From the IMG/VR virus record IMGVR_UViG_3300032007_000006, positions 313,360 through 352,419 of that record: 39,060 bases of DNA. The stretch is one strand, 5' to 3'. The DNA comes from a virus (Duplodnaviria > Heunggongvirae > Uroviricota > Caudoviricetes). The notes beneath the pieces were generated by a model. The model saw nothing but the letters and a program-made list of their open reading frames with translations, did no database searches and was not told the DNA's origin. Below are positions 1 through 39,060 of this stretch, piece after piece (positions within the stretch are counted from its first letter, which is position 1; every line of letters starts with the position of its first letter). The translations under genes and the position numbers were made by a program.

Positions 1-205
1 CATACGCATCTTCAAGCCAGTCCATCTGCCAGTCATATTCGCTCTTTGCTTCTCCAGTGTGGGGATCAAGCATCCAGCTTCCAACGGAGGCAATGGTCCA
101 GTCCTTTTTCAGAAGTTCTGGATGCACTGCAGCCATTGCGCTGTAGCTGGCGAAAAACTGCCCTTCAACAACAACGTGGCGGTATTCGCGGTCTAGAATG
201 TTCAT
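1..205 (-). CDS. hypothetical protein (partial, runs off left edge)
   Basis: ATG at 205 with AAAGGAGG SD and upstream promoter; open frame MNILDREYRHVVVEG... to the edge. Confidence 0.7.
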   Translation of the reverse strand, partial: MNILDREYRHVVVEGQFFASYSAMAAVHPELLKKDWTIASVGSWMLDPHTGEAKSEYDWQMDWLEDAY

Positions 206-288
206 CTGTCCTCCTTTGGTTCATTAAAGGCATCATAGCAGAGAACCGATGGCCATGTCAAGAGAAATTTCTGGCCATCGGTTCAACG

Positions 289-1371
289 CTAGTGCGCCTT
301 CAGGTTCCAGACGGGATGGAGATGCTCAACGACATCCACAGTCTTTCCATCTATGAGATGCTTAATGGAATCTGCATTCTTGTAGGCCTCGGGAGCCTCG
401 TCCAGCGTATTCTCGCAGACGGAAGAGGTGAAGATGTCCTTCATGGATTCCTTGTAGTCCTCCATGGAGATCAGCTTCTTGGCCTGCCCACGGGACATCT
501 TGCGTCCAGCTCCATGAGGAGCAGAGCAGTTCCACGCTTCATTTCCCTTTCCCATGCATATCAGGGAGCCATCAAGCATGTTCAAGGGAATCAAGACCTT
601 CTGTCCTTCATAGGCGGCTATGGAACCCTTGCGGACTATGGAATGCTCCACGTCAACGTAGTTGTGGATGGTCTCAAACTCTTCCAGAGCCTGCAGTCCG
701 CCAAGCTTCAGAAGCTTGGACATGATGCACTGACGATTGATGGACGCCCACTTTGCCGCCAGATCAACGTCATTCAGGTATCCAGCCAATGCATCTCCTT
801 CCAGCGAGGCCAGATCGGGATGCATTTCAGGATGCATCTGCTTTGCAATCCCCTGCCAGTAGTTTGCAACGGCCATTCCAAAGCCACGAGAGCCAGAATG
901 GACTATGATCCACTGGTCTCCATTGGAAGCCACTTCACAGGAAATGAAATGATTTCCTCCACCCAGAGAGCAGATGGAATGAACTGCATTGTCAATGGCC
1001 TTTTCGCCTATCTCATGGCAGCAATAAAGAGCGTTATAGTCAAAAACAGCATCAACAGGAACTTCATTCTTTCCAAACCCCATGGGAATGTTCTGGACGG
1101 CCAGAGCGTCAAGATGCTTGAAGTCAATGTCGGCCTTTCCAACATTGGCCGCCAGCATGCCGCAGCCAATGTCAACGCCGACAAGATTGGGTATGATGGA
1201 ATCGGAATAGGTTGCAGTGAAGCCAATCACGCATCCCTTGCCGGCATGAACGTCCGGCATGATGGCTATCTTTTCATTCTTGAAGGCTTCAAGACCAGCA
1301 ATGGTCTCAATCTGCTTCAAGGCCTCATCTTCTATCTGATCGGCGTATATCTTGACATTCTGCTTCATCAT
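289..1371 (-). CDS. rtcB: RtcB family RNA ligase (3'-phosphate/5'-OH)
   Basis: Motifs MPDVHAGKG, GVDIGCGM, SLGGGNHF, HSGSRG, HNY, HGAGR, DEAPEAYK; start moved to ATG 1371 after AAGGAGG. Confidence 0.96.
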   Translation of the reverse strand: MMKQNVKIYADQIEDEALKQIETIAGLEAFKNEKIAIMPDVHAGKGCVIGFTATYSDSIIPNLVGVDIGCGMLAANVGKADIDFKHLDALAVQNIPMGFGKNEVPVDAVFDYNALYCCHEIGEKAIDNAVHSICSLGGGNHFISCEVASNGDQWIIVHSGSRGFGMAVANYWQGIAKQMHPEMHPDLASLEGDALAGYLNDVDLAAKWASINRQCIMSKLLKLGGLQALEEFETIHNYVDVEHSIVRKGSIAAYEGQKVLIPLNMLDGSLICMGKGNEAWNCSAPHGAGRKMSRGQAKKLISMEDYKESMKDIFTSSVCENTLDEAPEAYKNADSIKHLIDGKTVDVVEHLHPVWNLKAH

Positions 1372-1437
1372 TGAAGCCTCCTTTGCGTTCACCGAGCGCC
1401 ATCGCTCTTGACAGAAACCTTTCTATCACAGGCCGTC

Positions 1438-1833
1438 CTAGGCGTCAAGCAGAATCTTCAAAATTTTTTCGTCCAGCCAGCGCCAGGACTGAGGAGGAGA
1501 CTTCAAGCCTATTCTCTCTAGAGACACTGGCTCACTGAGCCACTTCCATGCGCCTAGGACGAGGCCTGAGCCGCTGGAGCGTCTGGCGTAGTAGCAGTCA
1601 AACATCTCTTTCGGAACGCAGGAGAGAGCGCCCAGACGCTCCCATAGACGCTGCGGGGCATCATGCTCAACGTTGGCGATCTCCATCCATCCGACAATCT
1701 TCTTCACTGGAGAGCAGGAATAGACCCATGCTCTTCCAGAATATTCTGGAAAGGACTTTCTAAGTTCAACAGTCTTGCTTCCAGACGCAATGAGATCAAT
1801 CCACTTTGGCTTTATTGACAGAAGCGGCTCCAT
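1438..1833 (-). CDS. ASCH/PUA-like domain protein
   Basis: LLSIKPKW...SGSKTVELRK...YSCSPVKKIVG...PPQSWRWL is the ASCH signature. Confidence 0.85.
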   Translation of the reverse strand: MEPLLSIKPKWIDLIASGSKTVELRKSFPEYSGRAWVYSCSPVKKIVGWMEIANVEHDAPQRLWERLGALSCVPKEMFDCYYARRSSGSGLVLGAWKWLSEPVSLERIGLKSPPQSWRWLDEKILKILLDA

Positions 1834-2197
1834 TCTGTCTTTCCTCCAGCATCTTCAATGCGTTTTCAATGATTCTCAATCTAGCGTCCATGTCCTGAAC
1901 ATGGTGGCATATTGAGGACCACTTTGTCTGCTCACTCATTTCAAAGCGGTCAAACTTGCTCTTCATTCTCAAAATGGAGTTTGCCGCGATATTTTCGCCA
2001 GTTATGGCGGCGATTCTTGCGTCAAGATCATGGATGCTGTCATTGATCTGCATCAGCTTCCACTGCTCCTGAAGGGAAACAGTCTCTTCATCGGCCAGCA
2101 TACGCTTTGCAAGCCACAGCATTATCAATGCACAAGCGCCAGCCGCGAAGCATATTCCAATCCACCATGCAATGGTGTAGACAAGATTTGGTTCCAT
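1796..2197 (-). CDS. hypothetical membrane-anchored coiled-coil protein
   Basis: N-terminal hydrophobic helix followed by a heptad-like region. Confidence 0.7.
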   Translation of the reverse strand: MEPNLVYTIAWWIGICFAAGACALIMLWLAKRMLADEETVSLQEQWKLMQINDSIHDLDARIAAITGENIAANSILRMKSKFDRFEMSEQTKWSSICHHVQDMDARLRIIENALKMLEERQNGAASVNKAKVD

Positions 2198-2236
2198 TAG
2201 TCATCATTATGTCCATGAATTATTTGCTACATTTCA

Positions 2237-2458
2237 TCAAAAATGCTTCTCAACAATGAAATGAAGGCGATCCATTTCATTCCTGGCGCTTTCAACTATG
2301 CAGTCTATGCATTGCTCAACATTCGCCTTGGCATTGGAAGCCAACGGAATGCAGCTTCCTGGACAGTCTGGTTCATTGATTCTCGTTAATGGACAGTCTC
2401 CAGCAAGAACCAGACGAGATGCAAGAATTCTAATTAAGCGTTCTTCATTGCATGTCAT
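2237..2458 (-). CDS. hypothetical Cys-rich protein
   Basis: ATGA overlap with the upstream ORF. Confidence 0.6.
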   Translation of the reverse strand: MTCNEERLIRILASRLVLAGDCPLTRINEPDCPGSCIPLASNAKANVEQCIDCIVESARNEMDRLHFIVEKHF

Positions 2459-2922
2459 TCAAGAAACTCCCATCGGGAAAAGCAGTCCCTGTCTTCCGAA
2501 GTCATTATGGCATATCCAATCATCATGCGAGAAACGCCATTCATGTCCTGCCACTTCCACACTTCGGTGTCTGGAGACTTGTCATCGCGGGGTAGAGGCT
2601 TCCAGTGCATGGTCATCTTTGCGCCATATGCACGGTGCGGCACGACTGAAACGTCCATCTGCATGCCAAGATCCCTGTACGTCAGATGAACTTCAACGCA
2701 TATGTCCTCAGGACGATCCTGCTGTTCAAGCCACGCAAATGGATTGAATGACCTGCATTCAATCAGAGTCCTGCAGAAACTGTCAAATTCTGGACCTGCC
2801 TGAGGCTCTCCAATGGAATTCAGCAGATTGACATGATCATATGGAGAACCAATACAGGACGCTCCCCTGACCTTGCATTCAAGACTGCGGACGCATTCGT
2901 CCAGTTCCCTTGCACCATCCAT
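2455..2922 (-). CDS. hypothetical protein
   Basis: Start at MDGARE after AAGGAG; operon packing. Confidence 0.65.
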   Translation of the reverse strand: MDGARELDECVRSLECKVRGASCIGSPYDHVNLLNSIGEPQAGPEFDSFCRTLIECRSFNPFAWLEQQDRPEDICVEVHLTYRDLGMQMDVSVVPHRAYGAKMTMHWKPLPRDDKSPDTEVWKWQDMNGVSRMMIGYAIMTSEDRDCFSRWEFLE

Positions 2923-2941
2923 GCATTTCTCTCCTTGAATG

Positions 2942-3199
2942 CTATTCTTCGGCCCAGGCGTCAAACTGTCCGGCAATGTACGCGAGAGCCGTTTCATTGA
3001 TATGGCTCTTCATCATGCGTATTTGGCGATTGATATTGTCCAAACAGTCGGCCATGTCATCCAATTCAACGGACCTCTGCAGCCTGTCGTTGTGATATTT
3101 TATTTGAGCCAATGCAGTCTCAAGCTCCTTGACAATGGCATTGGCCTCCATGTGGGCCTTTCTCGTCATCTTGTCAACAGTCTTTGCATTCATCTGCAA
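2942..3199 (-). CDS. hypothetical coiled-coil protein
   Basis: GAAGGAG SD; operon packing. Confidence 0.7.
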   Translation of the reverse strand: MQMNAKTVDKMTRKAHMEANAIVKELETALAQIKYHNDRLQRSVELDDMADCLDNINRQIRMMKSHINETALAYIAGQFDAWAEE

Positions 3200-3218
3200 T
3201 CATCTCCTTCATTCAATG

Positions 3219-3803
3219 CTATTCGCAGTTGGCAAAGAAGTCTTCCAGAGCGGCTTCACAGGCTTCAGGAGTAGGCTCCTTGACAGTCCCAATCCATTCG
3301 CCGCATTCTTCATTGCTACTGGAGAGCCAGTAGACGGCCCATTCGCCACGCTCTACGCTGAGGCGAACACGGCCGCCATTGGACAGTGCAAGAATCTTGT
3401 CGGCCTGCTTCTCTATCTTGACAGGTTCAGGCTTCTTCTCCTTGACGCGGCCTTCAAGGAAGCAGAGGCCAGCTTCGCTTTCCTTCAGCGCAGAAACGAA
3501 TGCAGGAGCGTCCAGCTCATGCGTCTGGGGTTCAACCTGCGCCCAGTCATCCCAGCCATCGGACTGCCACTGCGGAAGCATAGTCAGACGAGTGGCAGAA
3601 CCCTTGCCGACTTCGACCGGCACGTCCACCATGCGGCCACGCTCGCGCTTCACAAGCAGACCTTGAACGTTGAGGCTCTCGTCCAGAACAATCTTGAAAA
3701 GACGATGCTCCACGCCAGCGCTGGTCACAAGCATCTTGAACGGACCAGCCTGCTCGATGGTGGAGGAATTGACAATGTCATTGACGTGGCCTTCAAGGTT
3801 CAT
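3219..3803 (-). CDS. hypothetical protein
   Basis: Start MNLEG after AAGGAG, downstream of promoter 3864-3903. Confidence 0.75.
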   Translation of the reverse strand: MNLEGHVNDIVNSSTIEQAGPFKMLVTSAGVEHRLFKIVLDESLNVQGLLVKRERGRMVDVPVEVGKGSATRLTMLPQWQSDGWDDWAQVEPQTHELDAPAFVSALKESEAGLCFLEGRVKEKKPEPVKIEKQADKILALSNGGRVRLSVERGEWAVYWLSSSNEECGEWIGTVKEPTPEACEAALEDFFANCE

Positions 3804-3863
3804 GTTGCGTCTCCTTGCTTTGGAGTGGCTAGGTTCGGGAAGAAGAGCCATCCTTCTTCCCTC

Positions 3864-3903
3864 TTGACAAGGACAGAATAGCAGGAAGCGGCCCTGCTGT
3901 CAA
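3864..3903 (-). promoter_or_regulatory. sigma70-type early promoter with inverted -35 copy at the start site
   Basis: TTGACA-N17-TATTCT with extended -10 TG; TGTCAA near +1. Confidence 0.85.
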
Positions 3904-3924
3904 GAGGGAAGTTCAGATTTTTTT

Positions 3925-4203
3925 CTAGTCGGTCACGCCGAGAACGTAGCATGCAGGACCAGTGATGTGAAGAGCGGACTCGCGGTCGACTTCAAAGGCC
4001 AGCTTCTTCAACGCTCCGATGCGGGAGGCTTCAGAGGGATGAATCACGTCAATGGCCGACCAGCGGTTCTCCTTCATGTGCCAAGTGGCAGTCATGATGT
4101 CCAGGATTTCGCAGGCCTGAACGCAGTTCTTGTCGGAGACGAAGGAGGAGGACCAGACAAGAGAACTTCCGATGCGCTTCTGTATGGAAATGACGGCCAT
4201 CAT
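3925..4203 (-). CDS. hypothetical protein
   Basis: AAGGAG SD and its own promoter. Confidence 0.7.
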   Translation of the reverse strand: MMAVISIQKRIGSSLVWSSSFVSDKNCVQACEILDIMTATWHMKENRWSAIDVIHPSEASRIGALKKLAFEVDRESALHITGPACYVLGVTD

Positions 4204-4243
4204 TGACTCCTTGGGTTGAAAGATTGACAGGGCTGCCGCCCTC

Positions 4244-4283
4244 TTGACAAGGACAGAATAGCAGGAAGCGGCCCTGCTGTCAA
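4244..4283 (-). promoter_or_regulatory. sigma70-type early promoter (identical to 3864-3903)
   Basis: Exact direct repeat of the 3864-3903 element. Confidence 0.85.
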
Positions 4284-4597
4284 GCGAAAAATTCAGAAAT
4301 TTTTCTCATCTCCTCGCCAGCAGGAGTGAGCGTCCAGCGGCTGCCCTGCTTGACGGCCAGACCACGCTGGACAAGCGTCTCCAGAGCGGCCTCCCACGCT
4401 TCCCTGCGAAACCTCGGCAGACAGCAGAGATCGAGAACATAGACGCCATCCTCGTCTCTGGAGAAGCGCCGGACAGCCTCATCTGGAAACACTGTCAATG
4501 CAAGCTGAACGTCTCCAGCAATGCACCAGAGAGGGCCACCAATGATTATGGCCAGTCCAAGCATTTCGTATCCAGTCATGATAGTTTCCTCCATCAT
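4280..4597 (-). CDS. hypothetical protein with winged-helix-like C-terminus
   Basis: LETLVQRGLA...WTLTPAG motif. Confidence 0.6.
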   Translation of the reverse strand: MMEETIMTGYEMLGLAIIIGGPLWCIAGDVQLALTVFPDEAVRRFSRDEDGVYVLDLCCLPRFRREAWEAALETLVQRGLAVKQGSRWTLTPAGEEMRKISEFFA

Positions 4598-4643
4598 TCA
4601 ATCGCAGAAAAGATGCTAGCAGAAAGATGCCATCAATGTCAAC

Positions 4644-4671
4644 AAAAAAAGGCTCCCCTTTCGGAGAGCCT
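4644..4671 (-). terminator. rho-independent terminator after the pal-like gene
   Basis: AGGCTCTCC-GAAA-GGGGAGCC hairpin followed by a T-tract on the minus strand. Confidence 0.8.
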
Positions 4672-4701
4672 AAATTGCGTCTGGACTTGCGTCAGCCTAG
4701 G

Positions 4702-5166
4702 CTACTTGATATAGATGTGGAAGTCATCCCTGCGGTTGAGGGCCCATGCTTCTTCAGTGTGGGCCGGATCAACTGGATTCTCTTCGCCAAGAGAGACAAT
4801 CTTGATCTTGGAAGGATCAACGCCTTCTTGCACAAGGAAGTTCTCAACGGCCTGAGCACGACGTTCGCCAAGGCCCTTGTTGTAGGTCTTGGAGCCACGC
4901 TCATCTGCATTGCCTTCAACAACAATGGCGATGGACTGCTTCTGCTTCAGAACATGCGCCTTGTGCTTCAGAAGGCACTCATATTCAGGCTTGATCACGG
5001 CACTGTCAAAGTCAAATTTGACAGGTTCTGCAAGGGCACCAATTTCAGAGGCCTTGAGATACTCCTCCTCAGGCACGACAGCGGCGGCCTTCTTGCCGCA
5101 GCCAGCCATGGCCATGCAGGCGATCATCAGAGCAGAGAGAATGAAAAGAGAATAGAAACGTTTCAT
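4702..5166 (-). CDS. Pal/OmpA-C family peptidoglycan-associated lipoprotein
   Basis: Signal peptide with lipobox MAG-C; VKFDFDSA, EGNADERGS, YNKGLGERRA, SLGEENP, NRR motifs. Confidence 0.92.
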   Translation of the reverse strand: MKRFYSLFILSALMIACMAMAGCGKKAAAVVPEEEYLKASEIGALAEPVKFDFDSAVIKPEYECLLKHKAHVLKQKQSIAIVVEGNADERGSKTYNKGLGERRAQAVENFLVQEGVDPSKIKIVSLGEENPVDPAHTEEAWALNRRDDFHIYIK

Positions 5167-5213
5167 GAAACACACTCCTATTAGCCCTAGTTGGGCTGTT
5201 TTTTGACGAAAGT

Positions 5214-5221
5214 TATTTATA
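5214..5221 (-). promoter_or_regulatory. T4-type late promoter TATAAATA upstream of the pal-like gene
   Basis: Exact TATAAATA on the minus strand about 50 nt before the ATG. Confidence 0.6.
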
Positions 5222-5642
5222 ATGCACTGTTTTCATCATTTTTTGCGCGAATGCATTCGTCCGACACAAAGAACAGATCCTTGCTTGATTCAAGCAGAAC
5301 CTTATGGGGAGAATAGTCATCATCCGAATACTCTGCAAACTCGACGTAACGTGCAGGCTCCCAGTCTCCATCTTCCAGCACGTCAACCTCCACTTCCTGA
5401 AGAAAGTCAAACTGCTTGTGCTCCTCAGGATTTTGAGGCTCTGGCCTGGGAACAACGCCAATCAGTCCTTCATTTCCTTCAAGAGGGATGCACTGGTCAT
5501 ACTGCGCCCCACCGAAAATGACATATGGCTCTTCATCGGGAGCGCAGCTTTTCTGCTCATATGCAAACAGGGCCGGCACCCAAGGGCAGTCAACAACATA
5601 CGTCCTGCGGACTAAAACACGTTCTCCAAGATGAAACTCCAT
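5217..5642 (-). CDS. hypothetical protein
   Basis: YDQCIPLEGNEGLIG resembles YKQAIQFKGNECLAG in the partial ORF at the right edge. Confidence 0.75.
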   Translation of the reverse strand: MEFHLGERVLVRRTYVVDCPWVPALFAYEQKSCAPDEEPYVIFGGAQYDQCIPLEGNEGLIGVVPRPEPQNPEEHKQFDFLQEVEVDVLEDGDWEPARYVEFAEYSDDDYSPHKVLLESSKDLFFVSDECIRAKNDENSAL

Positions 5643-5854
5643 TACATCTCCTCCTTGTTAAGAACTTTTGCTTCAAGTTCCTCAACCCTTGACTCCAGAT
5701 TCTTCAGTCTCTTCTCCATATGACTGTCAAATGCATCATTGGAATTTGCAAACATCTTCATTCCAAGCCATATGAGACCGAGAGCCATAAGGCCAGCAAT
5801 GGTGCATGCGGAAATCCACACCATGCATACTGAAAATGCTCCACCTATGTCCAT
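5642..5854 (-). CDS. small membrane protein
   Basis: TM helix plus coiled coil; TAATG coupling. Confidence 0.7.
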   Translation of the reverse strand: MDIGGAFSVCMVWISACTIAGLMALGLIWLGMKMFANSNDAFDSHMEKRLKNLESRVEELEAKVLNKEEM

Positions 5855-6195
5855 TAATCACCCTCATTATAATGCAGCGCATCGTTGACTAGTCCAGCAT
5901 CCTTTAAGCGGAAAAGCATCTCGTTCATCGACGCTTCAGTCTTCTCAAGCATAGAAATAATCTCATCGCGGCCGAAATATGTCTGCTCTTCTTCATCATC
6001 GGCCGTCTTCATCGCCTCATAGGCCTTGAAGCGTGGATCATCAGGCTGACCTTTGCAGAGAGCGGCCTGTCCCATGCATGTCTCCCACAGGACGCTGGCC
6101 TGCATGAGATGGCTTCTGGATTCATAGAGACAGCGGAGCCAGGAAGCGTATGCAAGTCTAGTCATCTTGTCCATTGAAGCATCCTCCTTCAGCAT
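5854..6195 (-). CDS. hypothetical protein
   Basis: Coupled stop/start; true start may be MDKMT. Confidence 0.7.
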   Translation of the reverse strand: MLKEDASMDKMTRLAYASWLRCLYESRSHLMQASVLWETCMGQAALCKGQPDDPRFKAYEAMKTADDEEEQTYFGRDEIISMLEKTEASMNEMLFRLKDAGLVNDALHYNEGD

Positions 6196-6207
6196 TAAAG
6201 CGTTCAG

Positions 6208-6390
6208 CTAGTCGTCGGAACCGCTTGACTCCGTTATTGATGCAAGAAAGGAGCCAAGAGCGTCAACCAGATCCACTGCATCCTTCTTCTGCTCCTGGCC
6301 CAGTTCCGACAGCGTGTCCATGCAGGCTTCAATGAACTTGTGCTGTTCGTCCACTATGTCTTCCAGCAGACTGGCCATGTCATTCTCCAT
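6208..6390 (-). CDS. small acidic hypothetical protein
   Basis: Operon packing. Confidence 0.6.
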   Translation of the reverse strand: MENDMASLLEDIVDEQHKFIEACMDTLSELGQEQKKDAVDLVDALGSFLASITESSGSDD

Positions 6391-6396
6391 GCTGTG

Positions 6397-6699
6397 CTAG
6401 TAGAGCGCGTCCACTACAGCATCTTCAAGCGAATCATCATTAAACTCAACAGTTACAGTCATCACGTCATCGAAGTCCACGTCGTTGTCAATACAGGCCG
6501 ACAGCACGGCCTCCCCTGCAATGGTGGGGAAGTACGCTGGTTCTCCATCGGCATCATCGACAATGGCGCAGAGATGCCCGGCGTAGAGGCCGTCACATAA
6601 GGAGTCGCGTTCCGCATTCTCTCCACAGCGGAAGGAGTGGACGTCAACCATCTCATCCAGAACGTTCAGCATGTGGCCATTCAGAGTCCATTTAGTCAT
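6397..6699 (-). CDS. acidic hypothetical protein
   Basis: Start MTKW after AAAGGAG. Confidence 0.7.
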   Translation of the reverse strand: MTKWTLNGHMLNVLDEMVDVHSFRCGENAERDSLCDGLYAGHLCAIVDDADGEPAYFPTIAGEAVLSACIDNDVDFDDVMTVTVEFNDDSLEDAVVDALY

Positions 6700-6716
6700 G
6701 ACTTCTCCTTTCAATG

Positions 6717-7013
6717 CTAGTTAAGGGTGACAGCAGGTTCAGCGAAGGTTTCATCCTTGAAAGAGACTGCAACCTCTCCAGCGTTCCACCACTCGATGCT
6801 CGTCTTGAAGAGGGCCCTCAATACGGCACGGCCTGCTTTGGTCAGCTTGTAGCCGAAGCTGCAGACGTGTTCGCAGAGGCCATTGCGGCGCAGGTCCTCA
6901 AGGAGGACGCTGTCCTCCTCGGTGGCCTTGTATGCGGTGCAGTCAAGACGACCAAGAGCTTCAACGTCATCCTGATAGAGAGTCCAGACCACCATTGCAA
7001 GCGTCTCCTTCAT
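6717..7013 (-). CDS. hypothetical protein, winged-helix-like
   Basis: Start MKETL; LEDLRRNGL...YKLTKAG motif. Confidence 0.65.
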   Translation of the reverse strand: MKETLAMVVWTLYQDDVEALGRLDCTAYKATEEDSVLLEDLRRNGLCEHVCSFGYKLTKAGRAVLRALFKTSIEWWNAGEVAVSFKDETFAEPAVTLN

Positions 7014-7027
7014 GTCTCGTTCAGTGT

Positions 7028-7062
7028 CAGCGTGGAGGGGACGACGCTCCCCTCCACCAGCA
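7028..7062. repeat. 35-nt hairpin element, copy 1
   Basis: Matches 7991-8025 with one mismatch; GTGGAGGGGA/TCCCCTCCAC stem. Confidence 0.85.
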
Positions 7063-7078
7063 GTCTGATGGACAAACA

Positions 7079-7351
7079 CTAGTCGGCGATGGCCACCTCA
7101 TAGTGGCCGAAGTAGTCGGTCAGCTTGTAGAAGATGGGCCAGGACTTGCTGAGGGCGAGGACCTTGATGGCCAGTTCAGCGACAGCCTCTGCACCAGAGA
7201 CAGCATTGGCGCTCACAGTGAGCTTCTTGGTGGGAGCCTTGAAGCCGAGGGCCTTGCAGACAGCGGAGGCCTTGTCCTCAACGCTGAACTCGGTCTTCTC
7301 GGAGACCTTGGAAGTGCGACCCACAAACTTGCTGATGACGATCTTGGCCAT
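7079..7351 (-). CDS. hypothetical protein
   Basis: Start MAKIV after AAAGGAG; tandem promoters upstream. Confidence 0.75.
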   Translation of the reverse strand: MAKIVISKFVGRTSKVSEKTEFSVEDKASAVCKALGFKAPTKKLTVSANAVSGAEAVAELAIKVLALSKSWPIFYKLTDYFGHYEVAIAD

Positions 7352-7407
7352 GATGCTGTCTCCTTTGCTTGGGTGGTTCAGGGGTGGCCTCAAGGCCCTC
7401 TCCCCTC

Positions 7408-7536
7408 TTGACGGCTTCACTCTAGCAGAGAGCAGAGAGGCTGTCAAGCAAAATTTTCAGATTTTTTTGAGGGCGGCCACTGCGGCCTCCTCGCTCTTGA
7501 CAAAGACAGTCTAGCAGGAAGTTGACCGTCTGTCAA
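7408..7536 (-). promoter_or_regulatory. two tandem early promoters (7408-7447, 7497-7536)
   Basis: TTGACA-N17-TAGAGT/TAGACT, each with the inverted hexamer and an A/T UP tract. Confidence 0.8.
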
Positions 7537-7559
7537 GCGAAAATCTCAGATTTTTTTCG

Positions 7560-7835
7560 CTAGTAGTAGAACCTCATCCAAGTCTGACCACCCCTGCTCT
7601 CAGAGTCAAAGTCCCCGTCACGATACATCTTCAAGGTGTCGCGGCCAAGAGAGGTGAGGTCGAAAGCGTTGCGGAAGAAGACGAAATTGTTGTGAAAACT
7701 GATGAGGCCAAGCGCAGTCAGATACTTCAGCATGTCAACGGACCTGTTCCAGGCCTCCATGGAGTGAGGGCGCCGCTTGGCCTTAATGGCTTCAAGATAG
7801 CTGATGTCGGTGGCAGTCAACGAGAGAGCAAGCAT
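7560..7835 (-). CDS. hypothetical protein, winged-helix-like
   Basis: Start MLALS after AAAGGA; LTALGLI...FDLTSLG motif. Confidence 0.65.
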   Translation of the reverse strand: MLALSLTATDISYLEAIKAKRRPHSMEAWNRSVDMLKYLTALGLISFHNNFVFFRNAFDLTSLGRDTLKMYRDGDFDSESRGGQTWMRFYY

Positions 7836-7937
7836 GTCTGGTTCCTTTAGGCTTCGTCTGAGCACCATCGCTCTTGACAGATACAGGATAGCAGGAAGCG
7901 GACCGTCTGTCAAGCAAAAATTTGAAAAATTTTTCTA

Positions 7938-7953
7938 TGCAATAATCGTGCCA
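7938..7953 (-). promoter_or_regulatory. sigma54 (-24/-12) consensus site
   Basis: TGGCACGATTATTGCA fits TGGCAC-N5-TTGCA. Confidence 0.55.
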
Positions 7954-7990
7954 AAGCAGTCCAGCGATTTTACGCGCAAAACTCTACAGA

Positions 7991-8025
7991 CAGCGTGGAG
8001 GGTACGACGCTCCCCTCCACCAGCA
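7991..8025. repeat. 35-nt hairpin element, copy 2
   Basis: See 7028-7062. Confidence 0.85.
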
Positions 8026-8033
8026 ATATGCTC

Positions 8034-8516
8034 CTACATGTCTTCAGGAGCAAAGACGGGAGATTCAGATTTCGCTTGATACTGCTTTGCAATGGCCTGA
8101 ATCTGTTCGCTGGACATCTGCATGTATTCAGGCTGGCGCAGATTGATCTCTTCAAGCATGCTCAGCATGTCATGCACGTTCTGCTCTTCTCCCTTGAAAT
8201 GCTCGCGTCCGACTATGCTCCAGCCCTTGCAGACGTACAGGCCGTTGTCGCCATTGTCTGCATCCAAGAGGTCGATGCGGTCGACACCAACGCTAAGACC
8301 ACCGCCACTGGAGCCAAAGAAGTTGGAGACGACCTGAACAAAGCGGGCCACGCCATAATTGTCTTCAGAGGGACTGCGGAATCCACAGGCCTTGCAGTAG
8401 GCCAGAAAGGCCTCAACGGAATCGCGGCCGCCGTTCCAATGCAGATAGACCCCAACAGAGTCTGAATGCAGTTCGTTGTCGCGGCCAGTCCAGCCAATAA
8501 CTGCACGATTGCCCAT
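8034..8516 (-). CDS. phage protein (paralog of 12566-13012)
   Basis: Shares MGNRAV...GVYLHWNGGRDSxEAFLAYC...DNGxYVC. Confidence 0.85.
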   Translation of the reverse strand: MGNRAVIGWTGRDNELHSDSVGVYLHWNGGRDSVEAFLAYCKACGFRSPSEDNYGVARFVQVVSNFFGSSGGGLSVGVDRIDLLDADNGDNGLYVCKGWSIVGREHFKGEEQNVHDMLSMLEEINLRQPEYMQMSSEQIQAIAKQYQAKSESPVFAPEDM

Positions 8517-8636
8517 TATATGCTCCTTTCTAGAGATAAGAGACGCTAACGCGGCCATCATGGCCTTCTTCACTCTTGACAGGACACACTCTAGCAGAGA
8601 GCAGAGAGGCTGTCAAGCAGAAATTTGAAAGTTTCG

Positions 8637-8861
8637 CTAGCAGAGACGTGCAGAGGCCTCGCGGAGCGTCTCCAGAAGACGATTCATGAGCGCCACGCTC
8701 TCCTCGCTCACCCAGTCTCCCCATTCGCCTTCCTCGTTCAGAAGATGGCGCCATTCATTGGGATCAAGAGAGTCGCTAGCAGGATTGTAGCGGACAGTCA
8801 TAAAGTCGTCCACATCAAACACAAGCCATTCGTCCTTGCGGTGCAGAAACGTTGCAGTCAT
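8637..8861 (-). CDS. hypothetical protein
   Basis: AGGAG SD and its own promoter 8900-8940. Confidence 0.7.
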   Translation of the reverse strand: MTATFLHRKDEWLVFDVDDFMTVRYNPASDSLDPNEWRHLLNEEGEWGDWVSEESVALMNRLLETLREASARLC

Positions 8862-9053
8862 GACAGTCTCCTGTTTGTTCAGTGAACCATGATGTCTCTT
8901 TGACAGGACACACTCTAGCAGAGAACAGAGAGGCTGTCAAGCAGAAATTTCAAAAAAAATGAGGGGACGTGATCGTTCAGGCGCGGCGCGCACGACCACG
9001 TCCCCTTTAAAGGGCTGACCAGCAGGCCTCAATCATGCTGACCAGCCGAGAGT

Positions 9054-9275
9054 CTATTTGAAGTAAGGCGCAACAACGCCGTCTTTGACGGGATAGAAGT
9101 CATCCTCGTCAACGTAGTACGCAGCCTTGTCGTTCTTGTAGAAGACAACATAGGAGTTATGGCCGTCGATGCCGCGGCAGTGGCTGGCCGCATAGACAGC
9201 GTCCTTCATGGAAGGACCATCATAAATGACAGTAAGATCCTCATCGTCCATGCTAACGAGCCAGTAGCTGTCCAT
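9054..9275 (-). CDS. hypothetical protein (paralog of 28324-28575)
   Basis: AAGGAG SD; shares GxxxxDAVxAAxH and KDGVV. Confidence 0.7.
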   Translation of the reverse strand: MDSYWLVSMDDEDLTVIYDGPSMKDAVYAASHCRGIDGHNSYVVFYKNDKAAYYVDEDDFYPVKDGVVAPYFK

Positions 9276-9338
9276 ATTGCTCTCCTTGAGCTGAGGGTTG
9301 CGGAAGCGGGAGCGGCCATACAGCGGCCCTCTCCCCTC

Positions 9339-9468
9339 TTGACAGCTTCACTCTAGCAGAGAGCAGAGAGGCTGTCAAGCAAAAATTTCAAATTTTTTTG
9401 GGAGCGAAACGGACCCATTGGGCCCTCTTGACAGGACGCACTCTAGCAGAGAGCAGAGAAGCTGTCAA
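9339..9468 (-). promoter_or_regulatory. two tandem early promoters (9339-9378, 9428-9468)
   Basis: TTGACA-N17-TAGAGT with inverted hexamers. Confidence 0.8.
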
Positions 9469-9488
9469 GCGAAAAGATCAAATTTTTT

Positions 9489-9605
9489 TCACATGCAAGA
9501 ATCGTGCTAGCAGAGACTCTATGCAAGAATCGTGCTAGACGTAATCACATGCAAAAATCGTGCTAGCAGAGACTCTATGCAAGAATCGTGCTAGACGCAA
9601 TCACA
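9489..9605. repeat. tandem repeat: 4 x ATGCAARAATCGTGCTAG at 28-bp period (56-bp unit x2)
   Basis: Copies start at 9493, 9521, 9549 and 9577. Confidence 0.95.
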
Positions 9606-9844
9606 AACGCTGTCAGACAGGACCTTGGACCGTCGTCTAGGACGCTCTCTGCTCGTCTTTCTCGCGTCACGCACACAGAGATACGTCGGACGTTCTAATC
9701 GCGTCCTCCTGTCATCCTCCGCGCTCCTCCGCTATGCTAGCACGTCACGCTAGACAGCGCACGACATGCTCATTCACGCTCATTCGTGCGTCCTATGGCC
9801 GCAGACAGCATCATGACATGCTCTAATGGAATACAGCAGCAGAT

Positions 9845-10108
9845 TCAACGCTTCTCCTTCTGTTCCTGTGACAGAATGAACACGGCCTTCTCTATTCGGT
9901 CCAGACGTGCATTGATTCTGACATACATCTCCTTTCTGCATTCCGTGCTGTCATAGCCATTTGCTTCGCAGGCCATTGGAAATAGAGATGGATCTGCAAC
10001 TACAATGGCCTTAGGCCTGTCAAAATGCAGCCATAAAGCAAGCAGTCCACACAGTATAATCCAGCATATCGCTCCGGCCAGCGTCAAGGATTCAAATCGC
10101 AGCATCAT
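9845..10108 (-). CDS. small membrane protein
   Basis: N-terminal TM helix; GAGGG SD. Confidence 0.7.
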   Translation of the reverse strand: MMLRFESLTLAGAICWIILCGLLALWLHFDRPKAIVVADPSLFPMACEANGYDSTECRKEMYVRINARLDRIEKAVFILSQEQKEKR

Positions 10109-10117
10109 TCCCTCACG

Positions 10118-10387
10118 CTATGCAGACGCTATATGCAGCATTGCAGTGGACTTGAATCCCTTCCAGAGCAGAGAATCAGTTCCCTGCTCAATCATTTCGG
10201 CCGCAATGAAAGCAAAGGCCGAAACTGCGCCAGAACTGCACTTTTCTATCTTCTTCAGGAGCTTGACGTCCGCTTCAAGCAGAGGACCATGATATTCGCT
10301 CTTCAGAGCAATGCTGGCCTCGCCAGATGCATCGCTGACTGGATTTTTGCTGGACTTGGACGAATAAAGCGTCATGTGGATCTTCAT
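10118..10387 (-). CDS. hypothetical protein
   Basis: Start MKIH after AAGGAGG. Confidence 0.65.
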   Translation of the reverse strand: MKIHMTLYSSKSSKNPVSDASGEASIALKSEYHGPLLEADVKLLKKIEKCSSGAVSAFAFIAAEMIEQGTDSLLWKGFKSTAMLHIASA

Positions 10388-10437
10388 ATTGCAGTCCTCC
10401 TTCACCTCAATTGAATTGACATTCTAGCCCACCATCA

Positions 10438-10461
10438 GTGGCTGGCCATATGGCCAGCCAC
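10438..10461. repeat. perfect 24-bp palindrome GTGGCTGGCCATATGGCCAGCCAC
   Basis: Intergenic and self-complementary. Confidence 0.85.
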
Positions 10462-10470
10462 ATTTTTTCG

Positions 10471-10983
10471 CTACACCCACGCAGGCTTCTTCATGGAGAC
10501 AGGAAGACCACGCAGGAAGCCAAGGACTTCCGACGGAAGTTCAAACCTGATCCAGCTGGAGCCATAGCGGTACGGCTTTCCTTCTACCATATGCTGGTCA
10601 TCTTCAAGCAGACCGACCTCTTCAAGCGCCTTGCACTCGTCCTTGTAGTCATAGCTCAGAATCTCGCGGCCCTTGCGCCATTCGCGGAGGAAGTCCATCT
10701 GGCGGTGCGTTCCAGGCTGCAGATCATTGAGGTGCCACTTGCGCCAAACGTCAAGAAACTCGTCAACCATCTCCTGAGTCCAGCCATTGTCTGGAATGAG
10801 GTCCTGAATGTCATCATAAATCTGGCCAGCATAGCCCCAGGCTTCGCCATTCTTGCGGGGACCAACAACGCCATGGATGCTCAGAATGCCGTCTGCAACC
10901 TTCACTTCGCAGAACACGTCGTAATGCTTGCTGGAACCAGGAACGGAAGCCTTGCCGAGATTGACAATCTTGTAAATGTCCAT
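10471..10983 (-). CDS. hypothetical phage protein
   Basis: Start MDIYK after AAGGAGG; WHLNDLQPG and YRYGSSW motifs. Confidence 0.8.
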   Translation of the reverse strand: MDIYKIVNLGKASVPGSSKHYDVFCEVKVADGILSIHGVVGPRKNGEAWGYAGQIYDDIQDLIPDNGWTQEMVDEFLDVWRKWHLNDLQPGTHRQMDFLREWRKGREILSYDYKDECKALEEVGLLEDDQHMVEGKPYRYGSSWIRFELPSEVLGFLRGLPVSMKKPAWV

Positions 10984-11148
10984 GCTGTCCTCCTTGGAGT
11001 GGCTGGGTTTGGCTGGGAGGGCCCTCCCTCTCGCTGACAGGAGCAGAATCTCACAGACCGCCCATCCTGTCAAGAAAAAAATCTGCGAATCGCGAAAAAA
11101 GTTTCCAGCGCAGGGAGGACGCTCTCTGGAGCAGAGTCCTCAGGATCG

Positions 11149-11223
11149 CTGGAGGACGCTTCGGGACGCATCCGAGTGTCTCAGACGCATAACCCATTGG
11201 TCTGCTCTGGAAGCGTCCTCCAG
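11149..11223. repeat. 14-bp perfect inverted repeat in an intergenic region
   Basis: CTGGAGGACGCTTC (11149-11162) / GAAGCGTCCTCCAG (11210-11223). Confidence 0.8.
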
Positions 11224-11271
11224 AAGGACAGAGAGCATAAAAAAGGCGAATTTAAAATCCGCCTTAATATT

Positions 11272-11356
11272 TGGTAGGGACTGCCAGACTTGCACTGGCA
11301 CGACTTGCGTCACAAGCTTCTAAGGCTTGCATGTCTGCTAATTCCATCAAGTCCCC
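11272..11356 (-). tRNA. tRNA-Leu(TAG)
   Basis: Cloverleaf, loop CT-TAG-AA, long variable arm, CCA. Confidence 0.9.
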
Positions 11357-11368
11357 ATGTATTCAAGT

Positions 11369-11968
11369 CTATTTCTTGTATCCAATGCCGAACATGACTT
11401 TCTTTTCATCATCTCCACCAATGGAGCGGATGTATTCATATCTCGACACTGGAGTTACTGGCTTTTTCAGTATGGCACCAACCATTTCCGCTGGAACCAT
11501 GTACTTTTCCAATGGACTTCCCTCAAATCCAGCATCCTTGGCCAGGCCAAATATCTTCTTGATCATGTTCAATGCTGGTCCAGAAGCCTCGCCATATGAA
11601 CGCTCAAGCCTGATTTCGTCAAGCATCATTTTCTTGATTGCGGCCTTGGCCTTGTCGGAACCATCCGTTCCAAGGGCCACCATCTTGCGTCCTTCGCGAT
11701 CCTTGTACATAATGACAGCGACTGGGCGGCCCTGCTGCTTGTACAGCTTCCAGAACCATATCTTCTTCATCATGTCCTTTTCGTCATTGAAGCCAGATCC
11801 CTTGATTCCTCCAATCCTTCTATAGGAGTCCTGAAGAATCTTCCAGACGTCGTCCACATATTTCTTCTTCTTTTTCAGAATGTCCTTGTCAAAGCCTATA
11901 AGGTTTTCAAATGATTCAACTAGAAGGCCTTCGCTAGTCGGCTGGAGCCATTCCAAGAATGTTTTCAT
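11369..11968 (-). CDS. putative virion internal protein (CTS-like N-terminus)
   Basis: MKTFLEWL...LLVE-S; GTAAATA at 11989-11995. Confidence 0.7.
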   Translation of the reverse strand: MKTFLEWLQPTSEGLLVESFENLIGFDKDILKKKKKYVDDVWKILQDSYRRIGGIKGSGFNDEKDMMKKIWFWKLYKQQGRPVAVIMYKDREGRKMVALGTDGSDKAKAAIKKMMLDEIRLERSYGEASGPALNMIKKIFGLAKDAGFEGSPLEKYMVPAEMVGAILKKPVTPVSRYEYIRSIGGDDEKKVMFGIGYKK

Positions 11969-12503
11969 ACTGCTTGATCACGTCAATGTATTTACAAAAT
12001 GATTCAATCCTGTGAGGTCCTTCAATGTACTCAAAATCGCTGAATTCCTTTGCGGCCAGCTCTGCATTTCCAGGAAGGACTTCATCATCCCTTGACGCAT
12101 AGGCCATCACAGGCAGTCCCTTGGGCGCCTTCAGCGCATCTGGATAGGAATTCAGGACATCTTCAGTGAAGGTCCACTTTTCTCCAGTTGCAAAGTTGAC
12201 GTTATTGCCGAGAAACTTCTTCAACTGGGACTTGGGCTTCATTGCAGGATTGAACACTACGGCGCAGGTCTGAAGCTCCTTCGCCATTTCGCAGGCATAG
12301 AATCCACCGAGGGAGGAGCCAACTATCACGTCAAATCCATCCATGTCCTTCCACGCTTCAAGGGAAAGATTCTCAAGATTCTCCTTGAACGGCTTGGAGC
12401 AGTCATACTCCAGACACACAACAGGCTTTCCAGCCTGCTCTGCAAGCATCTTCCCAGTCGAGGACTTCTTTGACGAATTGAAGCCGTGAACGTAGAATAT
12501 CAT
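11934..12503 (-). CDS. YqiA/YcfP (UPF0227) alpha/beta hydrolase
   Basis: YVHGFNSS, GSSLGG nucleophile elbow, NPA, DEVL, C-terminal His. Confidence 0.9.
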   Translation of the reverse strand: MIFYVHGFNSSKKSSTGKMLAEQAGKPVVCLEYDCSKPFKENLENLSLEAWKDMDGFDVIVGSSLGGFYACEMAKELQTCAVVFNPAMKPKSQLKKFLGNNVNFATGEKWTFTEDVLNSYPDALKAPKGLPVMAYASRDDEVLPGNAELAAKEFSDFEYIEGPHRIESFCKYIDVIKQYENILGMAPAD

Positions 12504-12565
12504 TTGCGCCTCCTTGGCGTTGTTCCCTCATGACAGGAAGAAGCTAGCAGAAACCGAAGAAAATG

Positions 12566-13012
12566 TCAAGCGTTGGCTTCCAGCCAGTCATCAATCTTCC
12601 GGTCGAGATCATCGGAGTCAAATGGTTCGGCCTGCCTGCTGTTGATGGCATGGAGCATTTCTTTAAAGTCGTGCTCATCCTGCTCTTCTCCATCAAAATA
12701 CTTGCGATCAACAATCTTCCATCCATCGCAGACATAGACGCCATTGTCCCAGTTGTCCTGATCCAGATCAGACATCTTGTCTATGTAGATGGACTGATTG
12801 GAGCCAAAGAATCCAGCAACTACATCAACAAAGTTCCTGATGCCAATGGAGACGTTCTCCGAAGGACTCTTCAGATCCTTCATTTCGCAGTAGGCCAGAA
12901 AGGCCTCAATGGAATCGCGTCCACCATTCCAGTGAAGGTAGACTCCCATGGAGCTGTCGTCATAGTGGCCATCCTTGTCCTTCCAGACCAGCACAGCGCG
13001 ATTGCCCATCAT
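12566..13012 (-). CDS. phage protein (paralog of 8034-8516)
   Basis: GVYLHWNGGRDSIEAFLAYC; its own promoter at 13039-13078. Confidence 0.85.
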   Translation of the reverse strand: MMGNRAVLVWKDKDGHYDDSSMGVYLHWNGGRDSIEAFLAYCEMKDLKSPSENVSIGIRNFVDVVAGFFGSNQSIYIDKMSDLDQDNWDNGVYVCDGWKIVDRKYFDGEEQDEHDFKEMLHAINSRQAEPFDSDDLDRKIDDWLEANA

Positions 13013-13099
13013 GTCCTCCTAAGGGGTTGGGGTTGCTCTTGACAGGAAGAAAGTAGCAAAGGCAGTGGGAAATGTCAAGCGAAAAAGGCGAAAAATTTT

Positions 13100-13177
13100 T
13101 GGTATGGGTGGTGGGAGTTGAACCCACAGCGGTAGAGGGCTTAAACCTCATGCGTATTCCAGTTCCGCCACACCCAC
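13100..13177 (-). tRNA. tRNA-Leu(TAA), short variable arm
   Basis: Loop TT-TAA-GC, T-loop TTCAACT, CCA. Confidence 0.85.
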
Positions 13178-13191
13178 ACAGGAAATATCTT

Positions 13192-13267
13192 TAAATAAAA
13201 ACGGCTTTGAAAGCAATTGCAGTTGCCTTCAAAGCCTTAACACCAAATCATAGTAGAGGTATGAATG
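13192..13267 (+). promoter_or_regulatory. TAAATA plus two-hairpin leader, copy 1
   Basis: Same layout at 16386-16460 and 37561-37636. Confidence 0.75.
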
Positions 13268-14611
13268 ATGTCTGAAGATACTTATGAAGACAAATTGTCT
13301 GCTGTTGACGCTGCAGAAAGTCGGGAAGCAAGTGAAGAGAAGGAAATGTTTCCTGGATTTCAAGGGTTTCTCTTCACGCCACAGGAATTGGAACGCAATG
13401 CATCGCGAGGATTGATGAAATGCCAATGCATTCAATGTGGCAGAATATTTTTCATTCCAAAAAATCAGATACAGGCAAGAATAAAAGCCCGTCGAACAAT
13501 ATGCTGCTGTTCTGCAGCATGCACAGCACAATATAAAAAAGAACGCAAAAAGTCTTCAAAAAAGGAATACTGCTGCGCTACTTGTGGAAAACATGTTTCA
13601 TCTAATGAATACTATGGTTCTGGCAGATTTTGCTGTCAAAAATGTTCCAATGCGTATAGTTCAAAGTTTGGAAACACTACAGAAAAAAGAAAGCAGAAGT
13701 CAAACAAGTTATTAGAGCATGGAAAGAAAAAGGTAGTTAAGCCTTGCCACAAATGTGGAAAACCAATTGAATGTTCAGAATATGCCAATAATGCACTATG
13801 TGCAGAATGTCGAAAGAAAAAATATAAGAGCCAAGTTAATAGAAATGAAAATGTTAAACAGCAAACTAAACTGCAAAAACTTAATGAAGAAAGCATACTA
13901 TATCAACAAGTTTTAAAACTATATCATTTGTACAACTTTAAAGAAATGAACGAAGTCTTGAAAATAGATACTAGACTTTTAAGAAGTGTTATAAGAAAAT
14001 ATAATGTTCAACAAAATCCAGCATTGCTTCCTGTACAGCAGTTTGGTAGAATAAAATACACAAAACTAATATTAGATATTCAAGACCGTTCTGTCACCTA
14101 TCATGATTTCATTAGAGCAAAACTTATTTTAGAGCATCATTATCATGTTGAAATGATGTCTCCGGAAGAAATAAAGAAAATGTATAATATTGAATATAGC
14201 TGTTTTGATATGTGTCTTAAAGGTGTATTCGGAATAACATTAAGAAACTTGTCAGAAAGTAGTAGAAATTATCATCAAAAGATTGGAACTTACGACAATA
14301 AGACAGAAAAGGAACTCTATTACATGCAATGCGCTTTTCGGTTTCCTCGAAGTGAGTATAGTCGTATTCCTGGATTTGAACTTGTAAACCAATATGGCTG
14401 GTACAAGCCCGCAAAAAATAGATGGTTTGGTGCTACTAGAGATCATATGATCTCTAGAAACTATGGATGGACGCATAAGATTGATCCAGAGATAATACGC
14501 CATCCAGCCAATTGTCAAATCATGCTCTCAACAGACAACTCTTCAAAGGGAGAGAAATGCACTATCACTGTTGAAGAATTAATGGAACGAATAAAGCATT
14601 GGGAAGATTAA
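13268..14611 (+). CDS. putative free-standing HNH-type homing endonuclease with N-terminal Zn-binding repeats (paralog 1)
   Basis: CxxCG...FCxxxC repeats; C-terminal RDHMIS...HPANCQ...DNSSK; AT-rich and opposite strand. Confidence 0.75.
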   Translation: MSEDTYEDKLSAVDAAESREASEEKEMFPGFQGFLFTPQELERNASRGLMKCQCIQCGRIFFIPKNQIQARIKARRTICCCSAACTAQYKKERKKSSKKEYCCATCGKHVSSNEYYGSGRFCCQKCSNAYSSKFGNTTEKRKQKSNKLLEHGKKKVVKPCHKCGKPIECSEYANNALCAECRKKKYKSQVNRNENVKQQTKLQKLNEESILYQQVLKLYHLYNFKEMNEVLKIDTRLLRSVIRKYNVQQNPALLPVQQFGRIKYTKLILDIQDRSVTYHDFIRAKLILEHHYHVEMMSPEEIKKMYNIEYSCFDMCLKGVFGITLRNLSESSRNYHQKIGTYDNKTEKELYYMQCAFRFPRSEYSRIPGFELVNQYGWYKPAKNRWFGATRDHMISRNYGWTHKIDPEIIRHPANCQIMLSTDNSSKGEKCTITVEELMERIKHWED

Positions 14612-14617
14612 AAAAGC

Positions 14618-14644
14618 AAAGAGCGGGATAATCCCGCTCTTTTG
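14618..14644 (+). terminator. terminator hairpin after HNH paralog 1 (possibly bidirectional)
   Basis: AAAGAGCGGGA-TAA-TCCCGCTCTTT. Confidence 0.7.
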
Positions 14645-14651
14645 ATTGATA

Positions 14652-14728
14652 TGGTAGACCCCCTCGGATTCGAACCGAGACTGAATAGTGTTTGAAACTA
14701 CTTTCTCTACCAGTTGGAATAGAGGTCC
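14652..14728 (-). tRNA. tRNA-Leu(CAA), short variable arm
   Basis: Loop TT-CAA-AC, TTCGAAT, CCA. Confidence 0.85.
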
Positions 14729-14759
14729 ACATCATTTATATAATAAAATCAAATACTTA

Positions 14760-14835
14760 TGGTGGAGATGTGTCGACTTGAACGACCATCAGACGCTTAT
14801 AGGGCGTCCGCTCTAACCTATTGAGCTACACCTCC
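14760..14835 (-). tRNA. tRNA-Ile(TAT)
   Basis: Stem GACGC/GCGTC, loop CC-TAT-AA, CCA. Confidence 0.8.
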
Positions 14836-14850
14836 ATTGATTTCTGCTTT

Positions 14851-15198
14851 TTATTCTTCAATCATCTTCTCTATTTCTGTCTTAATCTTTTCCTTTTCAA
14901 CATATCCATTGAGAGTGAAGGAAGTCTTTCCATTCTTGAAGCCAATGAGCATTGGAATACTTCTGATTCCATATTCGGCCGCAGTGCGTGGACTTTCGTC
15001 AACATTCAACTTGAACGTGTCATATTTTCCATCCGCTTCCCCTGCAATCTCATCAACCACAGGAGACAATGCACGACATGGACCACACCACGGAGCAAAG
15101 AAGTCCACAAGAACTGGCTTATTTGACTTTAAGACCTTATCTTCAAAGCTGGCATCGCTGACTGTTTCTGCAAACATAGATTGATGTCTCCTTTTCAT
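14851..15198 (-). CDS. trxA: thioredoxin
   Basis: VDFFAPWCGPC, LNVDE, GIRSIP; true start may be MFAET. Confidence 0.95.
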   Translation of the reverse strand: MKRRHQSMFAETVSDASFEDKVLKSNKPVLVDFFAPWCGPCRALSPVVDEIAGEADGKYDTFKLNVDESPRTAAEYGIRSIPMLIGFKNGKTSFTLNGYVEKEKIKTEIEKMIEE

Positions 15199-15213
15199 TC
15201 TGCATTCAAACTA

Positions 15214-15299
15214 TGGTAGGCGGGGAGGGACTCGAACCCTCAAGGACTTGCGTCCACCAGCTCCTCAAGCTGGCGCGTATACCATTCCGCCACCCGCCC
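15214..15299 (-). tRNA. tRNA-Leu(GAG)
   Basis: Loop TT-GAG-GA, long variable arm, CCA. Confidence 0.93.
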
Positions 15300-15311
15300 A
15301 TAATCTTTGCG

Positions 15312-15419
15312 CGGAAGAGCCATGTTGGCAATACTCTTCCGTTGAGCAGGGTCTGGACTTGAACCAGAAGCCTCCATCATATTGCCTTAGATGGTGCTGA
15401 ACCATTCAGCTTCCCTACC
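15312..15419 (-). ncRNA. tRNA-like RNA with 11-nt anticodon loop and 3' hairpin extension
   Basis: Acceptor, D and T arms intact (15344-15419); no CCA; trailer hairpin 15312-15341. Confidence 0.65.
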
Positions 15420-15427
15420 GAAAATCT

Positions 15428-15841
15428 CTACTTGCTCATTAATTTCCGTATCTGCCTGTCGCTGAGCCATTCTGGACTTGTGAAGCAGTACCAGAGAACC
15501 TTTCTTCCCTTGAAGACCTTGTCCCTCTTGCGAACGTAGTCTTCAACGTACCACATCTTGCCATCCTTGTTCATCCACCATGGATTTGAGACCTCGCGGA
15601 CGCTTTCAACGTCCATCTTCCAGTCTTCCGTCTCATAGTCCACTCTTGGAAGCGGCCTGAACACGAAGCAGTCATCTTCAAGATCAACCAGCCAGCAGGT
15701 AATGGCTCTCTCCTTTGCTATTCTTCTGCAGGACATCCTGCCCTTGGAGCGGAACTTTCTGTGCCAGAACCTCTTGTCCCAGCGTTCCGACTTGCAGGAG
15801 CATATCTGCCCGCATGGATGCGTTCTCCAGCTTCTAGACAT
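15428..15841 (-). CDS. basic hypothetical protein (MSRS-type, paralog of the next gene)
   Basis: MSRS...DKxxWHxxFR...WxMxKDGKxWY. Confidence 0.8.
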   Translation of the reverse strand: MSRSWRTHPCGQICSCKSERWDKRFWHRKFRSKGRMSCRRIAKERAITCWLVDLEDDCFVFRPLPRVDYETEDWKMDVESVREVSNPWWMNKDGKMWYVEDYVRKRDKVFKGRKVLWYCFTSPEWLSDRQIRKLMSK

Positions 15842-15844
15842 ACG

Positions 15845-16213
15845 CTACTTCCCCACGATATGGTGCTTGTCTACAATGGAAACTTCTTCAATGACAGTCG
15901 GATCTGCAATGTAGACGCATCTGACTGGCTTCTCCAGAAATGCTCTTCCCTTGTAGTGGTTGCGGGAGAAGTACCATCCCTTGCCATCCTTCTGCATGTT
16001 CCAGACTTGGCTGGCCTGCAGACGGTGGAAGAAAGGAATGTCCCAGTCAAGAGTTTCGTCATCCCAGCCACGCTGGAGGACGATATGCACAGCCTGCTTC
16101 ATCTTGGTGCGAAAAGTCTGGTGCCAGAGCTTCTTGTCCTTCTTCTCCGAGGAGCGGGAACGCTTCACCCAGCCACCAGCGCACTGATGCTTGAAAGAAC
16201 GGGACATTGTCAT
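15845..16213 (-). CDS. basic hypothetical protein (MSRS-type)
   Basis: Same motifs; AAGGAG SD; promoter 16245-16284. Confidence 0.8.
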   Translation of the reverse strand: MTMSRSFKHQCAGGWVKRSRSSEKKDKKLWHQTFRTKMKQAVHIVLQRGWDDETLDWDIPFFHRLQASQVWNMQKDGKGWYFSRNHYKGRAFLEKPVRCVYIADPTVIEEVSIVDKHHIVGK

Positions 16214-16292
16214 CTCCTTGCTGAAGATATTTGACCAAAACTCATTGACAAGAGAAAGATAGCACCAGACAGAAAGAATGTCAAGCGAAAAA

Positions 16293-16383
16293 TGGAGCCC
16301 CCGACAGGAGTTGAACCTGCAATTGGCCTCTCGACCTCCGTCGCCTTACAAGGGCGCCGCTCTACCAGTTGAGCTACAAGGGC
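16293..16383 (-). tRNA. tRNA-Thr(TGT) with long variable arm
   Basis: Loop CT-TGT-AA; about 20-nt variable region containing GGTC-GAGA-GGCC; CCA. Confidence 0.85.
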
Positions 16384-16385
16384 AT

Positions 16386-16460
16386 TAAATATCTTCGGCT
16401 CCGAGCCAGTTAGCCGCTGTCTCAAGAGCCTAAACACAAATCATTTACGGAGAATGACTT
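16386..16460 (+). promoter_or_regulatory. TAAATA plus two-hairpin leader, copy 2
   Basis: See copy 1. Confidence 0.75.
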
Positions 16461-17801
16461 ATGTCTAAGACTACTTATGATGGCATTATGCCATCCATTG
16501 ATGATTTCTGTGATTCAGAACCAAGAGAAATGTTTCCTGGATTTCCAGACTTTCTTTTCACCAAGGACGATCTTGATTCCGTTCGTGTACGAGATTTGCT
16601 TGAATGCAGATGCTCTCACTGTGGAAAAACATTCAAGCGATGCAAGGGAGACATTCTGAAAAAGCACTACAGAGTGAACAAGCCTTTAATCTTCTGCAGC
16701 CAGAAATGCTATAATGAACATACAATACTTCTAACTAAAAACAGAAACCATCACGACTACACCTGCAAAACCTGCGGCAGAGAAGTCAAGAAAGATGATT
16801 GGTATGCCTCTGGAATGTTCTGTTCTGAGCAATGTTCCAAAAAATATTCATCAACATTTGCAAACAGCATCGAATCAAGAAAAAAGAAGTCTCAAACAAT
16901 AAAAGAAACTTGTCTTAAAAAGAAAAATCAAATCATAGTTGAACAAAGAAAACGTTATAACGAACAGGCCTCTCAGATCCAATCTCTTCAATCTAAATGG
17001 AATCTTTCAGACATAAGGAAAATACTACACATTAATCACAAAACATTTGAATGCATAGTTAAACGCTTTAATATAGCAGAACATGACCGATATGTTAGCT
17101 TCAGACAATATAAAGTCATTGAACGCTGTCGTATTGCATTAAACAAGCCATTTGAAGATGGAAGCATCACTATTGATGATCTAAAGACTGTACAAAATGA
17201 ATGTCATCGACTAATGTTTGAAGATGACTGGTCTGCCGATGAAGTTTGCAGAAACTATCTGCAAATGGAGAAGCCCAATCCAAAGTTTCTCGAACTGTCT
17301 CTGGGAATAGAACTAAGAAGCCTCAGCATGGCTAGACAGTCTATTCTAAGAAGGAACGGCTACTATGACAACAGAGACGCTGAAGAAGCCTATAGGGCTC
17401 AATGCGAATTCAGGCTGTCATCCAAACTGTATCCATACATTTTTGGATTTGAACTTGTCAAGCTGCATGGCTGGTGTCATCCGATTAAAAATCCCTATGG
17501 AGTCTCTAAGGACCATATGGTGTCTGTCCATTATGGATTCACTCACAACATTGATCCCTATCTCATTTCCCACCCAGCCAACTGCATGTTCATGCTTCAG
17601 TCGGAAAATGCAAGCAAGTGTGAAAACTGCTCAATGACTGTACAGGAACTCATTGAACGAGTGGAATGGTTCAATGAAACCATATTATACAAGGAATTCA
17701 ACCTTGACTTGCTTAGACAGATTAAAATCCGATACAAGCCTTCAAGAAATAGATTCTCTATTCCAGAGATGAATCACTTCGCAGCATTGTCTCTAGTCTA
17801 G
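16461..17801 (+). CDS. putative HNH-type homing endonuclease (paralog 2)
   Basis: EMFPGF shared with paralog 1; Zn repeats; KDHMVS...IDPYLISHPANC...ENASK. Confidence 0.75.
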   Translation: MSKTTYDGIMPSIDDFCDSEPREMFPGFPDFLFTKDDLDSVRVRDLLECRCSHCGKTFKRCKGDILKKHYRVNKPLIFCSQKCYNEHTILLTKNRNHHDYTCKTCGREVKKDDWYASGMFCSEQCSKKYSSTFANSIESRKKKSQTIKETCLKKKNQIIVEQRKRYNEQASQIQSLQSKWNLSDIRKILHINHKTFECIVKRFNIAEHDRYVSFRQYKVIERCRIALNKPFEDGSITIDDLKTVQNECHRLMFEDDWSADEVCRNYLQMEKPNPKFLELSLGIELRSLSMARQSILRRNGYYDNRDAEEAYRAQCEFRLSSKLYPYIFGFELVKLHGWCHPIKNPYGVSKDHMVSVHYGFTHNIDPYLISHPANCMFMLQSENASKCENCSMTVQELIERVEWFNETILYKEFNLDLLRQIKIRYKPSRNRFSIPEMNHFAALSLV

Positions 17802-17817
17802 AGCATTGGAAATCTTC

Positions 17818-17891
17818 TGGAGGCGCGTAATGGAGTCTAACCATTCTCCAAGCATTTGCAGTGCTTTGGCTGAACGCTTGCCTAACGCGCC
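17818..17891 (-). tRNA. tRNA-Cys(GCA)
   Basis: Loop CT-GCA-AA, U73, CCA. Confidence 0.88.
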
Positions 17892-17901
17892 ATGTTGAAT
17901 A

Positions 17902-17977
17902 TGGCCCACGGGAATGGAGTCGCACCACTGACGCTTGGCTCTTCAGGCCAACGCTCTACTGCCTGAGCTACCCGTGG
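17902..17977 (-). tRNA. tRNA-Phe(GAA)
   Basis: Loop CT-GAA-GA, CCA. Confidence 0.88.
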
Positions 17978-17985
17978 AATATTTC

Positions 17986-18063
17986 TGGGGCGAATGGAGA
18001 GCCTTGAACTCTCGGCCTTCTGAGCCACAATCAGATGCTCTGCACTTCTGAGCTACATCCGCC
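17986..18063 (-). tRNA. tRNA-His(GTG)
   Basis: Loop TT-GTG-GC, G-1:C73, CCA. Confidence 0.9.
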
Positions 18064-18071
18064 ATAAATCC

Positions 18072-18199
18072 AAGACGCATTTGCCATTTGCATGTGGAGA
18101 TATCAATCATCTCCAATGCCATGTTCGCGTGGCCGCCACGCATGGAAGCTGGCCTTCTTTCCATTCGCCTCTGGCTGTATTGGTTGCTGAATGCGTCTT
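18072..18199 (-). ncRNA. CWGCAA-stem small RNA candidate A
   Basis: AAGACGCAT-TCAGCAAC...ATGCGTCTT. Confidence 0.6.
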
Positions 18200-18208
18200 A
18201 GGAATGCT

Positions 18209-18297
18209 ACAAGGCTCACTGAGCGAAGGAAAGGATTTAGAATCCAGTCTTCTTTCGAGTTCAGGTCGAATCCATTGAGATTGCTGTACGGAGCCTT
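18209..18297 (-). ncRNA. CWGCAA-stem small RNA candidate B
   Basis: AAGGCTC-CGT-ACAGCAAT...GAGCCTTGT. Confidence 0.6.
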
Positions 18298-18314
18298 ATA
18301 AAGCGAAAAATGAA

Positions 18315-18455
18315 ACAAGGCCTGTTTTTCCATCATTTGCATTGCAATGCCGTTTGCCTCTGAGGCAGGCCAGTCCAGATGGAACGGATGCCACATAGAG
18401 CCTTCTAGGGAAGAAGACAAGCCTATCAATGTATTAGTATTGCAGTACAGGCCTT
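18315..18455 (-). ncRNA. CWGCAA-stem small RNA candidate C
   Basis: AAGGCCTGT-ACTGCAAT...ACAGGCCTTGT. Confidence 0.6.
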
Positions 18456-18472
18456 AAAAATGTCATTGAATA

Positions 18473-18549
18473 TGGTAGGCCTCAAGGGATTCGAACCCTC
18501 ACTGAATGGCGTCTGAGACCATCCCCTCTGCCAGTTGGGGTAGAGGCCT
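18473..18549 (-). tRNA. tRNA-Leu(CAG), short variable arm
   Basis: Loop CT-CAG-AC, TTCGAAT, CCA. Confidence 0.85.
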
Positions 18550-18560
18550 ATATGAAATGT

Positions 18561-18764
18561 CTAAAAGATGTATGGACCCTTGAACTGGACTCCATCATCT
18601 GCAATGCAGACTCCGTTGTCCGTTCTAAATCCAGAAAATCCACTCTTGGATGCGGCGCACCAGACGCCAGAGACGTTGTAGAGCCATATCAGCTCTTCGG
18701 TGCCATCTGCATTTCTTTTGAGCCAATATCCTTCCTTGGGAAGGAACTGAGATGTCCAGTTCAT
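18561..18764 (-). CDS. small hypothetical protein
   Basis: Start MNWTS after GAGGAG. Confidence 0.6.
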   Translation of the reverse strand: MNWTSQFLPKEGYWLKRNADGTEELIWLYNVSGVWCAASKSGFSGFRTDNGVCIADDGVQFKGPYIF

Positions 18765-18786
18765 TTGCGTTCTCCTCAACAGGTCC

Positions 18787-18887
18787 GAGACGCTTTTGGC
18801 TCATTGGAACTGCTTCCCGTTTGCGCTCTAGGCGCAGGACGAAGCCATCCGCCCTCACCACAGGGTATGCATTGCAGCAGGCGTCTC
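18787..18887 (-). ncRNA. CWGCAA-stem small RNA candidate D
   Basis: GAGACGC-CT-GCTGCAAT...AAGCGTCTC. Confidence 0.55.
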
Positions 18888-18897
18888 AATGGAAATG

Positions 18898-18971
18898 TGG
18901 TTGCGGGAGCCAGACTTGAACTGACGTGATTGGGGTATGAACCCAAGGAGTGGCCTCTACTCTATCCCGCG
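18898..18971 (-). tRNA. initiator tRNA-fMet(CAT)
   Basis: C1:A72 mismatch, GGG/CCC anticodon stem, CCA. Confidence 0.88.
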
Positions 18972-18981
18972 ATGTGAAGAT

Positions 18982-19045
18982 ACAAGGCGCAGTTTGCTTA
19001 GTATGCAGTCTAAATTGCGATAAGCTGAATTGCTGCATGCGCCTT
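18982..19045 (-). ncRNA. CWGCAA-stem small RNA candidate E
   Basis: AAGGCGCA-T-GCAGCAAT...TGCGCCTTGT. Confidence 0.6.
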
Positions 19046-19056
19046 TCGGAAATCTA

Positions 19057-19130
19057 TGGAGCGGGTAAGGGGAGTTGAACCCCTGCTAAGAGCTTGGAAG
19101 GCTCCTGTGCGACCGTTACACCGTACCCGC
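19057..19130 (-). tRNA. tRNA-Gly(TCC)
   Basis: Loop CT-TCC-AA, U73, CCA. Confidence 0.92.
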
Positions 19131-19137
19131 ATAATGT

Positions 19138-19203
19138 ACAAGGCATAGTTTTGGATTAGATTAATAAAGAGTCTAATTAAGTTTGTGTTGCTGTCTATGC
19201 CTT
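19138..19203 (-). ncRNA. CWGCAA-stem small RNA candidate F
   Basis: AAGGCATAG-ACAGCAAC...CTATGCCTTGT. Confidence 0.6.
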
Positions 19204-19284
19204 AAAATTCGGGGAGTTCATCGACCTCCCGAACGAGCGCCGAATTTCAGCGTCTTCACGGCTTGATCAGTTCCGCTTGACTTC

Positions 19285-19360
19285 TGGTACCAGGCAATGG
19301 AATTGAACCATTCTGTCCAAGTGTATGAGACTTGTGCGTGAACCGCTACGCTAGCCTGGC
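19285..19360 (-). tRNA. tRNA(CAT): elongator Met or Ile2
   Basis: Loop CT-CAT-AC, CCA. Confidence 0.85.
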
Positions 19361-19372
19361 CTAACTGAAATA

Positions 19373-19496
19373 TGCTGAATGAGGTGGGATTTGAACCCAC
19401 GGAACGCCTTCCGTTCAGGATTGCCTAGGATGCTCTGAAAGGCCTGCGCCCTGCGGAAGCTTGTCCGCTGCAATCATCCTGCTCTGCCACTCATCC
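19373..19496 (-). ncRNA. tRNA-Ser-like RNA with large insertion and non-CCA end
   Basis: GGATGAG/CTCATTC acceptor, GTGGG-TTCAAAT-CCCAC T arm, 6-nt loop CAAGCT, ends AGCA. Confidence 0.55.
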
Positions 19497-19506
19497 AGAA
19501 AAATGA

Positions 19507-19575
19507 ACAAGGCTCAATATGGGCATGTTCCAATCATCAGTCGGATTTCCTATAAGGATTTGCTGTGTGAGCCTT
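19507..19575 (-). ncRNA. CWGCAA-stem small RNA candidate G
   Basis: AAGGCTCA-C-ACAGCAAA...TGAGCCTTGT. Confidence 0.6.
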
Positions 19576-19810
19576 TGAAATTTCTGCAGGCTTCCGTGAT
19601 TCAGTCGCCTGCACCCCTCTGCTCCTGTCTGCATATGAACGGACGACGTCCATCAACCATCTCAAGTCCGGCGCCAGTCTCAAGTGGTTCATTCAATGCA
19701 GAGCCTCTAGCACTCGCATTTCTAGAATGCGGAGGGTTGGAGCCATGGCTTATGCAGACAGTGCTTGTCATCCAAAGATGCTTTAGTTCATCTGCCGCAT
19801 GGAAAATCTC

Positions 19811-19898
19811 TGGTGGAGAGGGGTTGATTTGAACAACCGATGCCCGAAGGCGGCGAATTTACAGTCCGCTGACATAGACCAGACTAGCCGACCTCTCC
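19811..19898 (-). tRNA. tRNA-Tyr(GTA)
   Basis: Loop CT-GTA-AA, long variable arm, CCA. Confidence 0.92.
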
Positions 19899-19901
19899 AT
19901 G

Positions 19902-19966
19902 ACAAGACGCATTTTTTGCATAACGGATTATCAATTCCAGTGCAATAGGATTGCAGCATGCGTCTT
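19902..19966 (-). ncRNA. CWGCAA-stem small RNA candidate H
   Basis: AAGACGCAT-GCTGCAAT...ATGCGTCTTGT. Confidence 0.6.
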
Positions 19967-19974
19967 ATTGAAAT

Positions 19975-20630
19975 GTTGGGGAAGAGCCACTTCCCCTCCT
20001 AGACCTGGACCACCTGGCTAAGATGTCCTCTCCGTGTCGGCTTGCGGCTGGCTATTGACGGTACCGACTCCGCTGAAGGTGTCATTCTGGACGGGAGCCA
20101 CTTCAGCCTGGACATTCCCGCTTTGCACCCATAGCTCGATTTCATTCACGTTCAGGTTCCGAGCAGTGCCTGAACCCCAGAGCGCCGTCACGGTCTGGCT
20201 GTTTTCCTGCCATTCCTGTGTACTGGGCAGGAAGAATTGCGGACATGTCTCAAACTCTTTCAGTGAGCCATTGTCCGAAATGGCGGGATTTCTCCGGTAT
20301 CCCTAAACGGGGGAGCAAAAGTTCTAAGACTTCTGCGGCAAAGTCCGCTTTGCCCTGTTCGTCCACTCAAATCAAGACATCATCTAGAATAGCCTTGGCA
20401 GGCAAAAATTGTGGACAGCCTTCAAGGGACTCAAACCCTCCTCTGGACAACAGCCTTTCAGCTACCGTCAAGGCGCACTCTGCAAAGTCTGTCCTATTCA
20501 TCCATTGGCCGCATGCTGAAGAGCGCAGGGTTTCGATCCCGTGAACCTCCTCGGCATTCCGATTCGGCTCCTGCCCAATGTTCAATGAACATCCTCAGGT
20601 CATTCAGCATCTTTCCTTTAGGATGAAAAA
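19975..20630 (-). ncRNA. candidate large structured ncRNA (about 650 nt)
   Basis: No convincing ORF; follows a promoter plus boxA leader; many local hairpins; lies in the tRNA array. Confidence 0.45.
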
Positions 20631-20643
20631 TTTCTTCGGTTCC

Positions 20644-20723
20644 CTATTCGGTTTTCAAGGAGCCGATGGGAACCATTTCCCATCTCTTGAAGGCAGTCTA
20701 GCAGAACTGCCTTCCGCTGTCAA
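20644..20723 (-). promoter_or_regulatory. sigma70 promoter, hairpin and boxA-like leader
   Basis: TTGACA-N17-TAGACT, then hairpin 20665-20684, then GCTCCTTGAAAACCGAATAG. Confidence 0.7.
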
Positions 20724-20823
20724 GTCCTTTGAGGAAGATATTTTAACTTAAAGATTTTTTTCTCTCCCTCTCTGGACAGAATCCACTCTAGCAGAGAAAA
20801 GACATTATGTCAAGTATTTTCTG

Positions 20824-20897
20824 TGGTGGAGCCTAGGAGACTCGAACTCCTGTTAAAACGCTGCCAGCGTCTCTTCCTCCCATTGAAAGAAGGCCCC
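20824..20897 (-). tRNA. tRNA-Ala(GGC)
   Basis: G3:U70, loop CT-GGC-AG, CCA. Confidence 0.88.
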
Positions 20898-20917
20898 ACG
20901 AAAATTTCTTCAATTCC

Positions 20918-20937
20918 CTATCCCATTGTCAAAGAGT
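20918..20937 (-). promoter_or_regulatory. boxA-like leader
   Basis: ACTCTTTGACAATGGGATAG downstream of the promoter at about 20975-21001. Confidence 0.6.
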
Positions 20938-21118
20938 GGCGAGACTTGGCTTCCGCTTCATCTCTTGAGACTACCCTATCAAAGGCTGGCCTCGCTGTCA
21001 AGCAGTTTTTCATGCAGCATTAATGCTTCTTGGTTTGCTTGAAAGTGGCGTCACTACCCTCTTTCCCATTGACAAATGCAGAATAGCACGTTTCGTCCAA
21101 AACGTCAAGAAAAAAATC

Positions 21119-21196
21119 TGGTCGGTGCGGCCTGATTTGAACAGGCGGTATCCTGCTCCCAAAGCAGGTGCGATAACCAAGCTACGCTACGCCCCG
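21119..21196 (-). tRNA. tRNA-Pro(TGG) copy 1
   Basis: Loop TT-TGG-GA, CCA. Confidence 0.92.
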
Positions 21197-21205
21197 ATGA
21201 AATTC

Positions 21206-21279
21206 TGGCAGGGCATGATGGAATTGAACCACCACGTTGACGTTCAGAGCGTCACGGTCTGCCATTAGCCTAATGCCCT
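21206..21279 (-). tRNA. tRNA-Gln(CTG)
   Basis: Loop CT-CTG-AA, G73, CCA. Confidence 0.88.
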
Positions 21280-21288
21280 ATAAGGATA

Positions 21289-21364
21289 TGGTGGAGGCTA
21301 GGAGAGTCGAACTCCTGACCTACTGCGTGCAAAGCAGTCGTTCTCCCATCTGAACTAAGCCCCC
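21289..21364 (-). tRNA. tRNA-Ala(TGC)
   Basis: G3:U70, loop TT-TGC-AC, CCA. Confidence 0.93.
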
Positions 21365-21389
21365 ATAGAAATTTGTCTTCCTTCATTCT

Positions 21390-21409
21390 CTATTCGGTTT
21401 TTAAAGAGC
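21390..21409 (-). promoter_or_regulatory. boxA-like leader
   Basis: GCTCTTTAAAAACCGAATAG. Confidence 0.7.
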
Positions 21410-21553
21410 CGAGCGAGGCTTCCCTCAAACTCACTGAAGGCATCCTATCAAAGAGAGCCTTCCCTGTCAAGCATTTAATGAAAGATTTTTTGAAGATTTT
21501 TCTGGGAGGGAGAAACCCTCCCTCCCGTCAATTCATTCTACTGGTTCAACGGT

Positions 21554-22081
21554 CTAAGGCCACTCGCCGAGGGGCATGCCGACTTTCTTTCCGTTCTTCT
21601 CGGCGGCCACGTCTGTACAGAAAAATACGCCGCAGTCCTCGCCGAAGATTTCCTTTGCAAGCTCCTGATACAGTGTGCTTCGGATGCCGTGGGCATCGCT
21701 GAGGTCATCATTGAAATACTGAACGACTTTCGGCTTGAACACAACGTAGTTGATTGGATTGGAAAAGATGCCTTCAACGGAATAGATGCCAGCAAGGGCT
21801 TCATTGCCTTCAAAGGCCTTCTGAATCTTGTCAACTCGTGCATCGCCAAGAGCCTTGGCATTGGCAGGCACAACGGTGACTGCCACATTCACGTTGCCAT
21901 AAGTGACGTTCATTGGAAGCAGTTCCTGAAGTGCTTCCGCCTTGCCGCCGTCTTCAACCAGAATCTTGATTTCAGGATGCTTGTTGTTCAGAAGAACCTT
22001 TACGCCAGGATCTTCAGAGAAGAGGGCTTCAAGTTTGCGGTAGTAGTCTACCCAGGGAGAAATAAGACCAAGCTTGTCCAT
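21554..22081 (-). CDS. hypothetical phage protein
   Basis: Start MDKLG after AGGAGG; SPWxxYY...VVQYFNDDLSD...STLYQELA. Confidence 0.85.
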   Translation of the reverse strand: MDKLGLISPWVDYYRKLEALFSEDPGVKVLLNNKHPEIKILVEDGGKAEALQELLPMNVTYGNVNVAVTVVPANAKALGDARVDKIQKAFEGNEALAGIYSVEGIFSNPINYVVFKPKVVQYFNDDLSDAHGIRSTLYQELAKEIFGEDCGVFFCTDVAAEKNGKKVGMPLGEWP

Positions 22082-22117
22082 AAGCAAGCAACCTCCTATT
22101 ATGCATTTGAAATGCAG

Positions 22118-22193
22118 TGGCGGGACCAACGGGACTTGAACCCGTGACAATGGCGTGACAGGCCAACGTTTTAACCAATTAAACTATGGTCCC
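22118..22193 (-). tRNA. tRNA-Asp(GTC)
   Basis: Loop CT-GTC-AC, CCA. Confidence 0.92.
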
Positions 22194-22206
22194 AATGAAA
22201 TTTCAG

Positions 22207-22283
22207 TGGTAGGCCCAGAAAGAATTGAACTTTCGACCTCATGCTTATCAGGCATGCGCTCTGACCAACTGAGCTATGAGCCT
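22207..22283 (-). tRNA. tRNA-Ile(GAT)
   Basis: Loop CT-GAT-AA, CCA. Confidence 0.93.
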
Positions 22284-22288
22284 ATTAA

Positions 22289-22366
22289 TGGTGAACCCGG
22301 ACAGGATTGAACTGTCGACCTGATGCTTAAAAGGCATCTGCTAACTACCAACTGAGCTACGGATTC
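22289..22366 (-). tRNA. tRNA-Lys(TTT)
   Basis: Loop CT-TTT-AA, CCA. Confidence 0.9.
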
Positions 22367-22374
22367 AAATCTGC

Positions 22375-22450
22375 TGGTGGATCACCGGAGAATCGAACTC
22401 CGAACCAAGCGATTAAGAGTCGCTTGCTCAACCAATTGAGCTAGTGATCC
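22375..22450 (-). tRNA. tRNA-Lys(CTT)
   Basis: Loop CT-CTT-AA, CCA. Confidence 0.92.
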
Positions 22451-22462
22451 ATGAAAGTCCTG

Positions 22463-22687
22463 CTACGCTTCAGCGACTGCCGCTTCAGACTTTCTCTTTC
22501 TTTCCCTTCCTATTCTTGCATTTTCCTGTATGTTGGACTCCCATCCAAAATGGTACTTGATGTGATTCTTGATTCCAAGGGAGGAATACTGTCGTTTGCA
22601 GATGGGACAGACATACTTTCCAGATTCATCATCCTTTAGCAAAGGAACACAGGAAAGATATTTTTCATAGGCAACTTGATTGAACAT
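22463..22687 (-). CDS. small C2H2-type zinc-finger protein
   Basis: YVCPICKRQYSSLGIKNHIKYH. Confidence 0.65.
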   Translation of the reverse strand: MFNQVAYEKYLSCVPLLKDDESGKYVCPICKRQYSSLGIKNHIKYHFGWESNIQENARIGRERKRKSEAAVAEA

Positions 22688-22721
22688 AATGGTTCATTTT
22701 CAACTTGCTATACTTAAAATG

Positions 22722-22796
22722 TGGCTCCCCAGGACGGACTTGAACCGCCAGCCCATCGGTTAACAGCCGATTGCTCCGCCATTGAGCTACTGGGGA
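22722..22796 (-). tRNA. tRNA-Asn(GTT)
   Basis: Loop CT-GTT-AA, CCA. Confidence 0.93.
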
Positions 22797-22803
22797 ACAT
22801 ATT

Positions 22804-22880
22804 TGGTAGTCCTTGTCCGACTTGAACGGACGACATCCGTCTTGTAAGGGCGGCGCTCTGACCAACTGAGCTAAAGGACT
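22804..22880 (-). tRNA. tRNA-Val(TAC)
   Basis: Loop CT-TAC-AA, CCA. Confidence 0.9.
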
Positions 22881-22887
22881 ATGATAC

Positions 22888-22963
22888 TGGTGACGCCAGC
22901 CGGAGTTGAACCGACATTGCAAGAGTGAGAATCTTGCATCCTAAGCCATTAGACGATGGCGTC
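22888..22963 (-). tRNA. tRNA-Glu(CTC)
   Basis: Loop TT-CTC-AC, CCA. Confidence 0.9.
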
Positions 22964-22971
22964 AATAATTC

Positions 22972-23046
22972 TGGCGACTCCAGGCGGGTTTGAACCGCCG
23001 TTGTCTGCGTGAAAGGCAGATGACCTAACCTCTAGTCGATGGAGTC
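22972..23046 (-). tRNA. tRNA-Glu(TTC)
   Basis: Loop CT-TTC-AC, CCA. Confidence 0.92.
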
Positions 23047-23052
23047 AAAATC

Positions 23053-23130
23053 TGGTCGGGATGGCCTGATTTGAACAGGCGGTATCCTGCTCCCAAAGCA
23101 GGCGACTTGACCAAGCTAGCCTACATCCCG
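23053..23130 (-). tRNA. tRNA-Pro(TGG) copy 2
   Basis: Anticodon and T arms identical to copy 1; different acceptor and D arms. Confidence 0.92.
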
Positions 23131-23154
23131 ATGAAATATCTTAGTATGAATTTT

Positions 23155-23231
23155 TGGCGTGTCTGGAAGGACTTGAACCTTCGGCCTTCCGCTTAGGAGG
23201 CGGACGCTCTATCCTGCTGAGCTACAAACAC
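23155..23231 (-). tRNA. tRNA-Arg(CCT)
   Basis: Loop CT-CCT-AA, CCA. Confidence 0.92.
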
Positions 23232-23243
23232 AAGATGACTTCT

Positions 23244-23320
23244 GCTCTCCGATGGAACTTGAACCCATGCACTTCCCAGCCTAATTGACTGAATGCTCTA
23301 ACCAACTGAGCTACGGAGAG
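23244..23320 (-). ncRNA. tRNA-like RNA with abnormal anticodon arm and no CCA
   Basis: Perfect CTCTCCG/CGGAGAG acceptor, canonical D arm, TTCAAGT T-loop; loop TCAATTAGG. Confidence 0.6.
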
Positions 23321-23332
23321 ATGAATTCCTTT

Positions 23333-23638
23333 CTAGGAGAGAATTACGGTCTCAAGGTCATTGTCAAGAATGACACGAGAAAGATCCTCAAGAGCAATGC
23401 CAAGCTCATTGGCCTTGGCCAGACCGTCATCAACCATCTTGCCGAACGAAACGGGAAGCGACTTCCAGTCGGTCCAGGAGCCGTCATCGGTTTCATAGGA
23501 GACTTCGGCATCAAAAACACGACCATCAATGTCTAGCAGAACGCGGACCTTCTCGCCATCATTGTCCCAGTGAAGGGACTGATTCCGAGCGTCGTAGTAG
23601 ATTCCATAGAAAAGATTGACAAACTCGGCATTGGTCAT
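23333..23638 (-). CDS. hypothetical protein (paralog of 34635-34934)
   Basis: Start MTNAEF after AAAGGAG; FxGxxYDAxNxxxHW...DWKxLP...GIxLxDL. Confidence 0.8.
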   Translation of the reverse strand: MTNAEFVNLFYGIYYDARNQSLHWDNDGEKVRVLLDIDGRVFDAEVSYETDDGSWTDWKSLPVSFGKMVDDGLAKANELGIALEDLSRVILDNDLETVILS

Positions 23639-23724
23639 TTTTGGCTCCTTTGATGAAGTGTCTGCTCTCTCATTGAGCAAAGACAGTCTAGCAAATGACT
23701 GGAAGCCTGTCAAGCAAAATCTTG

Positions 23725-23802
23725 TGGAGGGCCTGGAGGGATTTGAACCCCCCGACCTAGTGGTTCGTAGCCACTCGCTCTAGTCCACTGAGCTACAGGT
23801 CC
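23725..23802 (-). tRNA. tRNA-Arg(ACG) copy 1
   Basis: Loop CT-ACG-AA, CCA. Confidence 0.9.
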
Positions 23803-23813
23803 ATAAAATCTTG

Positions 23814-23890
23814 TGGAGGGCCTAGGGTGACTTGAACACCCAACGTTCTGGTTCGTAGCCAGATCCTCTATCCAGTTGAGGTATAGGCCC
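23814..23890 (-). tRNA. tRNA-Arg(ACG) copy 2
   Basis: Loop CT-ACG-AA, CCA. Confidence 0.9.
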
Positions 23891-23899
23891 AGAAATGTC

Positions 23900-23976
23900 T
23901 GGCGCGTCTGGAGAGGGTCGAACTCCCGACTTTCTGCTTAGAAGGCAGATGCTCTATCCAGCTGAGCTACAGACGC
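23900..23976 (-). tRNA. tRNA-Arg(TCT)
   Basis: Loop CT-TCT-AA, CCA. Confidence 0.93.
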
Positions 23977-24123
23977 AATTGAAATGTCTTTCCTTTGTCT
24001 CAAGCACTGATGGTGCGAGCCAGAAGGAAATGCATGGCAGAGTCAGGTTCAGTCTGGCCGCCCACATGGCGGCCCGCTCCTTCGGCTCTGCAATGAGATG
24101 GAAATTTGGTTTCCTTCAATTCT

Positions 24124-24198
24124 CTATTCCGTTTTCAAGGAGCAGAGAGCCTTTCGCTCTCTTGGGGACACTCTATCAAAGGCCGTCCCCACTGTCAA
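24124..24198 (-). promoter_or_regulatory. sigma70 promoter, GAAA hairpin (boxB-like) and boxA-like leader
   Basis: AGAGAGC-GAAAG-GCTCTCT followed by GCTCCTTGAAAACGGAATAG. Confidence 0.7.
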
Positions 24199-24308
24199 GT
24201 TTTTTCTGGGAGAAAATCTTGAAGATTTTTTCGGCCAGACTGACCAGCCTCCCTCTCTCTTGACGGGAAGAGACTAGCACAGGCCTCTTCCCATGTCAAG
24301 CAGAAACT

Positions 24309-24650
24309 TCACTTTTTCGCTTTTTTGGGATGCTCAAGCTGAATGTGTTCAGTGCTGATGAATTCAGCATCCTCCATCTCGTCATCAAACTCTATTTCAA
24401 TGGTTTCTACAGGACCCTCATGCGCCTGAACAAGCGCATCATCTTCATCATCCGTTGAAAAATTGTCCAGATGGTCCTGAACGGCCTGAAGAACGGCCTT
24501 TCCGTTTTCAGTCAATGCATGGCCCTTTTTCGTTTGAATGCACAGGCCTTTCTCCTCAAGCGAGGAGAAGTCGAATGTCTTGGCGCAGAAGCCTTCATTC
24601 AAGGCCTGCATCACTGCAAATTCGTATCCTTTAATAGTCCAGCTATTCAT
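24309..24650 (-). CDS. acidic hypothetical protein, winged-helix-like
   Basis: Start MNSW; SLEEKGLC...HALTENG. Confidence 0.7.
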   Translation of the reverse strand: MNSWTIKGYEFAVMQALNEGFCAKTFDFSSLEEKGLCIQTKKGHALTENGKAVLQAVQDHLDNFSTDDEDDALVQAHEGPVETIEIEFDDEMEDAEFISTEHIQLEHPKKAKK

Positions 24651-24674
24651 TGTGTATCCTTCATGGTTGGAATT

Positions 24675-24748
24675 TGGCAGAGGCTGCAGGAGTTGAACCC
24701 ACATCAAAGGTTTTGGAGACCCCTATTCTACCATTGAACTAAGCCTCT
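24675..24748 (-). tRNA. tRNA-Trp(CCA)
   Basis: Loop CT-CCA-AA, G73, CCA. Confidence 0.92.
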
Positions 24749-24823
24749 GCATAGACCAGAGGCTGGCAGTCGCAGAATGCGCCACGTCCAGCCACTGGCC
24801 AGAAAATTGCTTCCTTCGATTCC

Positions 24824-24900
24824 CTATTCGCTTTTGAAAGAGCCAGAGAGCCTTTCGCTCTCTGCAGGAAGAGCCTATCAAAGGGCGGCTTCCCTGTCAA
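24824..24900 (-). promoter_or_regulatory. sigma70 promoter, GAAA hairpin (boxB-like) and boxA-like leader
   Basis: CAGAGAGC-GAAAG-GCTCTCTG followed by GCTCTTTCAAAAGCGAATAG; TATAAATA also at 24932-24939. Confidence 0.7.
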
Positions 24901-24971
24901 GCGGTTTCTGCAAGATTTTTTGCAGACTGCTTATTTATAAAGCAGAAATATGTCCAGTCTGTTCCATCCCT

Positions 24972-25304
24972 CTACGCCACCAGTTCACCAGCGACATAGG
25001 GGAAGTAGGAGGCCTGCTCTTCTTCAGAGAGGGCAGTGAACTTGTCCACCTCTTCCTGAGTGAAGAAGATGCAGATGGGAGACTTGTACTGAAGCTCTTC
25101 ACAGGCATGATATGCGAACATGCCTTCATTGGTGAGGCCAATCTCGTCATCATCAATGTAGACAAGACCAGCCTTCTCCAAGGCCTTGTAGTCAGGCATC
25201 ACCCAGTCCCAGTCCTCCTCGGTGGATGGCCAGTTGTCAAGACCAAGATCAATCAGGGCCTCGGCCTCATGGACGTCCAGTTCGATGCGGTAGACCTTGT
25301 TCAT
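24972..25304 (-). CDS. acidic hypothetical protein, winged-helix-like
   Basis: Start MNKVY after AAGGAGG; ALEKAGLV...IGLTNEG. Confidence 0.75.
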   Translation of the reverse strand: MNKVYRIELDVHEAEALIDLGLDNWPSTEEDWDWVMPDYKALEKAGLVYIDDDEIGLTNEGMFAYHACEELQYKSPICIFFTQEEVDKFTALSEEEQASYFPYVAGELVA

Positions 25305-25491
25305 GTCCTTCCTCCTTGGATGCAGGGTTCTGGGAGGCCTCATGGCCCTCTTCCCTCTTGACAAGGACAGCCTAGCAGGAAGCGGACCGTCTGTCAAGCG
25401 AAAATTTGAAATTTTTTCAGCGTCTGGGGAGCAGAAGCTTCCCTCACATGAGGCACTCTAGCAGGAAGCGGACCGTCTGTCAAGCGGTTTC

Positions 25492-25770
25492 TCAAAAAAA
25501 GTTTTCGATTGAGGGGAGAGCAGGCTCCGGCTGGCTCCACGGCTCCTCGTCCAGCGTCACGATGGTCGTGCGATTTGGCTCCAGAACAGTCTTCCCAATG
25601 GCTTCAAGCACAACCTCTCCAGCGACTGAGGAGCGCACGAGGCCAGCGTCTGGAGCGGCCAGTCCCTTCTCTATGAGTCTCTCCCATATGGGAGCATTCG
25701 GCTCAACGCAGACGCCTCCTTGAAGCTCCTGAAGCGCCTCCAGCTCATTCCATGACAGCGTCCACCGCAT
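25492..25770 (-). CDS. hypothetical protein, winged-helix-like
   Basis: GGAGG SD; RLIEKGLA motif. Confidence 0.65.
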   Translation of the reverse strand: MRWTLSWNELEALQELQGGVCVEPNAPIWERLIEKGLAAPDAGLVRSSVAGEVVLEAIGKTVLEPNRTTIVTLDEEPWSQPEPALPSIENFF

Positions 25771-25780
25771 GGTGCCCTCC

Positions 25781-27556
25781 CTAGACGACTTCTGACATCA
25801 TATGCCACAGCCGGACAATGTTGTTGAATTCCTCTATTCCTCTCACGTTCAACGTCCGCACTCCAAGACGATTTATGCAGTAGTCATTGCCATCTTCATC
25901 TTCAAGTTCGTTGCCAATGTAGAGAATGTCCGAGCATTGCAGATGGTGAATGTCCAGAATGCGAAGCAGCATGGACATCTTGCTGCAGTCAGAACTTAGC
26001 ACGTCAATGGACGTCTTTCCAGCGATCAAAGCCTTGTAGCGCCCATTCCATTCTTGAAGAATGGAATTTATCTTCTCCAGACAGGCACTGCGGCTGGCAA
26101 GCGGCTTGACTGTCAAGGCATATCCATTGCGGCTGTGGACTTTGCCTTTAAATTCCGAAAGGCTCTCCAGCCTGCGAATGACATTCTCATCCATTCTAAA
26201 GGAGTCTGGAACAATGGCCTCCGAGTCATGCTCATTGATGCGCCTCATTCCATAGTCGCAGTAGACTTCAATTCCATCATGGAACTTGACATGCTTCCGA
26301 ACGTGGCTCTTCGTATTGCCAGTCAATATGATTCCATTGAAGAGCGACATGTTCTCCTCTCCAAGCATTTTGGCTTCAGCATCGCCTCTTGCCTCAATGA
26401 TTGTTCCATCCAGATCGGAGACAAGAGTCATTCCCTTCTTCAGTCCAAAGAAGTCGCTGAATATGCATTCAATCAACTGGACTGGATCATGCGTTCTGGA
26501 GCCTTCATCGCTCAATGTGCCGGAAATGTGCCTCTTTGCTGAACACATGGAATTCCACTGCATGGAATAGCTGGCATTTTTGTTGAACACGACTGTCGCG
26601 TCATCCAAGGGAATCCATTTCTTCAAAATCCACAGAACATCTGCCGCATTGAGGCCAGCCATGTCCTTGTCTGGAACATTGTTCATCACCAGATACTTTC
26701 TGGCCTTGGACTTGTGAATCATTTCAGTGAATCCAGAATGGACGTATGTGGGAATGAGTGAACTCCACTGCGTTCCAGAGCTGAATATGACAATATCGGC
26801 GCTGGATATTACGTTCTGTACACGATTTACTGCATTTCCCTCATCAACTATGGGAATCCTCTCCTTTCCGGTGGCAGGATCAACAAGAAATATGTCAGCA
26901 ATGCGGTCTCTGGAATTGCTCCAGTCCACTATCTTCCCTTCATCTTCAATGACTGTTCCGCTTCTGGTTCTAGCCTTGAGCAGGAGAGAAACGTCTGAAA
27001 TCAAATGAACGCGGTCTTCTATGTCCAGCAGTCTGGCCATGAATGAACCAGCCTTTGAAAGCGAATCTCCATTGTCATGCGCCACCTGAGCATAGAATAT
27101 GTTGGAAAGAGCCACGTCCTTGAAGGACTCATCTGCAAGTCGTTCCTGATTTTCAAAGATGAACTTCCTTAGAAGCTCCTTGAGCACAATCTGCACCGGA
27201 GGATGAAGAAACGCAGATTCATCAATAATGCTGGAGGCCTTCTGCCAGTAGTCTTCATAGTCCTCGGCATCTATTCTCATGTTGAAGAGGGAATAGAGCC
27301 GGCTGTGATAGGAATCCCTGTCTGCAATTTCCTTCTTCCATTTCAGAGAGAACTCCGTCAACTGGTTCTTTCGGAGATCGGATGGACCAAGTATTGCATT
27401 CTTAAAGGCCCTGCGGCACATTCCAGTGCTTTTTCCATTGTCATAGGCGTTGATTATGACGTCCAGATGGTACATGCCATGTCCAAAGACCTGATCAAGT
27501 CCCTTCTGAAGAGCAATTGAGCCAGTTCCTCCGCTGAAGACAACTATCCTAAGCAT
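25781..27556 (-). CDS. CofD/YvcK-like transferase fused to a C-terminal HAD-family domain
   Basis: VVFSGGTG, INAYDNGKSTG, GPSDLR, ADIVIFSSGTQWSSLIP; then VSDLDGT, TG, SIDV...K, YIGNEL...GND. Confidence 0.8.
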   Translation of the reverse strand: MLRIVVFSGGTGSIALQKGLDQVFGHGMYHLDVIINAYDNGKSTGMCRRAFKNAILGPSDLRKNQLTEFSLKWKKEIADRDSYHSRLYSLFNMRIDAEDYEDYWQKASSIIDESAFLHPPVQIVLKELLRKFIFENQERLADESFKDVALSNIFYAQVAHDNGDSLSKAGSFMARLLDIEDRVHLISDVSLLLKARTRSGTVIEDEGKIVDWSNSRDRIADIFLVDPATGKERIPIVDEGNAVNRVQNVISSADIVIFSSGTQWSSLIPTYVHSGFTEMIHKSKARKYLVMNNVPDKDMAGLNAADVLWILKKWIPLDDATVVFNKNASYSMQWNSMCSAKRHISGTLSDEGSRTHDPVQLIECIFSDFFGLKKGMTLVSDLDGTIIEARGDAEAKMLGEENMSLFNGIILTGNTKSHVRKHVKFHDGIEVYCDYGMRRINEHDSEAIVPDSFRMDENVIRRLESLSEFKGKVHSRNGYALTVKPLASRSACLEKINSILQEWNGRYKALIAGKTSIDVLSSDCSKMSMLLRILDIHHLQCSDILYIGNELEDEDGNDYCINRLGVRTLNVRGIEEFNNIVRLWHMMSEVV

Positions 27557-28248
27557 TCTCTTATCCTCTTCAATTCATCCTTCGTGTTGAAGGACTTCAC
27601 GTTTCCTCTTGATATGAACCGGCATCTTGCTGAATTCCATCTTGAAGAATAGAGCCATTCAAGATAGTTCAGCGTCTTCCATTCTCCAGTGGATGGAACA
27701 GAAAGATACTCTTCAATGGAGTCCATTGCCTTCATTCTGAAGGCAAACAGCGACTGATCATGTATTCCAGCAGGAATGTCTCCATAGTCCTTTCTGAAAT
27801 AGGCCTTCTTTACGACATCATTGTCAACGTCAAACCACGCATAGGGATATCTGTCTTTTGAAACGGCCACGAATGCATTGCACTCTGGACTTGAATTGCA
27901 CAGCCTCTTGAACTCCAGAAATGGAGCATCGGAAAGAAAGACGGCATCGCCCCAGCAAATTCCAGCAAGATCATCAGACTTCATTCCTGGAAGCTTCTTC
28001 ATTGCATGATAGATGGAATGAATGTCTCCCTTTCCACCAACGGTTTCAATTATCTCGACTCCATCTGGAATGCCGCTGTAACGCTTGAACCATCTTGGAT
28101 CAATGGCCAGCCATATGCTTGAAAAGTGGCTTTTCGCCTTGTCGTATGTATTCTGTATGTTGGAGAGGCCATTGATGCTGGCCAGTATCTTTTCTTCCGA
28201 ATTGAATCTGCTGTTCTTTCCAGCGGACATAATAATGAGATGATGCAT
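27544..28248 (-). CDS. NTP transferase (MobA/GlmU/IspD-like)
   Basis: IIMSAGKNSRF...K, ICWGD, KSFNTKDEL. Confidence 0.8.
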   Translation of the reverse strand: MHHLIIMSAGKNSRFNSEEKILASINGLSNIQNTYDKAKSHFSSIWLAIDPRWFKRYSGIPDGVEIIETVGGKGDIHSIYHAMKKLPGMKSDDLAGICWGDAVFLSDAPFLEFKRLCNSSPECNAFVAVSKDRYPYAWFDVDNDVVKKAYFRKDYGDIPAGIHDQSLFAFRMKAMDSIEEYLSVPSTGEWKTLNYLEWLYSSRWNSARCRFISRGNVKSFNTKDELKRIRECLG

Positions 28249-28323
28249 TTCGTGACGCCTTCCATATTGATTTCTGCCTATATTTGGCAGAACAAGAACC
28301 AGACATAGGCAGAAATCAGCATT

Positions 28324-28575
28324 CTAAACGTAGTCCCAAGGGGAAGGCTCATCAGCCTTGCAATAGGGCTCTGGCTTTCCGCCGTAGAGATTGATGACGA
28401 CGCCATCCTTGGTGACATAGCCAGAGGGAATGCAGTCGTTCATCCAAATGACATAGACGCTGCCATTCTGGCTTGGAATGTGATCTGCGGCGAAAACGGC
28501 GTCTTCAAGATTCGTGCCATGAAACGCCAGCTTCTTCCAGTCGCCATTCTCAACAATCACGTCATACCAGCCCAT
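28324..28575 (-). CDS. hypothetical protein (paralog of 9054-9275)
   Basis: Start MGWY after AGGAGG. Confidence 0.7.
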   Translation of the reverse strand: MGWYDVIVENGDWKKLAFHGTNLEDAVFAADHIPSQNGSVYVIWMNDCIPSGYVTKDGVVINLYGGKPEPYCKADEPSPWDYV

Positions 28576-28652
28576 TGCTTCCTCCTGTCTGTCTAGCCTT
28601 GGGAGCCATTTCCCTCGGCACAGTCTCCTTATGCCATAAGGCGTCCAGAATG

Positions 28653-29003
28653 TCAAGCAGAATCTTCGGCCAGCAAGCGCTCAATCTCCTTCAACTCCCC
28701 CTCCAGAGACATGCGGTTGATCATGTCTTCTGGCTTGACTCTTTTCAGCAGGTCTTCAACGTAGGCCTTTCTGGAGAGATTGTATTCCCTGTCCCGCTTT
28801 CTCTGCTCTTCTGCGGAAAGAATTTCCCGCACAGATAGATCATTCCACATTTCGGCAGACACCTTGCCGCATTTCGATGCAGTTTCTGGCCAGCTGCATG
28901 AAAATGGACAAACAAAGACGCTGTTCTTCACTGGACAGCAGCCTTCATTACACATGCGCGCCATGGATTCTGAACTTTTCTTTGAAATCATTGCATAGGC
29001 CAT
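28653..29003 (-). CDS. hypothetical Cys-rich protein
   Basis: Start MAYAM after AAAGGAG. Confidence 0.7.
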   Translation of the reverse strand: MAYAMISKKSSESMARMCNEGCCPVKNSVFVCPFSCSWPETASKCGKVSAEMWNDLSVREILSAEEQRKRDREYNLSRKAYVEDLLKRVKPEDMINRMSLEGELKEIERLLAEDSA

Positions 29004-29016
29004 TCGACTGTCTCCT

Positions 29017-29301
29017 TTACTGCACTGGAAGACTGGAATCAAGATCTTCAGTCCATGAAGGCTCTGCATTCCTGGAACGCTTCAGAACCTTCTGCATCAT
29101 CTTTCTTCCATTGGCATAGACGCACTGAGTGTCTACAAGTCCAAAGGCCTCCAGTTCAATGAGGCCAGACTTCAGCTTGTCAATCTCTCCAGGATCCATT
29201 GAAGAATATGGCCAGGCCTTCAGAATGAAGGCCTCATCCATTTTTCCTTCATCATCAAAAAGCATCTGCATTGCAAATTCTGCGTTGTCTGTCAGCTTCA
29301 T
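29017..29301 (-). CDS. hypothetical protein
   Basis: Operon packing; ELEAFGLV motif. Confidence 0.65.
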   Translation of the reverse strand: MKLTDNAEFAMQMLFDDEGKMDEAFILKAWPYSSMDPGEIDKLKSGLIELEAFGLVDTQCVYANGRKMMQKVLKRSRNAEPSWTEDLDSSLPVQ

Positions 29302-29306
29302 CTTCT

Positions 29307-29540
29307 CTATTCCTTCAGCATCTTTGACGCGGCGGCAGTCCTGCCGCCGTTTTTCTTCTTTTTGACGGGATGAATTTCATCCCTCTCAAGAACAGCCATC
29401 CTGTCGCCAGCTTCATTTCTAATGACAATGCTTCCATCTGGCAGACAGTCTAATGCATACTGCCGTTGACCATCATTCCATTTGACTAGAATGGCCGTTC
29501 CCCCATTAGACATTGGAATGCAATTGACGTTCCAGAACAT
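29307..29540 (-). CDS. hypothetical protein
   Basis: Operon packing. Confidence 0.65.
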   Translation of the reverse strand: MFWNVNCIPMSNGGTAILVKWNDGQRQYALDCLPDGSIVIRNEAGDRMAVLERDEIHPVKKKKNGGRTAAASKMLKE

Positions 29541-29543
29541 GCG

Positions 29544-30518
29544 CTATCCTTCCTTCAGCATCTGGCTGGCAGCAATGTTGAAAAGCTTGAATCCAAGCCC
29601 TCCGATGGACTGAATGGCCTTTCTGTCCTTATTGGAAAACTCTTCATTGGGATGCAGCTTCAGAAAGTCTTCCCAGGCATCATTGAGAAATGGACCTACA
29701 TATGGTCCAAAGTCCTTTGGAGATTCTGGACGTCCTATCTTGGACAGAACGGACCACATCCGCGATTCAGTGCAAAGGCTCTGAAATTCCTTTCTGAACG
29801 CTCTCAAAGCATTGTCCTCCTTGTCGGATGGCTTCAAGGCTATCTTGTCTGCGGCCCTTTCCCTAAACTTCTCATTCTTGGACTTGAAGATGAACTGGAG
29901 ATTCATGTCATGGAGACGCATCTTCCAGGGAAGCTCAAACGGCTCAATGACAATTCCTTCAGCAGTCTCCTTTGGATTCAGCTGCGAAGGCACATTGTTC
30001 GACACCTTGCAGGCTTCCTCAAAGGAATTGTATATGCCAATCATTGGAACAAGCAGATAGCCAAGTCCCCATCCCTTCAGCATTGCGTCCAGTTCAGAGT
30101 AGGACCACAGATGGTATTCGCCTTCATTTATGCTGTATGCTCCGAAGAATGCAAAGGCATATTCAGGACCATACTTGATTCTGTTCATCACCTTGGAGCC
30201 ATAGTATTCGCCATTCAAGGTGATCTGATCACACTTAGGCGTTGCGGAGAGAAAGGCCTTCAGCTTCAGAAGCAATTCAACTATGCGATTCAAATGCTCC
30301 CCAACATTGAAGAAGTTGGTGTCGGGAGTCAGCATACTGTTGCGAGAAGAGACGCGAACGCCCTCACGAGAAACGTTGATTCCAATGTTGGTGCCGTCAA
30401 TCTTCTCGGTGACGACCCAATGGCAGTCAAGCGTCCTTGCGGACTTGACGTCCTCAGTCTTCTTTTCCAGTTCAAGATCAAGATTCTCTATAGAGGCCCA
30501 GCGATGAAACTCCATCAT
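29544..30518 (-). CDS. Rnl2-family ATP-dependent RNA ligase
   Basis: FHRWASIEN, motif I TEKIDGTN, SSR, GEYYG, EGIVI, KSKNEKFRE, SVLSKIG. Confidence 0.88.
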   Translation of the reverse strand: MMEFHRWASIENLDLELEKKTEDVKSARTLDCHWVVTEKIDGTNIGINVSREGVRVSSRNSMLTPDTNFFNVGEHLNRIVELLLKLKAFLSATPKCDQITLNGEYYGSKVMNRIKYGPEYAFAFFGAYSINEGEYHLWSYSELDAMLKGWGLGYLLVPMIGIYNSFEEACKVSNNVPSQLNPKETAEGIVIEPFELPWKMRLHDMNLQFIFKSKNEKFRERAADKIALKPSDKEDNALRAFRKEFQSLCTESRMWSVLSKIGRPESPKDFGPYVGPFLNDAWEDFLKLHPNEEFSNKDRKAIQSIGGLGFKLFNIAASQMLKEG

Positions 30519-30574
30519 GCCCTCCTTGACGGTTTGACAGATGCAGTCTACGCCAGAACGGAAGAAATGTCAAG

Positions 30575-31786
30575 TCAGCAGAAGGCAAAAACGCCGCTTT
30601 TTTGTTTCGGCTGTTCTGAACTGCACTCAAAAAGGCGTTTGGCAACCTGTCTAATGACTTCCACGTTGACTGCGTTGCCGAATTGACGATAGGCCCTCTG
30701 AGGATTTGCATCTGGAACAAATGGAGAACTGGAATCGACAGGAAAGCATTGAAGCCTGGCCGCTTCCCTCACTGTAAGACGCCTTCTATATCTTCCTATG
30801 ATAGGAACTTGAACCATTGCAACAAGAGTTTGAAAGCAGTCTGGAGACTTTACTCTGACTCCAGATGGACGCATCTGAATAACGCCTTCCCATATGGTTG
30901 ATATTTTCGTCCCACACTGCCACTCAAACTTCCTATGCGTCGGACGATATTTCTTCAATCTATCATGCTTTTTCAGCCATGAATCAATGAAAGGCTTATT
31001 GGTCCTATACAACACTGAATTTCGCGAAACTACAGAGGCCTTCCATTCAGGAAGACCATCCAGAACAGGACTTGCAGTCAATGAATCAGTCCATACAGGA
31101 AATCCAATGGTTTTCAAATTAATTCCCTGATAGAATTCTTCCCAGACTGAAAGAAGTCCTTCTTCATACTCGGATATTCCGCATTCAGTTTCATTCTCAT
31201 CCAGAATGGAGTAGATTGAATTGTCTTCCTTCTTCAGAAGGCTGCTGAATGAAATGTCAATGGGAAAAATGACGTTTTCTGGATCAAGCATCCCAGGAAT
31301 GATTACTCTTTCCCTGATTTGAGGAATGCCGAATTGATGTGGACTAAGAATGAGTGGAGAAGACGTGGTTCTGTATCCAAGTTCCCTTATACTTTCCTGT
31401 ATGATTCTCCAGGTGTTTCCGTTGTCATGCGTCACAATGTTCTTCACGTTTTCTAGAATGAACCATTTTGGCTTCTTGGCCTTCAGAATGCGGACGATGT
31501 CAAAGAACAGCGTTCCTCTTGTTCTGTCCTGCAGTCCAAGCCTTGCTCCAGCCTTGCTGAAGGCCTGGCAGGGAAAGCCTCCACAGAGAACGTCAAAGTC
31601 TGGAATTGAATTTTCGTTAATGCTTCTTACGTTGATGCTGGAATCAACGCCATAGTTGGCCTTGTAGACTGCAACTGCCGCCTTGTCTATCTCCGAAGCC
31701 AAAATGCACTGTCCACCTAGAGACGCCATGGCCTGATGAAATCCACCAATGCCTGCAAAAAGGTCTATAAACTTGAATTCTTTCAA
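30575..31786 (-). CDS. DNA (cytosine-5)-methyltransferase
   Basis: DLFAGIGG, GGFPCQAFS, ENV, PQIRER, RLTVREAARLQ, QFGNAV. Confidence 0.95.
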   Translation of the reverse strand: MKEFKFIDLFAGIGGFHQAMASLGGQCILASEIDKAAVAVYKANYGVDSSINVRSINENSIPDFDVLCGGFPCQAFSKAGARLGLQDRTRGTLFFDIVRILKAKKPKWFILENVKNIVTHDNGNTWRIIQESIRELGYRTTSSPLILSPHQFGIPQIRERVIIPGMLDPENVIFPIDISFSSLLKKEDNSIYSILDENETECGISEYEEGLLSVWEEFYQGINLKTIGFPVWTDSLTASPVLDGLPEWKASVVSRNSVLYRTNKPFIDSWLKKHDRLKKYRPTHRKFEWQCGTKISTIWEGVIQMRPSGVRVKSPDCFQTLVAMVQVPIIGRYRRRLTVREAARLQCFPVDSSSPFVPDANPQRAYRQFGNAVNVEVIRQVAKRLFECSSEQPKQKSGVFAFC

Positions 31787-31789
31787 AAT

Positions 31790-32512
31790 CTATTCCTCAT
31801 CACATGACGGAAAATTCCATTTCTTTATGCAAAAGGAATCTATATTCCTGGACTTGATCATCACCTTTCTCTTTCTAGGCCTTCCATTGCTGTTTCGTCC
31901 CTGCTTGAACGTATCTAAATTTTTGCACGTTTCTGCGTTAATGTCAAGCAGTTCTGCTCCAGTCAGCGTTCCGTCATGCTTCATTCTACGGCCGTAGCTG
32001 TTTCTGTTGCTTTTTCCAAGCATGTCATTCCAGAAATGCGTAACCTCATAGTTGTGTTCCGAGTCTTTTGAAAATTTGAAATTGAATACCAGATAGTAGA
32101 TATGGCCTTCTGGATTTTCCTGGAAATACTTTTCTATAGTGTCCATGTCATTTCCAAGAATGGCCGAAGATGTCGTGCTGTGAGTCTTTATGTCCCCAAA
32201 GAAATTCAGTTTCGGAAACTTCAAGTCCAGATCCATTCCATTCTTTGTTCTGTCCTGATAGAAGGCAACGTCTTCCGAAAGATTATGTCTTTGAATGGCC
32301 CTTTCAATGGACAGCTCTGCATATGCACCAGCCCATTCACCCCATCCACTTTTGCTGTAGCCAGCATTTTTCATGTCTGTATAGCATTCAATTCCATTTA
32401 AATGCTTTGACATTGATGAAACAAGAAGGTCGCATATTTCAACTACGCTTTTAGTTTCTCCAGAATTCACATTCTTCTCCATGATTTTCTGCCATATTGG
32501 CCTTGTCTTCAA
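31790..32512 (-). CDS. putative type II restriction endonuclease (PD-(D/E)XK-like)
   Basis: E...DLD...GDIK motif; 3 nt upstream of the MTase; true start may be MEKN. Confidence 0.55.
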   Translation of the reverse strand: MKTRPIWQKIMEKNVNSGETKSVVEICDLLVSSMSKHLNGIECYTDMKNAGYSKSGWGEWAGAYAELSIERAIQRHNLSEDVAFYQDRTKNGMDLDLKFPKLNFFGDIKTHSTTSSAILGNDMDTIEKYFQENPEGHIYYLVFNFKFSKDSEHNYEVTHFWNDMLGKSNRNSYGRRMKHDGTLTGAELLDINAETCKNLDTFKQGRNSNGRPRKRKVMIKSRNIDSFCIKKWNFPSCDEE

Positions 32513-32575
32513 GATTCATCAATTTTGCCCATTTAAAAAAGGAACAACGCAATGCTGTTCCTTTGAATATTCATC

Positions 32576-32968
32576 TGGTGGAGACGGCGGGAGTTGAACC
32601 CGCGTCCGCGAAGCATATTCCGCTTCGTCTACAGGCTTAGTGCAGATACTCATTTTGTCTCCACATTCAGGGCCATCCCTCTGCACAGGTCTCCCAGAAT
32701 GCTGACGTTCAGTCTTTATAAGCTTCGGACTGCCATTGGCTCTGAAGTTCCGCAGAGTCCTATCCCTCTATGTGAAGCCTTGTCCATCCCAAGGGAGAGA
32801 ATGAAAAGACCTGCCTTCTTCCTAGGGAAGGCGCCTGGCGCCACTATGCAGCGCAGGCATATGCGTAGTCGTTGCCGATTACTATTTCTGCCGCTTGATA
32901 AGGGAGCCAGCGGCGCTCCCGCCTGCAAAAGCCGAAACCACTCTCCACGTCGAAACCATTTCGTCCCC
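32576..32968 (-). ncRNA. ssrA: tmRNA
   Basis: 5' GGGGACGAAATGGTTTCGAC, 3' GGTTCAACTCCCGCCGTCTCCACCA with G3:U70; tag frame GNDYAYACAA-stop at 32844-32876. Confidence 0.95.
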
Positions 32969-32976
32969 GTTGATTT

Positions 32977-33408
32977 CTAGCCGAAAATCTTTTTAAATGC
33001 ATTCATTCTGGCCTGCATGAATTTCCGATCAAGTTCATCAACTGAAGACTTGTCCACTCTGAAACTCTTGCACAGATCAACAAATACAGTGTCATTTGAA
33101 CTTAGTCCCCAGCATTCAAGTATAACAAAATCAACAAGTTTATTATACTCTCTGAAGCTTAATTCACTGTCCCAATCTTTGCCATGCTTTTTCATCCATT
33201 TCTGAATCTGAGCATTAACATTCCTGGAACTGCCTTTTTTAATGTGATTCTGTACAGCTTCAACATACGACTTCATGATATTTTCATTGATGGAATTGTA
33301 TTCTTCCATCAAATTCATGATGTTCTTTGAAGCCTTGGACATGTCGACCGAGTCGGATGCCTCAGAAATAGACCCTTTAGCATTCATGTATTGAGTTAAT
33401 GTTTTCAT
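32977..33408 (-). CDS. putative virion internal protein (CTS-like)
   Basis: MKTLTQYMN...ISE-A; GTAAATA at 33434-33440; KWMKKxG shared with 35503-35928. Confidence 0.7.
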   Translation of the reverse strand: MKTLTQYMNAKGSISEASDSVDMSKASKNIMNLMEEYNSINENIMKSYVEAVQNHIKKGSSRNVNAQIQKWMKKHGKDWDSELSFREYNKLVDFVILECWGLSSNDTVFVDLCKSFRVDKSSVDELDRKFMQARMNAFKKIFG

Positions 33409-33436
33409 TTTTTAGACAATATACAGTAAAAAATAT

Positions 33437-33961
33437 TTACTTTTTCTTTCTTCCTGCGCTAATGCAGGAAGACTTTTTTCTTTTCACCTTCGGCACTGTC
33501 ATAGGAGCCCATTCAATGGACCTGAACAGATCATCATTCTTCTTCAGCACTTCAAGAATGCTCTCTGGACTGGACTTCTTCAGTTCATCCCTCTCCTTCT
33601 CCAAGTCATTGCCTCTCTTGACAAGCCTGTTGTACTCCTTTGCTGGCCTGTTCCACCCCTCAGCCGCTTCATCCCTGGTAGGACTCAATGGACCTTTTGC
33701 TCCACATTTCTCGCAAAACACCACCCAGTGCTGGCCATCATGCCTGCCTCCAACTGCAATCGACTGCCTTGTGAACGTCAGTACGTTGCCTCCACAGAAT
33801 GGGCATGGATAGATACTCCACTTCTTTGGTGGCTCCTTCTTTGGCTTCTCTTGACCAGCTCCATTATTCACGTTCACTACCGTAGGAGCATAGACATTGC
33901 TTGTCGAAGCCTTCGGAGGATCAGGTTCCCAGCCAAACATGCTCAAGATGGTTTCAAGCAT
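33437..33961 (-). CDS. protein with Lar-like zinc ribbon
   Basis: YPCPFCGG...VFCEKCGAKGP...EAAEGWNR. Confidence 0.7.
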   Translation of the reverse strand: MLETILSMFGWEPDPPKASTSNVYAPTVVNVNNGAGQEKPKKEPPKKWSIYPCPFCGGNVLTFTRQSIAVGGRHDGQHWVVFCEKCGAKGPLSPTRDEAAEGWNRPAKEYNRLVKRGNDLEKERDELKKSSPESILEVLKKNDDLFRSIEWAPMTVPKVKRKKSSCISAGRKKK

Positions 33962-34169
33962 AATTTCGTCTCCTACTTGTAGTGGCAGAAGTTTTTAAGA
34001 TAGTATCTGGCCAGCTTCATTCCGAAGTGGTCAAACTTACTGTCCAGCCATCTAAGAACTTTCACTATTGCTTTCATGACTGCATACTCTCACGAAACAG
34101 AAAAAATGTCAAGAAAAAGGTCCAGCAATGCTGGACCATACAGAAACACCGTCTAATGCGGAATGACAG

Positions 34170-34601
34170 CTACACTACGAAATTCAGCATTGCGGGAAGC
34201 TTGGTTCCATCAATTCCGTTCATCACTTCAAGCATTGCAACGCCTTTGGCCAGACCATCTGCATAGGCCTTTGCATCCTGCATTTTGAAGTCTCCATCCA
34301 GATCCACATGAAGATAGAACATCTCTCCAGACTTTCCATTCATGTTGTATCTAATCTCAGGATGATATCCACTGCCGCATCCAATGACTGAAATTGTATA
34401 CCATCCACTAGGCTTTCCCTTGGAATTGAGTCTGGAAAAGGCCTTCTTCAATTGATAGCCATTCTTGGCGCAGGCCTTGAGAAGCTTCTTCACTAATGGA
34501 TTGGTGCTGTCTATTTCATCTGGACTGGAAAGAAGCTTCTTGTCGGCTTCAACAATCAATTCTTCATATCCTCTGTCCATGTATTCTTTAAGTGACTTCA
34601 T
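34170..34601 (-). CDS. putative virion internal protein (CTS-like; paralog of 36604-36984)
   Basis: MKSLKEYM...IVE-A; CAKNGYQLKKAF; GTAAATA at 34625-34631. Confidence 0.7.
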   Translation of the reverse strand: MKSLKEYMDRGYEELIVEADKKLLSSPDEIDSTNPLVKKLLKACAKNGYQLKKAFSRLNSKGKPSGWYTISVIGCGSGYHPEIRYNMNGKSGEMFYLHVDLDGDFKMQDAKAYADGLAKGVAMLEVMNGIDGTKLPAMLNFVV

Positions 34602-34634
34602 TGCAACCATTTGAACAATGAAAATATTTACAAT

Positions 34635-34934
34635 CTATTCCTGAAGAACAAGTTCTCCATTTTGATCAATGGCCAGCCTTCCCAGATCCTGCAGAGAAAT
34701 CCCCTGCGAACGAGCAAGCCGCAGTCCTTCATTGACGCTGATCCGAGCAATGTTAGGCAGCTTCTTCCAGTCGCCATACTTGTCCTCGGTCCATTTCACA
34801 TACACGTCACTGGCCAGACCGTTGCAGTCAAGGCAGGCCTTGGTGGCCTTTCCCTCCTCTTCCCAGTGTATTTCATCATTTTCGGCATCATAAAAGCATC
34901 CATTGAACATTTTAACAATTGAAACGTTGTCCAT
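34635..34934 (-). CDS. hypothetical protein (paralog of 23333-23638)
   Basis: GGAGG SD; shared motifs. Confidence 0.8.
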   Translation of the reverse strand: MDNVSIVKMFNGCFYDAENDEIHWEEEGKATKACLDCNGLASDVYVKWTEDKYGDWKKLPNIARISVNEGLRLARSQGISLQDLGRLAIDQNGELVLQE

Positions 34935-34964
34935 AGCATTCCTCCATCTATGTTACTTCTTCAT

Positions 34965-35352
34965 TTAAGACGCCATCATGGCGCACTTGGCTTTATCATG
35001 ACGACGCTTGGCTTCAAGCATTCCAGCGGCGCACCAGTTCATGCCCTTGCTCGAATTGAAAATTTTCGAGAAGGCGGCATAGGCGGCATAGGCCTGCTCT
35101 GAATCCTTGATAGGAACAAAATTCTTGCTGTCTTTAGAAACAACGACACGCCCTACGCCAAGCTTGGGAGAGCATGTAATCTCGGCCTTGGTGGTCCAGT
35201 TGGACACGTTGCGCCAGACAACGTAGTAGGTGCCGTTTTCATACTCAACAACGGCATTCTGGAAGCTTCTAATGGCTTCTACCGTAGGAAGAGCTTCTGT
35301 ACGCTGAATTTCAGAGGGAAGCTTGCGATGAAAGTTGAGCTGGCCCATACGC
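34965..35352 (-). CDS. hypothetical protein
   Basis: Probable start near MRMGQ after AGGAGG; exact start uncertain. Confidence 0.6.
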
Positions 35353-35455
35353 ATCCTCCTGGATGGCTGAGGTTGTGTCTGCAGCAGGAGCTCCTGCCCC
35401 GCTTGCAGAGACACTATCTCATAGACGGGAGCTTCTGTCAAGCGTTTTCTGCATG

Positions 35456-35481
35456 AAAAAGCCCCTTTAAGGGGCTTTTTT
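35456..35481. terminator. bidirectional rho-independent terminator
   Basis: AAAAAGCCCC-TTTAA-GGGGCTTTTTT. Confidence 0.85.
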
Positions 35482-35502
35482 ATAACTATTTGAAATAACT
35501 GT

Positions 35503-35928
35503 CTATTTGAAGTTAGCGATCTTCTTGACTACTTTCTGAATCTTGTTCCGTTCGTTATCGCTCCAGGTTTCATCTGGTTCAATAATTTCAAACCACAGTG
35601 GAGTGCCGTACTTGTAGACCTTCTCCGTGATGGTGTCGTAAAGTTCCCACCAGTCCTTGCTTCCTGGCTGCACTTCGGTGGCATATCCGTAGCCTTTCTT
35701 CTTCATCCACTTTTCAACGACCTGCTTTACATGCTGTTCATTGGCCGTTTCCAGATACTTCTTCGTTGCCTTGAGTTGAGCCTGCACCCGTCCCAAAACA
35801 TAGTCATTGAGAAATGAAACAATGCCGCACATCTGCTTCTGAACGGCATCCATGTCACTGACGCCTTTGCTGATGGCTTCATCAATCCTGTCGGCATTTT
35901 TATTCAGATATCCAGTAAGAGTTTTCAT
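35503..35928 (-). CDS. putative virion internal protein (CTS-like)
   Basis: MKTLTGYLN...IDE-A; GTAAATA at 35961-35967. Confidence 0.7.
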   Translation of the reverse strand: MKTLTGYLNKNADRIDEAISKGVSDMDAVQKQMCGIVSFLNDYVLGRVQAQLKATKKYLETANEQHVKQVVEKWMKKKGYGYATEVQPGSKDWWELYDTITEKVYKYGTPLWFEIIEPDETWSDNERNKIQKVVKKIANFK

Positions 35929-35995
35929 TTAATGCTTCCTTTGCTATAAAGAAGATAAAATATTTACTTTCCTGATTTCTGTCTATGCTGTGAAC

Positions 35996-36574
35996 TTAAA
36001 GAGACCTTTCTTCGGTAAAAACTGGAAGAATGTGTCCAATTCTCTGAGAATTGAACCACACAACAAAATCCACGAGGGCATTCACTTCTTCCTTGGCCTT
36101 GATCAGTTCCTTGGTGGTCATGTTCGGATGGATGCGAGCGTTAAGTTCAAGCTTGTTGGCATTCTTGGTGCTGGTTCTGTCGCCATAGAAGTCATGCCTA
36201 AAGTATACCTGCCAATCGGTAACGGACGTGGAGCCACCAGGACAGTCGAAGTTAAGCACAACATCTTCAAGCACGTTCTTAACCGTCTTGCCGTTCTTGT
36301 CGACATACTTGCAGTAGCGGATGAAGCCAGACGTAACCTTCATTCCGACTGCGGCCGCTCTTGACTTCAGATCGGCAAAGCCTTTGTGCTTGGCGCAGGC
36401 CGCTCTCAAGGCGAGAACGTCTGTAGGCATCTTTGCAAACTTTGCAAACTTTTTGTCGTCCAGCTCCTTGGCCAAGTCTTCCGTGATCATTTCAGATCTT
36501 TCAGAACAGCCATTGTCCATAATGCCTTCAAACAAGGAAGATTCCCGCATGTATTCTTTAATGCTCTTTTTCAT
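35996..36574 (-). CDS. putative virion internal protein (CTS-like)
   Basis: MKKSIKEYMRE-S...LFE-G. Confidence 0.7.
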   Translation of the reverse strand: MKKSIKEYMRESSLFEGIMDNGCSERSEMITEDLAKELDDKKFAKFAKMPTDVLALRAACAKHKGFADLKSRAAAVGMKVTSGFIRYCKYVDKNGKTVKNVLEDVVLNFDCPGGSTSVTDWQVYFRHDFYGDRTSTKNANKLELNARIHPNMTTKELIKAKEEVNALVDFVVWFNSQRIGHILPVFTEERSL

Positions 36575-36603
36575 TTTCTGCTCCATCAATATGGTAGCCA
36601 CTA

Positions 36604-36984
36604 CTATTTTGATGATGGAAGCTTTGCAAGTGGAAGAGATTCAATGGCCTTGACAACTTTAAGACATCCAGAAAGGCCAGAAAGATAGAGCTTTTCCAGC
36701 GTTTTGGAGTCGTTGACGCTTCCACTCAAGGCCAGATCCACCTGAAGAGGAGGACGATTCAACGTGCTGTAGACAATTGCGGGATGCCATCCACCACCAG
36801 ATGGCATAATCTGCAGCACAGGCTGACCACCAAGCAGAAAGGCCTTCTTCAATTGATAGCCATTCTTGGCGCAGACTGCGGCAAGCTTCTTCACTACTGC
36901 ATTCTTCATGTCCAGGTCTGGAGAAGCTTCAAACACGGCCATGTCAACTTCCGATTCCGAAATGTATTCTTTAATAGACTTCAT
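36604..36984 (-). CDS. putative virion internal protein (CTS-like)
   Basis: MKSIKEYISE-S...VFE-A; GTAAATA at 37006-37012. Confidence 0.7.
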   Translation of the reverse strand: MKSIKEYISESEVDMAVFEASPDLDMKNAVVKKLAAVCAKNGYQLKKAFLLGGQPVLQIMPSGGGWHPAIVYSTLNRPPLQVDLALSGSVNDSKTLEKLYLSGLSGCLKVVKAIESLPLAKLPSSK

Positions 36985-37027
36985 ATAATTCAATTCAATT
37001 TAAAATATTTACTTTATGGATTGAAAC

Positions 37028-37104
37028 TGGCCTCCCCAGCAGGACGCGAACCTGCGGCCTTAGGCTTCGGAAGCCTCTGCTCTGTCCATCTGAGCTATGG
37101 GGAG
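37028..37104 (-). tRNA. tRNA-Arg(CCG)
   Basis: Loop TT-CCG-AA, CCA. Confidence 0.88.
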
Positions 37105-37183
37105 AATGTCTCTTAACAGATACAGGATAGCAGAAAGGCCGGTCTCTGTCAAGCAAAAAGACCGACCTTAAAAAATATTTTCG

Positions 37184-37271
37184 TGGCGGATGCGGAGGGA
37201 TTCGAACCCCCAGATGGTTTCCCATCGCTGGTTTTCAAGACCAGTGCTTTCACCAGTTCAGCCACGCATCC
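37184..37271 (-). tRNA. tRNA-Ser(TGA)
   Basis: Loop CT-TGA-AA, long variable arm, G73, CCA. Confidence 0.93.
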
Positions 37272-37289
37272 ATTCTAGTTTCAATTCAA

Positions 37290-37375
37290 TGGCGGATGGA
37301 CGAAGTGCCGCCCTCCATCCCTTGCGGGACGCATTCATTTCGAGTGAAGCCTGAGACTGTCTCAGTTGTCCATCC
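37290..37375 (-). tRNA. tRNA-Ser(CGA), non-canonical D and T arms
   Basis: Loop CT-CGA-AA, long variable arm, G73, CCA; T-loop lacks TTC. Confidence 0.7.
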
Positions 37376-37386
37376 ATTGAAATATA

Positions 37387-37478
37387 TGGCGGAGACGGTG
37401 CGACTTGAACGCACAACAGAGGGGTTTCCTCTGCACCTGATTTCCAATCAGGCTCCTTACCAGTTAGAATACGTCTCC
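37387..37478 (-). tRNA. tRNA-Ser(GGA)
   Basis: Loop TT-GGA-AA, long variable arm, CCA. Confidence 0.92.
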
Positions 37479-37483
37479 GTTTA

Positions 37484-37558
37484 TGGAGCCTCCATCAGGA
37501 ATCAAACCCGAATCAGCTGAGTACGAATCAGCGATGTTATCAATTACACCATAGAGGC
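37484..37558 (-). tRNA. tRNA-Thr(CGT)
   Basis: Loop TT-CGT-AC, CCA. Confidence 0.85.
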
Positions 37559-37560
37559 AT

Positions 37561-37636
37561 TAAATATTTTCGGCTCTAAGCGCAGTTGGCGCTGCATTTA
37601 GAGCCTAAACACCAAATCATATTCGAGGTATGACTG
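37561..37636 (+). promoter_or_regulatory. TAAATA plus two-hairpin leader, copy 3
   Basis: See copy 1. Confidence 0.75.
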
Positions 37637-38860
37637 ATGTCTGACAATACTTATAGTTTGGAAACAATCATAGTTTCAAACCCAACTTTTTGCTTTTCCA
37701 TCCAAGAATATCAAAAAGCAAAAGTTAGAGATATGCTTCCTTGCCACTGCATAATATGCAATAAAGATTTTTACACCGAAAAACGACGTATTAATAAGTT
37801 TCTTAACGGTAAAATAAAAAATCTTTATTGTTCTAAACCATGTGCCTTTGAAGCGGCCAAAAAACCTGTAGAAAAGCATGAACCATACTATTGCGAAAAA
37901 TGTGGCAAATTTGTAGACAGTGAACAATATTATGGCAATGGTCGATTTTGCAGTGAACTATGTTCAAGGTCATATGCTTCATCGTTTGTTTCATTAGAAG
38001 ACAAACGAAAAAACTTTATACCAGCAAAAGAAAAGCGTAAAGAAATACAGATACAAAACGCTAAAAATACTCTTAACAAAGAATACAATGATTTAATTCA
38101 TAAATTAGAAAAATGGAATATTTCAGATCTAATAAAATTAAATTTATTCACAAAAGCAAATTATGATAAAATTAAAAAAGAATATGATATATCACAATAC
38201 ACATCAAAATATATTTCAGGTAGAGATGCAACAATCAACTTTTGTAGAAATGTCATTCAAAAACCAATTACAGATGGAAGCATAACAAAATCAGATTTTC
38301 AGAAAATTCAAAATATACTACAAACATTAATAGATGAAAATAAATTTACAGCTTATGAAGTATGTCAAAAATATAACTATACCAATGCTAAACATTCAGC
38401 ATCAGCATTTTTAAAAAATGTTTTCAAATTAAAATTACTTCCTAATGGTGAAGCATTAAAAGCAAGTTATTATAGAAAAAGTGGAAAAAATAAAACAAAA
38501 CACGAACGCTATTACCAAGATACTAGATTTAATATTCCATATAAAATATGGAAATATCTTCCAGGTTGGGATTTATATCTAAAATATGGAACATATAATC
38601 CAAAAACAAATCCAGATGGCGTTGATAAAGATCACATAATTTCTCGTTCATATGGAGAAAAACATAATATAGATCCATATCTTATAAAACATCCAGCTAA
38701 TTGTCAATTTTTACAACATAACATTAATCGTAAAAAATTTACAGATTGCTCATTAACAATAGATGAACTTATAGAACGTGTTCAACTTTTTAATGAGACA
38801 ATTTTAGATCCAGATTTTAATCTGGATACTTTTCCAATAAAAACATTTCATTCATTATAG
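37637..38860 (+). CDS. putative HNH-type homing endonuclease (paralog 3)
   Basis: Zn repeats; DKDHIISR...IDPYLIKHPANCQ...INRKK; very AT-rich. Confidence 0.75.
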   Translation: MSDNTYSLETIIVSNPTFCFSIQEYQKAKVRDMLPCHCIICNKDFYTEKRRINKFLNGKIKNLYCSKPCAFEAAKKPVEKHEPYYCEKCGKFVDSEQYYGNGRFCSELCSRSYASSFVSLEDKRKNFIPAKEKRKEIQIQNAKNTLNKEYNDLIHKLEKWNISDLIKLNLFTKANYDKIKKEYDISQYTSKYISGRDATINFCRNVIQKPITDGSITKSDFQKIQNILQTLIDENKFTAYEVCQKYNYTNAKHSASAFLKNVFKLKLLPNGEALKASYYRKSGKNKTKHERYYQDTRFNIPYKIWKYLPGWDLYLKYGTYNPKTNPDGVDKDHIISRSYGEKHNIDPYLIKHPANCQFLQHNINRKKFTDCSLTIDELIERVQLFNETILDPDFNLDTFPIKTFHSL

Positions 38861-38868
38861 TTTCTATT

Positions 38869-38906
38869 GAGCCTCTATAATTGCATTTATTGAACTATAG
38901 AGGCTC
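38869..38906. terminator. hairpin between convergent genes
   Basis: GAGCCTCTATA...TATAGAGGCTC. Confidence 0.6.
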
Positions 38907-38916
38907 TTGAAATCGT

Positions 38917-39060
38917 CTAGGCCACCTTTTCAGAAGCAGGCTTCCATTCAGCATCGGAAATGGAATTCAGCTCATTCAGCGCCTCTGTCATGGACTTGGT
39001 CGTGCCAGCAAGGCATTCATTGCCCTTGAACTGAATGGCCTGCTTGTATTCGTCCACGCA
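38917..39060 (-). CDS. hypothetical protein (3' end only)
   Basis: Open frame ...YKQAIQFKGNECLAGT...EKVA-TAG. Confidence 0.65.
   Translation of the reverse strand, partial: CVDEYKQAIQFKGNECLAGTTKSMTEALNELNSISDAEWKPASEKVA

Follow-up and report, generated by a model that had tools for sequence, protein, structure and literature searches.

A phage tRNA-like RNA with an enlarged anticodon loop and a complementary 3′ trailer hairpin

The minus strand of the DNA stretch analysed here (39,060 nucleotides, hereafter the window), which makes up the final 39 kb of a virus record of 352,419 bases with a CheckV completeness of 99%, carries 37 tRNA genes and a tmRNA. Within this array lies a sequence that has the outline of a tRNA and is directly followed by a hairpin. 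The question raised by this locus is whether the sequence corresponds to a decayed tRNA gene or to a tRNA mimic with a function of its own, and what such an RNA would do if its anticodon loop paired with its own 3′ trailer, as a previous sequence-only reading had proposed.

The RNA and its genomic setting

The virus is a T4-like jumbo phage, with head, tail and replication genes of the T4 type, and its nearest cultured capsid protein, from a Desulfovibrio phage, is 45% identical. Public runs containing DNA of this phage are mostly labelled as bovine gut metagenome. The phage encodes an OmpA/Pal-like protein (window 4702-5175, minus strand) and an outer-membrane beta-barrel protein (L012:14660-15304, minus strand), and these two genes point to a diderm host. 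Both an RtcB and an Rnl2-type RNA ligase are encoded in the window. In addition, three low-GC ORFs of 407-448 aa (13265-14611, 16461-17801 and 37637-38860, plus strand) are insertions opposed to the direction of the tRNA array; none had a Pfam match over the cut-off, and a single frame in L105 matches all three regions, indicating that they represent one mobile family. Four near-identical repeats of ~18 nt, located at ~9480-9610 in an extended non-coding region that precedes strong promoter-like sites, are possibly origin iterons.

The RNA under study extends from 15419 to 15308 on the minus strand and comprises a cloverleaf, a 3-nt linker and a hairpin, with a total length of ~112 nt (Table 1). 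The parts described in the sequence-only reading were all found at the places assigned to them, on the minus strand, and the cloverleaf followed by the hairpin was the minimum-energy prediction (−41.2 kcal/mol, z = −3.4, with 1 of 200 shuffles as good). The 3′ end of the RNA is probably located at the CGCA tail, ~4 nt past the boundary originally drawn. The RNA belongs to a putative transcription unit headed by a promoter-like site, which includes two small ORFs, the tRNA-like RNA, tRNA-Leu, thioredoxin, tRNA-Ile and a further tRNA-Leu. The anticodon of the tRNA-Leu beside the RNA is GAG in the window and AAG in L096 (1611-1697, plus strand) and L132 (~161-246, minus strand), two of the homologous loci described below; A34 is rare among bacterial leucine tRNAs.

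Table 1. Features of the tRNA-like RNA and of its neighbourhood, with positions in the window
Feature	Position	Strand	Remarks
Cloverleaf (7-bp acceptor, A8/A9, D arm, 5-bp anticodon stem, standard T arm)	15345..15419	−	
Acceptor strands, 7 bp	15419-15413 and 15351-15345	−	
D arm	15410-15396	−	
Anticodon stem, 5 bp	15394-15390/15378-15374	−	
Enlarged anticodon loop, 11 nt, without U33	15379..15389	−	
GGCAA core, predicted 5′ strand of the loop-loop helix	15382..15386	−	Invariant in 5/5
T arm, standard	15368-15352	−	
Linker from acceptor stem to trailer hairpin, 3 nt	15342..15344	−	Length 3 in 5/5
Trailer hairpin	15312..15341	−	z = −4.4; 9 bp plus A.G in the window, 10-bp stem in four homologues
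UUGCC core, 5′ side of trailer loop, predicted partner of GGCAA	15327..15331	−	
CGCA tail, conserved	15308..15311	−	0/4 columns variable
Promoter-like site, sigma-70 type	16256..16284	−	10/12 consensus with TG; consensus match only
Terminator-like hairpin closing the promoter-headed unit	14618..14642	−	Consensus match only
True tRNA-Leu(GAG), neighbour and comparison gene, separate from the RNA	15214..15299	−	

Regarding canonical tRNAs, the RNA shares the 7-bp acceptor, the 5-bp T stem and the T-loop consensus, whereas it lacks an anticodon loop of 7 nt containing U33 and has neither U8 nor A21 nor a Watson-Crick pair at 1-72. The previous description of normal D and T arms was correct for the T arm and not entirely so for the D arm, where positions 8/21 are A/U instead of U/A; this exchange, A8 with U21, was observed in all five sequences compared (the window and four homologues). 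The first acceptor pair is G.U or U.U in the five, and the anticodon loop measures 10-11 nt (10 nt in two of the four homologues), with no U before GGC in any of them. On the other hand, the tertiary elbow bases A15-U48 and G18G19 are kept in all five sequences, and A9 is retained as well. The variable loop of the cloverleaf has 5 nt. In the window, both the 11-nt loop and the lack of CCA after the acceptor stem were confirmed; by comparison, CCA is encoded in 40 of the 41 tRNAs called by ARAGORN in this genome. No U tract was found after the trailer stem, this position being occupied by CGCA in the five sequences, and the hairpin was not listed in a terminator scan.

These features place the RNA outside standard annotation. 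ARAGORN did not call it at the default cut-off and, at a lowered cut-off, miscalled it as Leu(CAG); a search of Rfam, RF00005 included, assigned it to no family at the gathering threshold. It is single-copy in the jumbo phage genome. Its D-arm type is mostly that of tRNAs for Asn, Arg and Ser, and the comparison did not point to any one of them as a clear parent. Contigs of the RNA run X3 span the unit, and X15 gave none; DNA carry-over being uncontrolled in that run, they were not counted as evidence of expression.

Other irregular tRNA-like stretches were observed in the window, all on the minus strand. One of them, uncalled, at ~19380-19497, combines a 7-bp acceptor and a standard T arm with a long insertion and an A-GCA instead of an N-CCA end; it resembles a degenerate tRNA-Ser, tRNA-Ser(GCU) being missing from the genome, and also contains GGCAA, predicted to be paired internally. 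Two adjacent stretches at ~20405-20612 show acceptor-like closing stems and odd T-arm-like hairpins, the first ending in A-GCA, with weak folding z-scores of −0.6 and −0.7. The tRNA-Asn(att) called by ARAGORN at 23244-23320, the sole called tRNA without an encoded CCA, has a 6-bp anticodon stem and a non-standard loop and is probably another pseudo-tRNA. Among the other sequences retrieved, a group of loci (L042, L050, L074, L111, L121 and L129/L169) contains tRNA-like RNAs with the same A8-A9 and D arm, irregular 18-nt anticodon arms and mostly no CCA, in which no complementary trailer was noticed, and L062 and L087/L115 contain tRNA-like RNAs with much enlarged anticodon arms and no hairpin downstream.

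Homologues, conservation and transfer between phages

Homologues were sought by a metagenome scan with a pattern made of the D arm and the T loop, both the anticodon and the trailer loops being left free. The scan covered 46 of 64 parts and returned 117 stretches, four of which (L070, L096, L105 and L132) are homologous to the RNA, with identities to the window from 96/111 to 103/112 (86-92%). The comparison set thus consists of five full sequences, 86-96% alike, with at most 3 kb of each homologue locus examined. Given the coverage of the scan and its D arm and T loop requirement, further members probably exist, and the invariance of both elements among the four homologues is partly forced, since the search pattern demanded them. 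In Logan contigs, which were chosen without the pattern, few D arm or T loop changes were observed among the rows listed; one loose contig end had a change in the D loop and retained GGCAA.

Searches in other collections gave negative results. Pattern scans of IMG/VR (2, 10, 35 and 44 stretches) yielded, among the matches listed, chance hits or ordinary tRNAs and no homologue, and a scan of 30 of 64 parts of the GTDB genomes (121 stretches) retrieved mostly tRNAs with terminators and, again, no homologue. Protein-anchored scans and blastn against named phages and plasmids did not reveal any homologue either. Covariance-model and DNA searches, run on the phage genome itself, on 100 fetched loci and on a selection of viral records, recovered only ordinary tRNAs, with covariance scores of at most 46 bits vs 141-149 for the five members.

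The fold of the window was recovered in the homologues, and the substitutions among the five sequences are consistent with it. Standard pairs occupy 183 of 185 pair cells, and 0 of 500 shuffles reached the observed pairing and covariation. Both bases have changed in four pairs, half of them in the anticodon stem and half in the trailer stem, in a set whose relatedness inflates such tests. The 18 stem substitutions break only 2 pairs vs 10.4 expected under random placement (P ~0.0002, relatedness ignored). Between the window and L096, the RNA is identical in 98 of 111 positions (88%), the adjacent tRNA-Leu in 65 of 86 (76%) and the four-fold sites of the upstream gene in 25 of 39 (64%).

The distribution of the RNA provided a further line of evidence. 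L096, L105 and L132 correspond to relatives of the jumbo phage with matching gene order. L070, with 57% GC vs 43% for the jumbo phage and an S24 repressor gene upstream, is, to judge from its sequence, an unrelated, temperate-type phage. Over the 3,055 bases compared, the only DNA match to the jumbo genome is a segment of 110 bases, equivalent to window positions 15416-15306, which spans the cloverleaf, the trailer and the CGCA tail, the homology stopping at 15306. In two further studies, contig matches start or stop at the same places and are bordered by L070-like flanks, as compared by eye. Since the unit shared with L070 includes the trailer, the hairpin is part of the RNA, separate from the tRNA-Leu that lies downstream. 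Terminator hairpins with an identical stem base are found after ordinary bacterial tRNAs, in examples that were selected by pattern and give no frequency, and such terminators may be the origin of the trailer hairpin. Directly 3′ of the homologue, at ~1275-1430 on the minus strand, L070 shows another tRNA-like RNA, whose acceptor stem of 8-10 bp ends in GCCA and whose anticodon arm carries a branched insertion; neither Rfam nor the jumbo genome contained a match to it.

Altogether, the compensatory changes, a conservation above that of the neighbouring tRNA-Leu and the presence of the unit in an unrelated phage indicate a selected RNA, one that is very probably functional, and agree with the earlier view of a tRNA mimic over that of a decayed tRNA. 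According to the latter explanation, a decaying tRNA gene would be accompanied by a leftover terminator hairpin and the match between loops would be due to chance. Hairpins do lie within 10 nt downstream of many ordinary tRNAs (132 of 470 in the fetched sequences), and other odd tRNA-like stretches are present in the window. Decay is nevertheless at variance with the compensatory changes and the scarcity of broken pairs, with an RNA better conserved than the adjacent real tRNA, with its transfer as a sharp-ended unit and with the missing U tract, and we regard it as largely refuted and scarcely credible.

Predicted pairing between the anticodon loop and the trailer loop

The exact 7-nt complement between both loops (TATTGCC vs GGCAATA) noticed in the sequence-only reading is present in the window; the T of 15333 pairs inside the hairpin stem, which leaves 6 nt free for loop pairing, and in the four homologues the complement is restricted to a 5-nt core, GGCAA/UUGCC. 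In a post-hoc test, a random 14-nt loop gave a 7-nt match in 0.24% of 100,000 draws; a 5-nt match is expected by chance in ~4-6% of draws. None of the 41 real tRNAs of the genome has a 7-nt match in the first 45 trailer bases, and among the 132 ordinary tRNAs followed by a hairpin, a complement of at least 5 nt was found in two cases, both A/U-rich.

The core pair cells are paired in 25 of 25 cases across the five sequences. Of the trailer-loop columns, none of the five in the core is variable, as compared with four of the six outside it, and the Logan tables contain changes at 15322-15325 and 15332-15333 and, among the rows listed, none at 15327-15331. In one Logan contig, which stops before the trailer, an A to G change at 15382 would allow a G.U pair. 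The cores are invariant although the search pattern contained neither loop. This invariance is by itself no argument for pairing. Compensatory changes between the loops, proposed beforehand as a check, were absent from the five sequences, in which none of the five pairs of the loop-loop helix varies. Conservation of the loops also extends past the cores (AAGGCAAUA), so that contacts with proteins could account for it. The kissing or pseudoknotted structure initially suggested is thus backed by a 5-bp core kept in five of five sequences and by a trailer that travels with the cloverleaf, while base pairs 6 and 7 are not conserved.

The position of the trailer core is relevant in this context. 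UUGCC occupies the 5′ margin of the loop and abuts the stem, and 5-6 bases, mostly A/U, remain for the return crossing; a loop strand stacked on a stem, with bases crossing back, is the layout of the second stem in an H-type pseudoknot. In a crude toy geometry, which combined ideal helices with L-shape distances assumed to be 58-69 angstrom, closure within a single molecule was reached in 14-48 of 60,000 placements with an 11-nt anticodon loop, in 1-12 with a 10-nt loop and in none with a 7-nt loop. Closure in this model only with an enlarged loop would explain the enlargement, and the model does not exclude pairing in a dimer. The five core base pairs are worth about −5 kcal/mol. Taken together, the data support, without proving it, a pairing of GGCAA with UUGCC that is on balance probably real.

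Possible function and rival readings

The reading that we favour, with a probability of roughly one in three, is that the RNA acts as an uncleavable tRNA-shaped decoy against tRNA-targeting host defence enzymes. The RNA would be transcribed early from the host-type promoter and cut at its 5′ end by RNase P, and the trailer hairpin would block 3′ trimming, so that the trailer would be retained. UUGCC, stacked on the trailer stem, would pair with GGCAA, with the 5-6 remaining loop bases crossing back, and in this way the anticodon loop would be capped and the L shape would become a closed triangle. Anticodon nucleases or other tRNA toxins that recognise the body of a tRNA would bind the RNA and meet neither a free anticodon loop nor a CCA end, and the working tRNAs would be spared. 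With both working ends blocked and the elbow kept (A15-U48, G18G19 and the T loop), a decoy would be the most economical function.

This proposal rests on context, namely the tRNA array and the RtcB and Rnl2 ligases in the same genome. In the accessible part of PMC7824862, jumbo phages are reported to combine tRNA sets with RtcB and Rnl ligases, and such a context is described, there and in the available text of PMC11555353, as a set of counter-measures to tRNA-cutting defence. The latter source, in the same portion, presents retron Eco7 and PrrC as being countered by phage tRNAs, T5 tRNA-Tyr and a phage tRNA-Lys respectively, which share with our RNA the 7/5 acceptor branch and a location in a phage tRNA array behind a host-type promoter. 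Unlike these tRNAs, the RNA has no CCA or U33 and possesses a 10-11-nt loop and a hairpin, which makes rescue as a working tRNA impossible. The published rescues described in that text work by supplying functional tRNA, which argues against a decoy, a word absent from PMC11555353. A role as a ligase substrate, also put forward in the sequence-only reading, lost weight, given that the unit is also present in the temperate-type phage, where no ligase was found over the 3 kb examined. More tentatively, the RNA may represent a new family of mobile phage-borne RNAs whose tRNA body is locked, as a triangle or a ring, by its own 3′ hairpin, and which would provide an RNA-only anti-defence, either neutralising tRNA-targeting immunity or guarding host tRNA-Gly(GCC), and not making up for lost tRNA.

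The main rival to the decoy, and the strongest, is that the RNA targets tRNA-Gly(GCC), GGCAA binding the host anticodon loop in trans in the manner of a T-box specifier, so as to shield or hold the tRNA, and the trailer loop copying the Gly anticodon loop as a bait or internal competitor. We consider it doubtful. GGCAA is a glycine codon plus two bases, and the nine tRNA-Gly(GCC) of the fetched loci all have loops starting with UUGCCA, as compared with UUGCCAA at the start of four of the five trailer loops; however, the trailer of L132 reads UUGCCC, GCC is placed at the 5′ edge of a 10-11-nt loop and not in the middle of a 7-nt loop, and a match to UUGCC is automatic given complementarity to GGCAA. 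The hairpin base (C-G, G-C and a following C) is like the acceptor stems of most tRNA-Gly(GCC), but it is also that of the terminator hairpins of ordinary bacterial tRNAs mentioned above. Finally, tRNA-Gly(GCC) was not found in the 99%-complete record, where GGC plus GGU represent 43% of the Gly codons of long ORFs, yet tRNA-Ser(GCU), Val(GAC) and Pro(GGG) are missing from the genome as well. In T-boxes, the specifier loop binds tRNA-Gly through a displayed GGC codon that pairs with the GCC anticodon; here stem I, the antiterminator and a leader position at an amino-acid gene are missing, and the partner sequence lies in cis. Splicing or permutation of the RNA into a working tRNA-Gly was also considered and dropped, as several cuts would be needed and no bulge-helix-bulge was evident.

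It is also conceivable, if unlikely, that the loops pair between molecules, hand in hand as those of phi29 pRNA do, and form dimers or rings that would serve as a scaffold or as a multivalent tRNA-like surface. Sequence cannot separate pairing within a molecule from pairing between molecules; the toy model nonetheless permitted closure of a single molecule, which would account for the enlarged loop and for the constant lengths of linker and stem, and the low energy of five base pairs speaks against association. There is a precedent in ROOL and GOLLD RNAs, which, in the portion of PMC12286853 available, lie near phage tRNA islands and have kissing loops that join chains, one of them first read as intramolecular; both traits would be shared by our RNA if paired, while ROOL and GOLLD are several hundred nt long and not cloverleaves, and our RNA has no Rfam match. 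Equally unlikely in our view is that the loops make separate protein contacts and that their complementarity is incidental, the RNA being a Y-RNA-like partner of an RNA-repair platform formed by RtcB, Rnl2 and a DUF2828/DUF7788 protein. A 5-nt match has a chance of 4-6%, and the jumbo phage encodes both ligases and a 521-aa protein with DUF2828 and DUF7788 (L012:15640-17205, minus strand), called RNA-binding by PHROGs. Its gene is, however, more than 130 kb distant from the RNA, the protein is without a solved Ro60 relative, no TROVE/Ro60 gene was matched in the genome (the control matched in 2 of 14), and the RNA unit occurs in another phage type too. YrlA Y RNAs, according to the part of PMC4201824 accessible, keep the elbow, as our RNA does, and are characterised by a T-AS-D order of arms, a GNCGAAN0-1G motif and, at most 4 kb away and on the same strand, a Ro60 gene; here the arms follow the tRNA order D, anticodon, T, and the Ro60-binding motif had no match in 15291-15430. 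Much less probable is a precursor whose trailer, a temporary lock, would be trimmed and to which CCA would be added, to give an odd translating tRNA that reads frameshifts or missense codons. The 7/5 acceptor and T stems, A15-U48, G18G19 and A9 are all retained, as this would require, but the first pair is G.U or U.U, U33 is missing from a loop of 10 or 11 nt, acceptor pairs 3 and 5 are Watson-Crick in some sequences and wobble in others, and virtually all true tRNAs of this genome encode their CCA.

Other known RNAs resemble the unit in part. Theta ribozymes, in the accessible text of PMC10879173, are structured elements placed directly 3′ of tRNAs in gut phages, a position shared by the trailer; they fold as a nested double pseudoknot and release themselves by self-cleavage from a real tRNA, unlike the single 30-nt hairpin observed here, which follows a non-tRNA body with 12 nt to the next gene (assessed by eye and with Rfam). 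Allo-tRNAs, as described in the available part of PMC5389517, are irregular tRNA genes, some inactive, near conflict systems, and have an 8/4 or 9/3 acceptor branch and a long variable arm, as opposed to 7/5 and a 5-nt variable loop. No account of a cloverleaf capped by its own trailer was found in the accessible portions of open full texts.

Altogether, these results lead us to conclude that the RNA defines a genuine family of phage tRNA mimics whose architecture is new and which, overlooked by standard annotation, had not been annotated before. Its size of ~112 nt makes the pairing, the oligomer state and the decoy idea each quickly testable and, if the cap is real, it would provide a natural self-closing tRNA fold, of interest to structural studies and to the design of RNA. 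The tRNA genes of phages are at present largely read as answers to tRNA-cutting defences; a non-translating RNA, conserved above its real tRNA neighbour and traded between jumbo lytic and temperate-type phages, points to a second, non-translating strategy.

Follow-up and report, generated by a model that had tools for sequence, protein, structure and literature searches.

Eight stem-and-CWGCAA elements interleaved with tRNA genes of a jumbo phage are likely RNA partners of a predicted Ro60-fold DUF2828 protein

The 39,060-nucleotide window analyzed here (positions 313,360 to 352,419 of IMG/VR record IMGVR_UViG_3300032007_000006) belongs to a jumbo phage genome of 352,419 nt and raises a simple question: what are the eight minus-strand elements at positions 18070-19966 that are interleaved with tRNA genes (Tyr, Met, Gly, Met, Leu, His, Phe and Cys; 17818..19898, minus strand)? 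Each combines a short terminal stem of 6-9 bp with the motif CWGCAA, and these features enclose inserts that differ between copies. An earlier note had listed all eight, and its coordinates were reproduced to within 2 nt. A relaxed scan of the tRNA regions gave no convincing ninth copy. Spacers between an element and a tRNA gene or another element are mostly 3-17 nt, resembling those between tRNA genes.

Five of the elements, all on the minus strand, carry hairpins that resemble intact or degenerate anticodon arms. E1 (19902..19966, 65 nt; stem AGACGCAU, motif CUGCAA) lies 3 nt before tRNA-Tyr and holds a degenerate anticodon-arm-like hairpin whose 8-nt loop contains GAU. E2 (19507..19575, 69 nt; CAGCAA) has the sole strict anticodon arm of the eight, an Ile-type arm with a 5-bp stem and the loop CU-GAU-GA. 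E3 (19138..19203, 66 nt) has a 5-bp hairpin with an 11-nt loop, and the hairpin of E4 (18982..19045, 64 nt), whose 8-nt loop contains GCA, resembles a degenerate Cys arm. E7 (18209..18297, 89 nt) has two hairpins, one with the 7-nt loop UU-CUA-AA on a 3-bp stem. The inserts of the other three elements form several hairpins each: E5 (18785..18887, about 103 nt), a GAG...CUC stem variant with an insert of unclassified kind; E6 (18315..18455, 141 nt); and E8 (18070..18199, 130 nt), which is strongly folded (z -4.1) and lies 7 nt before tRNA-His. As the five arm-like hairpins show, the interiors are not featureless throughout.

Three kinds of evidence bear on whether the design is more than chance. 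First, a search of both genome strands gives 14 matches to RAGRC-N4..7-CWGCAA, 8 of them on a single strand within the 1.9-kb stretch of the array. A strict descriptor of stem plus motif finds 21 sites genome-wide; the eight array elements lack any G-U pair, and the other 13 sites are scattered, compared with 3-11 sites for each of four control motifs. Scans with loose patterns return numbers near background. Second, as the inserts cannot be aligned, the tests were by descriptor, permutation and arm swap rather than by covariance model. At stem positions 3-6, Watson-Crick pairing is complete (32/32), whereas exchanging 5' and 3' arms in all 40,320 ways leaves 20 such pairs on average (p=3e-4), which bears out the stem covariation reported earlier. 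Third, a non-circular test in the wider family found a 6-7 bp match to the element's own arm in 88% of 271 candidates chosen by motif only, versus 31% with swapped arms.

When the eight copies are folded singly, most stem pairs exceed a probability of 0.9, and the innermost reach 0.71-0.9. With 100-nt flanks the stem is retained in six of eight and lost in E5 and E6. The description of CWGCAA as unpaired is not supported by folding: E3 is the sole copy in which the motif is left fully open, and in the others it pairs with differing inner partners. A conserved second helix involving the motif is not supported in the family (87/294 versus 76.6 in shuffled sequences). The CUGCAA form appears in three of the eight copies and in 4 of 294 members of the wider family, so the motif has drifted in this genome.

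None of the eight elements has an Rfam match at the gathering score or even at E<=10, in agreement with the absence of a named family in the earlier note. ARAGORN and RF00005 find no tRNA cloverleaf with a CCA end on any of them, and T or D arms are present in 0/8. The YrlA model (RF02553) gives eight sub-threshold genomic matches that overlap or adjoin tRNA genes, and RF01414 gives two (E 3.5 and 9.2), both elsewhere; neither model matches any of the eight elements. The Y RNA motif GNCGAAN0-1G is absent, and CWGCAA takes its position in all eight. In 13 related loci, the Rfam scan scored only tRNA, tmRNA and the lysine riboswitch, and some of the tRNA-family matches fall within stem-CAGCAA elements. 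Our literature searches found no description of a stem-CWGCAA RNA family.

Among the candidate protein partners proposed in the earlier note, TROVE (PF05731) has no match in the 352-kb genome and RtcB is present in the window as context (289..1392, minus strand), as is an Rnl2-type RNA ligase (29544..30518, minus strand). The candidate that fared well is DUF2828, a vWA protein. A gene for a DUF2828/DUF7788 protein of 521 aa, matching PF11443 and PF25043, lies outside the window at about 195.6-197.2 kb of the genome (G000:C1; L001:742-2307, minus strand). It sits 135 kb from the array and has its own promoter-like sequence and no element copy beside it.

The protein is predicted to adopt the Ro60 fold, with helical repeats closed by a vWA domain that carries a MIDAS. 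The predicted model has a pLDDT of 92.5, and its Foldseek matches listed at E<1e-3 are all Ro60, the best being phage phiRo60 (E 5e-8). Against Xenopus Ro the comparison gives VIA Z 21.4 with 420 aligned and an rmsd of 4.3; other vWA proteins reach Z <=11. The MIDAS-type residues D298/S300/S302/T376/D406 are conserved. Identity to Ro60 structures is 10-17%, and sequence searches of solved structures returned nothing significant (phiRo60, E 0.87). A viral-contig search with this single protein gave no matches, and an alignment was needed as the query. Matches to the family occur in 711 phage records out of 50,697, with Felixounavirus, Listeria, Campylobacter, Vibrio and mycobacteriophages among them, and many gut bacteria have matches as well; an Atlas search gave DUF2828 clusters only.

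Co-occurrence of element and protein was examined from three directions. Starting from the protein, 58/80 viral and 63/80 prokaryotic DUF2828 loci have an element on the same strand no more than 1.5 kb away, although these counts are not independent because the 160 loci are the best-scoring matches and include near-duplicates. The opposite strand gives 4/80 and 2/80, respectively, and four control motifs give 0-6 of 80 loci, after exclusion of two initial controls that overlapped the true motif. The control C[AT]CGAA with the same stem is at background level near DUF2828. In most DUF2828 loci without an element, copies of CAGCAA are present whose outer stem differs. Starting from the element, DUF2828 is encoded in 13 of the 14 tRNA-array records that have stems, the exception being a 14%-complete fragment, compared with 1 of 27 records with chance matches.

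Starting from the array, full DUF2828 is encoded by 4 of 37 records with at least four tRNAs, and elements are found in all four, one by a relaxed look only; these counts rest on scans of 20-kb stretches with an initial descriptor that overlooked stems extending into extra G-U pairs. One fragment without DUF2828 (L296) has a single element-like match. With a looser pattern, whose matches were mostly noise, DUF2828 is encoded in 13/33 loci with a stem and in none of the 47 (of 80) without one. A control with TROVE loci (seven from 401 genomes) gave two isolated background-type matches and no cluster, and it is weak because a YrlA match is missing there too. Linkage to a Ro60-fold gene of the kind seen with Y RNAs is a matter of neighborhood in relatives; the distance is 135 kb here.

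Because the element design travels with a predicted Ro60-fold protein, the eight elements are likely a second, uncatalogued kind of Y RNA bound by a DUF2828 ring. Since GNCGAA is absent, they would be Y RNA-like in working, but not YrlA. The specific reading that we consider probable is that they are small RNAs whose handle binds the DUF2828/DUF7788 ring and whose inserts are held out as bait or tethers, to the phage's benefit when the host attacks translation. The proposal that an invariant protein handle carries variable cargo gains support from the Ro60-fold model, the co-occurrence and the tRNA-part inserts of relatives.

In such a system, one precursor would quite probably be transcribed from upstream promoters, and RNase P cuts at the next tRNA together with cuts in AU-rich spacers would release the RNAs. 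A consensus scan places four sigma-70-type promoter matches with extended -10 elements upstream of the array (20695..21470, minus strand), and the same kind of scan finds no terminator-like site on the minus strand from 21600 to 17700. Contigs from RNA libraries, whose two runs represent one sample and leave strand, ends and level unreadable, span most copies, E2 excepted. The ring would, with good confidence, bind the handle of stem plus motif, and would do so in trans in this phage because its gene is 135 kb away and has no adjacent copy. Once bound, it would stabilize the RNA and present the insert to tRNA-cutting defense nucleases, to repair ligases (RtcB, Rnl2) or to PNPase. That these RNAs serve counter-defense or RNA repair is a tentative step, to which we give slightly less than an even chance.

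An alternative that keeps the same ribonucleoprotein, and that we regard as unlikely though the strongest of the rivals, is a housekeeping one. Here the ring would work in RNA quality control or decay, gated or tethered by the RNAs in a RYPER-like assembly that includes host PNPase, and the inserts would be tRNA remnants that drift and do not serve as bait. Y RNAs are described as tethering Ro60 to PNPase (PMC4201824; PMC12135203), the element-DUF2828 pair is common in bacterial genomes too, and the inserts in this phage, which differ from strain to strain, are degenerate or cannot be classified. The strict anticodon arm occurs in only one of eight (p=0.07), and a relaxed definition, set after the fact, gives 5/8 against 2.3 expected (p=0.04). 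In this strain several of the inserts have a degenerate look and may have no activity. What counts against drift is the wider family, where by sequence the inserts are often tRNA parts. A T arm is found in 63/294 (0.06 in shuffles), and a lone anticodon arm in 61/231 (4.3 in shuffles), a 14-fold enrichment; 43 of these 61 arms keep the CU..AA loop frame, and UUU, GUU and UGA anticodons are favored. A homologous protein, gp130 of phage Bas63, is moreover reported as a counter to a defense system.

Strain comparison shows a motif without listed change, changes that keep pairing and a variable insert. In other strains the handle of E3 has no listed change, its hairpin carries a U-A to C-G double change and its loop has 7 or 13 nt; changes in E4 likewise preserve pairing. 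Only one contig among close relatives spans the array, and it is 99.8% identical and not independent; the others stop short of the array. A segment of E6 (18371-18391) matches, in sense orientation, a repeat in the coding sequence of this phage's large PKD-domain genes; once codon bias and duplication are allowed for, no clear constraint at the nucleotide level is seen in this repeat. The inserts have no convincing antisense targets in the phage's own genome.

A cis-acting operator, in which stem and motif form a leader site for DUF2828 control of its own mRNA or of neighbors, seems improbable. It would fit the 103 of 154 prokaryotic copies that end within 500 nt upstream of the DUF2828 gene, yet many copies are located downstream of that gene and the inserts are tRNA parts, and the position of all eight copies between tRNA genes, far from a DUF2828 gene with its own promoter-like sequence, speaks against a cis role. 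Still less probable is that the elements are signals, working without a protein, for processing or stability of the tRNA precursor, as the tight interleaving with tRNAs might suggest; among the 37 array records, the seven that are near-complete and lack DUF2828 have no element near their tRNAs (0/7), and many bacterial copies occupy loci without tRNA. Least probable is DNA-level debris, that is, miniature inverted-repeat elements or recombination sites landed between tRNAs, since the short terminal inverted repeats, the rearranged arrays in relatives and three loci with a palindromic look-alike on both strands and no DUF2828 are outweighed by the strict strand bias, by stems that differ among copies but remain paired around unrelated interiors, and by the preference for G-T over A-C mismatches in imperfect stems (17 to 4).

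Several described systems resemble this design. YrlA and YrlB with Rsr/Ro60 (RF02553; Chen et al. 2014, PMC4201824), as described there, share the 5'/3' stem, a short motif in its 5' strand, a variable domain and several copies near a Ro60-fold gene. Some relatives of our elements carry T-before-D permuted tRNA domains with a closed acceptor, as in YrlA, and RtcB is encoded in this genome. The eight differ in having CWGCAA in place of GNCGAAN0-1G and no T arm, and the partner is DUF2828/DUF7788 rather than Rsr/Ro60. The phage table of PMC4201824 has Bacillus G, CcrColossus and Bxz1; Felix, Listeria, Faith1 and LeBron do not appear in it. The phiRo60-Yrl1/Yrl2 complexes of Thermus phage phiLo (PMC12135203; PDB 9KOP, 9L5Y) likewise combine a phage Ro60-type ring with small RNAs; the phage Ro60 is described as binding Y-like RNAs and slowing PNPase, and a counter-defense role is proposed. 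That system differs in its TROVE-type protein, its CGAA motif and its two RNAs adjoining the gene.

A further parallel is Bas63. Its Ro60-like gp130, reported at the protein level to counter the Ppl defense system (bioRxiv 10.1101/2024.10.10.617714), is a full-length homologue of our protein (33% identical over 499 columns) with an adjoining tRNA array and, downstream, four elements of the stem-CAGCAA family. The authors raise the possibility that Y RNAs are among the annotated tRNAs; the elements themselves lie between the annotated tRNAs and are not defined in the parts of the preprint we drew on.

A bolder and doubtful extension is that DUF2828/DUF7788 rings and stem-CAGCAA RNAs constitute a second widespread Ro-Y system, a modular display rack, with the dictyostelid Class I RNAs as its eukaryotic branch. 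Phages would load the handle with copies of host defense targets such as anticodon arms and T arms, E6 would present 21 nt of a repeated mRNA of the phage itself, and loops that are hypervariable between strains would be the signature of an arms race. Class I RNAs (RF01414; Kjellin et al. 2021, PMC7919456) are 42-65 nt long, with a short covarying stem joining their ends, a variable interior, an AAG start, a CUGU end and an adjoining 11-nt motif in which C6, C9, A10 and A11 are fixed. The eight share the terminal stem, start mostly with AAG and end mostly with CUUGU, and the spacing of C6/C9/A10/A11 equals that of CWGCAA, letters that are part of the search pattern here. Within the stem-CAGCAA family the motif's T3 is variable (104/294), and Class I RNAs are bound by an RRM protein, Rnp1A, with none found outside Dictyostelia (PMC7919456).

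If our reading is true, it supplies an RNA partner for DUF2828, a large protein family of unknown function, and a concrete hypothesis for the Class I RNAs; a eukaryotic branch would give a function to both. Stem-CAGCAA elements would also explain gaps without annotation in the tRNA arrays of many phages, as well as some tRNA-family matches. To this picture the present genome adds copies distant from the protein gene, a drifted motif and, at strain level, a constant handle with a fast-changing insert, and Bas63 is a laboratory phage that combines a DUF2828 homologue, four elements and a published defense phenotype.

The eight elements that alternate with tRNA genes, E1 (19902-19966), E2 (19507-19575), E3 (19138-19203), E4 (18982-19045), E5 (18785-18887), E6 (18315-18455), E7 (18209-18297) and E8 (18070-18199), all on the minus strand, account for eight of the 14 genome-wide copies of the 5′ pattern that includes CWGCAA. 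Each carries a G-U-free stem of 6-9 bp that starts from AG[AG], plus one outer pair. The earlier note had described paired yet differing stems, and this is borne out by stem positions 3-6, which are Watson-Crick in 32 of 32 pairs versus a mean of 20 with permuted arms (p=3e-4). It could also name no matching Rfam family, and a comparison with Rfam gave no match on E1-E8. Its view that CWGCAA is unpaired was not supported, as predicted folds pair the motif in most copies. The terminal stems of E5 and E6 disappear on folding with 100-nt flanks. Among 271 motif-only candidates, the candidate's own 5′ strand finds a 6-7 bp arm in 88%, compared with 31% for swapped strands, and imperfect stems are more often of the G-T type (17) than of the A-C type (4).

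Among the changes listed for contigs of other strains, the motif is untouched and pairs are kept. The E6 stem changes from U-A to U-G (among the changes listed, 40 of 244 rows), an E4 hairpin pair from A-U to G-U, and a G ahead of CAGCAA in E4 to A, towards the family consensus. In E3, two runs carry a U-A to C-G double change; its loop measures 11 nt in the window, whereas two runs have 13 nt and one RNA-library contig has just 7 nt (CU-GAU-AC), the last as reconstructed from seven of that contig's ten substitutions. RNA-library contigs from one sample span seven of the eight elements (E2 is uncovered), in data that are strandless, hide transcript ends and include no silent control.

The window is the final 39 kb of a 99%-complete record of 352,419 nt, and sequencing runs with a bovine gut label contain nearly the same DNA. 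It holds 37 tRNA genes and one tmRNA (32576-32968) and, also on the minus strand, genes for RtcB (289-1392), an OmpA/Pal-type lipoprotein (4702-5175), an Rnl2-type ligase (29544-30518) and a C5 methylase adjoining an unnamed 240-aa ORF (30575-32512). Because tRNA-Ser(GGA) and tRNA-Thr(CGT) sit at both record ends (G000:C1, this genome, 1-190 and 350746-350917), a circular genome with terminal overlap is suggested. Three paralogous ORFs of 407-448 aa (13265-14611, 16461-17801 and 37637-38860) are inserted on the plus strand, against the tRNAs; they are cysteine-rich, share 29-35% identity, include one weak zinc-finger match, and by eye look like homing-endonuclease-type genes.

Spacers between elements and tRNAs are mostly 3-17 nt. 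A consensus scan places four promoter-like matches upstream of the array on the same strand (20695-21470, minus), and no terminator-like site was found on the element strand across the array; for these two reasons, tRNAs and elements are likely transcribed as one precursor. The promoter cassettes repeat TTGACA, 17 nt, TG and TAGnnT, with one more by eye near 21000, and two of them share ~125 nt at 74% identity.

Several other features accompany the array. A tRNA-like gene at 19376-19496 (minus; Rfam, 35.5 bits; missed by ARAGORN) has a 6-nt loop with GCU, a ~50-nt extra arm and no CCA, and may be a tRNA-Ser(GCU) that has degenerated or expanded. Three further minus-strand folds seen by eye (~20520-20612, 20412-20493 and 19204-19284) have terminal or acceptor-like stems and T-arm-like hairpins, and receive no ARAGORN or Rfam call. 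ARAGORN assigns the tRNA at 23244-23320 (minus), which has the odd loop CA-AUU-AG, to Asn(ATT), and a normal Asn(GUU) is also present. Directly upstream of E1, an unannotated GC-rich stretch (19970-20250, minus) folds no better than shuffles, has no match in phage records, and has contig depth, a poor measure, among the highest in both RNA runs. Relatives' contigs from two runs (X7, X8; 17891-19902) fuse E1 or E8 to other tRNAs by skips of 1861 and 177 nt, single low-depth joints that suggest modular rearrangement.

We examined association with DUF2828 proteins from three directions. Starting from the protein (best 80 of at least 519 viral and best 80 of at least 500 prokaryotic relatives), an element lies within 1.5 kb on the same strand at 58/80 viral and 63/80 prokaryotic loci, raw counts that ignore kinship, versus 4/80 and 2/80 on the opposite strand and 0-6 for four control motifs. 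Most misses contain CAGCAA copies with a different outer stem. Starting from the element (44 of 120 pattern loci searched), DUF2828 is encoded in 13 of 14 stem-bearing tRNA-array records, which include three near-duplicate pairs and ignore kinship; the lone miss is 14% complete. The comparison groups gave 1/27 chance-match records and 0/3 palindromic look-alikes. The look-alike (L020:2459-2546, L079:4002-4089, L088), with a handle on both strands in records lacking tRNAs and DUF2828, is probably a different element. Starting from arrays, a generic tRNA pattern picked out 80 loci, of which 38 (37 records) had at least four tRNAs; four records, kinship ignored, encode full DUF2828 and all four carry elements, one on a relaxed look only. 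The exceptions are one fragment with a single element-like match and no gene, and one record with a weak partial protein match and no elements. Seven near-complete array records have neither the gene (0/7) nor an element near tRNAs (0/7).

The earlier note had proposed checking TROVE/Ro60 and vWA/DUF2828 proteins for co-occurrence; the DUF2828 part stood, while TROVE has no match in this genome. Seven TROVE loci, a weak control, show no element cluster. The single DUF2828/DUF7788 gene (521 aa) lies ~135 kb from the elements, with none found beside it. In an AlphaFold model built from a 116-sequence alignment (pLDDT 92.5), Ro60 proteins are the best structural matches, ahead of all others (Foldseek, phage phiRo60, E 5e-8; Xenopus Ro, Z 21.4 over 420 residues, rmsd 4.3). 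Homologues occur in 711 of 50,697 phage records. Because certain mycobacteriophage records already annotate them 'Ro-like RNA binding protein', the fold link is known, and the RNA is the undefined part.

Inserts across the family recall tRNA: a T arm occurs in 63 of 294 dereplicated members (0.06 in shuffles), and a lone anticodon arm in 61 of the remaining 231 (4.3 in shuffles), 43 of them with a CU..AA loop frame. Several members carry a permuted tRNA, T then D, the order reported for YrlA (PMC4201824). E1-E8 are atypical, with a T arm in 0/8 and a strict anticodon arm in 1/8 (E2, p=0.07); E1, E3, E4 and E7 have degenerate arm-like hairpins, and E5, E6 and E8 larger, unclassified inserts. 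Post hoc, the E6 insert (18371-18391, minus) matches in sense, at 18/18 and 20/21 nt, a 27-aa coding repeat (core S-I-P-S-G-L-F-D, ~100 copies) in large genes at G000:C1 261-288 kb, two with weak PKD matches. Two of 300 shuffled insert sets equal this score, and the match may reflect capture or mimicry, or have arisen by chance.

Processing of tRNAs involves RNase P as well as cuts in the spacers. Most likely, cleavage of the tRNA precursor would release the elements; the DUF2828 ring would then bind each RNA via stem and motif, shield it and display the insert. That E1-E8 and the ring form such an RNP is a prediction we hold with good confidence. More tentatively, we favor a putative counter-defence or repair role, because family inserts include anticodon arms, RtcB and Rnl2 lie in the window, and Bas63 gp130, a DUF2828 homologue with four elements downstream, is reported to counter Ppl (bioRxiv 10.1101/2024.10.10.617714). 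The main rival is a housekeeping, PNPase-linked role. Identity with YrlA is rejected, as motif, model match and tRNA domain all fail. Dictyostelid Class I RNAs have similar ends and motif spacing (PMC7919456), but their model, RF01414, has no match on E1-E8. No description of a stem-CWGCAA RNA family was found in the literature searched, mostly outside subscription papers, including PMC12135203, PMC7824862 and PMC12363180 in addition to the sources cited here. By analogy, we propose that E1-E8 function like Y RNAs yet are distinct from YrlA, and we conclude that the element family is real and probably a variant of the Ro60-Y RNA kind.
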